From positions 1 to 52,547 of IMG/VR virus record IMGVR_UViG_3300032224_000653: a DNA stretch of 52,547 bases. One strand, given 5' to 3'. The DNA comes from a virus. Taxonomy: Duplodnaviria > Caudoviricetes. Shown here piece after piece: positions 1 to 52,547 of the stretch. Numbering within the stretch: position 1 is the stretch's first letter; each line of letters starts with the position of its first letter. The notes below the pieces were generated by a model. It did not search any database. It saw only the letters and a program-made list of their open reading frames with translations, and was not told the DNA's origin. The translations under genes were made by a program, and so were the position numbers.

Positions 1-10
1 GGATCAGACG

Positions 11-442
11 ATGACAAATCTTAGCGTACACTTTACACTAGAAGAATTAACACATACGGATCACCGTGAGTTTGACAATACACCAAACCCAGCGGAGACC
101 AATAACCTTATTCGTCTGGCTGGATTGTTGGAAGATGTTAAGATCCTACTAGGTGGCAAACCTATCATAGTCAACAGCGCATTTCGCTCAAAGCAGGTCA
201 ACGACGCCGTTGGCTCTAAGGACACATCACAGCACCGTATTGGCTGCGCGGCAGACATTCGAGTACCCGGCATGACACCAGACGAGGTAGTTCGTGCCAT
301 CATTGCATCGGAGATTGGATATGACCAAATTATTCGAGAATTTGACCGCTGGACACATATTAGTGTTCCTAGTACTGCTGGCGGTAATCCTCGCCGACAG
401 TCTCTGATTATCGACAAGGCCGGAACGCGCCCGTTCGCCTAA
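11..442 (+). CDS. Peptidase M15A-family endolysin (Zn peptidase)
   Basis: HFTLEEL N-terminus, SAFRSxxVNxAVG, SQHxxGCAADI and W-T-H-I motifs typical of Peptidase_M15_3. Confidence 0.85.
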   Translation: MTNLSVHFTLEELTHTDHREFDNTPNPAETNNLIRLAGLLEDVKILLGGKPIIVNSAFRSKQVNDAVGSKDTSQHRIGCAADIRVPGMTPDEVVRAIIASEIGYDQIIREFDRWTHISVPSTAGGNPRRQSLIIDKAGTRPFA

Positions 443-451
443 ATTCTAAGT

Positions 452-463
452 TTGCGTATTAGT
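452..463 (+). promoter_or_regulatory. Phage promoter motif TTGCGTATTAGT (no GGGGCG box)
   Basis: Exact motif copy in the intergenic space before the lysozyme RBS (AGGAGG). Confidence 0.75.
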
Positions 464-484
464 ATACGCAAGCTAGGAGGTACT

Positions 485-1015
485 ATGTTCAAGATTATTA
501 CGTCTTGTATCTGCGCGGCCGCCATCGTGTTTGGGTCTATAACCTACGACCCCTTTGGAAACTGGCTGATACAGTACGAGAAAAAGTTTGAGTGGGTGGC
601 AGAGTCCACCCTAGATTTAATTACCGGATTTGAGGGATTTCGCACCAAGGCCTACCAAGACCATAAAGGAAACTGGACGATTGGGGTGGGTCACCTAATA
701 CGCCCCCAGGATCGTTATATGCTCCATAGGGAGCTTTCTGAGGCCGAGGTGATAGATCTCCTACACCAGGACCTTAAAACGTGCTCAGAGGCCCTAGAAT
801 CGGCCCTAAAGGTCATGGTCAACAGGACCCAGGCAGATGCCCTGCACAGCCTGTGCCATAACATCGGCCCAGACCGTATGGTCCGCTCAGATGTGGTCAA
901 GCACCTCAACGAGGGCGACCAGGTTAAGGCAGCAAACGCCTTTATGAACTGGACCAACCCAGGACTAAAGAAACGAAGACAAGCAGAGCGGGCCCTGTTT
1001 TTGGCCGACAATTAG
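485..1015 (+). CDS. GH24 lysozyme with N-terminal hydrophobic signal/anchor (SAR-endolysin-like)
   Basis: E-X8-D-X5-T triad (FEGFRTKAYQDHKGNWTIG), GLKKRRQAERALF C-terminus; ATG 485 follows AGGAGG; hydrophobic IITSCICAAAIVFG. Confidence 0.85.
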   Translation: MFKIITSCICAAAIVFGSITYDPFGNWLIQYEKKFEWVAESTLDLITGFEGFRTKAYQDHKGNWTIGVGHLIRPQDRYMLHRELSEAEVIDLLHQDLKTCSEALESALKVMVNRTQADALHSLCHNIGPDRMVRSDVVKHLNEGDQVKAANAFMNWTNPGLKKRRQAERALFLADN

Positions 1016-1045
1016 GGGCGTAAAAGCCCTATTTAACGTATTAGT
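1015..1045 (+). promoter_or_regulatory. Bipartite phage late promoter GGGGCG-N16-CGTATTAGT
   Basis: GGGGCG 1015-1020, CGTATTAGT 1037-1045; same spacing at three other sites. Confidence 0.75.
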
Positions 1046-1095
1046 AGATATAAGGGCTGATCACCCATTAACATAACAAACCTCGAGGAAACACC

Positions 1096-1806
1096 ATGGA
1101 AGATTTTAAATCAAACACCAAGATGCAGTGCTTCAAAGAAGGCGGCTCGGTAAAGTATGAGTCACGCAAACAGCACAAGGAAGAGGTGTCTGCCGACATC
1201 GCACAAGACAAGAAGGTTGTCAAAAAAGCATTTAAAATCCATGACACACAGTCCCACGAGGGCAAAAAGACTGACCTCTCCAAGTTAAAAAAAGGTGGTC
1301 GCGCCAAGAAAGAACTTGGTACTGCACGTAAATTTATAAAGCCAGCCGATGCCCCATCAGGTGCTAAGGGTGGACCAAACAAGTACAAAACTGGCGGCAG
1401 CGTAACCAATGTATACGAGGCCAAAAAAGATTCTGGTGACAAAGACAACATCAAAAAAGTAAAAGACATCAAGGCCGCTAAGCTATGCGGCGGTAAGTCT
1501 GTTCGCAAGATGGCGGCCGGTGGTGCCTTAGAGGGCCAGGGTATTATCTCTGACACTGAACGTGCGGCTCTTCAGGGCGTTCTTCCTGGTGGCCAAGGCA
1601 TGGGCTCCGCCAATGATATGGAGCGCCGTCGTATGATGGAGCGCGCCAAGAACGCGACCAAGTATTTAGGGCCAGCACAACAGTCTGAGTTTGTTAATCA
1701 AGGTGGTATGGCAACGGCGCCATCCGCACCAGTTAACCAGCCTACTCGTCCATTCAAAAAGGGTGGCAAGGCCAAGAAGATGAACACCGGCGGAACTTGT
1801 TCTTAA
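1096..1806 (+). CDS. Lys-rich putative internal virion protein with repeated xxxGG motifs
   Basis: FKEGG, LKKGG, YKTGG, MAAGG, FKKGG, MNTGG; GAGG RBS; in the structural operon. Confidence 0.65.
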
Positions 1807-1807
1807 G

Positions 1808-1975
1808 ATGCCAATCAAATCTAAGGCCCAACAGGGTGCGATGTATGCCGCCGCTGCAGGCAAGTCAACCATCGGTATCCCTAAAAAAATAGGCAAGGAG
1901 TTCGTCAAGGCGGGCCCCGCCTCCAAAAATCTACCCAACAAAGTACAAAAGCGGGCCGCAGGAAGAGGAAGATAA
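1808..1975 (+). CDS. Small basic protein (55 aa, [16 protein letters not shown]...), not in ORF track
   Basis: ATG 1808 to TAA 1973-1975 fills the gap between neighbours exactly. Confidence 0.7.
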
Positions 1976-3055
1976 ATGGCGTATTCAAACACAACTGGTC
2001 AGACAAAGGTTAACGTCGACCAGTTAATTTCTTATGCGTTCCGTGATGCGGGCAAGACCGCAGAAGAGATCACGCCCGAGTACATTGATGCCGGTAAGCA
2101 GGCACTATTCTACAATCTTCAAAACCTATCCAACCTAGGCGTTAACCTCTGGCTCTTAGAGAACAAAGTTATCGGTGCCCAGACCAACGAGCAGTGGGTG
2201 ACACTCCCGGCGACAACCATCGACGTACGCGAGGCCAACTGGGTATACATCGTAAACCCATCTATCTCTGGAGCTTTGCCGTTAGACAACCCAGACTCTA
2301 TTTCGTTGTTTGACCAGTCGGCAAACGCAGACTTAAATCTACACGCCACATCTACACTGGGCGAAAACTATTTTGGTGCGGCGTATAGCACAGCGACACG
2401 TATATTTTATGTTGGCTTTAACGCCTACGTACCGGCAGGTACAGCGACCTACAACCTAGACTTTGAGGTTAGTAACGACGGCATAACCTGGGACGTATGG
2501 GAATCATTTCCCGAGACGACACTAACAGACCGCAACTGGGCCTACTTTACCATCAACGCCACGCAGGCGTTTTACTACTTCCGCCTAAAAAATCGTACAG
2601 CCGGCAGCACGTTCTCCTTGCGCGCCATTCAGTTCGCACAATCTCAACAGGTCATTCCACTCGCACGCCTAAATCGCGACGACTACTGGAACCTACCAAA
2701 CAAACAATTCCCAAGCCAACGCTCACTGCAGTACTGGTACGATCGTCAGATTGATCCAAAGATGTACCTATGGCCAGTACCAAACAACAACTACCAGGTG
2801 TTTCAGTTAATCATTGAAAAACAAATGGAAGACGTTGGTAAACTGACAAACGAGCTCTATGTACCCGATCGTTGGATTAGCTCCGTACAGGCCTCTTTAT
2901 CACACCGCATTTCTATGCAGATCCCTGGTGTGGAACTCACCCGTATTCAATATCTAGAAGGCCAGGCCGAAAAGTTATTCATGCAGGCCAACAACGAAGA
3001 GCGTGACAAGTCACCTATCTACTTCCAACCTAATTTTAGCTACTACACACGATGA
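1976..3055 (+). CDS. Putative head-tail adaptor / tail structural protein with inserted beta-rich domain
   Basis: Position in the structural operon; NLGVNLW and YLWPVP motifs of podovirus adaptor-like proteins. Confidence 0.55.
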   Translation: MAYSNTTGQTKVNVDQLISYAFRDAGKTAEEITPEYIDAGKQALFYNLQNLSNLGVNLWLLENKVIGAQTNEQWVTLPATTIDVREANWVYIVNPSISGALPLDNPDSISLFDQSANADLNLHATSTLGENYFGAAYSTATRIFYVGFNAYVPAGTATYNLDFEVSNDGITWDVWESFPETTLTDRNWAYFTINATQAFYYFRLKNRTAGSTFSLRAIQFAQSQQVIPLARLNRDDYWNLPNKQFPSQRSLQYWYDRQIDPKMYLWPVPNNNYQVFQLIIEKQMEDVGKLTNELYVPDRWISSVQASLSHRISMQIPGVELTRIQYLEGQAEKLFMQANNEERDKSPIYFQPNFSYYTR

Positions 3056-3666
3056 GCGTTATTCAGACCTATAATTCACTGGTACTTAACGTCCAGCAAT
3101 ACATGGAGCGTAACGATGCCGACTTCGTGGCTCAGATCCCTAACCTTATTGCGTTGGCTGAGTCATCTATCGCCGCCGAGTTAAAGACCTACATGCAGTT
3201 AATTGTTGTAGAGACCTCACTGGCACAAAACCAAGAGGTACTCAACAAGCCAGCACGTTGGCGTAAAACGGTTAGCATGAAGACTAACGGCAAGCCAATC
3301 TTATTGCGTAGTCAAGACTATATAGCTCAGTATCTATCTGAGTCTGACCCAGGTCTACCAAAGTACTACGCCGACTACGACTACAACAACTGGAACTTTG
3401 CACCAAGGCCAGACGTAGACTACCCTGTAGAGATTATTTACTTTGCAGAAATACAACCGCTAGACGAAACAAATCAGCAAAACTTATGGACGGCTATTGC
3501 ACCACAGGCAATGTTATTCGGTACATTGTTACAGGCCCAAGGCTATTTAAAAGCGCTAGACAAGTTGCCTGTATGGAAGCAATACTACACAGACGCGATC
3601 GCCGCGCTTAAGAAAGAAGATAACAGTCGCCGTGTCGACAGAAACGTATCGGTTCAGGAACCTTAA
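3052..3666 (+). CDS. Putative adaptor / tail tubular protein
   Basis: ATGA overlap; TYNSLV...FVAQIPNLIALAE, GLPKYYA and NFAPRPD resemble phage adaptor proteins. Confidence 0.55.
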   Translation: MSVIQTYNSLVLNVQQYMERNDADFVAQIPNLIALAESSIAAELKTYMQLIVVETSLAQNQEVLNKPARWRKTVSMKTNGKPILLRSQDYIAQYLSESDPGLPKYYADYDYNNWNFAPRPDVDYPVEIIYFAEIQPLDETNQQNLWTAIAPQAMLFGTLLQAQGYLKALDKLPVWKQYYTDAIAALKKEDNSRRVDRNVSVQEP

Positions 3667-3669
3667 TAT

Positions 3670-4947
3670 ATGACAACACCAGTCTACACATCGCCCTTCA
3701 CAGGCACAGTCGTTACCCCAACGGATGTGTCCTACTACGCTTTACCATTTAGTACTAATCAAGAACTTTTTTGGCCCTCTACGGTTAACGGTAGCCAAGT
3801 TCCTGCCGCTCGTATTATTGATTGTACCCCTAGCACCACCGGCCTATCTATTACCTTACCGGCCGCAGACCAGGGGACAGTTGGTGCAGACATTTTGTTC
3901 CGCAACTTCGGTGAAGATTCTTTTACAATCCTAGACAACACCGGCGGCGCCTCGGTCACAATTGACCCCGGTATTTCTCTGTATTTTTATCTTTCTGATA
4001 ATACAACTCAGGCCGGTGTCTGGCAGAATGTAACCTTTGGCGCCGGTACATCCGCAGCCGATGCCGCTACACTGGCAGGATATGGCCTGGCCGCAATTAA
4101 CGGCAAGCTGGCGACAACACAAAATGTTATTGACATTACCAGCACACCGTCTGTTACCGACGCAAGTCGTGCATCTACCTATGTATGGAACAGCGGTCTT
4201 GGTACATTAAATTTACCAAACATTACATCGTTATCCCCAGGTTGGTTTATTGGCTTTAGAAATGCTGGTAGCGGTTCACTATCTATTACACCGGTATCTC
4301 CCGCGTTAATTAATGGTAACAGCACAATTACAGTAAACCCAGGCGATTCTGGTTTTATCATGTATGATGTATCTACAGGTAACTTTATAACTGTAGGATT
4401 AACTGCACCATCAAATATTACCTTTACGGCAGAGACATTTGACGTTGATGCAATTGCTGGTGATACATTAAGTTTGGTATCGTTTGCTCCAATTATTCAG
4501 ACATACATATCACAGTCTACAACAAGAACAACTACACTAAACGTAGTACTACCCGCGATTACCCAGATATATGTCTTGGTAAACGATACAGGTGACACGG
4601 CGTATAATATTTCTTTTTCTATTATTGGTAGCTCACAGCCTCCTCTAGTATTAACAAACGGTGCAATTGCCACCGTGTTAAGTGACGGAACCAATTTATA
4701 TTCATTAACACAGTCATCGACCGGTATATTTTATGCCGCTAATGGTAGTGCCGCAAGCCCATCATATTCATTTAATACCGACCACGCAACTGGCATGTAC
4801 TTAGTTGGTACCAGTATATTAGGTCTATCCGCGCATGGCACTGAAGTAATTAACATTGACGCAACCAACACATCGGCGCTACTTACTACAGTGAACGGTA
4901 GCTTGGCCGCCACACTAACCATTGTTGAAGGCGGAACGTTTACCTAA
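3670..4947 (+). CDS. Tail structural / fibre-like protein
   Basis: Ser/Thr/Gly-rich with repeated beta modules and a GSAASPSYSF motif; synteny. Confidence 0.55.
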   Translation: MTTPVYTSPFTGTVVTPTDVSYYALPFSTNQELFWPSTVNGSQVPAARIIDCTPSTTGLSITLPAADQGTVGADILFRNFGEDSFTILDNTGGASVTIDPGISLYFYLSDNTTQAGVWQNVTFGAGTSAADAATLAGYGLAAINGKLATTQNVIDITSTPSVTDASRASTYVWNSGLGTLNLPNITSLSPGWFIGFRNAGSGSLSITPVSPALINGNSTITVNPGDSGFIMYDVSTGNFITVGLTAPSNITFTAETFDVDAIAGDTLSLVSFAPIIQTYISQSTTRTTTLNVVLPAITQIYVLVNDTGDTAYNISFSIIGSSQPPLVLTNGAIATVLSDGTNLYSLTQSSTGIFYAANGSAASPSYSFNTDHATGMYLVGTSILGLSAHGTEVINIDATNTSALLTTVNGSLAATLTIVEGGTFT

Positions 4948-7079
4948 TGGCTGACGGTACCTCTAAAGACCTCTCACAGTACGCACAAATTTATGCCTTA
5001 GCAATTCCTGCCGGCATAAAACGTGACGGTACAGTATTTCAGGCAGACCAATACACTGACGGCACCTGGTGCCGTTTTCAGCGTGGTGATCCCAAGAAAA
5101 TGGGCGGCTACCGTACACTATTTAATGGCGTTAGTGGTATCTATCGTGGCATTATTGCCCAACCATCCGGTGGTGTTAACTACATCTTTGCGGGTAATGC
5201 GTTTGGATTAGAGGCATTTAATACCAGCATTACATTTGGCACAGGCAGCGGACCATTTCCGGTTAATATTTTACCCGGCACCGTTAGGTTTACTTTAGTA
5301 TCCTATTCTACTCCAGACATTGTCATTGCTGGAGATGTTACTACTAGTTTTCCGACGGGCGCAAAAGTTATTTTAGATCAACTTATTCCTGTTCAGTATG
5401 AGGTGTTAACCTCATCATACACCTCACCAAATACTACCGTAACACTAGATCCAACATTTACTGAAACACCGACATACGCTTGGTTGGATAATGAGCCTGT
5501 GTTTGTGCCAGATACTACGGCGAGCCCATTTCGCAACCTGTGGCAGTTTGACGCCCAGTTTAGTCCGCAGTCTGGCGTTCTATCTATTTTAGCCCATCCG
5601 GGCCTAAACCTTACAAACATCGACAACAACCAAACGACTCAGGTATTGGTCGGTAACGTTGTTCCTAATTCTACCAACAGCTGGTCTTTTACTGGACTAT
5701 CTGATAGTGAAGGTCAAAACCCAACCTATTTACCAATTAAGGTAGACGGAGGCGTTTGCGTACTGTACCCATTTATTTTTGTGTATGGCTCTAATGGCTT
5801 TATTGCAAATAACAATGTCAACGCTGTGTATGACCAAAGAAATTTCTATGACTGGAATGGTTCACTAGCCAACCAAATTAATATGTCACCGTCCAAGATT
5901 GTCAAGGGCGCCGTAATGCGTGGTGGCACAACAGCACCATCTGGTTTGTTCTGGGCAACTGACTCTTTAATTCGTGTCAACTTTATTGGCGCTGCGCCAG
6001 ACTATTGGAAGTATGACGTTATTTCAAGCCAGATCTCTATTATGTCATCTAGCTCCGTTGTGGAGATGGATGGTGTATTTTTCTGGATGGGTGTCGACCG
6101 TTACTATATGTATAACGGTAACGTTGGGGTACTACCAAACGATAAAAACGTAAACTGGTTGTTTAACAACATTAACTATGAGCAACGTCAAAAGGTTTGG
6201 GCCACTAAGGTCCCACGCTACAATGAGATCTGGTTCTTTTATCCTCGCGGCACTAACACAGAGTGCACCGATGCCATTATCTATAACGTAAAAGATAAGC
6301 TCTGGTATGACGCCGGTGAGGCAGAGGGGGCCCGTCGTTCTTGTGGTTACACCACCGAGTTGTTCCCGACACCTATCTGGGCCGACTGGGAGTATGACAT
6401 CAATTATGGTGTTACAGTTACTGTAATTGATGCGCCTGAGAGCCTAACACCCCCTGCGGCAAATGAATTTTATGCCTCCGGTGACATCACCCCCGAGCTG
6501 TCCCCTGGTGATTATTTTTCATTCTCTAATAATCCAGAGGATACGGCGTACCGTGTGGCCGTATCAACACACATCTACGACACAACAATTGGTACCCCCG
6601 GCGTTACATTAATTACAGCAACAGAAGACTTTGCGGTGGCGCCAGTTGCCGGTGACTTAGTTTATCCATTTGTTGGTGGTTATAATATTTGGCAGCATGA
6701 GTTTGGTGTTAATAAGATTGCGCTAAACGGCGAGTTTGGAGTTTATTCTAGTATCACCACCAGCGACATTAGCTGGTTAACTGGTAGCCCAAGTGGTGAT
6801 ACATTAGTCGGTGTGAACCGCCGCATGCACCTACGCCGTGTTGAGCCTAACTTCTTGCAGGCCGGCACCATGAGCATGACCATCCTAGGCCGTAAATTTG
6901 CCGGTGGTCAGAACGAACAGAATTCTGGACCGTATTACTTTACACAACAAACTGGTAAAATTGATTTGCGTGTTGAATATCGCTTGATTCGTTTACAGTT
7001 TGAGTCTAACGAAATTGATGGTAACTTTGAGATGGGTCGTAACCTGATTACTGCAGAGTTTGGTGACGAGAGACCATAA
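4947..7079 (+). CDS. Tail nozzle / DNA-stabilisation protein (P22 gp10/T7 gp12-like role)
   Basis: 710 aa beta-rich; FFWMG, YNEIWFFYP, IIYNVKDKLWY; position before the ejection genes. Confidence 0.6.
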   Translation: MADGTSKDLSQYAQIYALAIPAGIKRDGTVFQADQYTDGTWCRFQRGDPKKMGGYRTLFNGVSGIYRGIIAQPSGGVNYIFAGNAFGLEAFNTSITFGTGSGPFPVNILPGTVRFTLVSYSTPDIVIAGDVTTSFPTGAKVILDQLIPVQYEVLTSSYTSPNTTVTLDPTFTETPTYAWLDNEPVFVPDTTASPFRNLWQFDAQFSPQSGVLSILAHPGLNLTNIDNNQTTQVLVGNVVPNSTNSWSFTGLSDSEGQNPTYLPIKVDGGVCVLYPFIFVYGSNGFIANNNVNAVYDQRNFYDWNGSLANQINMSPSKIVKGAVMRGGTTAPSGLFWATDSLIRVNFIGAAPDYWKYDVISSQISIMSSSSVVEMDGVFFWMGVDRYYMYNGNVGVLPNDKNVNWLFNNINYEQRQKVWATKVPRYNEIWFFYPRGTNTECTDAIIYNVKDKLWYDAGEAEGARRSCGYTTELFPTPIWADWEYDINYGVTVTVIDAPESLTPPAANEFYASGDITPELSPGDYFSFSNNPEDTAYRVAVSTHIYDTTIGTPGVTLITATEDFAVAPVAGDLVYPFVGGYNIWQHEFGVNKIALNGEFGVYSSITTSDISWLTGSPSGDTLVGVNRRMHLRRVEPNFLQAGTMSMTILGRKFAGGQNEQNSGPYYFTQQTGKIDLRVEYRLIRLQFESNEIDGNFEMGRNLITAEFGDERP

Positions 7080-7330
7080 TGGCCCAGATTCAGTTTTTTC
7101 CGTTTAACCCAGACTATATGAGCTGGGAGGACTGGAATGGTAACCTATTGGTTTATTACTCAGAGAATCCAATACCATACCACCTAGAGGAAGACTGGAT
7201 GCTAACCGCCAGCTCTGTGGCAGGATTACCAGACTTTGCAAAGTACCCAGTCCCAAGTCCAGAAACTTTTCCGGATTGGCAGAGCTGGGCAAATGAATTT
7301 ACCTTAATAATCAACGGCCCAACTCAATAA
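7079..7330 (+). CDS. Small Trp-rich hypothetical structural protein
   Basis: TAATG coupling; FPDWQSWA motif. Confidence 0.65.
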   Translation: MAQIQFFPFNPDYMSWEDWNGNLLVYYSENPIPYHLEEDWMLTASSVAGLPDFAKYPVPSPETFPDWQSWANEFTLIINGPTQ

Positions 7331-7332
7331 TT

Positions 7333-7364
7333 TAGGCCAAAAAAGCCAAAAAGCGCGTATTAGT
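7333..7364 (+). promoter_or_regulatory. Phage promoter GCGTATTAGT with degenerate upstream box (TAGGCC)
   Basis: Motif at 7355-7364, intergenic, co-oriented with downstream genes. Confidence 0.7.
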
Positions 7365-7398
7365 GTATATAGGAACATAACAACTTAGGAGTAATAAA

Positions 7399-7548
7399 AT
7401 GCACGGATTACAGACAATGAAGTACCTCAACGAACAGGCCGCCGCCGCTGCAATTTTGGCCAAGCATGAAAAGGTTGAGATTGACCCAGTTTTTGAAAAG
7501 GCTGTTCAAGAGGCATTGGCCGCTAAAGCTAAAGCAATCTCTGAGTAA
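7399..7548 (+). CDS. Small protein (49 aa, MHGLQTMKYLNEQ...), not in ORF track
   Basis: AGGAG RBS, ATG 7399, TAA 7546-7548. Confidence 0.7.
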   Translation: MHGLQTMKYLNEQAAAAAILAKHEKVEIDPVFEKAVQEALAAKAKAISE

Positions 7549-7552
7549 TTAA

Positions 7553-10500
7553 ATGCCGTATGATGATAACGGTAATTGGTCACAAGACCCGGAGCCGTCC
7601 ATTGACGCTGGTGCCGTTGTCACTCAGATGTACGAGGCTATCCTTGGCCGCGCGCCTGATGCAGGAGGCTATCAGGCCTTTGTAGACGCCATCAACAGCG
7701 GTGTGCCAATTAGCCAATTGACGCAGTCCATGGCAAATAGCCAAGAGGCTCAAAACCATATCGCTAGTGGTCAAGGCCCAAGCCAGGAACAGATTCAAAA
7801 CGTAGTACAACAGGCCTCCTCTGATCCGGGGACTTTTGTACAACAGGCCTCTACAAATCAGGCAAACAAAGATTATGTAACGGCCCTCTACCAGGCCGTT
7901 TTGGGTCGTGCGCCTGACGCGCAAGGACTACAAGACAACCTAAACGCTTTAGCTAATGGCTCTATTACCCCACAGCAATTAGCTCAATCGTTTGCGAGCT
8001 CGCCAGAGGCCGGCTCCAACAAGATACCCGCGGCACAAGAAAAACAAATGGCTCAATCTTTAGCCGAGAGCTACGGAAAGCCGGAGTCACACTCAATTGA
8101 TACCAGATCAGGTGACTGGAGTGGTGTCACACCAACCCAATTAGTTAAGGCTGGCATTACTAACCCAGCTATTTTAAAGGCCGCCGCAGAAGGCAACCTA
8201 AACGATAATATTTTTGGTGCCTACAAGGTAGACGCCAATCAAGTAGCAAACGCATTAAACAGTGGATCCTCGGTTCCAACTGATGTTGCCAAGACAGTTA
8301 ACGACGCCACAACCAATTCGTTTACACCAAACGGTAAGGTTATTGGAACCAAGATGGCTAACGCACAGGGCACACAGGCCGTTTATTATTTTTCTGATGG
8401 CTCTACGGCCTTGGTTAATAAAGACGGCTCTATTGACCATATAACGCCTCCTGTGAGCAATTATAAGCAGCAGGCGGGTTCTATGGCCTACGCGGACAAT
8501 CCCGGCTATACCATGTTTAATGGTCAGTTGGTTAAGGTTGAGACACCCACACTACAGTGGGATCCAAGTGTTGGCAAGGTTGCCCAAAGTGATTCTGGTA
8601 TACCAAAGGTATATGATCCAGGTCCTCAAGGTGGTGGGCCGGGTCCTCTAGGTTGGGTAAGTGGCAACCTGGCTAACTTTGATAAGGGCGTAAGTACCAC
8701 AGTCCCCGGTGGTTGGACTACACTAGGTCTAATTGCTGCCTCAGCTTTAAGCGCCGGCACACTGGCACCAATGGCAAGCTCATTGGGTGGCGCCATTTTA
8801 GGATCTGCTACAGCAACTGGTGCTACGACACTAGGAACTGCATTAATTGGATCTGCTACATCGGCCTTGATGGCCGGTATCAGTGGTGGTGACGTTGGTA
8901 AGGCGGCCTTGATGGGGGCCATTGGTGGCGCTATCGGCGCCAACTCAATAGACATTGCAAATGGTTTAGTTGGTGCAGATACCATTAAAACTATTGCGGA
9001 TGCAACAGGTCAGACACAAGCCCAAATTGCTAACTTAATTACCAACTCTGTATCTTCTGGTGTGTCTGCCGCTGCCGCCGGTAAGGGCGACATTGCTACA
9101 ATTATTGCTAATAACTTAGCATCTACTGCAGTAGGCAACTACACCGGTAACATAATGAGAAACCTTGATTCTGATTTGATGAGCAAGGTTGCTGGCTCTG
9201 TCTCTACCATTGCACGTGTTGGCACAACAGCTGCGTTGAACAATAAGGATCCACAGCAGGCTATTACTAATAGCATGGGTCAAATTATTGGTAACATGGT
9301 ATCACAAAATTTAATTCAGCCAGGTATTAACACAGTCAAAGACGCAATTAAAAATGACAACACAACAACACCAGCTGAAAAAACAGACGCACAAAAGAAT
9401 GCTCAATTAGTTGATGACGGATTTAAACAGATTGTTCAGCAATTTGCACAATCAACTGGTACAAATATTACACCAGAAGAAATTGATAAATATATTGCAA
9501 CAGCTGGCGCTAAGGATTTACCACAGTATTATCCAACTGCACAAACTGTAACAGTTACTCAAGTTCCAGATACTATTACTGATGTTGGTCTAACAAATCC
9601 ATTAGTTAAAAAAGATACAACCACTCCTGCGTTAACTCCAGAAGAGATTGCACAACAAGACGCTGAAGTGGCGGCCGCAGATAAAGCCGTAGCGGCTAAA
9701 GAAGCGGCGAATGTAGCAATTAATCCTAATCAAACTCAATTAGATAAATTGTGGCAGGATTACACAAGCGGCTTAAAGGGTAATGGCGGCACATCCCCAA
9801 CGTATTCTTTAGATGCACTACAAGGCACTAACTTTTTAAATACACCAGGTACAGGAACTGGCACCAGCACAACAGCGGGTCCAGGTACTGGGGCTGGTGG
9901 TACAGGCGACGGAACCGGCGGCGGTGGTACAGGAGCCGGAGGTGGTAGTGGTACAGGAACTGTAACCGGTGGCCCAGGCACAACTGTTAGTGGTAACATT
10001 AAAAAAGTTACACAGTTGCCGGGTACTATTAAACAAACAACGTCAACAACAAACACACCAATCACTGGAACAATTCCTTCCATTTTTGGTGCCACTGATA
10101 TTAAAGATTTAACACCAGGATTAACCAAAGGATCAGCATTTAAGTTTGCCAATGAACCCACATTTTCAGAGCAGGTAACCCCAGTGCCACAAACACAACC
10201 ATACGACTATTCTGGTCAAATCCTAAACGCCGCAACCGGTGGCTCGACTAACACCGCCAACACCATCGAGGACCTCAAAGCGGGTCTGGTAAAAGGCACA
10301 CCGTTCTCATTGGCAAATCAGCCTAAGTTTATATCGGCGCTGACTCAGGTTCCAACTCAAAACCCAACAGACTACACACAACAAATTTTAAATGCCGCTC
10401 AGGGTGGTTTAATCCAGGGCTACGCCGCTGGTGACTCTGTTGAAAATCCGTATGAGATACCAATGTTGTCAGGTAAAACTTGGAGAGGTCGTCAGCTGGG

Positions 10501-10879
10501 CAATGTTCCTCATTTTCAGGGCGCTCAATTTCCAGGATACGAGCCAAAGCGTTACGCTGATGGTGGTGATGTAGAAGAACACAACCCACAGTTTTATAGT
10601 GTTGGTGGCCTGAACTCTATGGAAAACACCTACGTGCAAGGCGAAGGCGATGGCACTAGCGATAGCGTACCGGCGATGCTTGCCGATGGTGAGTTTGTTA
10701 TTCCCGCAGATGTGGTATCTAAGCTAGGCAACGGCAGCAACAACGCAGGCGCTAAGGTACTAGACGGCTTTCTGTCTTCGATCCGCACACATGCACAAGA
10801 TCACGACCCCAAAAAATTACCGCCCGAAAGCAAGGGCCCCCTCGCATATTTATTAGACGCAAAACGTAAGGTAGGCTAA
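7553..10879 (+). CDS. Large ejection/internal virion protein with two N-terminal DUF4214-like repeats
   Basis: Two LY..xLGRAPD..G repeats, hydrophobic Gly/Ala middle, Gly-Thr tract, C-terminal GDGTSDSVPAMLADGEFVIPA. Confidence 0.65.
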   Translation: MPYDDNGNWSQDPEPSIDAGAVVTQMYEAILGRAPDAGGYQAFVDAINSGVPISQLTQSMANSQEAQNHIASGQGPSQEQIQNVVQQASSDPGTFVQQASTNQANKDYVTALYQAVLGRAPDAQGLQDNLNALANGSITPQQLAQSFASSPEAGSNKIPAAQEKQMAQSLAESYGKPESHSIDTRSGDWSGVTPTQLVKAGITNPAILKAAAEGNLNDNIFGAYKVDANQVANALNSGSSVPTDVAKTVNDATTNSFTPNGKVIGTKMANAQGTQAVYYFSDGSTALVNKDGSIDHITPPVSNYKQQAGSMAYADNPGYTMFNGQLVKVETPTLQWDPSVGKVAQSDSGIPKVYDPGPQGGGPGPLGWVSGNLANFDKGVSTTVPGGWTTLGLIAASALSAGTLAPMASSLGGAILGSATATGATTLGTALIGSATSALMAGISGGDVGKAALMGAIGGAIGANSIDIANGLVGADTIKTIADATGQTQAQIANLITNSVSSGVSAAAAGKGDIATIIANNLASTAVGNYTGNIMRNLDSDLMSKVAGSVSTIARVGTTAALNNKDPQQAITNSMGQIIGNMVSQNLIQPGINTVKDAIKNDNTTTPAEKTDAQKNAQLVDDGFKQIVQQFAQSTGTNITPEEIDKYIATAGAKDLPQYYPTAQTVTVTQVPDTITDVGLTNPLVKKDTTTPALTPEEIAQQDAEVAAADKAVAAKEAANVAINPNQTQLDKLWQDYTSGLKGNGGTSPTYSLDALQGTNFLNTPGTGTGTSTTAGPGTGAGGTGDGTGGGGTGAGGGSGTGTVTGGPGTTVSGNIKKVTQLPGTIKQTTSTTNTPITGTIPSIFGATDIKDLTPGLTKGSAFKFANEPTFSEQVTPVPQTQPYDYSGQILNAATGGSTNTANTIEDLKAGLVKGTPFSLANQPKFISALTQVPTQNPTDYTQQILNAAQGGLIQGYAAGDSVENPYEIPMLSGKTWRGRQLGNVPHFQGAQFPGYEPKRYADGGDVEEHNPQFYSVGGLNSMENTYVQGEGDGTSDSVPAMLADGEFVIPADVVSKLGNGSNNAGAKVLDGFLSSIRTHAQDHDPKKLPPESKGPLAYLLDAKRKVG

Positions 10880-10881
10880 TC

Positions 10882-11931
10882 ATGGCTGGATTAAATAATT
10901 TATTATCCGATTCACAACAAACAACAACAACGCTGCCGTCGTGGTACGATACCGCGCAGCAGAACATTGTAAACCAGGGACAGCAGGCCTTTACTTCTGC
11001 GCCACAGTTTAGTCAAACTACTGGGCAACAGGCGGTAAATACTTTACAAGGCCCGTCTAATCCGTTTACACAGGCCCAAGGAACTCTACAACAGATCTCA
11101 TCTGGCGCCGCTAATCCATGGATCACTGATGCCTCTGGTAACGTAACTCCAGACACCAGCACCGCCATGGGTGGTTTGTTCAAGGCCCAGCAGCAACAGT
11201 TAAATCAATTGATGCCTAACTACACGGCCCCCGTAGAGGGCGCCAACATTGCCTCCGGTAACTTTGGCAGCCTGCGTGGTCAGACTGCGGTAGACAAGGC
11301 CAAGGCCGATGCGTTTACTAACCTTAACGCACAACAACTACAGGCCGCGTTGACTAACCAACAGACTGGCTCTACCGCCGCTGCTAACTTAGGCAACGTA
11401 GGCCAGCAAGGTATTAGCGCCGCGATGAACGTTGGTACAGCACAACAAAATGCTCCATACCAAAATATTGGTAACCTGGCCTCATTGCTTGGTACTATCC
11501 AGGCCCCTACCACAGTCACAAGCCAAAAACAATTATCTCCATTGGGTCAGGCGACCGCTTTGGGTGGCGCTGTTCAGGGTGGTCTATCTGCGCTGTACGC
11601 TACTCAGTCTGGAAAACAATTGCTCGACTCGCTAAATCTCTCTGGTTTAGTTAAGGGAGGCACAGCAACTATTGGTGGCGGAAGCAGTGGAAACCCCGCT
11701 GGAACTTACCAGCTTCAAGGTGGAGGTTCTTTGCAAATTAATTCAGATGGTAGTCAAACTATTATTGGTGCAGATGGTAGTCGTCAATACTATGATGCTC
11801 AAGGTAACCCAACCACGGTTGCCCAAGATTTGCAAAATCAAAACATCATTCCGGCCGGTGACCCCAATTATAATTTAAGTGGTGGTGATACATCGTCAAT
11901 TGACAATACCGACTGGACAGCAACGGAATAA
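10882..11931 (+). CDS. Putative DNA ejection/pilot protein
   Basis: Gln/Ala/Gly-rich low-complexity protein with TTTLPSW and GNFGSLR; synteny. Confidence 0.55.
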   Translation: MAGLNNLLSDSQQTTTTLPSWYDTAQQNIVNQGQQAFTSAPQFSQTTGQQAVNTLQGPSNPFTQAQGTLQQISSGAANPWITDASGNVTPDTSTAMGGLFKAQQQQLNQLMPNYTAPVEGANIASGNFGSLRGQTAVDKAKADAFTNLNAQQLQAALTNQQTGSTAAANLGNVGQQGISAAMNVGTAQQNAPYQNIGNLASLLGTIQAPTTVTSQKQLSPLGQATALGGAVQGGLSALYATQSGKQLLDSLNLSGLVKGGTATIGGGSSGNPAGTYQLQGGGSLQINSDGSQTIIGADGSRQYYDAQGNPTTVAQDLQNQNIIPAGDPNYNLSGGDTSSIDNTDWTATE

Positions 11932-11943
11932 TAAGGTAAAAAT

Positions 11944-13866
11944 ATGGCAGGCTTAGACAGCATTAAAGGCTTTGATGAGGGTGGCACAACCACCGACGCC
12001 GGCACAGTATCGGTAAAGGCGCCACAAACAAAAGGTGGACTAAGTCTACAGGGCAATATCGCCCTAGATCCTACTCAGACAGAATCTATTTTAGCTAACA
12101 TGCAGCGCATTATTGAAGAGCGTGAGAGCCCGTTAAGTAAACTTATGGGTGGTCTTAAGGACGCCTACGCCACGACCTATGGGCCGTCTGCTATGGTCAC
12201 CCGTGATCGTGAAAGAGGGCTACAAGAAAAAGAGACGATGGACTATCGTACTCAGATGGCCGGCTATCGTGCCGCTCAGGCACAGGCCGCTGACCAAGCT
12301 AAACGTTACGCATCAATGACCCCAGGTGGTGCGGGTGGTGTTGGCGGCGCAGGCGGCGCAATGGACCCGACTGGTGTTTTAATTCCTCAGTCACAACTAG
12401 ACAGAGAGGCGACCTTTGGTACCTCTGCTGAAAAACTAGCGGCCCGTCAAGACTTTCTAAAGACAATTACCAACGAGGGAATTAAGAAACAAAATGCTCC
12501 TGGTATGGCTGATGTGGTTGACATCTATGTCAACGGCGCCCCTCAGCAAATGACTAAGGCCATGGCTGAGAAATATTTAAGCAAAGATCCTAACCTAAAG
12601 GCTATTGTAAATGGCCAACCAGTTCCTGCGGCTCAGGTTCTTGGTGCCGCTCCTGCAAAAGTAGCAATGCCAAAGACTGATGTTCCACTAGAGGGGCTAC
12701 CAACGCCCTTCTATGCACAAGAGAGCTCCTCCGGTAAAATAGACACAAGCAAGCCGGGTGTTCAGGGTGCACAGGGACCTATGCAGGTCACCAAGGATAC
12801 CTTTGATACATATAAGTCCAAGGGAATCATTCCTAAAGATTATGACCTCAACGATCCAGGTCAGGCATACGCATCGGGCATTTTGATTTTAAATGACCTG
12901 CATAAAAAGCATGGTCAAGATATTAACAAGGTCGCCGCTGAATACTTTGGTGGCCCTGGTGCCATTAACGCGGACGGCACCATCAATGTAGGTCGTGCCG
13001 ATGCAAGTGGTAAGACCATCGGATCTTATGTAAACGATATTCGTAAGCGTATGAACCTGCCGCCGGTTGAGATGGCCACCGCACAGGCCGAGGCCGCCCC
13101 AACAACTACAACCGCAGCAGCTCCATCAACACGCGCTGAGTACGAAAGACAACAAAAAGAACAGACGGCAATTACTGAGTCGCGTGTTAAAGAAGGCGAG
13201 GCTAAGAGGGGCGACATACTGTCTGCCCGTGAGCAGTCTATCGAGACAGGTAACGCACTTAACCGTATTGAGTCTACGCTCAATACACCAGAGGGTGTTA
13301 AGGCGGTTGGTGTGTTTGCCAAGCCTGGTGTTATCTCTATGTTTGGTAAGATTCTACAAAACGGTATTCAGGCCGGTAACTTTGGTGCCGTGTCGTTTAA
13401 AGACTTAGACGAGGCTATTCGTGTCGGTGGTGGTGATCAGAAGACTATTGACGCCGCACAAAAACTGGCACGTGACTTTGCCCAGATGCAGTTAAACATT
13501 GCCAAGCGTGACCTCAAAGGTCAAGGCGCGGTGTCTGATAACGAGCGTGCGATTGTTGCTAAGGTAACCGGAAGCACCGCCAACTCACCTGAGGTATTAA
13601 AAGACTTCGTGCGCTGGAATAAGACACGTAACGACTTTGATAAACAGGTTGGTGACGCGCTACAGACTTGGGAACAGAAAAATCCAAATCAGTCGTTTAC
13701 TAAATTTAAAGAGACTGACACCTACAAAAACTTGGAAAATAATTATATTGACAAGACAAATAAAATGGCCGCCAAGATGGGACTCACAGGCGCCGGCGCC
13801 CCTAAGGGCGTAGACAAGACAGACGAGTATTTAAAACAATATCTTAAACCTAAGGGTACTGTATAA
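11944..13866 (+). CDS. Ejection protein with lytic transglycosylase (SLT) domain
   Basis: AQESS catalytic Glu, GAQGPMQ and AAEYFGGPG correspond to SLT motifs I-III. Confidence 0.75.
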   Translation: MAGLDSIKGFDEGGTTTDAGTVSVKAPQTKGGLSLQGNIALDPTQTESILANMQRIIEERESPLSKLMGGLKDAYATTYGPSAMVTRDRERGLQEKETMDYRTQMAGYRAAQAQAADQAKRYASMTPGGAGGVGGAGGAMDPTGVLIPQSQLDREATFGTSAEKLAARQDFLKTITNEGIKKQNAPGMADVVDIYVNGAPQQMTKAMAEKYLSKDPNLKAIVNGQPVPAAQVLGAAPAKVAMPKTDVPLEGLPTPFYAQESSSGKIDTSKPGVQGAQGPMQVTKDTFDTYKSKGIIPKDYDLNDPGQAYASGILILNDLHKKHGQDINKVAAEYFGGPGAINADGTINVGRADASGKTIGSYVNDIRKRMNLPPVEMATAQAEAAPTTTTAAAPSTRAEYERQQKEQTAITESRVKEGEAKRGDILSAREQSIETGNALNRIESTLNTPEGVKAVGVFAKPGVISMFGKILQNGIQAGNFGAVSFKDLDEAIRVGGGDQKTIDAAQKLARDFAQMQLNIAKRDLKGQGAVSDNERAIVAKVTGSTANSPEVLKDFVRWNKTRNDFDKQVGDALQTWEQKNPNQSFTKFKETDTYKNLENNYIDKTNKMAAKMGLTGAGAPKGVDKTDEYLKQYLKPKGTV

Positions 13867-16172
13867 TGGATGGCTTTTTAGAAGACCAGCTGGCTGACGC
13901 CAAAGAGGCGTTTAAGAACGCACATGAGTCCGGCAACAAAGAGGCTGCACAGGCCTTGGCCCAACGTGTGTTTGAGTTAGAGACAAGGGTAGGCGAGCTT
14001 AAAAAAGCTGAGCAAGAATCTACAACTAACCAAACTGGTTGGAAGAGCCCGGCGGCTGCTGCGGCTGTTGGTGCAACCATCGGCGCCGTAACTAACCCAA
14101 TACGCGGCGCTGTACATGACGTCATTACCCCGAGCAAGCCTAAGGCCGCTCCGGTATCTGCCGGTCCAGCCCCAGATACATTTGGTGGTCAGGACTGGAC
14201 TAAGGCACTAACCGGCGTTGATGTCCCTGGCGCACAGATGAACAAGTCAAGCCTTGACGTTGGTCAGCGCATGGCCGAGACTGTCGGGCGCAATGGTCCT
14301 TTGGCCGGCGGCACTATCTCCCCTGGTGGTATTATGATGGGGCCTGAGCTAGGCGCCAAGACACCAGTCGCCCCAACACCGACAACGGCACAAAGAACTG
14401 CCCAGACAGGCAAAAATCTTTTAGAGGGTTTTGTTGCTGATCATCAACCGACGCGTCCGATGGACATCGTTAAGGGCGGCACACGTGGCGCGCTAACCGG
14501 TGCGGCGTTGGCCGATGTACCACAACAAGTAGCGCAGGGTAACTATGGCACCGCGGCCTCTGATGTCGGGATTGCCAGTGGAAATATTTTACATGGACTT
14601 GCAAGAACCCCTAAGGGTAAGGCGCTAGGTGCGTTACTTGGTCTAGGCTCTGGTACGACTAGAATGTACCAGGGTATGAATGAATTAATGCCCCCTGAAC
14701 AAAAAGCTCAGGGTGGTTTGGTTGGTATGGCTGGTGGTGGATCATTAACTAACGCGCTAACACAGACGGCAATTAATGCCCCGTTTATTGCCCCCACAGG
14801 CGCGGGCATTGCAAAGAACGTCGCCAAGGGCGCCTATGCCCCGGCTATTGAAGACGCCGCTGGTTTGGCGTTGGCGATGGCCCCACTAAATCCATTGACG
14901 GCGGCAATGAGCATGATGGCCCCTGGTGAGGCCGGCGCTGGATCTACAGCAGATGAATGGCATGCTAGAAAATCTGCAGAAAAAGCGGCTATGGAAAAAG
15001 CACAACGCCAGTATGAGCATGAGCAATTTATGCGTAATAAAGTTGGTGCCAATGCCCCTAAATTTTTAGAGCAGTACCAAGCTAAAATACGTGGCTTTGC
15101 CCCTGGAGGTAAAGTATTAAAGTTGTGGGAAAAGTATGGATATGACCCCGCAAAGATTGCACAAGACTACCCGCAGACACTGCATCCAAAATTGGCATTT
15201 GATGATGAAAAGCAAAAGTTCTTTGCACAAAAAGTAAATTCACCTGAGGCTGAGGCTGTACAAAAAGCTAGAAAAGCGGCACAGGCACAAATTAATAAAG
15301 GTGACTATGAGCCTTTCTTTGATATAAACAAACGTCACTATGTAGATTCAAGCCTGTATCCTTTGCCGGACAGAACAAGTGAGTTGGCCTTGCCAAAGAC
15401 TTCTAAGTCAATGGAAAAATATATTGCCGAGTCACAAAACCCAGCCGCGCTACAAAAGTGGCGTGAGGGATTTGAAAAGGGTAATCAAAGCCCAGACGCA
15501 AAAGATTGGTACGCGATGGGTCAATTGCATGATGAGTTTGTTAGAGAGTTAGGCCCAGATGAGGGCATCAAACAATTTAAGGCTCGCTTTGCTGATCCTA
15601 TGGGCGCAACCACCGGCGGCTCTAATCCAACATCAAATTTAATGACCGCGGCATACGCAAACTTTATGAAGCAAAAAGGTTTGACTGTTCCTGAAAATAC
15701 TTTTGAGGTACCGTTCCCGATTGGTGGTCGTTACTTAGATAGTAATTTGGCCCAGGCCCGTAAGCTGCATCAGGCTGGTACGCTGACTGTGGATACACCA
15801 AAACGTTATAACTTCTCGGCAGATTTCTTAGGTCACAAAGATCGTCCTACACTAGATGAGCAGATGATGAGCTCATACGGTAAGACTGCGCCCGAAGATA
15901 TTGCCTATGGTCTGTACGAAAAAGAGCTAAACAAGTTAGCTAAAGAGTATGGTGTTGATCCAATTAACTTCCAAGACGTTACTTGGGCCGGTCTGAAAGA
16001 CTACCCAGGTAAGGCCATGATGCAAGAGATCAACGAGATGCTTGCACGCACAAGTAAAATTACAGGCGATTCTCAAAAAGATGTATTAAAAGGTTTTATC
16101 CGTGCCGATAAGCCAATGTATAGCGTTGCCGGATTGGGTGGTCTTACACAATTACCAGAAAACGAAGAGTAG
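13866..16172 (+). CDS. Internal virion/ejection protein with a C-terminal globular domain (possibly HhH-GPD glycosylase-like)
   Basis: Low-complexity N-half, xxxGG motifs, then DWY...PKRYNF...PTLDEQM...FQDVTW; fold call is tentative. Confidence 0.5.
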   Translation: MDGFLEDQLADAKEAFKNAHESGNKEAAQALAQRVFELETRVGELKKAEQESTTNQTGWKSPAAAAAVGATIGAVTNPIRGAVHDVITPSKPKAAPVSAGPAPDTFGGQDWTKALTGVDVPGAQMNKSSLDVGQRMAETVGRNGPLAGGTISPGGIMMGPELGAKTPVAPTPTTAQRTAQTGKNLLEGFVADHQPTRPMDIVKGGTRGALTGAALADVPQQVAQGNYGTAASDVGIASGNILHGLARTPKGKALGALLGLGSGTTRMYQGMNELMPPEQKAQGGLVGMAGGGSLTNALTQTAINAPFIAPTGAGIAKNVAKGAYAPAIEDAAGLALAMAPLNPLTAAMSMMAPGEAGAGSTADEWHARKSAEKAAMEKAQRQYEHEQFMRNKVGANAPKFLEQYQAKIRGFAPGGKVLKLWEKYGYDPAKIAQDYPQTLHPKLAFDDEKQKFFAQKVNSPEAEAVQKARKAAQAQINKGDYEPFFDINKRHYVDSSLYPLPDRTSELALPKTSKSMEKYIAESQNPAALQKWREGFEKGNQSPDAKDWYAMGQLHDEFVRELGPDEGIKQFKARFADPMGATTGGSNPTSNLMTAAYANFMKQKGLTVPENTFEVPFPIGGRYLDSNLAQARKLHQAGTLTVDTPKRYNFSADFLGHKDRPTLDEQMMSSYGKTAPEDIAYGLYEKELNKLAKEYGVDPINFQDVTWAGLKDYPGKAMMQEINEMLARTSKITGDSQKDVLKGFIRADKPMYSVAGLGGLTQLPENEE

Positions 16173-16176
16173 TAGT

Positions 16177-18630
16177 ATGCCAAGAAAACTACCGACTGTG
16201 CCCACCCTGGCAGAGATGAAGGCATTCCTTGATCGTGCTAAAGGATACAAGGAGCAGTTTACCACAGGCTTTTATCATAGCAGCCCAGCTAATAACATTA
16301 AAGAGTTTGATCCTACCAAGTCATCTAAGGATCCGATGTATATTACGCCACAGGCTACATTTGCAACCAGGGATCCTGAATTTTCTGAATCATTTTTGTC
16401 TATGAACAACAATGGCAAAATTAAATCTGGTTCTACAATGTACCCAGTGAGTATTAACTTAGGTCAACACTGGAACCCAAACACACCAGAGGGTCAGCAA
16501 CTTATTTCTGATTTTATTCAAAAATATCCAAAGCGTGTTAACCTTGAAAAGAATTTAAAACGTGGTGACTGGACCGCAGTAGAAAACGCAGACTTTATGC
16601 GTCACTTGCAAGATACTGGCCATGACACCTTCCATGTAATGGAGGGTGGTGTTCCTAACGTGGGTGTGTTTCAACCACAAAACATCCGTGGTAAGTTTGC
16701 AGACTACAACCCAGACGAGGCAATGAGCCCCGACTTTATGAAGGCCGAGGGTGGTTTAATCCACATGGCACCGGGCGGTAAAGTTCCTGAGGCGGTTGTT
16801 AAGGCATATAAGTTATTTAGAACCAAGCCAAACGATCCAGAGACGCTCTATCCGCTGTTTGTTAACGCCAATAAGCCCGTACCCATGAACGAGTGGGTTA
16901 ACGCCGAGGTGGGGCCTGTAGCGGCCTCTGGTAAGGTAAAATCAAAGCTAGGTGAGTTGGCATACCGTCCAGGTTGGCACGCAGGTGATTTACCTATCGC
17001 GACACACATTGGTGGTAAGTCTGATCCTACATTAAAGGCGCCAGACTACCGTAGACCTGATGAGGTTTGGGCCGAGGTTGAGATGCCTAACGATGTTGAC
17101 TGGCAGACAATTGCCAATCAACGTGCCCAAACAAATAAGGCTGGTAAAGTTATTCCCCGCACCGCCCATATTACCGATCAAGTTCCAGAGGGTGGTCATT
17201 ACCGATATAAGACCAGTCCCAATATGGAGGGCAACTGGCTTATTGGTGGCAACATGAAGGTCAATAGAATTTTGACTAACGAAGAGGTGCAGGCTATTAA
17301 CGAGGCCGCTGGTATGGCAGACCTGCCACGCTTTACACCACTGCCAGGTAAAGCTGACGGTGGCTCTATTGGACACTTTCAAGTTGGTGGTAAAATTGGT
17401 TTGGCGTTAGACCTTGCCAAAAAAATTGCACCTAAATTTGATATAAACGCTGTTCAAAACATGCCGGTTGGTTCTGCGGCAAAGCAGGTGCCGGTGGCAA
17501 GGGCATTCCAAATGCTGTCATCTGAAAATGTTGACCCCGCAGTTAAAGCTAAAATATTCAAAGATTACATCACCAAGCATCCTGACTTAATTAGAAAATC
17601 TGGCGCCACAAATTACGATGAGCTTACACAGGCGGCGTATCAACAGATGGTAAAAGAAACAAAAGATCAGTACGATGTTATGACCGGCGCAGGCATCAAG
17701 CTAGACTTTGATCCAACCGGATCTAAGGGATACAAAAGCTCAGCCGAGATGTTAAAAGACGCCGGACAAAATAAACACCTTACCGTCTTCCAGGGTGGTG
17801 ATCCACATCCGTTTGTACCACAAGAATCTAACGAACAGTTTAGGGCCGTACATGATTATTTTGGTCATGGCACCAGCGGGGCATCGTTTGGTCCTAAGGG
17901 TGAAGAGTTGGCCTACGGTGCGCACTCACAAATGTACTCACCACTGGCCAGGCTTGCCGCCGCAACAGAGACCCGAGGTCAAAACTCTTTTGTTAATTAC
18001 TCTGGAATAAATGACGAGCTCATTAAAAAGATGAACGAGGCCCGCGCCAAAGGAGCCTCACCAGAGGAGCTACAACAACTTGGTCAGCAATGGCAATACG
18101 CCCCACAAAAGGGTTTGATCTTGCCATCGGAGCAGGTTGATATTAACTACAAGGGATACTCCGCCGGTGGTGAGATTATCAAACAGGCGCTGCAGCACGC
18201 CAAGTCTGTGCCGTTTGTACACTTCTCCAAATCATCTAATATCTCACGTCTAGAGCCCGCCATGTACGGCACAGGTATTAGGGGCGCCGAGGGTGTGCGG
18301 CTACAAGACGCGCCAGACATTCGCCCACGTTCGTACTTTTATACTGACAGGCCAGATGTTCGCCCAGAGCAAGGACTTGGCTCACACAAATACAGCGGGG
18401 TATCCGAGCTAAGCTATCCTCTGCATGAGGACCCCGCTGGATTTTATAAGTTGGCCAAGGAGCTGGCCAAGGACCAATACTTTGCTAAGCAGGGTAAAGA
18501 AATTGTTGATCAGCCTAAAATGCTTAACGAAGTAGAGCGCGCAATTAAAAAAGCGGGCTACACAGGATACCATACTGATGATGCAGGCATCCTGTTTAAC
18601 CCGACTGAAGTTAAAAAAATTACAGAGTAA
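16177..18630 (+). CDS. Polyvalent multi-domain protein (ART-like and zincin-like domains)
   Basis: ATG 16177 is the likely start; FYHSS..IKEFDP...FATRDPEFS (ART-like), RAVHDYFGH (HExxH variant), FVHFS...RSYFY (second ART-like). Confidence 0.6.
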   Translation: MPRKLPTVPTLAEMKAFLDRAKGYKEQFTTGFYHSSPANNIKEFDPTKSSKDPMYITPQATFATRDPEFSESFLSMNNNGKIKSGSTMYPVSINLGQHWNPNTPEGQQLISDFIQKYPKRVNLEKNLKRGDWTAVENADFMRHLQDTGHDTFHVMEGGVPNVGVFQPQNIRGKFADYNPDEAMSPDFMKAEGGLIHMAPGGKVPEAVVKAYKLFRTKPNDPETLYPLFVNANKPVPMNEWVNAEVGPVAASGKVKSKLGELAYRPGWHAGDLPIATHIGGKSDPTLKAPDYRRPDEVWAEVEMPNDVDWQTIANQRAQTNKAGKVIPRTAHITDQVPEGGHYRYKTSPNMEGNWLIGGNMKVNRILTNEEVQAINEAAGMADLPRFTPLPGKADGGSIGHFQVGGKIGLALDLAKKIAPKFDINAVQNMPVGSAAKQVPVARAFQMLSSENVDPAVKAKIFKDYITKHPDLIRKSGATNYDELTQAAYQQMVKETKDQYDVMTGAGIKLDFDPTGSKGYKSSAEMLKDAGQNKHLTVFQGGDPHPFVPQESNEQFRAVHDYFGHGTSGASFGPKGEELAYGAHSQMYSPLARLAAATETRGQNSFVNYSGINDELIKKMNEARAKGASPEELQQLGQQWQYAPQKGLILPSEQVDINYKGYSAGGEIIKQALQHAKSVPFVHFSKSSNISRLEPAMYGTGIRGAEGVRLQDAPDIRPRSYFYTDRPDVRPEQGLGSHKYSGVSELSYPLHEDPAGFYKLAKELAKDQYFAKQGKEIVDQPKMLNEVERAIKKAGYTGYHTDDAGILFNPTEVKKITE

Positions 18631-20553
18631 TTACTTACGGTAACGCTTGCCGTGCCAGCCCTCCGCTGCAAGAGGAAAGTCAGGAGCCCACGTTGGTGGC
18701 TGTACCATAATCTTGGTAACGTCGGCCAATGCGGACTCCCCGCTTTGTTCTTCTACTAGGAGTAGCACCTCATCATGGATACTGTTGATCACCTCGTAAC
18801 CGGCTTTCTCAAGGTTAAGCATAGCCACGGCAAGACAATCTCTTGCGGTGCCCTGTACGGCGGACTGAAAGAGAGAGCTACCAATCAAGGCGTTTCTGCC
18901 CCACTGCCGGGTGTAAGTGTTCTGGCTGTGGACGGTAACGCCGAGCTTTTGACTGCCCCAAGGAGTGGTGAGCAGCTCGAGCTGTGGCCGCTGCCAGCAG
19001 ATGAGTCTGCCTGATGGTAGTTGCATCCACAGAGCATTCTTGGCAACCTTTAAAACCAGTCTATCACCGGCGCGAAACGGGTTGCCGGGATTCTCTACTG
19101 CCTGAATCGCAGCGCCCTCGCACTTCGCCCATAGCTCCTTTACCCGCGCATAGGAGGTGCGATAATTATCTACTGCGTTCTTTGCCTGTCCTTCTGATAG
19201 CGTGACGCCCATCCCCTCAGCATACTTAACCAACCCTTTGGCACCTTGGCCAAACATCGCACCAAGGACCGCAGACTTGCTAATCTGGCGTTGTTCCTTC
19301 GTGACCTCATCATAGCTGATTCTATACAAGCTCTCTGCAGCGAAGACCTTATACTCATCTAATCCTTTCCGGAACAATTCCACCTTATCTTTTTGCCCAG
19401 CCAAGTAGACGCCAACTCGGTTTTCAATTGAGCTAAAGTCCACATCGACAAAAGTCTTTCCCTCTGGTGCCTTGATTGCCGAACGAACCAAAGACGACAG
19501 TTGATCCATTCCACCTTTGCCTTGATCAAACACAATCGGAATTGCAATTTCAATTTCAGCATCCTCAATGGTAGGACGTGCAATATTTTGTAAATTAAGA
19601 CCACCACGGCTGGCCCAACGACCGGTACTTGCGCCATGGTAAACAAGAGTGTTACGAATCCGTCCCTCACGTTGTATCTCCATCATCTTAGCGTACTTAG
19701 CCACGCTAGTCTGGCTTCCCTCCTGTCTTAACTCCAACGCACGCCTAATATCTCTATCTAAGTTAGTGTCCACTAACTTAGCTGAGACGGTCTCGGCGGT
19801 CAAATCTTTTAGACCGGCGCCCTTCTCATTTAACCAGGCCAGTAATTTAGCCCTCTCTGAGGGCCTACAACCGGTCAGGAAGAGCAGTTCGTTGTCCAGT
19901 AGGGCCTGGGCCTCATCGACGGCCTTAACGGCGCTCCTGAGCTCTTCTGGGGCCACTGGGACGCCTCTTAGGTTGATCCGCTGGGTGAGCTCCCAGACCT
20001 GCTGCTCGAGGTCGCTAAGGGGCCTTAAATTGGCCACAATCGACATCTCTGTGCGTACGTCCTGTGCGCAATAATCAAACAGCTCCCGCATCAGCTCAGG
20101 GTCATTATTAAAGACGCCCTTGCTGGTGGGCCTGGATAGCTTTTGAATCAGGCGCTTACCTACGGCGTCTTTCTTGTGCTCAGAATCCATAAAGTTACCG
20201 GCCTCATCCAGGCTCTGTGGGACGTTGTTAGCCGCGGCGATAGCCATGGAGTCAATCACCTGCTCCAGTTTTAAGACAGGCCAGCCGTACTTAGGCACAC
20301 AGACGCAGTTCCAGATGGCGTACTCGAACATGGCGTTCCATGCCTGGATTTTGCCACCACCACGAACATAGGCTAGTAGATCGTTTAGATCCAAGTTAGC
20401 TGTTGGGCGTGGTACTGTTACTTTTACATTGTCGGGAGTTGTGCCAAACGCAATACACAAGACATCTGTTGATAGACAGTTTGCGTACTTGTCGAGTCCG
20501 ACATCTGGCAGGTTGGCAAAGCTACGTGTCTCAAAGTCAATGCTATAAATCAT
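18631..20553 (-). CDS. Family A DNA polymerase with 3'-5' exonuclease (APSE/SPO2-like)
   Basis: IDFET ExoI, AWNAMFE ExoII, STGRWAS, DFSSIENR motif A, RQISKSAVLGAMFG motif B, IHDEV motif C. Confidence 0.95.
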   Translation of the reverse strand: MIYSIDFETRSFANLPDVGLDKYANCLSTDVLCIAFGTTPDNVKVTVPRPTANLDLNDLLAYVRGGGKIQAWNAMFEYAIWNCVCVPKYGWPVLKLEQVIDSMAIAAANNVPQSLDEAGNFMDSEHKKDAVGKRLIQKLSRPTSKGVFNNDPELMRELFDYCAQDVRTEMSIVANLRPLSDLEQQVWELTQRINLRGVPVAPEELRSAVKAVDEAQALLDNELLFLTGCRPSERAKLLAWLNEKGAGLKDLTAETVSAKLVDTNLDRDIRRALELRQEGSQTSVAKYAKMMEIQREGRIRNTLVYHGASTGRWASRGGLNLQNIARPTIEDAEIEIAIPIVFDQGKGGMDQLSSLVRSAIKAPEGKTFVDVDFSSIENRVGVYLAGQKDKVELFRKGLDEYKVFAAESLYRISYDEVTKEQRQISKSAVLGAMFGQGAKGLVKYAEGMGVTLSEGQAKNAVDNYRTSYARVKELWAKCEGAAIQAVENPGNPFRAGDRLVLKVAKNALWMQLPSGRLICWQRPQLELLTTPWGSQKLGVTVHSQNTYTRQWGRNALIGSSLFQSAVQGTARDCLAVAMLNLEKAGYEVINSIHDEVLLLVEEQSGESALADVTKIMVQPPTWAPDFPLAAEGWHGKRYRK

Positions 20554-20591
20554 AAGTGCTCCTTAGGCAAAGCAGACGTATCTGCAGACAT

Positions 20592-20603
20592 ACTAATACG
20601 CAA
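20592..20603 (-). promoter_or_regulatory. Phage promoter TTGCGTATTAGT upstream of DNA polymerase
   Basis: ACTAATACGCAA on the plus strand. Confidence 0.75.
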
Positions 20604-20625
20604 AAAAGGGGAGCCGAGGCTCCCC
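20602..20625 (-). terminator. Intrinsic terminator after the RNR operon
   Basis: Minus strand GGGGAGCC-TC-GGCTCCCC followed by T6. Confidence 0.75.
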
Positions 20626-20647
20626 AAGTCACCACCATGTGAAATTG

Positions 20648-20839
20648 TTAATTAAATATTCGATCTATTACCTGTTGTTTTTCGTTGTTTGATAAACGTG
20701 TCCAGGCCGTAATCTCTTCCCTTGTTCTTTGGCAGCCCTTACAAACTCCGAATAGATTGAGGGTACAGACCCCGGTGCATGGACTCGCCACGTCCATGCT
20801 AGACTCCAGTTTCTCAAATTTAACGGCGGGCATAGCCAC
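20648..20839 (-). CDS. DUF1289-like small Cys-rich protein
   Basis: SPCTGVCTL...CKGCQRTREEITAW signature. Confidence 0.75.
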   Translation of the reverse strand: MAMPAVKFEKLESSMDVASPCTGVCTLNLFGVCKGCQRTREEITAWTRLSNNEKQQVIDRIFN

Positions 20840-20842
20840 GGA

Positions 20843-22717
20843 TCAGATTTCACAGACACCGGCGGTACACGCCAACATCTGCGCGCCCTCTACGTTGTCG
20901 GTGTTTTCTCTGAGCTGGAGCCAGTCGACGACGGGGATGCTGGCCTTGAGCTTGTTGTATTCTTCTTCGGTGCACTCTTCGTACGGAGCTTGGCGATATG
21001 TTCCACCGTCGTACGGGAGATAGCTAACTCCGCTGATTTCTCCAAAGTGATCCCAGGTCCAGGCTCCGACGGCTGGCCAGTCTCCTTCGGCGACGGAGAT
21101 GGTGACTGAGGGCTTGTGCTCGCACCAGTGCCTTTGGTAGGTGAGCCAGAGCTCGAGGTGGGCGATTGGTGTGACGTCGTCTCTAACAAGTCCGTCAGGT
21201 GCTCTCTGAGGGAAACTGAAGACGGTAGTCTGGGTTGGCTTGTAAACGCAGTCTTCAGCTGGTACTCCTTGTCCAACAAGGAACTGGGTGAGAGGATCTT
21301 TTTTATCTCCTCGCACTCTGCGGATATAGTATTTACTATGGCGAGGGTGGATGCCACTCGCCGAATCAACGAGCTGGGATACTGTTCCACTTGGCTTGAC
21401 GCATGTGATAGAAGCGCTGACAGGGATTCCGAGAGCTGCTGCCCATTCTGTATTTGTTGCTCGAGCGCATTCTCTAAGTTCGTCCAATAAAACATTTAAT
21501 TCCTCTCCTTGTGTACACAAGAGTTTGTTGTCGTAGATTCCGGTGAGTGATACACCAAGTAATCGCTCTTCTTCCGTATTGCGCTGCCAGACTTTACGGA
21601 GATAAGGGAACTTAGTGAATGTACTTTGGATAGTACCCAGTATTGAAGCCAGACGTACTTTACGTAAAAGCGTTTCTTTATTGTCATCATGTCGTACTAC
21701 TACCTCGCTAAGGTTACAAAATTGGTAGGGCCTAAGAACAATCTCTGAGCAGGGGTTGGTTCCGAATTCAAAGTTAGGATCACGGTGCCCGTACTTCTCC
21801 ACAGTTTTACGCGCAGCCTCACGATTGAATATCCCTCTCTCTCCACTATGTGAATTGTATAGAGACAACCACTCTTCCATAAACTTTCCAACGGTAGGTG
21901 TCTCATTATAAACCGCGCTATTGTTGGCGAGTGCACGGTGAGGTGCGGTGTCCCACCAGGGTCCAGCTTTAGCATGTCGAATTCTTTCATCATCAAGGTC
22001 AGACAACGAGATCATTGCAGAGCGACGCACGCCGCCTACCACAACCACCTCACCAATTTTACACATCAGGTCGTGGCACTCTAAACTATTTAGCTTACGA
22101 CCTTTAGCGTGTTTAAATGTTGCTACAGTAAACTCAAATAGATCTACTAATGGTTGCGGCCCAGAGGCTCTTCCACCAAATGTTTTGAGTCGTGCTCCGG
22201 CAGGTCTAATGGTTGATACATCCCACTGGGGAATTTCCCCGGCGTAGAGGTGTGCGATGAGAAGACGCAATGACTTGGCCCATCCCTCCTTAGAATCGTG
22301 GACGTTGATCGTGCCCCCGCTATTAAATAACTTTTCTGGCACTTCTGGCAGTTGATTAATATATTTAGATTCAACGCTAAAGCCGACGCCCGTTCCGCAG
22401 AGCAAAATAAACATCGCCTCATCAAACGACTTAACGTCATCAACAGGTAGGTACGAACAATTGTATACGCATGTGTTATCACGGTCGGCGCTCTTTCCTG
22501 CAGTCATCATGGCACGCATGGACGGCATCAATTCAAGGTTAACGATAGAGTTATACAACTCTGCTTTTAATTCACTGTTGCCAGTAATGGCCGGTGTGCG
22601 GCTAAAGATGTAATCTGTAAAGCGGGTTACTGTCTCTGGCCATGTCTCACGACGACCCTTGTCATCTTGAAATCTGGCGTAACGGCTGGCGGCAATGTAT
22701 TCTTGATACTGATCCAT
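20843..22717 (-). CDS. nrdJ: Class II (B12-dependent) ribonucleotide reductase
   Basis: YNCSY, GGVRRSA, GTNPCSEI, TCVKPSGTVS and C-terminal CxxxxC; no beta-subunit gene nearby. Confidence 0.93.
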   Translation of the reverse strand: MDQYQEYIAASRYARFQDDKGRRETWPETVTRFTDYIFSRTPAITGNSELKAELYNSIVNLELMPSMRAMMTAGKSADRDNTCVYNCSYLPVDDVKSFDEAMFILLCGTGVGFSVESKYINQLPEVPEKLFNSGGTINVHDSKEGWAKSLRLLIAHLYAGEIPQWDVSTIRPAGARLKTFGGRASGPQPLVDLFEFTVATFKHAKGRKLNSLECHDLMCKIGEVVVVGGVRRSAMISLSDLDDERIRHAKAGPWWDTAPHRALANNSAVYNETPTVGKFMEEWLSLYNSHSGERGIFNREAARKTVEKYGHRDPNFEFGTNPCSEIVLRPYQFCNLSEVVVRHDDNKETLLRKVRLASILGTIQSTFTKFPYLRKVWQRNTEEERLLGVSLTGIYDNKLLCTQGEELNVLLDELRECARATNTEWAAALGIPVSASITCVKPSGTVSQLVDSASGIHPRHSKYYIRRVRGDKKDPLTQFLVGQGVPAEDCVYKPTQTTVFSFPQRAPDGLVRDDVTPIAHLELWLTYQRHWCEHKPSVTISVAEGDWPAVGAWTWDHFGEISGVSYLPYDGGTYRQAPYEECTEEEYNKLKASIPVVDWLQLRENTDNVEGAQMLACTAGVCEI

Positions 22718-22809
22718 TTATTATTCTCTATATTATCTGGTTGATAAAGGGTAAAAAGCCCGACGCAGTTTCTACGCCGGGCCGCCCATCTACTGGGTAC
22801 TACAACTAC

Positions 22810-23328
22810 TTATACTGCGAAGTCTGCCGCTGCTGTGGTAGAGCCACCAAACTTCTCACCATCTTCCAACTTCTGCACGTTGTTTAAACCTGCCGCGATG
22901 CCCTTAGAGCCACTTGTATCGTACGGATACAATGTGATTGATGCACGACCATAGCAACCTGAGTAGAACTCGCTGGTGTCAATGATAGGGTTCAAGTCGG
23001 CGTCAACAATACCTGGCTTTTCGTTAGAGCTGGCGTTGATGAAGTAGTGACCTGCGTATGCTGGGTCATCCTTCTCTGCGTCACCGTCACGTAGACCACC
23101 CTTGAGTGTCTTAGGAATAGAGCCACCCCATACTACGGCGTTGGCCGTCTTGGTGTCCTCGAATGCCTTCTTAAAGCGGTTTACTGTGTCTGTGTCAGAC
23201 TTAGGGATCAAGATTGAAACTGAGTACTTTAACACGCCGTTAGGTGTCTCAGCAGGCTGGAACACGTTAGCGTAAGAGAAACGTACTTTGCCAGTTACAA
23301 ACTTGGTCTTGATTGATTTTGATGCCAT
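22810..23328 (-). CDS. Single-stranded DNA-binding protein (DUF2815 / gp2.5-like)
   Basis: VRFSYANVF, KYSVSILIPK, LRDGD, FYSGCY, GLNNVQ; acidic tail ending DFAV. Confidence 0.9.
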   Translation of the reverse strand: MASKSIKTKFVTGKVRFSYANVFQPAETPNGVLKYSVSILIPKSDTDTVNRFKKAFEDTKTANAVVWGGSIPKTLKGGLRDGDAEKDDPAYAGHYFINASSNEKPGIVDADLNPIIDTSEFYSGCYGRASITLYPYDTSGSKGIAAGLNNVQKLEDGEKFGGSTTAAADFAV

Positions 23329-23396
23329 GATGATTATTTCCTTTTTAACATAAAGACTGGTCTTCAATTGGGGCCAGTCTGTCTACCCATACTGCT

Positions 23397-23408
23397 ACTA
23401 ATACGCAA
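23397..23408 (-). promoter_or_regulatory. Phage promoter TTGCGTATTAGT upstream of SSB-RNR
   Basis: ACTAATACGCAA on the plus strand, intergenic. Confidence 0.75.
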
Positions 23409-23441
23409 ATCTACTATTTACTATTTCACAATGTGATAAAG

Positions 23442-23699
23442 TTAGGCGTCGTACAAAATGCCTAGCTCACCCATCGCCTGCTTCATCGCCAGCGCCTTGA
23501 TAAAGTCTGATAGATACTCAGGCTCCTCAATTACCTCCGGCTCTTCTGCTACTATGTCTAAAATTTCGTCAATTGATTCTCTTAGCTGGCAGATACCCTC
23601 TCGGTATCCGCTGCCTGGTAGAGTATCAAAGTCTTTTAAAAACTTATCAATCAATAGGTCCGGCACCTCAAACTCCGAACCATAGCACTCTACCATCAT
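23442..23699 (-). CDS. Acidic hypothetical protein
   Basis: Start moved to MMVECY behind an AGGAG RBS. Confidence 0.65.
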   Translation of the reverse strand: MMVECYGSEFEVPDLLIDKFLKDFDTLPGSGYREGICQLRESIDEILDIVAEEPEVIEEPEYLSDFIKALAMKQAMGELGILYDA

Positions 23700-23707
23700 A
23701 AAGGCTC

Positions 23708-23851
23708 CTATTTTGCCACCATAACCAACCCTATGTTGCCCATGGCGTAACCTAAAAACATAATGCCTGTCCCCGTACTGCCCTTCCAAAACTGTTCACA
23801 GGCCACGTAAAAATACACTAGGCCCATCGCCGCGATTAGCCACGTACTCAT
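23708..23851 (-). CDS. Small two-helix membrane protein (47 aa, MSTWLIAAMGLVY...), not in ORF track
   Basis: ATGA overlap with the upstream gene; hydrophobic. Confidence 0.65.
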   Translation of the reverse strand: MSTWLIAAMGLVYFYVACEQFWKGSTGTGIMFLGYAMGNIGLVMVAK

Positions 23852-24981
23852 GCAAAGTCCTCCTTCGCATCTTCTTTGACTCTTACTAACTTTGGCTCGC
23901 CGTCAGGGCGCTGAATTAAATCTCCAAGCCATGCGGCTACCTGTCCCTTCGGTCCCAGCTTTTCCAGTGTCGCTATAGATTTGAGCTTAGGGGCCTCCCA
24001 AATAATTTCTGGGGTCATACCCCTCTCAACCAAAACGGTGGCCGCTAAGGCCGTGTCTGAGATCTTACGGTGGGTCTTTGTGGTGGAGAGCTTAAACCCT
24101 GGAGGTACAATATTATCCATCACCGCACGAGTTAATGCAAACTCTTCTACATCGTTAACCCAGGTCTTTAAGTTTTGGGCTTTGACAAGGACTTCGCTGA
24201 CTTCTTCTTCGCTAAGGAGGCGCGGGTTTTTGAAATCCTGCTTGGCAAGCTCGGTGTTGTAGTCCGACCGGGCGCGGCACTGCGCTTTTGCGCGGCAGAA
24301 GCCACACCACTCGCCGGGGAGGAACTCGCCTGCGCCGCTCCACGCTTTCTTGGCTTTGGGTTTGACAAAGTAGTTTGCCCAGTCAACGAGCTTGGCGATA
24401 GTTGTACCGTCTGTGGAGATGCTATCGAGTCTCGGCTGGTGGATTGTGTAGCTAACTTCTTTAATTTCGGGGAAATCTTCTTTGAATTTGCTATACGCTC
24501 CGAGCGCGTAGAGACGGAGCTGCGGGTTGTCTTGCGCGTGGACGGGGATTCCTTTTCCAAACTTGAGGTCGATGACTCTGATTGAATGCTTTGAAAGTAT
24601 GACGACGTCTGCAGTACCAAACCCGTCAGGTACCCAGTCACTGAAGTCCACGCGCTGTTCAAATAGCGGGGTATCACCCTCGCCGATCTGGCTACGGACA
24701 TATAGTACGTAGCTATCGACGTGAGCCTCGAAATCGTCGTTGTAGTAGGGTGTTGCCTTGATGGTGCTAACTTCATTTTCATACTCCTCTATTCCAATTT
24801 GTCCAAAGTGGTGTCTTAATTTAGCCTCTGCCAGTGAGTGGGCCGTTGTGCCTTCTTGACTAAAGTCAAAGGCGCCTGAGCCGCGTTTTTGTTCTGGTAG
24901 GGTTGCCTCTAGTTTAGCGCTTGGTGTGCAGGATAGCCACCGTTTTGAGCCTGAGGCACTAAGGAGTGCGTGTGCGGTCAT
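23848..24981 (-). CDS. Cas4-like PD-(D/E)xK exonuclease (DUF2800)
   Basis: HALLSAS..RW..C, EGTTAH, FGTAD, IDLKFG, NPQLRLYALG, WCGFC..C. Confidence 0.9.
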   Translation of the reverse strand: MTAHALLSASGSKRWLSCTPSAKLEATLPEQKRGSGAFDFSQEGTTAHSLAEAKLRHHFGQIGIEEYENEVSTIKATPYYNDDFEAHVDSYVLYVRSQIGEGDTPLFEQRVDFSDWVPDGFGTADVVILSKHSIRVIDLKFGKGIPVHAQDNPQLRLYALGAYSKFKEDFPEIKEVSYTIHQPRLDSISTDGTTIAKLVDWANYFVKPKAKKAWSGAGEFLPGEWCGFCRAKAQCRARSDYNTELAKQDFKNPRLLSEEEVSEVLVKAQNLKTWVNDVEEFALTRAVMDNIVPPGFKLSTTKTHRKISDTALAATVLVERGMTPEIIWEAPKLKSIATLEKLGPKGQVAAWLGDLIQRPDGEPKLVRVKEDAKEDFA

Positions 24982-25014
24982 GTTAGCCTTTTTAGTCTGT
25001 TTATCTGTACATTT

Positions 25015-25026
25015 ACTAATACGCAA
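25015..25026 (-). promoter_or_regulatory. Phage promoter TTGCGTATTAGT upstream of the exonuclease
   Basis: ACTAATACGCAA on the plus strand. Confidence 0.75.
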
Positions 25027-25050
25027 AAAAGGACCCCGAGGAGTCCTTTT
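25025..25050 (-). terminator. Intrinsic terminator after the TerS-like gene
   Basis: Minus strand GGACTC-CTCG-GGGTCC followed by T6; preceded by an A tract. Confidence 0.65.
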
Positions 25051-25076
25051 CTATGTAAAACTGAAAAAATAAATAT

Positions 25077-25454
25077 TTATATTTTTAGGGCGGCAATCAA
25101 TTCTGATACCTCTTTGTTAAAATCAATCGCGACCTCTTGTTTGATATTTTGTTTAATATCCATGCGCTCACGATATTCATCTGGGTACTGCCCGCGCAAA
25201 CAGATTTCGGCAATACGGGAGTTAAATCCCTTGTTGTCTATGTTGGCCAGCATCATGTTCTCCCAGAATGCTTGGCCATACGTCGTGGCCATGGACATGG
25301 TCTCGGCAAAGAACTCATCATCTTTTTTCCATTTTGCTGCGGTGTCTTTGCTGATACCAATGGCGGCATACATCGCCTTTTGTGACGCGCCTTGTTTACC
25401 TAACTCTATGACAACGTCTGCCATTTCTTTTGTAAATTTTTTCTTAGCTGCCAC
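25077..25454 (-). CDS. Terminase small subunit-like HTH protein
   Basis: N-terminal HTH (GASQKAMYAAIGISKDTAAKW), helical middle (QAFWE...FNSR), YRER tail; size typical of TerS. Confidence 0.65.
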   Translation of the reverse strand: MAAKKKFTKEMADVVIELGKQGASQKAMYAAIGISKDTAAKWKKDDEFFAETMSMATTYGQAFWENMMLANIDNKGFNSRIAEICLRGQYPDEYRERMDIKQNIKQEVAIDFNKEVSELIAALKI

Positions 25455-25710
25455 ATTTCCACCTTTTTAGTGCTGCTGCTTTTCTTGTTGGTTTGCCATT
25501 CTCGTCCTTCATAGGACCTTTTACGCCGCTCATACGAGCGCAGAATGAGTCTTTACGTGCACCACCTTCAGGCTGTGGCGCCTTTAAATTTGATCCGGTC
25601 GCGGCATTATACTTAGCGCGACCTTTTGCTGTTAGGCCTGCACCTTGTGATGCCGGTAACTTTTCACCACGACCAATTGCTAATGATGGGGCTTTTTTCT
25701 TTGTTGCCAT
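25444..25710 (-). CDS. Small basic phage protein (DUF6321-like)
   Basis: GLTAKGR, SFCARM and ALKRWKC motifs. Confidence 0.65.
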   Translation of the reverse strand: MATKKKAPSLAIGRGEKLPASQGAGLTAKGRAKYNAATGSNLKAPQPEGGARKDSFCARMSGVKGPMKDENGKPTRKAAALKRWKCGS

Positions 25711-26120
25711 TATTTTTTCTTGTTTCCGCGTTTAACTTTGCCGCCTTTGGCTTGTTTTATAAGTCCAGAACTTCTTGCTTTTGCTGCTGTTACAGCATCT
25801 TCAATGGTATCATGCGTACTAGTGGGTTTAATGCGGCCCATTTGCAGTTTGTTCATAATTTCATCGTCGCTGCGTTGTACACCTTTGATAATACTTGGCG
25901 TATTTATGTATTTACCTTTGTATGGAAGCGTAGTGGATTTTTCAGATACATTTTCACCTTCTGAAGTTCTAAATATGGGCTTTCCTGCTTCTGAAAACTG
26001 CCCTGTAGGTCTGCCCACTGGATTAGAAAAACCACTTATTGAAGACAAACTACCACCATCGGACATCTTTTTTACCCGACCGCCTGTTTTCATTTTAGGC
26101 ATTTTTTTGAAATCTTTCAT
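25710..26120 (-). CDS. Basic protein with xxxGG motifs flanking a small globular domain
   Basis: MKTGG, MSDGG, QAKGG; N-terminus MKDFK resembles MEDFK of 1096..1806. Confidence 0.6.
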   Translation of the reverse strand: MKDFKKMPKMKTGGRVKKMSDGGSLSSISGFSNPVGRPTGQFSEAGKPIFRTSEGENVSEKSTTLPYKGKYINTPSIIKGVQRSDDEIMNKLQMGRIKPTSTHDTIEDAVTAAKARSSGLIKQAKGGKVKRGNKKK

Positions 26121-26272
26121 TTCTTTTTCTTAGCAGTCTTAGCTGATTGCACAAATGCGTCTGCAGTAGGAGCGCCTTTGGCACCGGGTTTACGCATCTT
26201 TTCGCCTGATCCCGTTGCGATACGTTCTCTCTTTTTTTGGATATTGGCGTACAAGCCGGGTTTAGCTGCCAT
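26117..26272 (-). CDS. Small basic protein (51 aa, MAAKPGLYANIQKKR...), not in ORF track
   Basis: Open frame with ATGA overlap into the next gene. Confidence 0.75.
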   Translation of the reverse strand: MAAKPGLYANIQKKRERIATGSGEKMRKPGAKGAPTADAFVQSAKTAKKKK

Positions 26273-26394
26273 GATTGTAAAGTTTTCCTAAATGATTGTA
26301 AAGAATTGATAACGGGCTGGGTTGAGGCTTATCAATCCTATCCAGCCCTACGATTCCCCGTTATATCGGGTGGCCTCGATTTACCAATAAACCT

Positions 26395-26655
26395 TTAAAA
26401 TATTACTGAGACGCCCGCCATCTTTTTAGCGATACCGGCTAATTCTTTGGTTGTCTGACCGCTGATAAAAGTATTGATCTCAATAGCCTTGTCGATGATC
26501 TCTTCAGTCGTTGGGAACTTTGGAGCCAGATCAGCTGCCTCTTTTGATGTCTTGTTCAGCACTTCCCATGCGGCGATGTTAGCCTCATGTTGCTTGATCA
26601 TTAGATCCTTGGCAGTGTTAAAAATAGAAAAGCGTAGTTCAAATGGGGATACCAT
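26395..26655 (-). CDS. Hypothetical protein (SPFELRF motif)
   Basis: Strong AGGAG RBS preceded by an AC-rich tract. Confidence 0.75.
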   Translation of the reverse strand: MVSPFELRFSIFNTAKDLMIKQHEANIAAWEVLNKTSKEAADLAPKFPTTEEIIDKAIEINTFISGQTTKELAGIAKKMAGVSVIF

Positions 26656-26823
26656 AGTTAATTCTCCTGTGTGTGATGTGTGTAAAGTGCCAGTGTTCTA
26701 TGCAGGCGCGCTGGCATCCTGTGACTTTATTTACAGTCAAAAACGATAACCCAAAGGGTCATGTACAACCCAGTCTAAACCAAGTTGGGGGTATAGGAGC
26801 GTCTCCCGACGTGTCCTATATCT

Positions 26824-26854
26824 ACTAATACGCCTTTTTAAAGAAAACCGCCCC
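26824..26854 (-). promoter_or_regulatory. Bipartite phage late promoter GGGGCG-N16-CGTATTAGT
   Basis: Plus strand ACTAATACG 26824-26832 and CGCCCC 26849-26854. Confidence 0.75.
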
Positions 26855-26856
26855 AA

Positions 26857-28091
26857 TTACTCGCCGGGGATAATAATCTTGCGAATTGGCTTTTCTTCAG
26901 ACTTTTCTTGGGATTTTTCTAGCTGCTTGCGAAACATTGGCATCATCTCGTTTACCATCTGCTTGGTCATTGCCTCGGCCAGGAGACGGTGTTTCATCTC
27001 CTCTGCCTCAGATAACTTGGCGGTCTTCTCATCGACCGCCTTCTGGATGTCGGTGCTAAATCCGCGATGCTTTAGGAACTGCCTAATGAAGTTGTCTGTC
27101 AATTTCTAGCCTCCAGATCCTTGGGTACTCCGTCTGCGTTTAACGCCGCCTCTAGGCCCGACTTAGCCTTTTCAATCTGCGGGCCGGCCTGCATCTGGAT
27201 TGTGTTAATCAGACCAACTAGCGCCGTCGCCGGTACCTGTGATGGCATGTTGAGGATGTTTACGATCTCGTTGAGTTGACGGACGGTAAACTCCAAGGTA
27301 ACGCTAAAATCATTTAACTGATTTAGTACTTTTTCTTCGCTCATTTTTTACTTCCTTTCTTTTTTGGTTTTTCGTTTAATAAATCAAATATATTTTCTCT
27401 TGCCGCCAACTTAGCCGGATCGGTGCAGTACTGATCCAACTCAAATTTACGGTTGTATGTATCCATTAACTTTTCCATACGCATGTCGTGCAAAATCTTA
27501 ATACCTAACAAAGCGTTGCCCATTTCATCTTCTGTCATTGGCCTGGGCGCGTCGCCGTGATGTTCAAACAATAGGTTGATGTCATCGCTGGTTTGCCAGG
27601 CCGACATAATGGCCTGCTCTAAATCAAATCTGTCTGTCATTTCTTTTTCCTTGCCGCCTTGACTGCCTTCTCAAACTCACCATGAACAAAGTACCATCGG
27701 CTTAAAATCTCAATGCCGGCTATTGTTTCTTTGAACGCCTCGACATCATCCTCGTGCATGTGTTTATTTTTCTTTAGGTCATTGGTAAGGCTAACGTAGT
27801 CCTCCACCAAGGCGCCTTGGATAATCGTATCCGTAAAATCATCATCAATCTCAATCATCATAGCTCATACCTTTCTTTAAATTTCATACACTGCGCCACG
27901 GCCAGTGTCACCTCTGACTTAAATTTAGTGTGCAAAAACTCACGCTTGGTCTCCATACATTCTTTTTCGGTCATTGTATCCATGCTTGTCATAAAGCTAC
28001 AGGCCTGTCCGATACACATCACGCTGACAAAAATAAACGAGTTCATTTTCCACACTCCGGATCTACATAAACGCTGCTGTATGTTGGGCAA
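26857..28091 (-). other. Run of five small coupled hypothetical genes (26857-27102, 27099-27344, 27341-27640, 27637-27861, 27858-about 28046)
   Basis: Consecutive ATGA overlaps on the minus strand. Confidence 0.7.
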
Positions 28092-28300
28092 TCAGGAATT
28101 TTTGTGCGCTTGGAAATCTCGCGGTCGAGGTACCATCGTGCCTTGCGCAAGTCTTCAATTGCGTCCTGCTTTAAATCACAACGCCAGATATACTTCAAAG
28201 CGTTACCGAGATTAAAGCCCATGTGCTCGGTGATCTCAATACACTCCACACCCGATGGGTGCGCTGTGTAGTGTGTTGGGCGGTTAACTGGGTCTTGCAT
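28043..28300 (-). CDS. DUF3310 (SaV-like) protein
   Basis: DPVNRPTHY, VECIE, GNALKYIWR, EDLRKARWYL. Confidence 0.88.
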   Translation of the reverse strand: MQDPVNRPTHYTAHPSGVECIEITEHMGFNLGNALKYIWRCDLKQDAIEDLRKARWYLDREISKRTKIPDCPTYSSVYVDPECGK

Positions 28301-28466
28301 TCCTCATCTCCTTTAATTCATTTTCCATAGTGCGGGTCTCTTCTATGTTCTCGCACACCCAAATACCAATTAAATCTTTAAACCTACTCACGTCAATGTC
28401 CTCAACGCCGGTGATTGTCTCCATGACGTAGTGGCCCTTGATGCGATGCTCCACAATAAAGTTCAT
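28284..28466 (-). CDS. Hypothetical protein
   Basis: ATGA-coupled to the upstream gene. Confidence 0.6.
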   Translation of the reverse strand: MNFIVEHRIKGHYVMETITGVEDIDVSRFKDLIGIWVCENIEETRTMENELKEMRNARPS

Positions 28467-28774
28467 ATCTTTAATTCTTTCTTAATAAACTCAATACCCT
28501 TCGTAAAGTGGTACCGCCAGTATTTTTCAGTAACGTTTACATCAATGTAGCTTAGTCCCTCTAAAAACGCATCAAAGATATACTGCTGTTTTGTTGGCAT
28601 CTTTTCTTGAATCAAACGCTTGATGTCAATAACGTCCTCGGGCGTCCAAGGAAAGTATCCCTCCACCATCTCGGTAGAGACACCCTCGTTGTCGTCCTGC
28701 TCCAAGGGGTCCAGCTCTTCGTCAGACAGCCTTGGGGTCGCTCGGTTTATCTTGTGTTTGGTTTTTGTTCTCAT
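28463..28774 (-). CDS. Stand-alone sigma70 region-4-like protein (103 aa)
   Basis: PEDVIDIKRLIQEKMPTKQQYIFDAFLEGLSY...VTEKYWRYHFTKGIEFIKKEL resembles the region 4 pattern LPxRQxxIFxLxxxEGLSY...; ATG 6 nt after the promoter motif. Confidence 0.55.
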   Translation of the reverse strand: MRTKTKHKINRATPRLSDEELDPLEQDDNEGVSTEMVEGYFPWTPEDVIDIKRLIQEKMPTKQQYIFDAFLEGLSYIDVNVTEKYWRYHFTKGIEFIKKELKI

Positions 28775-28776
28775 GG

Positions 28777-30120
28777 CTACACTAATACGCAATTTAGGGC
28801 GTCCAGCAGAGCATCTTGCAAATTTATTTTTCCGTCCAAGACCCTTACGACCTGCTCGTCAATACTGTTGGCCACCGTTAGGTGATGTATAATAACCGGT
28901 TTTTCTTGCCCTTGGCGGTAGATCCTAGCATTCGCCTGGATGTAGTTCTCTGAGCTCCATGGTAGATCGAACCAGACCGTTTGTGCTGTGTCTCCAACGT
29001 TGCACTGTAAATTAAGCCCGATGCCCCCCGATTGTGGGTGGGCAAGGAGCATACGAATCTCGCCACGACGCCACGCCTCAATGTTGTCATCGTCCAGCAC
29101 CACCGCCTCTGGGAACAGAAGACGTAGTCGTTGGAGCGAATGCTTGAAATGATAGAAGACAAGCGTGGGACTTGAAGATTCTTCCATGATCGACTCAAGA
29201 TATTCCAGTTTAGCGCGGTGTACTTCTTTTGGTTCTCCTTCTTCGTTGTAGACCGCTCCTGATGTGAACTGGAGCAGCTTGTTCGCCAGTGCCGCCGCTG
29301 TTGGAGCTGTGATTTTTTCTTTCTTGACCTCAACGACCATGTCTTTTCTAAGCTCGTCATATTTTGCCCTTATTGGTTTGTCTATCTCAATCTTGTGATA
29401 AAGCGAAGTACAGCTAGGTAGCTGCAGATAATCCTCAGCCTTAAGACTAAAACAAATATCTGAAATTTTATCTTTAATAACCTCATCACATCCCTGTTTT
29501 AATTTCCAGCTATATACGACACGGGTGTGTCTGTTCATTTGATCCGGCGTCATGTACTTGTCCCTAAAGCGGGTCAGGCTGGTCTCTAAACGGCTTCCTA
29601 GATCCAGTATACCCACCTGAGACCAGAGATCTTGCATGCCCTGAGGGGTAGGTGTACCCGTGAGGATTAAACGCCGTGAGAAGCCCTTTAAATGCTTCTT
29701 GAGTGCCTTAAAGCGCTTGGTGCTCGGATCCTTGAATCGACTACTCTCATCTATTACTAAGTTAGTGAACACTAACTTATCTGAGAGGCCACAGAGCCAT
29801 GCCACGTTCTCAAGGTTTATCAGATAAATATCTGCGTCCGAATTCAAGGCGGACAATCTCTGGCTCGGCGATCCCATGATCTTCGATACACGTAGGTGCC
29901 GTAGATGGCTCCACTTCTTGACCTCGGCGTCCCATACCGTCTCCGCTACTCTCTTGGGGGCAATGATCAGCGTCTTGCCCTGCATCTGCTCCGCTATGAT
30001 TGTGAGTGTTGTAGTGGTCTTCCCTAAGCCAGGTGGTAAGAATAGGCCCAAGTTCGGGATAGACCTCGCCCTGTTGATTAGATCCTGTTGGTATGGGTGC
30101 AGCTGATTCCTGTTTAGCAT
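28777..30120 (-). CDS. SNF2-family helicase
   Basis: LHPYQ, PGLGKT, IIAPKRV, VIDESS, LTGTP, GIGLNLQ, QANARIYRQGQ. Confidence 0.92.
   Translation of the reverse strand: MLNRNQLHPYQQDLINRARSIPNLGLFLPPGLGKTTTTLTIIAEQMQGKTLIIAPKRVAETVWDAEVKKWSHLRHLRVSKIMGSPSQRLSALNSDADIYLINLENVAWLCGLSDKLVFTNLVIDESSRFKDPSTKRFKALKKHLKGFSRRLILTGTPTPQGMQDLWSQVGILDLGSRLETSLTRFRDKYMTPDQMNRHTRVVYSWKLKQGCDEVIKDKISDICFSLKAEDYLQLPSCTSLYHKIEIDKPIRAKYDELRKDMVVEVKKEKITAPTAAALANKLLQFTSGAVYNEEGEPKEVHRAKLEYLESIMEESSSPTLVFYHFKHSLQRLRLLFPEAVVLDDDNIEAWRRGEIRMLLAHPQSGGIGLNLQCNVGDTAQTVWFDLPWSSENYIQANARIYRQGQEKPVIIHHLTVANSIDEQVVRVLDGKINLQDALLDALNCVLV
28781..28792 (-). promoter_or_regulatory. Phage promoter TTGCGTATTAGT driving the region-4-like gene (leaderless)
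   Basis: Lies in the last codons of the helicase gene, 6 nt before ATG 28774. Confidence 0.75.
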
Positions 30121-30661
30121 TCTTTTCAATTGCCTTTACCATCGCTTTTAGTATTGGCAACATCTCCTTGTCAGTAAATTGATTTGTTGCGGCGTTAACG
30201 GCCCACAGCACGATACGAATGTTGTCCTTGGTGTAGTCCTTGTTGCTGTCTATTCTATCAATTGACGGTGCGTATGGGTGGGTGCTGGCGCCGTTGTTGG
30301 GTTTATCTAAACAAAACAACAGGCCGGTCATTTGACAGACGCCTTGCTCTAGCGCCGGTATCACGTCGTCAGTTGTGATATAAAAACCAATCTTTCTGCG
30401 CCTTGCTGAATCTTTGGTTCGGCTCCATATATATTTGGCTCGGCTAACAGGATCGAGTGTGTACTTGGTGATGTAATCTTTTCGTTCTTGGACTCGGCTC
30501 CAAAACTTTTCAGGTGTCTCCCATATCTCATAGTTAAAACCCATCTTGTTTATTTTAGACAAATACCCCCTAAATAACACTCGGCCCTTACCTTTGGAGT
30601 CATACTGTCTCGTGTCGCCGCACTCAAACTCTTTTCCTGTCTCAGGATTTAATCGCCTCAC
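29810..30661 (-). CDS. HNH-like endonuclease (putative homing endonuclease)
   Basis: CQMTG...PSIDRIDSNKDYTKDNIRIVLWAVN motif; inserted between VRR-NUC and the helicase; C-terminal third overprints the helicase. Confidence 0.75.
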   Translation of the reverse strand: MRRLNPETGKEFECGDTRQYDSKGKGRVLFRGYLSKINKMGFNYEIWETPEKFWSRVQERKDYITKYTLDPVSRAKYIWSRTKDSARRRKIGFYITTDDVIPALEQGVCQMTGLLFCLDKPNNGASTHPYAPSIDRIDSNKDYTKDNIRIVLWAVNAATNQFTDKEMLPILKAMVKAIEKNAKQESAAPIPTGSNQQGEVYPELGPILTTWLREDHYNTHNHSGADAGQDADHCPQESSGDGMGRRGQEVEPSTAPTCIEDHGIAEPEIVRLEFGRRYLSDKP

Positions 30662-30917
30662 GGATAAACTCCTCTATGTCATCATAGTTACGCAACACGT
30701 GCACAGAAAAGCCATGCTCGCCCAGCTCATCAAACACGTACATCTGACGTGGTGACAACGAGCCCGTTGTTGTTTTCAATTCCACTAAGTGAACCTGATT
30801 GTTGAGAAACACCAATCGGTCCGGCACCCCCGTCACGCTGCTGATCCATTTGTAGCTCAGGCCCCCTGACTCCTTGACCCTTTTTGTTAGGTATTTTTCT
30901 ACTTGTTTTTCTAGCAT
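30642..30917 (-). CDS. VRR-NUC nuclease
   Basis: LEKQVE, GVPDRLV, VELK, LSPRQ. Confidence 0.9.
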   Translation of the reverse strand: MLEKQVEKYLTKRVKESGGLSYKWISSVTGVPDRLVFLNNQVHLVELKTTTGSLSPRQMYVFDELGEHGFSVHVLRNYDDIEEFIREAIKS

Positions 30918-31311
30918 ACTTTTCTTTCTCGTGCATACAGATCTTAAAGATCTGTCCCGCTAAGTGGCCCGATAAATAGGCACGTGTCTCGTGTACAAAG
31001 TTATCCTCCTCGCCTATGTGCTCGGCCAAATGATCAACGGCATGACTAACCTCGTGAGCAATCGTATCAACCAGCTCCCCAAGATTATCGTTAACCAAAG
31101 ACATATCAAAAACCAAAATAATGATTGCATTCTTTCCGTCTCCGATAAGATGAGTCTCGGCAATCCCCGAATCCAGCGCACTAGCCTTGAGAGTAACATC
31201 GTGGTCCTTTAGTATCTGTTGAAATACCTTGTCGTCAAAACACAGCTTTACGACGTCAGGGAAGAACCCGACGTTGAGCTTGTAGTAGTTGTAGTTCTTT
31301 TTCTTAACCAT
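30730..31311 (-). CDS. HExxH metalloprotease-like hypothetical protein
   Basis: IAHEVSHAV with downstream ETRAY; tail overlaps VRR-NUC. Confidence 0.6.
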   Translation of the reverse strand: MVKKKNYNYYKLNVGFFPDVVKLCFDDKVFQQILKDHDVTLKASALDSGIAETHLIGDGKNAIIILVFDMSLVNDNLGELVDTIAHEVSHAVDHLAEHIGEEDNFVHETRAYLSGHLAGQIFKICMHEKEKYARKTSRKIPNKKGQGVRGPELQMDQQRDGGAGPIGVSQQSGSLSGIENNNGLVVTTSDVRV

Positions 31312-31538
31312 CAGTGCCTCGTGTTTTTTGGCTTGTTGAGCTTTTCTACAATCTCTTGCTGCTCTTCTTCGGATAAGTCTTCTAGTGCCATAGCGTCTGC
31401 TAATATTTCACCTGTCTCAACCATCTGCACAATGCCCCGCATCAGGGCGTTGAGCTCTTCTTGTGTGACAAGGCCGTCTGCTAATAGCTCATCGGCCCAG
31501 CCCTCTTCAAACTCTACTGTTTTCTTTTTCTTAGTCAT
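31311..31538 (-). CDS. Acidic hypothetical protein
   Basis: TGATG coupling. Confidence 0.65.
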   Translation of the reverse strand: MTKKKKTVEFEEGWADELLADGLVTQEELNALMRGIVQMVETGEILADAMALEDLSEEEQQEIVEKLNKPKNTRH

Positions 31539-31785
31539 TTCTGTGGTACCTATCGTTGGGGTTGTTAAGCATTGCTTTAATAAGTTCTTCTGTATTAAAG
31601 AACCATTGAATACACTTGCGTCCGTCTGCTTGGTAGATGGTAAAGCTCATTTGTTCATCGCTTGTAACATGCCGCTGATAATTGCAAATAATACTTCACC
31701 AACAATAACACCCCAAAATATAGTAAAGTAAATTGATGGTGCATCAAAGTGATCTAATAAAAAATAAGTTAAAAAGTAAATCATT

Positions 31786-33142
31786 CTATTCTCCTATTCC
31801 GTGGGCGCGTTCGATGGCGCGGGCGAACTGCATAACACCTGCATGAGTGTCGATGTATACATCCAACGACTCCAAAATGTTATCAATTTGTTCTTGGGTC
31901 AACGGAGTACGTTGCACATCTTGCCGGTCTTGTGTGGTGAATGTGGTCATAGCTTTCTAATCTCCTCAACAATCTGTGCTAAACCTAATACATTTATGTC
32001 TGCCGAACTTGGGTGCACTTGACAACATAAAACCATGCGGTGTGTAAAGTCGCCTATTTCTTCATTTGTTAATTCTCTTACTGCTGACTTTTCTTGCCAC
32101 ACTGGTTTAAAGTTTTCTAAAAGACCGACAGGTGTATCAGGCAGTTCCTCGTAATACTCTTTAAAATATAACTGCTTTTTCAACGCCGCAATTTCAGCTT
32201 GTTGCTGGCGTAGCATGGTGGCTGCTTGCTCCATATACTTATCGCAGTCGTACTCCATAGTAAGACTAGACATTAACTTATCAGCTAGTTCATTTGCGTT
32301 CATTCTTGTGCCTTTCTTAACTGTTCTGCTATTTTTACGCAAAAATCCATGTGTTCTTGATAATCATCGCTGAGTCTTATGCAAAGATACTTGCCGTCTT
32401 TGTCTCTAAGGTTTGATATACAGATAGCTATTGCCTCCGCTAATCCAGCCACAGTATTTTGCTCAACGCAATAAGCAATACTTTTTACCCTTAATTCGTC
32501 TATGTTCATTTCTCTTGTGCCTTTCTTAGTATTGCTCTAGCAAAATCAACATCGCCATTCCATCTGTGCTGGTGCGCCAATTCTTTAATTTCTTCTTCAG
32601 TTAAATCACGCATATGTTTATACATACAGTAAACAATCTGCGCTTCATCGCATTTACGGCAGATTACTCTGACCTCATGTTTCATTTCTCCTGTGCCTTT
32701 CTTAGTATTGCTTTAGCAAAGTCTAATCTTCCTGTTTCATACAAGGAATCAATGCCATGATATTCAGCAAGTTCTTGTATTTCCTCATCTGTTAGTGTCT
32801 TTGATTCGTTGTAATGCAATGGTGTATCAAGTGACACATTTAAATGATGCGTTGTTTTGCCGTCCCATTTAATTGTTACATTGTATTTAATGTCGTTATG
32901 GTTCATTTCTCTTGTGCCTTTCTTATGCAAGCCCTTACAAACTCATGCGGATAATCGTCAATGCAGTTGTATTCATGCGCCAACATATCTATTTCCTCAT
33001 CTGTTAGTGTCTTTACTGGATGAGTATAGAGTGGTGTTGTAATTCCCATGTTTTCCACTTTATTTTCTGAAACGCAATCGGCTAAATACAATGCCTCATC
33101 CTTAAATCTATCTAAATTAATCCACGCTACTGGTTCATTCAT
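31786..33142 (-). repeat. Tandem array of six small genes with related C-terminal modules and a repeated DNA junction
   Basis: ORFs 32903-33142, 32682-32906, 32506-32685, 32300-32509, 31947-32303, 31786-31950; LTxEEI in most, RKAQE(K) ends; AGAAAGGCACAxGA(GA)AATGAA-type junction four times. Confidence 0.75.
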
Positions 33143-33765
33143 ACCAACCCCTTACAAAAAATGAGTCACCACACGCATCAATTTCATGTTGCGGGTAGCC
33201 GTTATCTAATAACCACTGGCGCGTGTTGTCGACGTGCTCGGGGATCTCTTTGGGAAAGCCATATCTCCAGCCACTGGGCGGGTCAATCATCTTGCGCTTG
33301 GGTTCACTCATTTGATCTGATCCATCAGAGCCTCGAGCTCTTCGTGTTGGTAGCGCAGCACACGGATGGCCTCTTGGATCAGCTCTAATCCCTTGGCCTC
33401 TGGGTTGCCGTATCGTTGGTCTAGCTGTTCAATTAGTTCTTGTGTTGTCATGTTAGTCATCCATTCCGTGATACTTGTCTAATAATTTATCGGCCAGTTC
33501 AAGGGAGCGCTCGACTGCTACATCGTCCCATGTCTTGTCCTTTACATCAAACTTCCAGTCACCGGCGCAGATGCCTTGGAGGATTGAGGTTGCTACCCGT
33601 AGGCGGTGCGTGTCATTCATCATTTTTTGATTCCTTGTAGTTAATTGCAAAGTTGGCGTACTGCCACATCTGTTGTGCCGCAATGGCTGGGGCCTCGCCC
33701 CTCGCCACCAATCCCATTAATGCAAACGCTGCGTACATCATGCGCTCGTCGTCTTTGTCCATCAT
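33139..33765 (-). other. Four small hypothetical genes between the array and primase
   Basis: Read manually: MSEPKRKMIDPPSGWRYGFP..., MTTQELIEQ..., MMNDTHRL..., MMDKDDER... Confidence 0.55.
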
Positions 33766-36050
33766 TAAAATACTCCCTCGTCAAATGTTTCAATGCTATC
33801 TAAATATTTCTGTGCCTTGTCGTTGACCTTGATGCCTTGGTAGACGTTGACACGCTCGCCGTTGATCTGCACCACCTCGGAGCGCACAAAGTGCTCCTGC
33901 GTGGCGGCCAAGAACCTGCGCTTGAATGCCTGCTCTGTCCCTGGCGCCATAGACTTCTTAAGCGCCCAGTGCTTCCAGCACGCAAACACGTCCTCCTTGC
34001 GTGTGTAGCTGAGTGGATCAAACTCCAAGGCGTCCTCGGTAAAGGTGCCCATCGGATTGCCCAGCTCCGCCATCAGGTCTAGGTACTCCTTGCCTGTTTG
34101 TGGTTGAACAAAGTGCCCACCTCTTGTGACACGCCGCTTGAGTCCCTCCATCGCCCAGTTAAAGATACCGCCCAGCTCTTGCTCTAGCTTATGCGCCAAG
34201 TCGGTGTCTTCCTTGTTAAAGAATGACTTGGTCATCTTCAACACAATCATGCGGCCGGTGAGTGCGTTAGAGTTCTCGGTTAGCTGAAGTACCTCGTTAG
34301 AATAAATAACCAAACGAGTAGGCAGGTAGCCATTCCAAGACTCTTTGTTCTTGCGGTTAACGGTAATTGTATCGCCCCCAACAATGCGCAAAAGCTGAGA
34401 TACAACAGCAGATCTATTTCGCTCAGGTGCTCTTGCGTCAGTAAAACTAGCGAGGAGCTTACCCAGCCAAGGCTGTAGACCAAATGTATCACATAGCTCT
34501 CCTAATTCCGGTGCCACTGTATTGTGCTGTCCAAGTAGGGCCACCAAGACCTTGTTGATGGTGCCCTTGCCTGATCGGCGTGGCCCAATAATGTTAAAGA
34601 ATTTTTGCTGTCTCGTATCTCCCGATAGAATATAGCCAAACATCTCCTGCAGCGTGTCGATCGAGTCCTGATCGTCCGGCCACACCGACCGCAGAAAGGT
34701 GTCCCACGTCGGCGACTGGGCGCTGGGGTTATACGCAAAGGGTAGTGAGTTCTGCGTAAAGAATCCTAGCGAGTGCGGCAACAAGATGCTGTCCTCTAAA
34801 TGGAAGATGCCATTCTTGAGGCTGATCAGTTTAGAGGCCGCCGGCTTGGTGGCTGCATAGTCCTCTAACCAAATCGGTGGCTTAGTGTTTGGGTGGTTGG
34901 CCAAGTGCACAATCGACTTAATTGCGTCGATGGCGCCCGAGACCGTGGCTGGGGATGGATTAAACGGCACCAGCGCCCCCTGCTTGCCCGACTTCTTACA
35001 CTTGTCCAAAAAGGCGTATACCTTGGAGCGGATGGTGGCCTCCTCGATGATCTCGTAGTGTGTGCCTGCGTAGATAAAGAAGTCGTCTGCGTAGTGCACG
35101 AGTCGGTAGCCCTCCTCACTGGCGTAGTAGTTGTCTAGGAACGTCCGTGCGTGGTTCATTGCGCCCGAGTCCAGCACGATCTCTCCTCGGGCGAGCGCCT
35201 CCTTTCTTGCTTGATTGTTCACCAAGAAGATTAAAGATCGCAACGTTGCGCCGCCGCCCTTGAACGTGCGCCACTTATTCTCGCAGGCGTTGGCGTGGTA
35301 GCCCTCGCCCTTGGACGACCAACGATCCCAGGCCTCGCAGGCCTCGATGTCGCCGTGGAATTGATGGTGCAGCACCATGCCGACCCTGAGCCAGCTGTCG
35401 TAGCCGTAGTCCTCAAACTTGTCCAGCAGCTCGCTCTCCACTCTGCCGAGGTCCCACTCCTCGAGCGGCGCCGTGTAGTCACCGAACGAGTCCCCCGTGT
35501 TGCGCATGGTGCGCTCGGGGATGATGTCGGTGAGGTCCTGCGCCTCGTTGGGTATATCACCACCGAGGGTGTGTCCGGTGACGGTGAAGTATCTGCCCTT
35601 GGAGTAGGCCTCGAACCCAATCGAGTGGTCGGTGTGTGCATGAAAGGGCACCGAGCGTGTGAAGATCTTCACGCCGGTACCGGAGGGCGATACCTCCATG
35701 TAGCCCTCGACCCGTGAGGCTAATTGCTGCATTGCAGCATTTATGAAACCGTCTGTGGGGTCGTACACGTCGTCTAGGTCGATGCCTACTAGGTTGTCGT
35801 CGCCTGAGAACACAAAGCCGATGCCGTCAAATTTGTGGGTGTTGTATGCCTGCTCCACGGAGAGGAAGTCTGTCCATGTATCGGGGTTGGTCGATGAGGC
35901 GTAGCGGCCGGTTGTCTGGAGGGGCATCTTTGCCCATCTCTTGTTCTCTGCGTCGCCCACCTCGACAAATGACCACATCACCCACCTAGGCACGCAACGG
36001 AGCTCTAGCGGGATGTTGGCCAGCTGTACTGGTAAACTGGTTGGTTTCAT
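33765..36050 (-). CDS. Primase-helicase (AEP/PrimPol + PriCT-2 + D5/SF3 helicase)
   Basis: GIGFV..GIDLD, EVSPSGTG, RYFTVTG; YDSWLRVGMVLH..WDRWS; GPRRSGKG Walker A. Confidence 0.92.
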   Translation of the reverse strand: MKPTSLPVQLANIPLELRCVPRWVMWSFVEVGDAENKRWAKMPLQTTGRYASSTNPDTWTDFLSVEQAYNTHKFDGIGFVFSGDDNLVGIDLDDVYDPTDGFINAAMQQLASRVEGYMEVSPSGTGVKIFTRSVPFHAHTDHSIGFEAYSKGRYFTVTGHTLGGDIPNEAQDLTDIIPERTMRNTGDSFGDYTAPLEEWDLGRVESELLDKFEDYGYDSWLRVGMVLHHQFHGDIEACEAWDRWSSKGEGYHANACENKWRTFKGGGATLRSLIFLVNNQARKEALARGEIVLDSGAMNHARTFLDNYYASEEGYRLVHYADDFFIYAGTHYEIIEEATIRSKVYAFLDKCKKSGKQGALVPFNPSPATVSGAIDAIKSIVHLANHPNTKPPIWLEDYAATKPAASKLISLKNGIFHLEDSILLPHSLGFFTQNSLPFAYNPSAQSPTWDTFLRSVWPDDQDSIDTLQEMFGYILSGDTRQQKFFNIIGPRRSGKGTINKVLVALLGQHNTVAPELGELCDTFGLQPWLGKLLASFTDARAPERNRSAVVSQLLRIVGGDTITVNRKNKESWNGYLPTRLVIYSNEVLQLTENSNALTGRMIVLKMTKSFFNKEDTDLAHKLEQELGGIFNWAMEGLKRRVTRGGHFVQPQTGKEYLDLMAELGNPMGTFTEDALEFDPLSYTRKEDVFACWKHWALKKSMAPGTEQAFKRRFLAATQEHFVRSEVVQINGERVNVYQGIKVNDKAQKYLDSIETFDEGVF

Positions 36051-36072
36051 GTAATCCTTTCTTCTTGCCGTA

Positions 36073-36084
36073 ACTAATACGCAA
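36073..36084 (-). promoter_or_regulatory. Phage promoter TTGCGTATTAGT upstream of primase
   Basis: ACTAATACGCAA on the plus strand. Confidence 0.75.
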
Positions 36085-36181
36085 AATGACCTGTTTGCAT
36101 TCCACAGTGTGAAATAATAATTCTATATAACTAAAAGTAGTAGATATTGTGATTTTCATAACCAAACCATGAACAAGTCAC

Positions 36182-36347
36182 GGGGTTACGGGGGTTGCGT
36201 GGGTATATTTCCAGTTCCTTACCCTTGCTTACGCTTTCTTTTAAAAAATTTTAAAAAATAGTAAAAAGACCTCGTAACCCCTGCAACCCCTGTACCGACC
36301 TTGTAAGTCATTGATTTTATTGAAAACAGATGATAATGATTCTCAAT
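36182..36347. repeat. Origin-like element, copy 1 (inverted iterons, AT-rich core, IHF site, Fur box)
   Basis: GGGGTTACGGGGGTTGC 36182-36198 / GTAACCCCTGCAACCCC 36274-36290 around A/T tracts; IHF consensus 36304-36316; next to primase. Confidence 0.65.
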
Positions 36348-37368
36348 AGCAGGTAACGTACTGGCCGTTGACTATGCAGACCCTCTGCCCCCCGTCCGGC
36401 AGGTTAATAATTATTGGGTTTGCCAGCGCCACGGCTATATGTCCTAAAAAGTATAAGGCCGTGAAAAGTAATAACAGTTTAATGAATATGTTCATAGCAT
36501 CACCTCGTGTCCTTTTTGTTCTACAATCCGATAGGCCCACTTGCGAAAGGCCTCCCTGTTTTTTGTGGTCTGCTCGTCTTGTGGATCCCACACGGCGTCC
36601 ACCACGTGCTTGCCTGTCGCCTCGTCACTGAATGCTATGGTGTTGAGGTTGCCGTCCTTGTCGAAGTACTCCACCGGAATAACCTTGGCCATTTAGATCT
36701 CCTTTACTTGGGTTTGTTTTTCACGCCACGAGTCTGTCGTGCCGTAGTCGCCACGGATCATGCTCATGCGCTCTGTCTTTCTAAACTCAGGCTCGATTGC
36801 CCACCACGCCAAGGATGCCTCCTTGTACTCGAGCCAGTTGTCGTTTTGTTCAAAGAGTGGGTGGTTCATGCCCTCGTAGTCTACTGTGCGCACGACGTCG
36901 GAGGTTGTTTGCCACTCGCCCTTGTTGTGCCTGCGGTACTGGCCTAGTGATACGTTGTTGCGTGCGGCAATAAAGCGCTGGTAGGCACGTGTCTGTTCTT
37001 GTGTAAATGTTGTCATATTAGCTCCATGTTCTGTGTTGTTCGGCGACCCACTCTAGGCCGTCGTATTCATCAATCTGCCACTTTACATCATCGGGGATCT
37101 CAACAATTTTTAAACTGGCAAACCTGCCACCGGACTCTGATCCAATGTCTTGCACTGTCTGTATTAGCGCCGGATCATCACGCTCAATGTCACGAGAATG
37201 AAAGCTCTCCCCCGTCTCAGGGAAAAAGTATTCATACTCATTAGAGAACGCCCATTTGGAGTCTCGCCTGCCAAGATCAAGTCCTTTGATTTTTGCGTAG
37301 TGTTCGGTCGCCTCGTCTGACAATCCAAAACCACCGTGACAGTTGTTAATTACAATTTTATTCGTCAT
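36343..37368 (-). other. Early-region small hypothetical genes (36343-36495, 36492-36692, 36693-37016, 37018-37368)
   Basis: Coupled minus-strand ORFs; 37018-37368 has GGFGLS...RDDPALI...IDEYDGLEW, a recurrent phage hypothetical. Confidence 0.7.
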
Positions 37369-37927
37369 TCTCTTCCTCCAGCTTGTCTAGGTTGAGTGTG
37401 TCCAAGGATGCCGGCTCTTGGATGAGGTAAAACTTGAGCTGATTCACACGCTTGATGGTCTTGTTTAATACCGTGGATAGCTCCTGCACCGTAGGCACTC
37501 GGCCAAGGGTCTGAGTTAGCGCACGCTCGGTGTAGGTCATCTTGCGGATCTCCTCACGCACCTTGATGGGTATGCGTATCAGATTCTCCGTGTTGTCCAG
37601 CCCACGCTCCACGCCACGAAGAATAAAGCCCTTGGCAAAGGTGGCAAACTTGGCGTTGTTGGTCGGGCTCCACTGGCGTGCGGCCTTGAATAGCCCCTCG
37701 TTGCCAAGGCCAATTAGATCCTCCTGCGGCACACGTGAGTGGTTCCACGCCGTTAGCTTGCGCACGGTGTAGACCACAAAGCGCAGGTTGTGCCTGACCA
37801 AGGCCTCGGTGGCGCTCTCGTCGCCCTCCTGTATGCGCTTGGCCAGCACATACTCGTCCTGCGTTGATAGCACGGGTATGCCGTACAGTGACTGCAGGTA
37901 GTCCGTTAAAAAGTCGTTTCTGCTCAT
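37358..37927 (-). CDS. Phage sigma70-family factor with regions 1.2, 2 and 3 but no region 4
   Basis: YLQSL..IPVLS..DE..LAKRI (1.2), LVRHNLRFVV (2.1), DLIGLGNEGL (2.2), KFATFA (2.3), LIRIP, LGRVPTVQEL (3), ASLD (3.2), then stop. Confidence 0.88.
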   Translation of the reverse strand: MSRNDFLTDYLQSLYGIPVLSTQDEYVLAKRIQEGDESATEALVRHNLRFVVYTVRKLTAWNHSRVPQEDLIGLGNEGLFKAARQWSPTNNAKFATFAKGFILRGVERGLDNTENLIRIPIKVREEIRKMTYTERALTQTLGRVPTVQELSTVLNKTIKRVNQLKFYLIQEPASLDTLNLDKLEEENDE

Positions 37928-37929
37928 CG

Positions 37930-40900
37930 TTTGTCCTTATGGATATACTGCGTGGTGTAGATAAGAATCGCCCCCCAGTGGTCACTTAGTGCCAAGAGGA
38001 TGCCCAGTAAAAACCAAAACACGGACGGAAAATAAATGTCCTGATTAAATTGATAGAGCGCTAAGAAGATTAAAAAGCCGCCGATAACTTTCAAAATGGT
38101 GCCTCCGGTAGTATGGTTGATGCTACTTGATATAAATTGGCCTTAGGAGCCCTTGGAAGAGCCCGTAAGGTCATGCCGGCGGTGAGGTAGGGGGTAGCCT
38201 CCAGTTTGCTTACAAACTTCCTACAGGCGCCCCCAAACTCGTCAATCAGTATGTACTTGTAACTGCTCACGCTCTGTCTCCCGTTGTTCTTCTTTCCACT
38301 GTTGCCACACCTCGAGGAGGTTTGTGTCCTCGTATGGTGTTGCAAGGATATGGTCAATAAATTCCTGTTGTTGCTTGTTGATTTTTACGATGGTATTTAG
38401 TCCGTGCATTTTATGCCTCCAGTGGTTTAACAATTACTGCCTTGATGTGTTGGATGGTTGTTACTTGTTTGACAAACTCTTCGTTGCTCAGTTTGCGTAC
38501 CAGTGGTGCGCTGATGTTCTCTCTGTCATACTCTTGCACCTCGGCAAAGAATGACTCACCTTGGTACTCACCTACGCCACGTGCCAAGAGCTCGGCCTTG
38601 AGCTTGTTTTTGATGAGCTCTAGCTCTTTGATTTGCGCATCGACTGCGCCGTACTGGTCAATAATATTTAACATTTAATTCTCCTTATGCGTGTTTTTTG
38701 AATACTAGCTCGTATTGTACACCACTTTGGTTGGTTGCGTCAACAGAAACATACGACTCATGTGCGCCATCTGAATCTACATAAAACTGCCACGCCTGCT
38801 CGGGTGTATCAAACTCCTTGACTAGGTTGATGTTGTGGATGATGGCCAGGGGTGATGAGGCCGTGGCTATGTCACTGGGGGCAAAGGTGCCAAACTCGAT
38901 ATTGCCATAATAGTATGTCGTCTTCATTCAATAATCTCCTCGATGTATGTAACTCTAAACTTGTCTTTTGAGTAGTGGAATGCGTGGATCTGCTCGATGA
39001 CACTAATTGCCTTGTGCATGGATGAGTCCTCGGTCTCATACACCTTGGCCATGCCGTCATCCTGCAACACCATCACCTTGTACTTGCGCCTCATTGTAGT
39101 CCCTCCAAAAAGTCTAGCCATTCTTGGCCTCGGTGCTCGAGCACAAACTCAGGCGAGCCCTTGGTGCCGGCCTTGACCTCGGTGCGTGATGGTATGCGGT
39201 TGCCGTAGTAGTCTTTGAACGACTCGGTGCCTAGCACGCACCATCCGTCACTGATGGCCTGCATCATGGTGCGGCCATAAGAGCCCTGTAGTGACCACAT
39301 CCCGCCGTTGATGGCACGCTGGATGGAGGCGTAGTACTCATACTCGTCTACTGCGTCCTCGGTCTCGATGTTGTTGATGTCCTTGATTGATAGTGTCATA
39401 CTGCCTCCTAACTAAATTGAATTTGTTGGTCTACCTCTTCGAGTGCGGCGATACCACGCCCCACCTCGTCTCGATCCTCTTCCCACTGCTCGATTGTTTC
39501 CTTGTTACCACTGCCACCCTCGTGCTCGTCCACGTACCACTGGGCAAAGTCTGCAAGTCTCTTAATTTTGTTGTACTGCTCGATTGTCATCGTGATATTC
39601 ATACTGCCTCCTCGTGTAATTGAATGCGTGCCTGCTCGGGGTTGTTATACCACCGATTGGCGATCTCTAGTGCGTCCTGCTCATCATGGGCATAGATCGT
39701 GGTGCGGTACTCGTCTGCCAGTAGTAGGTCGTATAGTGCTCCCATTATGCCTCCTCCACCTCAAACACACGCCAGTCGCCTGTCCCATCTAACTCCTTGA
39801 ATAGTCCTCCGTCTAGGTCACGTGCCACGTCCACTGGATCTTGACCCTCCTCTACCTCAAACTCACACACTAGGTCGTATGAGATTGTTGCGTATGCTTT
39901 GTACTTTTTAGTCGTCATTGTCTTGCTCCTCGTCAAATATGTAATATGGCACTTCTAAAAACTCACCCTCAAAGGGTAGGTTGGTCACAAAGTAATTGAT
40001 GCGGTTGACTAGGTGATAGCCGTTGACAATGTACAAATTACCATCATCGCCGTCGACCAGTGTCCAAATATATTTTGGATCCTGAGCACGTACAAACTCG
40101 AGCTCCTCGCCGTAGGTCTCAAACTTGTCATTCTCCCAAAACCCGTCGTTATCAATATGATTCTTTAGTGGTTGGTATTTCTCCTCCCACGCATCGAGCT
40201 CCTGCTCCCAGTCAATTGTCGTTGTCATCGTCCCACTCCTCGGTGTCATAGTCATATACATAAAAGCCTGTGTCCACGGCCTGCTGATAGGCCTTGGAAA
40301 AGGTCGGTGCATCAATGGTGAGGGTGTTGCCCTCTTCGTCTCTAAAGTATGCTGTAATCATGCTGTGTACTCCTTGATAAACTGTTCGGCCTCTTCACGG
40401 GTATCGTATGTTGGCAAACCAACACCAATGCCCCATCCCTTGTGCATTTCCATAACCATAAACTTATCGCCATAGTAACCTGCACGGCGGATCTGATAGA
40501 CTGGGTTCTCACTACGTGGTTGGTTCCAAATCCGTGCGCACTGCTCATTGTATACTGCATCAAATCCGCTCATAAATCCTCCATGTTAGTCTGTTTATTA
40601 TAATGACCTTGCCGGCCATTGTCAAACGTTATTGTAATCTTCCCAGTAATCGTACTCGGATCCGCTCTCAACGGCATCGTGTTGCTCGCAGTCGTCACTC
40701 AGGTACTGGTACGGCCACTCGAATGGATCGAGCTCCCATGCCTTTTCAATGGCCTCATCTTTTGAGTCGGCCTCTACCTCACGCACTAAAAACTGGGTGC
40801 GCACCACGATTACTTTAAATTTAGTCATATCAATTCTCCCATTTAGCTAGTCCATACAAACCATCCTTGACCTGCGCCAAGGTGTTGCGCACTACATTGG

Positions 40901-42202
40901 CCGAGCTCTCGAGCTCGAGCGCCAACTCACTATCACCACGCACATGAGCGCAGTCTGCGAGCTCCACAAGCTCTTTAATATGCGCCCTGAGGGCATACTC
41001 CATTAACTGCCCTTGACGGGTTGTGAGCCCGATCTCAAATTTATTGACTGCCATATTGCCTCCTATTATTCATATACACCGATCTCGCCTGCATTGATCC
41101 ACTCTGCGTGCAGGCCATACTTGTTAAGGATCTCAGTGATCTTGGGGTTGATACCAAAATCCCAGTCGGGGATCCTATAGCCCTCATAGTAGTCCGCCCA
41201 TAGGGTGTCACGGTCGTACTGGCCGGCGATGCCCTCTGCGCTGATCTGAAAATTCTCAATGTCTGAGCGCTCGTACACCGGAGCGCCGATTTTCTTAAGT
41301 GCGTTGAATGCTAGTCTGTGATTGCGATTCATTGTGATGCCTCCTCAATATATTGCTGAATAATTTTAATTGCCTGTTGGGGTTCCATGGTTGATTCGTA
41401 TTTAATTCCGCTCTCGTGTTGGAGCTGAATCTGATACCAATTATTTTGCAACGTGCAGATCACAAAAATATTTGGTTTGACCTCACGCTTGTAAAGTAGT
41501 TTTGCGCTCATTGATTGTGCTCCAATTCGTTAATTAAAAGTGCGTGCTCAGTGGCACGATCCTCGGCTCGGTATAGAGCAATGGCTTGTAAGTTTAAGCT
41601 CTGAGCTCTAGCCACCTGATCAGGGATACTGCCCTCGGGCACCTCGCCGTCAATTATACGGCGTTGTATTGCCACTGATTCAGCCATCATTTGATCTGCG
41701 GTCATCATTATACTGCCTCCTTAAAATGTATATTTTGGGTTAACACCGGCATCTTTTTGATACTGGTTCCACTGGGCGTTAGCCCTAAAATTGGCGATGC
41801 CGTAGACCTTACGCCAGTCTGCGATGCCCTCTTCCTTACAAAAATCTATGACTGCCTGCCGCTCATTACCACAAAAATCCCTAGTGTTGATAATCAAATC
41901 AACGGCGTTGCTGATTACTGCATCTGATATATAGCTCATACTGCCTCCTAGATATTGTATGTTTTTAGGTTACTGGTGAGCACGACTGTATTGCCGAGCT
42001 CGTCATATCCCTGCACTAGGATGTCGCCTAGGTTACTGAATGCACGGGCACGGCGCATCTGTGTCACGCCCTTGGTGCGGTACTCTTGGGTGATGCCGTA
42101 GTCGGCGACCTGTATGCCGTGTATGCCGTTGGTCAATGCAACGTCAATCCAGTCACGCACCAGTGCGACTGCTTGTGAATAAGTGATCTTGGGGTGTGCC
42201 AT
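37930..42202 (-). other. Early region: about 20 small hypothetical genes with strong AGGAGG RBSs
   Basis: Dense minus-strand ORFs, e.g. 38242-38409, 38411-38674, 38685-38927, 39091-39399, 39408-39602, 39908-40228, 40358-40573, 40622-40828, 40830-41054, 41066-41332, 41329-41511, 41508-41708, 41721-41939, 41948-42202. Confidence 0.7.
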
Positions 42203-42218
42203 TGTGGCCTCCTATGTT

Positions 42219-42270
42219 GGTCTCATCAGTGAGCGCATCACGCTCAGACCGGATTGCTCCGGTTTCGACC
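42219..42270 (-). ncRNA. Type II hammerhead ribozyme (downstream copy)
   Basis: GGUC-GAAA-CCGGA(GCAA)UCCGG-UC/UGAGCG(UGAUG)CGCUCA-CUGAUGA-GACC: complete core, three stems, GUC cleavage between 42247 and 42246. Confidence 0.93.
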
Positions 42271-42272
42271 TG

Positions 42273-42605
42273 TTACGCTGTCTCCTTAATTTGCTGTGCT
42301 CGTATAAACTGGAAAAAATCAAGGTTAAAATCGCCCCACTCGCTGGCCTTGTCACCGATCAGTGAGCCCTTGCCGATCAGGTGGTCATACAGGGCGATGC
42401 AGTCCTGATCCAGCGCCGTGGCCAGCACACCGATGCTACCCTTGTGGAATGCGTACTTGATGATCACGGTGGGCTCGTCGCCCTCGTATGATACGTGTAC
42501 GTTGGTGACGTCGCTGATAAACTCGAATGCCTTGGTGAGGGTAAATTCGATGCTGTTGGTGCCCTTAGTAAACGGGTTGTTTAGCCCGATGTTGATTGTA
42601 TACAT
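42273..42605 (-). CDS. Hypothetical protein (110 aa, MYTINIGL...) bracketed by hammerheads
   Basis: AGGAG RBS at 42611-42615; the longer ORF call runs through the ribozyme. Confidence 0.75.
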   Translation of the reverse strand: MYTINIGLNNPFTKGTNSIEFTLTKAFEFISDVTNVHVSYEGDEPTVIIKYAFHKGSIGVLATALDQDCIALYDHLIGKGSLIGDKASEWGDFNLDFFQFIRAQQIKETA

Positions 42606-42624
42606 ATATGCTCCTAGTAATGTT

Positions 42625-42676
42625 GGTCTCATCAGTGAGCGCATGACGCTCAGACCACGTCGCCGTGGTTTCGACC
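42625..42676 (-). ncRNA. Type II hammerhead ribozyme (upstream copy)
   Basis: GGUC-GAAA-CCACG(GCGA)CGUGG-UC/UGAGCG(UCAUG)CGCUCA-CUGAUGA-GACC; stem III covaries with the other copy; cleavage between 42653 and 42652. Confidence 0.93.
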
Positions 42677-42678
42677 TG

Positions 42679-42930
42679 TTACTCGTAGATGATACCCTCA
42701 TCTAGTGCCACCTGATACGCATCCTCGTGGCCTAAGGTTTTAACTAACTCGTAGTCATCGTCTTGGAATTCGTAGATCTCAAAACTAAACTGCTTGGTCT
42801 TGGGATTGTATTCCAATACGTTGATGTCATCTACCTGCCATGTAAGGTTATCGCCTAATTGCTCAGGCAATAATCTTGCAGGCACTACCTTTTTTTGGTC
42901 AATCAATTTAACGATTGTGAAATTAGGCAT
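42679..42930 (-). CDS. First early gene, hypothetical
   Basis: AAGGA RBS; first ORF after the sigma70 promoter. Confidence 0.7.
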   Translation of the reverse strand: MPNFTIVKLIDQKKVVPARLLPEQLGDNLTWQVDDINVLEYNPKTKQFSFEIYEFQDDDYELVKTLGHEDAYQVALDEGIIYE

Positions 42931-43145
42931 GGTGTATTCCTTTATATTGGTTGATTAGTACTGCCTCGAGCGCACTACATTGTAATGCGCTCTGAGCATT
43001 ACTATCACGGCTGTTGAGACTACTTAGCTCCGCCGGTATATCTTCGCTAGGTCTGTTTCTATATCCTAGGTCTGCCACATGATTATACAGGTTGGTACTT
43101 AGTCGCCTGTTGAGTAGATTAGCTACTGCACTTCCAATAACATCT

Positions 43146-43173
43146 ATTATCCGACCTTTGAGACGAATGTCAA
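43146..43173 (-). promoter_or_regulatory. Host sigma70 early promoter TTGACA-N16-GATAAT
   Basis: Perfect -35, 5/6 -10, pointing into the early region. Confidence 0.7.
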
Positions 43174-43465
43174 CAACTATTTGCAAATAGTTTGCGATCC
43201 TTATATCTATTGGGTTTGCCGGCGATATGAATACCTGAGCAATTTGTAGGGTTATTATGGGGCGCAGTTGTCCTGATTGCCTGTTGTTTCTCGCCCACCA
43301 TCGAGCTCCTCCCCTCACGCCCGCATAGCCCTGAGAGCCTTACAAACACTGGAAGACTAGAGATCGCCACATAGCCAAGGGGGTAGCCCCACCTCTTGCC
43401 AACTCGGCTCTATGACCCCTTAAAACCCCTCCAATCCGTCAATAGGTGTTTACCCTAATAGCCAT

Positions 43466-43605
43466 GTTAGTTAGTACTCACTAACGCTATGCACCAGTAT
43501 GGTGCATGGGTTAGGTGTGTGAGTGCTCACTTACTTAGCGCACCATGTTGGTGCATTGGTGTAAGTGTGTGAGTGCTTACTTACTTAGCGCACCATACTG
43601 GTGCA
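43466..43605. repeat. Three ~50-bp tandem units, each a GTGAGTGCTCAC-type palindrome plus an NtrC box
   Basis: TGCACCAGTATGGTGCA 43490-43506, CGCACCATGTTGGTGCA 43539-43555, CGCACCATACTGGTGCA 43589-43605. Confidence 0.8.
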
Positions 43606-43644
43606 CGGGACTATGAGGCTACGCAGACTGGGTGCTGGGCGCGT

Positions 43645-43661
43645 GGCAAGAAGCGTGCCAG
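43645..43661 (-). promoter_or_regulatory. sigma54 (-24/-12) site
   Basis: Minus strand CTGGCACG-CTTC-TTGC-C vs consensus YTGGCACGNNNNTTGCW; overlapping GG-N10-GC on the plus strand too. Confidence 0.65.
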
Positions 43662-43806
43662 CCCCATTGCACGATGTGAGATAGCGTTTCACAATGCGAA
43701 ATGCGGGTCCCTAAACCTAAACGGCATCACCCCTTTTAGGGTACCGGCCCGGTGGGGGCGGAGGCCCCATGCCAAACCTCAAGTTTGTATAATTTTTTTG
43801 TAGAAA

Positions 43807-44059
43807 AATCAAGCACTTACATATTGCTAAATAGTAAATGATAATCATTCTCATCTGTTTCTATATAAATCAAGGACTTAGCGCATCGGTCCCGGGGTTA
43901 CGGGGGTTACATACCCTTTTTATTATTTTTTAAAATTTTTTAAAAAAAGCGTAAGCGTGGGTGGGGGAGGTTAAAATATGGCTCGTAACCCCTGCAACCC
44001 TGGGACCAAACGTGTAAGTTGTTGATTTTGTTCAATCCAAATGATAATCATTATCATTT
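43807..44059. repeat. Origin-like element, copy 2, with flanking IHF sites and Fur boxes
   Basis: 23-bp inverted repeat 43888-43910 / 43985-44007 (3 mismatches); IHF 43807-43819, 43868-43880, 44015-44027; Fur 43837-43854, 44039-44059. Confidence 0.65.
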
Positions 44060-44077
44060 ACTTTATTTAATTACGAC

Positions 44078-44107
44078 GAGGCGTATTGTGGCAATCTGCG
44101 TATTAGT
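44078..44107 (+). promoter_or_regulatory. Phage promoter GAGGCG-N15-CGTATTAGT (leaderless)
   Basis: Motif ends 6 nt before ATG 44114. Confidence 0.7.
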
Positions 44108-44113
44108 AGAAGT

Positions 44114-44413
44114 ATGAACAAATACGTTTACCAAATCCAAGGCGCGTTGGAGAACGCGACCGGCGAGTTTTGTGGCCTGCGGGTGTTGGTATGCGATCTT
44201 TATAATTTTGATTCTGTGGATGTACCACGCGGTGTGTTGGACAAAGACACCGCGGCCTTCTTGCAGTTTAGGCTCAACATCACCAACGACACCGTCAACA
44301 TCCAACGGCTACCCAACGGGGTCCAGAACAAAATTCGATTACTACTAGGGACATGGTTAGACCGCTGGGTCTTAGAAAACTTTTATGCTGAAAAAGAAGG
44401 GCACAAACCATAA
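44114..44413 (+). CDS. Hypothetical protein
   Basis: ORF directly behind the promoter motif. Confidence 0.7.
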   Translation: MNKYVYQIQGALENATGEFCGLRVLVCDLYNFDSVDVPRGVLDKDTAAFLQFRLNITNDTVNIQRLPNGVQNKIRLLLGTWLDRWVLENFYAEKEGHKP

Positions 44414-44428
44414 AAATTGCGTATTAGT
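44398..44428 (+). promoter_or_regulatory. Phage promoter AGGGCA-N16-CGTATTAGT (leaderless)
   Basis: Motif ends 6 nt before ATG 44435; also has the TTG extension. Confidence 0.7.
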
Positions 44429-44434
44429 AAGAGT

Positions 44435-44951
44435 ATGAAAAGATTAAATACAATTACAAATAAACCCTTTAACCGCGGGGACGTACGAAAAGACGGATAT
44501 TTCTTTTTGGGTTATCAAACAAAAAAAAAATAAAAACGGATATTTTTATGAGGCTTGGGTTAGACCAGAAGTTTGGAAAAATCAAATTACTGGCGAAAAA
44601 AGCACTTTAGAAAAACATGTTAGAAGAACATTATCTCATGTAAAATCAAAAGCCAAAAAACAAAATATCCCATTTGATTTGTCTGTACAATACGCAATAT
44701 CAATTGTTTCTGAAACGTGCCCGGCTTTAGGAATAAAATTAAATTGGGCGTCACAAAATGGAATGCAAAGGGAAGCAAGTCCCTCATTAGATAAAATAAT
44801 CCCAGAATTGGGATATGTTGAAGAAAACGTCATGTGGTTGTCGTTTAAAGCAAATTTAATGAAAAACAATGCAAACCAAAAACAACTTAAAAAATTCGCA
44901 GAATGGATTTTGAATGGCCATATTGGCAACACAAAGGGTGTTAACCCATAA
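44435..44951 (+). pseudogene. HNH-like endonuclease frameshifted at an A10 run
   Basis: MKRLNTITNKPFNRGD... stops at TAA 44531; removing one A from 44521-44530 joins it to ...GYFYEAW...CPALG...SPSLDKIIPELGYVEENV. Confidence 0.75.
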
Positions 44952-45906
44952 CTACTGGAAATTTGCGGATGACCTGGTGCCGGGCGATGTGGTCTTTGAC
45001 CAACACGGACGACCGGTAACCATCACGCTCGCGCAGACCTACCGCTCGGCGCACTGCTACGAGGTGATGTTTAACGACTACCTCACGGTAAGGGGCGACA
45101 TCAGGATGTCCCTGGCGCTAGAGGACCGCAGGTATCGCTTCCGTTCTGACGCACACCGAGGCAGACACCAGTTCAGGCGCCCGCTTAAGGTCAAGACGAT
45201 AGAGGACCTACTCAGCGAGTCCATGCTCGACCACCGAAACCGAAAAACTTACTCGGTCCCCACCACACAACCCATCGAGCTGCCGCACCAGACGCTCCCC
45301 GTGCCGCCTTTTATCTTTGGTTTTTGGTTTTTTAACCACAAACTAAACGGCAACATGTGCCCAACCACTGGCCATGAAGACTTTATCTTGGAAAAATTCC
45401 AGGATCATGGCTATCTGATCAAAGAAAAAGACCTCAACCACCGCGGCGAGCGTAACTTTACGACTACCCCCACCGTCGTCTCTCACTTGGTCCCGGATAT
45501 TCCCACCAAGATACCCAACAACTACCTACTCGGGTCCGCCGAGCAGCGTTTTGAGCTGCTTCAGGGCATTTTGTTTGCAAAAAACCGCTCGTTTAACAAA
45601 ACCAGCCAACAGTTTCGGTTTACGAGCCTGAGCAAGACCTACGTTACGCAGGTTCAGTACCTGGCGGAGTCGCTCGGCTGCAGGACAAAGGTAGACTACG
45701 ACCCACACAACAAAAACTACACCATATTTATCAAGACAAAGCTACAGATCCACCCGGCGCAGAGGGTAAACCCTAACGCCAAGCACATCGCCCGACGATT
45801 TGTGACAGAAATCAATCCCGTCCCCTCCCAGCTGTGTGTTCACATCGAGACAAACGGCGCGGACCAGACCATTCTTGTGGGGGAGGGCTTCATAGCGTGT
45901 CTTTAA
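44914..45906 (+). CDS. Free-standing intein-like protein (Hint + degenerate LAGLIDADG)
   Basis: W....DLVPGDVVFDQHGRPVTI, CYEVMFND, LPVPPFIFGFW, KIPNNYLLGSAEQRFELLQGI, CVHIE...ILVGEGFI; no exteins, no terminal HN. Confidence 0.8.
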   Translation: MAILATQRVLTHNYWKFADDLVPGDVVFDQHGRPVTITLAQTYRSAHCYEVMFNDYLTVRGDIRMSLALEDRRYRFRSDAHRGRHQFRRPLKVKTIEDLLSESMLDHRNRKTYSVPTTQPIELPHQTLPVPPFIFGFWFFNHKLNGNMCPTTGHEDFILEKFQDHGYLIKEKDLNHRGERNFTTTPTVVSHLVPDIPTKIPNNYLLGSAEQRFELLQGILFAKNRSFNKTSQQFRFTSLSKTYVTQVQYLAESLGCRTKVDYDPHNKNYTIFIKTKLQIHPAQRVNPNAKHIARRFVTEINPVPSQLCVHIETNGADQTILVGEGFIACL

Positions 45907-47342
45907 CAGAAAAACAAGAGCTTGAGATTAAAAAATTTGCGGCGGCGCGTAAACACTGGCCCAACAACCAGCTAGAGGCCGCGATTTGGCAAATAAAATG
46001 GAGGCTGCAGGCGCTTCCTCACCAAAAAGAACCACAAGACGGAGAGTATGACACATTTCTTATGCTGGCCGGTCGCGGATCCGGCAAGACACACACGGCC
46101 TCTCATTGGATTGGCATTCGTGCTTGGATGTATGACAACACACGCTGGCTCGTCACTGCCCCAACCTCCAATGATATACGCGCAACTTGTTTTGAGGGAG
46201 ACAGTGGACTTCTCAATATCATCCCCAAGTCACTTATACGCGATTACAACAAGTCCCTCTTCGAGATTACACTCATCAATGGGTCCCTCATCCAGGGCAT
46301 CCCCGCCTCCGAGCCAGAGCGCTACCGTGGTAAACAGTATCACGGGGCATGGTTCGACGAGCTGTGCGCGTTCGATTACATCGACGAGGCCTACGATGGA
46401 GTACAGTTCACGCTACGTCTTAGGGACCCCCGAATCCCTCGCGTGCAGCAGATTATTACCACCACACCAAAACCAAAAGAGCTCATCGTTGACCTCAACG
46501 AGGGAAAGGTAGGCGGCGACGTCTATGTCGCAAACGCCTCCTCGTACGACAACCGGGCAAACCTATCAGAGACGTTCTTTAAGCAGCTTGAGTCGTATGA
46601 CGGGACCGACATCGGAAGACAGGAGATCTATGGCGAGATCCTTGACCCAGAGGCGGCCGGTATCATCAAGCGCAAGCACTTCCGCATGTGGCCCGCAAAC
46701 ATGCCCACACCAGACCTCGAGTACGTGATCGCCTCGTATGACCCGGCGACCTCTGAGAAGACGGTCAACGACCCAACCGCGTGCACGGTCTGGGGCGTGT
46801 TTGAAAGAATGGATGCCGGTACCTGCGTGATACTGCTAGACTCATGGGACGCCCACCTCTCGTACCCCGAGCTGCGCCGTAAAGTAATTGATGACTTTAA
46901 GGAGGTCGTCTATGGATCGGACAACGACTTTGCCAAGGGAAGAAAGGCGGACCTCATCCTTATGGAGGACAAGTCGGCCGGTATCTCACTGATCCAGGAG
47001 CTTCAAGGGTCTGGTGTCCCGGTGCAGGGATACAACCCGGGACGAGCCGATAAGGTCCAGCGTATCAACATCGTGGCGCCGCTGGTCGTCAAGGGCAAGG
47101 TATACATCCCCGAGGACGCCAAGATCAAGGGCGAGTACGCAGACTGGGCCAAGCGTTTTATTCGCCAGGTGTGCTCGTTCCCTGAGGCCGGTGGCCATGA
47201 TGACTATGTCGACTCGCTCTCACAGGCGCTGCGTGTGCTAAGAGACGTCGGCTGGCTGCAGCTTGATCCGTTGCCTGCGAGAGACTACGACTACGCCGAC
47301 GACATAGCCAAGAACCGATCCGCCAACCCCTACGCCCAATAA
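45897..47342 (+). CDS. terL: Terminase large subunit
   Basis: AGRGSGKT Walker A, AWFDE Walker B, ITTTP, SYDPA nuclease Asp, HDDYVD; GTG 45897 behind GGAG. Confidence 0.95.
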   Translation: MSLTEKQELEIKKFAAARKHWPNNQLEAAIWQIKWRLQALPHQKEPQDGEYDTFLMLAGRGSGKTHTASHWIGIRAWMYDNTRWLVTAPTSNDIRATCFEGDSGLLNIIPKSLIRDYNKSLFEITLINGSLIQGIPASEPERYRGKQYHGAWFDELCAFDYIDEAYDGVQFTLRLRDPRIPRVQQIITTTPKPKELIVDLNEGKVGGDVYVANASSYDNRANLSETFFKQLESYDGTDIGRQEIYGEILDPEAAGIIKRKHFRMWPANMPTPDLEYVIASYDPATSEKTVNDPTACTVWGVFERMDAGTCVILLDSWDAHLSYPELRRKVIDDFKEVVYGSDNDFAKGRKADLILMEDKSAGISLIQELQGSGVPVQGYNPGRADKVQRINIVAPLVVKGKVYIPEDAKIKGEYADWAKRFIRQVCSFPEAGGHDDYVDSLSQALRVLRDVGWLQLDPLPARDYDYADDIAKNRSANPYAQ

Positions 47343-47373
47343 GGGGCGGAAACCCACGCTTCTGCGTATTAGT
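47343..47373 (+). promoter_or_regulatory. Bipartite phage late promoter GGGGCG-N16-CGTATTAGT upstream of portal
   Basis: GGGGCG 47343-47348, CGTATTAGT 47365-47373. Confidence 0.75.
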
Positions 47374-47447
47374 TAAAATAAGGACCCTTTTGTCCTCCCC
47401 AATCATAGTCTCCTGAATCTATCAGGGGCCAAATCAAATAAAAGCAC

Positions 47448-50324
47448 ATGGCACAACCACAAATTCCGATTCAAATGGGTGGAAATTTACCCGGCCTTGA
47501 CCGTGAAGAAGACATCGAGCTTGCCGCTCAGCAAGACGCCGAGATGGAGGCATACGAGGATGCCTTGGGGCTAGACCCAAGCGAGGTCGAGCAGGAGGTC
47601 ATTGAAAACGAAGATGGCTCCGTGGTCATTAACTTTCAAGAAAAACAAGGCCCGCAAAAGAACCCCGAGTTTTATTCTAACCTGGCGGAAGAGTTTGACG
47701 AGGACGTCCTTGACGCACTAGCATCAGAGTACCTCGACTACATCGACGTAGACAAAGAGGCACGCAGCCAAAGAGACAAGCAGTACGAAGAAGGACTACG
47801 TCGTACAGGGCTAGGTAAAGATGCACCCGGCGGCGCGGTGTTTGATGGCGCCTCTAAGGTTGTGCACCCGGTCATGGCCGAGGCCTGCGTTGACTTTGCG
47901 GCATCCGCGGCAAAAGAATTACTGCCATCCGATGGCATGGTACGATCCAACATCAAGGGCGAGTCTGACCGCAACAAGGAAGACACAGCCGAGCGTAAGG
48001 TTAACTTCCTTAACTGGCAGCTCACCGACCAGGTGCCAGAGTTCCGCGACGAGATGGAGCAGCTGCTCACACAGCTACCACTTGGCGGATCACAGTTTCT
48101 TAAGTGGCGCTTTGATGACGAGCAGCTACGTCCTACCTGCGAGTGGGTGCCGATTGACAACATCATACTCCCCTACGCGACAACCAATTTTTATACATCC
48201 CAGCGTGTTTGCGAACAGCAAGACATCACCGAGGATATTTACCTACAACGCATTGAGCAGGAGATATACCGCGATGTAGACAACGCAAACTACTCCTCAG
48301 ATGCCCCACTAACCGATCAGACGCGCGCCGAGGCCGCGAACAACAAGATCGAGGGCAAGGCAGAGCCATCTAAGAACATCGACGGACTGCGTCGTGTCTA
48401 TGAGATTACCTGCTTCATGCGCATCGAGGAGGACCCAGAGACAGACGGCCGCCGCGCGCCATACATTTTAACAATTGACGAATCCAGCGGCAAGGTATTG
48501 GCATTGCGTCGTAACTGGGAGTCAGGTGATGAGAAGCTCGAGAAGTTGGATTGGTACGTTGAGTTCAAGTTCATTCCTTGGCGTGGCGCTTATGCTATTG
48601 GGCTTCCCCATCTTATTGGCGGGCTCTCTGCTGCTCTTACTGGCGCTCTACGTGCTCTGCTTGACGCTGCTCATATCAACAACAGTCAGACACTTCTTAA
48701 GCTCAAGACTGGACGCGTTAGCGGACAGAGTGACCGAATTGAACCCACTCAGGTAGTAGAGGTCGAGGCAGGACCAGGCGTTACCGACATCCGTCAGATT
48801 GCGATGGCGATGCCGTTCAATCCACCATCCTCAGTTCTTTTTGATTTATTAGGTTGGCTAACCGCGGCCGCTAAGGGTGTGGTATCCACATCCGAAGAAA
48901 AGATTGGCGAGGCAAACAACAACATGCCCGTAGGTACGGCACAGGCGCTGATCGAACAAGGCGCCAAGGTCTACTCGGCGATCCATGCGCGTCTGCATAG
49001 ATCACAGGCCAAGTCGTTACAAATTATTTCTCGTCTAAACCACTGGTACCTAGACGACATGGACAACCAGTCCGGTATGGAGATTGAGGTTCGTGACTTT
49101 GCGTATAACTCCGATGTCCAGCCGGTATCTGACCCCAACATATTTTCAGAGACACAGCGTCTTGCACAAAACCAGGCCCTACTACAGATGGCCACATCTG
49201 CGCCCCCTGGCATGTTCGATGTTCGTGCGGTCTATAAGCGCGTGCTCAAGCAATTAAAGGTTCCAGATGCAGAGGAGGTGTTGCCGAATCCATTAGGCGC
49301 CAACGAGTCTAACCCTGCGCTAGAGAACGTCTCTATGACCATGGGACACGCCGCTGCGGCATACCCAGACCAGGATCACATAGCACACATTAAGATTCAC
49401 CTCGAGTACGCACAAAACCCAGCATACGGCGGAAATCCAGTTATTGGGCCGGCGTACGCACCGATGGCGTTACAACACATCAAGCAGCACCTGACACTAC
49501 ACTACCTGCAGTCTATGCGTAAGTATGTGGCGCAGGCGGCTGGTGGACGTGATACCCTGAACCTACACGAAGAAAAGCCGTTAGATCAACAAGGTCAACA
49601 GGCCCTTGCTATCGCGTCACAGCTGGTTAACCAAGACTCGCAGCAAGAGATGGCACCATTTGTACAACAGATCCAGGCACTGGCACAAAAAGTTCAACAG
49701 GCTCAACAGCAGCAGGCCCAGTCTGCGGCGATGAATGATCCTACCGCGGCGGCGATTGTCAAGACACAGATGGCCGAGACAGAGCGCAAGACTCAAGAGT
49801 CCCAGCAGCGTCTACAGGCCGAACTGCAGCGCACACAGCAGGACTACGAGCTTAAGGTCGCACAACTACAGGCCAAGGTCCAAGAGCTGCAGGTTAAGTA
49901 CTCCACACAGACCGATATTGATAACCAACGCAACGCGACAGACATCGCGATGGCCAACATCAATAACTCTGCCAAGGAGCGTGTTGCCTACATTCAGGCA
50001 GGCGCACAGTTGGATCAACAACAGGCCCAGCTTGAGCACGAGCAAAACCTATCTGCGATTGACGCCATCCAGGCATCGGACGCAGACATACGTCAGCACG
50101 GCCTCGCAATTGAGCAGCAACAGTTCCAGACACAAGCAGATCAAGTACAAAAAGCAGCGGAGACCCAGCGTCAGGCAGCTTTGGCGCAGCAGCAGCATGA
50201 TCAACAAATACAGCAACAAGGCTTCCAGGCACAAAACCAAGCACTACAGAGTGGCCTAGAGCACCAACAAACACTAGAGCAACAGACAGCACAACCAACA
50301 ACACCCCCTACAGGAGCAATATAA
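47448..50324 (+). CDS. Portal protein with long Gln-rich C-terminal coiled coil
   Basis: Follows TerL; GASKVVHPVMAEA, YAIGLPHLIGGL, PVGTAQAL, PVSDPNIFS; P22-like barrel tail. Confidence 0.85.
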   Translation: MAQPQIPIQMGGNLPGLDREEDIELAAQQDAEMEAYEDALGLDPSEVEQEVIENEDGSVVINFQEKQGPQKNPEFYSNLAEEFDEDVLDALASEYLDYIDVDKEARSQRDKQYEEGLRRTGLGKDAPGGAVFDGASKVVHPVMAEACVDFAASAAKELLPSDGMVRSNIKGESDRNKEDTAERKVNFLNWQLTDQVPEFRDEMEQLLTQLPLGGSQFLKWRFDDEQLRPTCEWVPIDNIILPYATTNFYTSQRVCEQQDITEDIYLQRIEQEIYRDVDNANYSSDAPLTDQTRAEAANNKIEGKAEPSKNIDGLRRVYEITCFMRIEEDPETDGRRAPYILTIDESSGKVLALRRNWESGDEKLEKLDWYVEFKFIPWRGAYAIGLPHLIGGLSAALTGALRALLDAAHINNSQTLLKLKTGRVSGQSDRIEPTQVVEVEAGPGVTDIRQIAMAMPFNPPSSVLFDLLGWLTAAAKGVVSTSEEKIGEANNNMPVGTAQALIEQGAKVYSAIHARLHRSQAKSLQIISRLNHWYLDDMDNQSGMEIEVRDFAYNSDVQPVSDPNIFSETQRLAQNQALLQMATSAPPGMFDVRAVYKRVLKQLKVPDAEEVLPNPLGANESNPALENVSMTMGHAAAAYPDQDHIAHIKIHLEYAQNPAYGGNPVIGPAYAPMALQHIKQHLTLHYLQSMRKYVAQAAGGRDTLNLHEEKPLDQQGQQALAIASQLVNQDSQQEMAPFVQQIQALAQKVQQAQQQQAQSAAMNDPTAAAIVKTQMAETERKTQESQQRLQAELQRTQQDYELKVAQLQAKVQELQVKYSTQTDIDNQRNATDIAMANINNSAKERVAYIQAGAQLDQQQAQLEHEQNLSAIDAIQASDADIRQHGLAIEQQQFQTQADQVQKAAETQRQAALAQQQHDQQIQQQGFQAQNQALQSGLEHQQTLEQQTAQPTTPPTGAI

Positions 50325-50533
50325 TGGCCGACAATAACTTAAAAGGCTTTCGCCAAACGTATCAAGAGACTGGTAACTTATCTTCAGGCGGTGGCCCTGG
50401 TGATAAAAAATTAGACAAGGGCCCCTCTGGCTCTAAGCGCCCTAACAATGCAGTAAAAGGTAAACCCGCCCGCTCATCTAAGGTTGGCCCAGGTAAAAAC
50501 CTCAAAGACATCGACGGCGGCAATTTTTATTAA
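50324..50533 (+). CDS. Small Gly/Lys-rich protein
   Basis: GGAG RBS, TAATG coupling. Confidence 0.65.
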   Translation: MADNNLKGFRQTYQETGNLSSGGGPGDKKLDKGPSGSKRPNNAVKGKPARSSKVGPGKNLKDIDGGNFY

Positions 50534-50538
50534 TATTT

Positions 50539-50569
50539 GGGGCGGATTTATTCGCCTCAACGTATTAGT
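50539..50569 (+). promoter_or_regulatory. Bipartite phage late promoter GGGGCG-N16-CGTATTAGT (leaderless)
   Basis: GGGGCG 50539-50544; motif ends 6 nt before ATG 50576. Confidence 0.75.
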
Positions 50570-50575
50570 AAGAAT

Positions 50576-50767
50576 ATGAAGGACTTTATTAGCGAAATTA
50601 TCGGTCGTGTAAAGACTGAGATACAAATTCAAGCAGATACCGTCACTGCGGGAACAAACGTCAATTCATTTGATGACTATAGGCAATACGTTGGTAAAAT
50701 TGAGGGACTACAGATAGCCCTCGCAATTATTGACGAAATTTTGACGGAAGACGAAGAGGACCTGTAA
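50576..50767 (+). CDS. Small head-module protein
   Basis: SFDDYRQYVGKIEGL motif, typical of the gene before phage GroES-like genes. Confidence 0.7.
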   Translation: MKDFISEIIGRVKTEIQIQADTVTAGTNVNSFDDYRQYVGKIEGLQIALAIIDEILTEDEEDL

Positions 50768-50787
50768 AGGTTAAGGAGCACTGGATA

Positions 50788-51225
50788 GTGTTTGATTTGA
50801 AACAAAATGAAGAGCCAGATTTACGTTCAGAGCAGGAATGCTTTCCAGACGTAGACCCTGGGGTAGAAATTCTTGGTGACCGAGTACTTGTGCAGTTGCG
50901 CAGGGAAAAGATAACCAGTAAAGGTGGAATCATCCTCGTTGATGAGACCAGACAAACCTTACGTTTTAACGAGACGGTAGCTAAAGTAATCGGTATTGGT
51001 CCACTGGCATATAAGAGCCCTGAGGATCTATCACCCTGGATCGAGGGTCCGTGGTGTAAAGTTGGCGACTTAGTTCGCACAATTAAATACGGTGGCGATC
51101 GTTTTGTGGTGCAGCCAGATGATGATGGCGCCCCGGTGGTATTTATTACACTACAGGCGCGTGAGGTGATCTCTAAGATCAGATCATTCGAGGCGGCACA
51201 AAAAATGAAAGCGTTTGTAGATTAA
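50788..51225 (+). CDS. GroES-like co-chaperonin
   Basis: LGDRVLVQ, TSKGGIILV, VIGIGP, WCKVGD. Confidence 0.85.
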   Translation: MFDLKQNEEPDLRSEQECFPDVDPGVEILGDRVLVQLRREKITSKGGIILVDETRQTLRFNETVAKVIGIGPLAYKSPEDLSPWIEGPWCKVGDLVRTIKYGGDRFVVQPDDDGAPVVFITLQAREVISKIRSFEAAQKMKAFVD

Positions 51226-51243
51226 CTTTGTAGAAAGTACAAG

Positions 51244-52218
51244 ATGGCAGATAATGAAAAAAACGTTCCAATTAAGGAACAAGAAGATGGCTCAGTCTTA
51301 GCCAAGGTCGATGTCCCAGAGGGATTCGACGATGAAGACAAAGGCACCGAGGTAGAGATACCCGCCGACGACGAGGAGACTCGCAACGCCGCAGAGGATG
51401 ACGCCGCCGCAGAGGATGAAGGCGAAGACGAAGACGAACGCGAGAAGATCCGCGAGGCCAGACGTGAAGAGCGTAGGCTTAAAAAAGAATTACAAAAACA
51501 GCGTGAGGTATCGGCTAAACACAAAATCAGCGCGTTAGAAAAACGCAACGAGGAGTTAGCAAGACGCCTAGCGGCTGTAGAGAACACAGCAGCATCTTAT
51601 CAATTTGCACAGATTGACAAGGCCATCGAAGACGAGGCCACACGTGTCGAGTACGCAAAGATGAAGATGGTGCAGGCGGCCCAGGCCAACGACGTTAATG
51701 CTCAGATGGAATACCTAGAGCAATTAACCGACGCAAAGGACCGACTAAAGCAGGCCGAATATTATAAGAAACAACAACTCGAGTCAGCAAAGGCACCAAA
51801 GCAAAACGTGCCAAACGAGGCAGCTGAAGAGGTTCAACGCCAGGCAAAGGCCTGGTCCAAGAAGAACTCTTGGTTTGACCCACAGGCTCGAGACACAGAC
51901 AGTAGAATTGCAAAGGTAATTGACCAAGAACTCGCAACCGAAGGCTGGGATCCATCCGATCCTGAGTACTGGGATGAGTTAGACAGTCGTTTATCAGCGC
52001 GCCTGCCACACCGCTACACAGCAAAGGGTGGCAACACAAGACGAGGCGGCCCAACGGCCTCTAGTCGAGTGGCAAGCACCACCGCCAAGCCAGGCACAAT
52101 TACACTCTCACGGGATCGTGTAAATGCCATCAAGGACGCAGGTGCATGGGACGATGTTGAAAAACGAAACAAAATGATCAGAGCATACGCTCAGTATGAT
52201 CGTCAAAATAAAGGTTAA
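51244..52218 (+). CDS. Putative capsid scaffolding protein
   Basis: Acidic N-terminus, coiled coil, W..KNSWF, EYWDELD; position before the capsid module. Confidence 0.7.
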   Translation: MADNEKNVPIKEQEDGSVLAKVDVPEGFDDEDKGTEVEIPADDEETRNAAEDDAAAEDEGEDEDEREKIREARREERRLKKELQKQREVSAKHKISALEKRNEELARRLAAVENTAASYQFAQIDKAIEDEATRVEYAKMKMVQAAQANDVNAQMEYLEQLTDAKDRLKQAEYYKKQQLESAKAPKQNVPNEAAEEVQRQAKAWSKKNSWFDPQARDTDSRIAKVIDQELATEGWDPSDPEYWDELDSRLSARLPHRYTAKGGNTRRGGPTASSRVASTTAKPGTITLSRDRVNAIKDAGAWDDVEKRNKMIRAYAQYDRQNKG

Positions 52219-52223
52219 TTATC

Positions 52224-52547
52224 ATGGCAAATACAAGAATTAAACGGGACTTAGATGATCGCATGGCCGATCGTGCCCAAGAAGTGGTTGAGCGCTTAAA
52301 CGGCGCTAACTCTGATGACATTGCACGTCGTGAACGCCTTGATGCGTTTAGAGACAAGTGGGCAAATAGTGCGTTGCCCGATCTTCCTGCGGGGATTATT
52401 CCGGGGATGCACTTGTGTTGGTTGTCAACAACCAATACTTACGACAGTATCGACAAACGTATGGCGTTGGGTTATGAGCCAGTTAAAGCCTCCGAATTAG
52501 GAAAAGGCTTTGAAGGACTAGGCAAGATGAGCTCGGGCAAGTTTGAA
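52224..52547 (+). CDS. Head-module protein, truncated by the window end
   Basis: ATG 52224, open to the end (MANTRIKRDLDD...IPGMHLCWLSTTN...GYEPV). Confidence 0.7.
   Translation, partial: MANTRIKRDLDDRMADRAQEVVERLNGANSDDIARRERLDAFRDKWANSALPDLPAGIIPGMHLCWLSTTNTYDSIDKRMALGYEPVKASELGKGFEGLGKMSSGKFE

Follow-up and report, generated by a model that had tools for sequence, protein, structure and literature searches.

The window, by which we mean the whole stretch of DNA that was analyzed, is a 52,547-bp IMG/VR virus record classed as linear and about 81% complete. A minus-strand gene block (18.6-42.9 kb) encodes a DNA polymerase, a ribonucleotide reductase, an SNF2 helicase, a P4/D5-type primase and many small proteins, and a plus-strand block begins at 44,114 with an HNH-like protein, followed by the large terminase, portal and structural proteins. 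The array described here is located in the single large gene-free stretch that separates the two blocks. The absence of genes had been part of the original prediction and was borne out, in that 43319-44113 contains just two open reading frames (ORFs) of at least 40 aa, one of 76 and one of 45 aa. This control region sits 2.2 kb upstream of the large terminase gene and borders on an AT-rich tract, on either side of which are phage-specific short repeats that differ among relatives. The nearest cultured phages are distant, with large terminase (TerL) identities of 53% and 42%; a DNA search of cultured phages with the 821-bp region returned no match, and no tRNAs were found as a clue to the host.

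To the left of the array, TTGACA-N15-18-GATAAT has its one match in the window (43173 to 43146, minus strand), against 0.02 expected, and this sigma-70-type promoter is also readable in the regions of relatives L002, L104 and L074/L078. It most likely drives the leftward early operon, and because it lies left of the array, which is upstream of it, the array is not in the sigma-70 early transcript. A 131-aa frame (42923-43318) overlies both the promoter and a stretch (42950-43175) whose DNA is conserved in 21-26 of 87 relatives. Since the promoter lies inside the frame and the DNA conservation exceeds that of the neighboring gene, the frame is probably not a gene, and we treated it as non-coding.

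NtrC-consensus boxes and a putative sigma-54 site in the window

Three boxes that match the consensus of the nitrogen response regulator NtrC lie in the gene-free stretch (Table 1). The pattern GCACCANNNTGGTGC (GCACCA-N3-TGGTGC), searched on both strands of the 52,547 bases with up to 3 mismatches, gave 29 matches: three with 0 mismatches, which are boxes 1-3, none with 1 mismatch, and three with 2 mismatches among the rest. Because this total is near the 25.45 matches expected, the exact boxes alone stand out. They equal the NtrC consensus TGCACCAnnnTGGTGCA, as quoted in PMC8743547 for the E. coli RpoN and NtrC regulons, letter for letter, with boxes 2 and 3 beginning with C, not T. The three consensus boxes that had been predicted, repeating at 49-50 bp, were recovered exactly, starting at 43490, 43539 and 43589: the repeat search returned a 49-nt unit in three copies, spaced 49 and 50 nt apart (repeat family D1), and Tandem Repeats Finder reported a period of 50 with 2.4 copies (score 171) at 43491-43609. 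A second palindrome had been described before every box, and a 20-bp palindrome (motif A) does end 4 nt ahead of each of the three. We found no basis for calling it TetR-like, motif A being instead one of a conserved family of palindromes.

The imperfect palindrome TAGGTGTTTACCCTA reported ahead of the array is present as well, and its block is the best-conserved DNA of the region, with blastn coverage in about 29 of 87 relatives. On the other side, the CACAATG-type motif also precedes phage-specific TGCGTATTAGT promoters elsewhere in the window and is seen in relatives, and the GC-rich right anchor is kept in 14-21 of 87 relatives. Closer to the late genes, an exact putative Fur box, which matches the 19-bp Fur consensus as quoted in PMC7641913, lies within a promoter-like element just upstream of the first late gene. 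Fur-like palindromes recur as modules in the relatives' regions.

Table 1. Sites and conserved elements of the control region, in window coordinates
Feature	Position	Strand	Match	Basis
Sigma-70-type promoter, TTGACA-16-GATAAT	43146-43173	minus	11/12 consensus positions	
Imperfect palindrome TAGGTGTTTACCCTA, conserved left anchor of the array	43443-43457			read in sequence
Motif A copy 1, GTTAGT...ACTAAC palindrome	43466-43485			read in sequence
NtrC-consensus box 1, TGCACCAGTATGGTGCA (TGCACCA-GTA-TGGTGCA)	43490-43506		0 mismatches	
Motif A copy 2	43515-43534			in 49-nt repeat family D1
NtrC-consensus box 2, CGCACCATGTTGGTGCA ((C)GCACCA-TGT-TGGTGCA)	43539-43555		0 mismatches in 15-nt core	
Motif A copy 3	43565-43584			sequence and repeat search
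NtrC-consensus box 3, CGCACCATACTGGTGCA ((C)GCACCA-TAC-TGGTGCA)	43589-43605		0 mismatches in 15-nt core	
Putative sigma-54 -24/-12 site	43644-43660	minus (43660 to 43646); plus (43644-43658)	exact on minus; weaker on plus	pattern match
CACAATG-type motif pair, right edge of the array	43676-43706			repeat family D6
GC-rich inverted repeats followed by a T run, conserved right anchor	43704-43800			inverted repeat I14
Fur-box-like palindrome within a promoter-like element	43837-43852		1 mismatch	pattern match
Putative 19-bp Fur box, AATGATAAT-C-ATTATCATT	44040-44058		0 mismatches	

A search of the window with the sigma-54 pattern TGGCACGNNNNTTGC (TGGCACG-N4-TTGC), allowing up to 2 mismatches, gave 19 matches against 17.46 expected, and the minus-strand site to the right of box 3 was the single match with 0 mismatches. 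With its 3' W position counted, this site scores 11/12, points towards the boxes and early genes, and fits the E. coli RpoN motif TGGCACnnTTnTTGC, as given in PMC8743547, letter for letter. It can be read on both strands because it is also a TGGCA-N7-TGCCA palindrome, the plus-strand reading having 2 mismatches and scoring 9/12. The near-perfect site on both strands in the original prediction is therefore exact on one strand and 2 mismatches away on the other, and the start points noted there, 43633 (minus) and 43670 (plus), agree with those we computed (about 43634 and 43670). Relative to the plus-strand start, the boxes occupy canonical upstream positions (-73, -123 and -172), whereas relative to that of the exact minus-strand site they lie downstream (+37, +87 and +136). 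The elements of a glnAp2-type promoter, namely -24 GG and -12 GC with a TGGCAC-N5-TTGC core, are present and exact on the minus strand, but the upstream boxes of that promoter type (about 70-200 bp) fit the weaker plus reading and not the exact minus one. The observation of an NtrC-box array and a sigma-54 site in the window was confirmed.

Conservation and exchange of the array among relatives

An IMG/VR scan with the large terminase found 414 contigs with a relative, the best 80 of these 414 being 84-91% identical. In a second IMG/VR scan, 64 viral contigs had two boxes separated by 25-40 nt. At least 54 of these 64 belong to the window's phage family by tblastn with eight window proteins; nine of the remaining ten had no tblastn match and one had a distant match. 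Within that group of ten, the family's motifs in non-coding DNA are clearly present in L123 and L136, and a subset of them in L083 and L114. The array motifs are kept in more than 80 contigs, drawn from a number of lake and freshwater studies, and close relatives turn up in lake-water and freshwater runs. For comparison, a 1,400-nt stretch preceding the first late gene was extracted from each locus that had it, which yielded 118 regions, or 88 after de-duplication (window included). An unbiased set comprised the 45 non-redundant regions that came from the TerL scan alone, independent of the boxes.

In the unbiased set, 32 of the 45 relatives carry one or more exact boxes, 23 of them two or more, and all 66 of their boxes fall within that 1,400-nt stretch, with no exact box in the other 368,039 bp of these loci. 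The complete 63-kb relative G002 likewise carries four boxes, the only ones in its genome. When 6-nt inverted repeats were counted without bias, the box ranked first (75/88 regions), followed by AGTGAG-NN-CTCACT (28/88), GTTAGT-N4/N8-ACTAAC (21-22/88) and TAGGGT-NN-ACCCTA, the palindrome type of the left anchor (18/88). The palindromes had been expected to be conserved in relatives, and box and sigma-54 motifs proved to be both enriched and kept. Motif A belongs to the AGTGAG-NN-CTCACT and GTTAGT-N4/8-ACTAAC families, and a motif-A arm adjoins 86 of the 239 exact boxes, compared with 54 of 880 random positions, with a gap of 4 nt in 60 of 100 arm-box pairs. On account of this enrichment and spacing, motif A and box form a recurrent composite module.

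The arrangement of the boxes is far less constant than their sequence. Copy number ranges from 0 to 8, spacing and order vary among relatives, and helical phasing of the spacing showed no clear pattern. The complete relative G004 (65.9 kb) is without any box, so the array is dispensable, and G005 is box-less too. At the same location, the 13 box-less regions of the unbiased set have other palindromes. In contigs of four sequencing runs, close relatives from lake water have the region in pieces with module-level joints, at which close strains swap or skip the whole array. The control region is a mosaic of exchangeable modules.

Substitutions within the boxes bear on what kind of element they are. 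The half-sites are fixed while the N3 spacer drifts, with 27 different triplets among the 239 exact boxes, 149 of which are the full 17-mer. In 119 near-boxes (1-2 mismatches), changes fall at half-site positions 1 (102), 6 (17) and 7 (13) and are almost absent from positions 2-5 (3, 0, 3 and 2, respectively). This is a partial fit to the NtrC-site profile as presented in PMC8743547, in which GCA and the inner A are the most conserved positions, since here position 7 is more variable and position 5 less so. Of 12 listed differences between the window and contigs from three lake or freshwater runs at 43490-43606, three are in N3 spacers, two in the flanking letter and none in a half-site.

These palindromes could instead act as RNA, that is, as stem-loops in a transcribed leader or small RNA. 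Each module is a perfect short hairpin, transcription from the exact sigma-54 site would cross the boxes, and there were weak matches to miRNA-type hairpin models in Rfam. However, all of those matches were far below thresholds and no Rfam family reached its threshold; the stems are invariant with no compensatory pattern, and asymmetric changes in 16 of 21 two-mismatch variants break the symmetry. Moreover, the early transcript from the sigma-70 promoter, which lies to the left, excludes the array. A sigma-54-driven small RNA at 43668-43802 was considered and rejected, its folding, which takes in the right-anchor stretch, not being significant on either strand (z -1.27 and -0.50). We regard an RNA role as very improbable; by their pattern of substitution, the boxes behave as protein sites would, not as hairpins.

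Candidate binders and uses of the sites

If proteins bind the boxes, these could be encoded by the phage itself, the sites being operators, origin iterons or packaging sites whose likeness to a host consensus is coincidental or mimicry. The concentration of tandem boxes in one family (at least 54 of 64 IMG/VR contigs) is what this would predict, as are the fixed 4-nt gap between motif A and box, the adjoining AT-rich tract with its phage-specific repeats, the terminase 2.2 kb downstream, and the other palindrome families in box-less relatives, which look as if specificity had been swapped. A six-frame search of the window nonetheless found no match to HTH_8 (the Fis/NtrC-type HTH) or Sigma54_activat. 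All ORFs of the window with 45 aa or more were also checked against four whole relatives, of which G001 and G002 carry boxes and G004 and G005 do not. No real ORF separates the two pairs by being shared with the first and missing from the second; the single frame fitting that pattern is antisense within the portal gene. In replication genes, box-less G004 is nearer to the window than the other three are (primase 82%, reductase 85%), the half-sites are invariant across relatives with primases 55-82% identical, and the early genes beside the array are highly mosaic while the boxes stay unchanged.

Origin iterons, such as those of lambda ori and P4 ori, co-vary with their initiator and are essential. 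The boxes resemble them as repeated short palindromes in non-coding DNA beside an AT-rich tract, in a phage with a P4/D5-type primase, but differ in being invariant across diverged primases and absent from the complete G004, and they neither co-vary with an initiator nor occur in all members.

One early ORF of 74 aa (40830-41054) was considered as a binder of the sites based on a weak Sigma54_DBD match (E 0.0057 and 0.027). It was ruled out, being found in 1 of 87 relatives (L092, which is without a sigma-54 site) and absent from L002 and L003, both of which have sigma-54 sites.

Outside this family, boxes were found at glnA and in unrelated viral contigs. As a positive control, the same tandem pattern matched the upstream region of Morganella glnA-ntrB, where a sigma-54 site lies between the boxes and glnA and two exact boxes are about 107 and 152 nt upstream of that site. 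A tandem-box scan of 185,579 bacterial and archaeal genomes returned 55 stretches, which offered no host clue, being mostly repeat elements of a few MAGs or coding repeats, with Morganella glnA alone useful. The viral contig L101, in which none of the eight window proteins tested was found, carries a sigma-54-like site, TGGCACG-N4-TTGCA, about 32 nt ahead of a start codon, with one box some 220 nt and another some 177 nt upstream of the site. Another, L139, comes from a gpA-type terminase lineage; a 256-aa gene there begins 35 nt after a sigma-54-like site, relative to which three boxes lie at about -263, -222 and -99. Together, the lack of a co-varying gene and the contexts in Morganella, L101 and L139 favor a host regulator as the binder, although a conserved core phage protein would be compatible with these data as well. 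Three motif families each match a published host consensus (PMC8743547, PMC7641913, as quoted there), and that each should equal the consensus of a host global regulator by coincidence seems very unlikely. Overall, we consider binding by a phage protein rather improbable.

The reading we prefer, tentatively and at a little under an even chance, is that the boxes and the adjacent palindrome serve as sites for the host's NtrC and sigma-54, through which nitrogen status reaches the control region in cis. The boxes would be high-affinity sites for host NtrC and the palindrome at 43644-43660 a site for host sigma-54 RNA polymerase. NtrC phosphorylated under nitrogen limitation would assemble on the boxes and activate the polymerase at that palindrome. 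Transcription leftward from the minus-strand start would cross the boxes and the sigma-70 promoter and enter the early operon, adding a nitrogen-dependent transcript in a tandem sigma-54/sigma-70 arrangement. The plus-strand alternative would have the weaker core with the boxes at their canonical distances. In either case, the array would act as a module of a reshuffled control region, set between the early promoter at 43173-43146 and the late genes from 44114. We infer from the sequence the binding of NtrC and sigma-54, a proteobacterial host that has both, the direction of transcription and the effect on the phage alike.

The sigma-54-like sites of relatives speak both for and against such regulation in cis. 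We scored sites over 12 positions, requiring GG and GC at the right distance, and found 37 that reach at least 11/12 in 64,920 bp of array regions, whereas 121,110 bp of TerL coding DNA contain none and 20 shuffles yielded 3. Their -24 and -12 parts are constant and the spacer differs between copies, as expected for sigma-54. The canonical geometry of the plus reading, and of L101 and L139, is in line with sensing of nitrogen in cis. In contrast, only 18 of the 88 regions have a site of at least 10/12, so most box arrays are without a nearby sigma-54 promoter, and promoter and enhancer are not kept together (75/88 regions for the box palindrome versus 18/88). Many of the sites form 33-bp face-to-face pairs, each predicted start lying inside the partner site; of such a pair, only the right half is present in the window. 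In a number of relatives, boxes and sigma-54 sites follow one another at intervals of 3-12 bp, or the predicted start is overlain by a box. These geometries are poor for activation; packing of this kind would suit binding better than productive initiation. Also counting against regulation in cis are the position of the boxes downstream of the exact site in the window, where the canonical plus reading reaches just 9/12, the box spacing without helical phasing, the box-less G004, and the confinement of at least 54 of 64 tandem-box viral contigs to a single family.

Alternatively, the sites could work in trans as a regulator sponge, soaking up host NtrC, sigma-54 holoenzyme and perhaps Fur as the phage replicates, which would blunt the host nitrogen-stress program and drive no phage transcript. 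Tandem sites in variable copies with no fixed relation to a promoter, the layout of a transcription-factor decoy, are what the array displays. The perfect consensus of the sites (149 of 239 boxes being the full 17-mer), their variable copy number (0-8), spacing and order, the face-to-face sigma-54 sites 3-12 bp from boxes, the clustering of several site families and the swapping or skipping of the whole array between close strains all fit such a role, as does the inactive state in which sigma-54 holoenzyme is known to bind DNA, as described in PMC4591121. A sponge would explain the rarity of sigma-54 sites, the poor geometry and the dispensability of the array better than regulation in cis. 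On the other hand, the boxes are confined to one region beside promoters, which a pure sponge does not need, and the canonical promoter geometry in L101, L139 and the window's plus reading points to use in cis. Further, 26 of the 45 unbiased relatives have just one or two boxes, few for a sponge. We judge it unlikely, if conceivable, that cassette-like consensus sites draw NtrC, sigma-54 holoenzyme and possibly Fur onto replicating phage DNA in this way. If true, the host's nitrogen- and iron-stress programs would be turned off in trans, and cassettes would be exchanged to match the host.

The original prediction had also raised protein coating of a genome end. In such a case, host or phage proteins would coat or mark a DNA end near the terminase genes. 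Many related contigs do stop within a few hundred bases of the array, and a GC-rich inverted repeat and the HNH-like gene are nearby. This idea found no support: the contig ends are scattered over differing positions, as is typical of assembly breaks in repeats, the window and other contigs continue through the region, and the direct terminal repeats of the complete relatives G002 and G004 bear no fixed relation to the array. Nor was there a pile-up of molecule starts or ends among the placed sequences, which are contigs and not reads. We consider a role at a genome end or as a packaging region highly improbable.

Relation to known systems and significance

Judged by sequence, the closest known system is the enhancer-promoter of glnAp2, the enteric NtrC-dependent sigma-54 promoter, with which the window shares the 17-bp NtrC palindrome and the -24/-12 core (motifs as quoted in PMC8743547) and, in the plus reading, the upstream boxes. 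Unlike glnAp2, the window's array is on a phage, has perfect consensus boxes in a tandem 50-bp unit together with a second palindrome, and is not followed by a nitrogen-assimilation gene. Its exact sigma-54 reading faces the boxes, and relatives have face-to-face pairs or none.

The closest system by function is the set of NtcA sites in cyanophages, of which PMC3037559 describes 1-16 per genome in 16 cyanophages (marine T4-like phages, intergenic sites) and proposes that they exploit the host nitrogen-stress response. Both cases would involve sites for a global nitrogen regulator of the host in intergenic phage DNA, and the features of the cyanophage sites, namely a consensus match, intergenic position and retention in related phages, were all found for the boxes. 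The differences, as far as PMC3037559 sets out its model, are that NtcA is a CRP-family, cyanobacterial regulator, whereas the window's sites are of the NtrC/sigma-54 type, that NtcA sites are scattered before many genes rather than in tandem in one region, and that the NtcA model is loose (GTA-N8-TAC), compared with an exact 14-base consensus match here. A third parallel comes from tandem decoy transcription-factor sites in a synthetic yeast system (PMC3322331, as described there), which resemble the array in that repeated high-affinity sites untied to one promoter could sequester a regulator; we found no natural phage decoy array in the literature. Tandem packing, perfect consensus, mixed site families and cassette-like exchange distinguish the array from both NtcA sites and glnAp2, and our literature search for phage use of NtrC or sigma-54 sites, or for such sites in phages of lake heterotrophs, found nothing comparable.

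The signal is unusually clean, with exact motifs in a single region that are kept across more than 80 contigs, and the array suggests that this widespread, uncultured lake-water phage family senses its hosts' nitrogen status or interferes with it. Nitrogen limitation is the usual state of lake bacteria. If NtrC binds the boxes, the array would provide a handle on how nitrogen limitation shapes phage gene expression in lakes, and closely related genomes with and without boxes offer a natural experiment. Should the sites act as a sponge, they would represent a new kind of host take-over that requires no protein.

Tandem boxes beyond the phage family

Boxes of the GCACCA-N3-TGGTGC type were also located outside the family of the window's phage. 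In two viral contigs, within the last 900 bases of L101 (reverse strand) and at 3490-3800 of L139, they stood in the canonical order of boxes, sigma-54-type promoter and gene, and a Pfam scan of the L139 protein downstream of that promoter, the one protein scanned, returned no match. Tandem boxes were present at many intergenic places across 13 contigs from one Enterobacterales MAG (L145-L196) and at intergenic places in seven loci on the chromosome of an Arenicellales MAG, in both cases within a repeated element. The boxes in these two MAGs may represent either NtrC sites or a mobile repeat.

Putative structured RNAs and frames overlapping the large terminase

Both copies of a 63-nt repeat in the early operon fold into a three-way junction, in which two stems are closed and the third is open, around a hammerhead-like core. 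The core was kept in 17 related variants from other loci, among which both closed stems had compensatory changes; Rfam gave no match to either repeat at E-values up to 1. A second region, spanning the gap from the sigma-70 early promoter to the first early gene (about 200 nt), showed DNA-level conservation in 21-26 of the 87 relatives, exceeding that of the adjoining genes, and may be a structured leader. Elsewhere, the Rfam DUF2815 RNA motif was matched (73.2 bits versus a threshold of 41.2) directly upstream of a 185-aa gene (22810-23367).

An HNH-like frame and a 330-aa frame overlapped the 502-aa large terminase at its start, in a different reading frame from it, and this region (44679-45906) may represent a degenerate intein or homing-endonuclease insert.

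Coordinates of the features identified in the window
Feature	Position	Strand	Remarks
63-nt repeat pair	42214-42276, 42620-42682	minus	early operon
Conserved stretch	42950-43175
DUF2815 RNA motif	23326-23389	minus	Rfam
HNH-like frame	44679-44951		matches insert-bearing part of long terminase families (PHROGs)
330-aa frame	44914-45906		matches insert-bearing part of long terminase families (PHROGs)
Fur boxes	44040-44058, 43837-43852, 36329-36347		one exact 19-bp, two near copies
Promoter-like element, ~110 nt	36236-36345, 43839-43948, 43974-44062		three copies
Sigma-70-family protein, 189 aa	37358-37927	minus	regions 1.2, 2 and 3 present
TGCGTATTAGT motif	453, 7354, 20592, 23397, 25015, 28781, 36073, 44097, 44418, 47363
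CACAATG-type near-palindrome	43676-43706, 23397-23436, 36073-36112

Promoter-like elements and the phage sigma-70-family protein

Each Fur box or near copy fell in one of the three promoter-like elements, two of which together build a large, imperfect palindrome that encloses an AT-rich tract. This tract is bordered by short GC-rich repeats, which varied between relatives yet were mirrored on both sides, and the palindromic pair with its tract may act as either a divergent promoter or an origin.

The phage also encodes a sigma-70-family protein, from which region 4 is absent. An 11-nt motif, TGCGTATTAGT, occurred 12 times in the window against 0.85 expected, and at both sites checked (44097 and 36073) a start codon was located 5-25 nt downstream. 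Two of the motifs were preceded, approximately 25 nt upstream, by the CACAATG-type near-palindrome, which is also carried by relatives of the phage and which, at 43676-43706, lies at the right edge of the array of NtrC-consensus boxes. TGCGTATTAGT probably serves as the promoter of the phage-encoded sigma.
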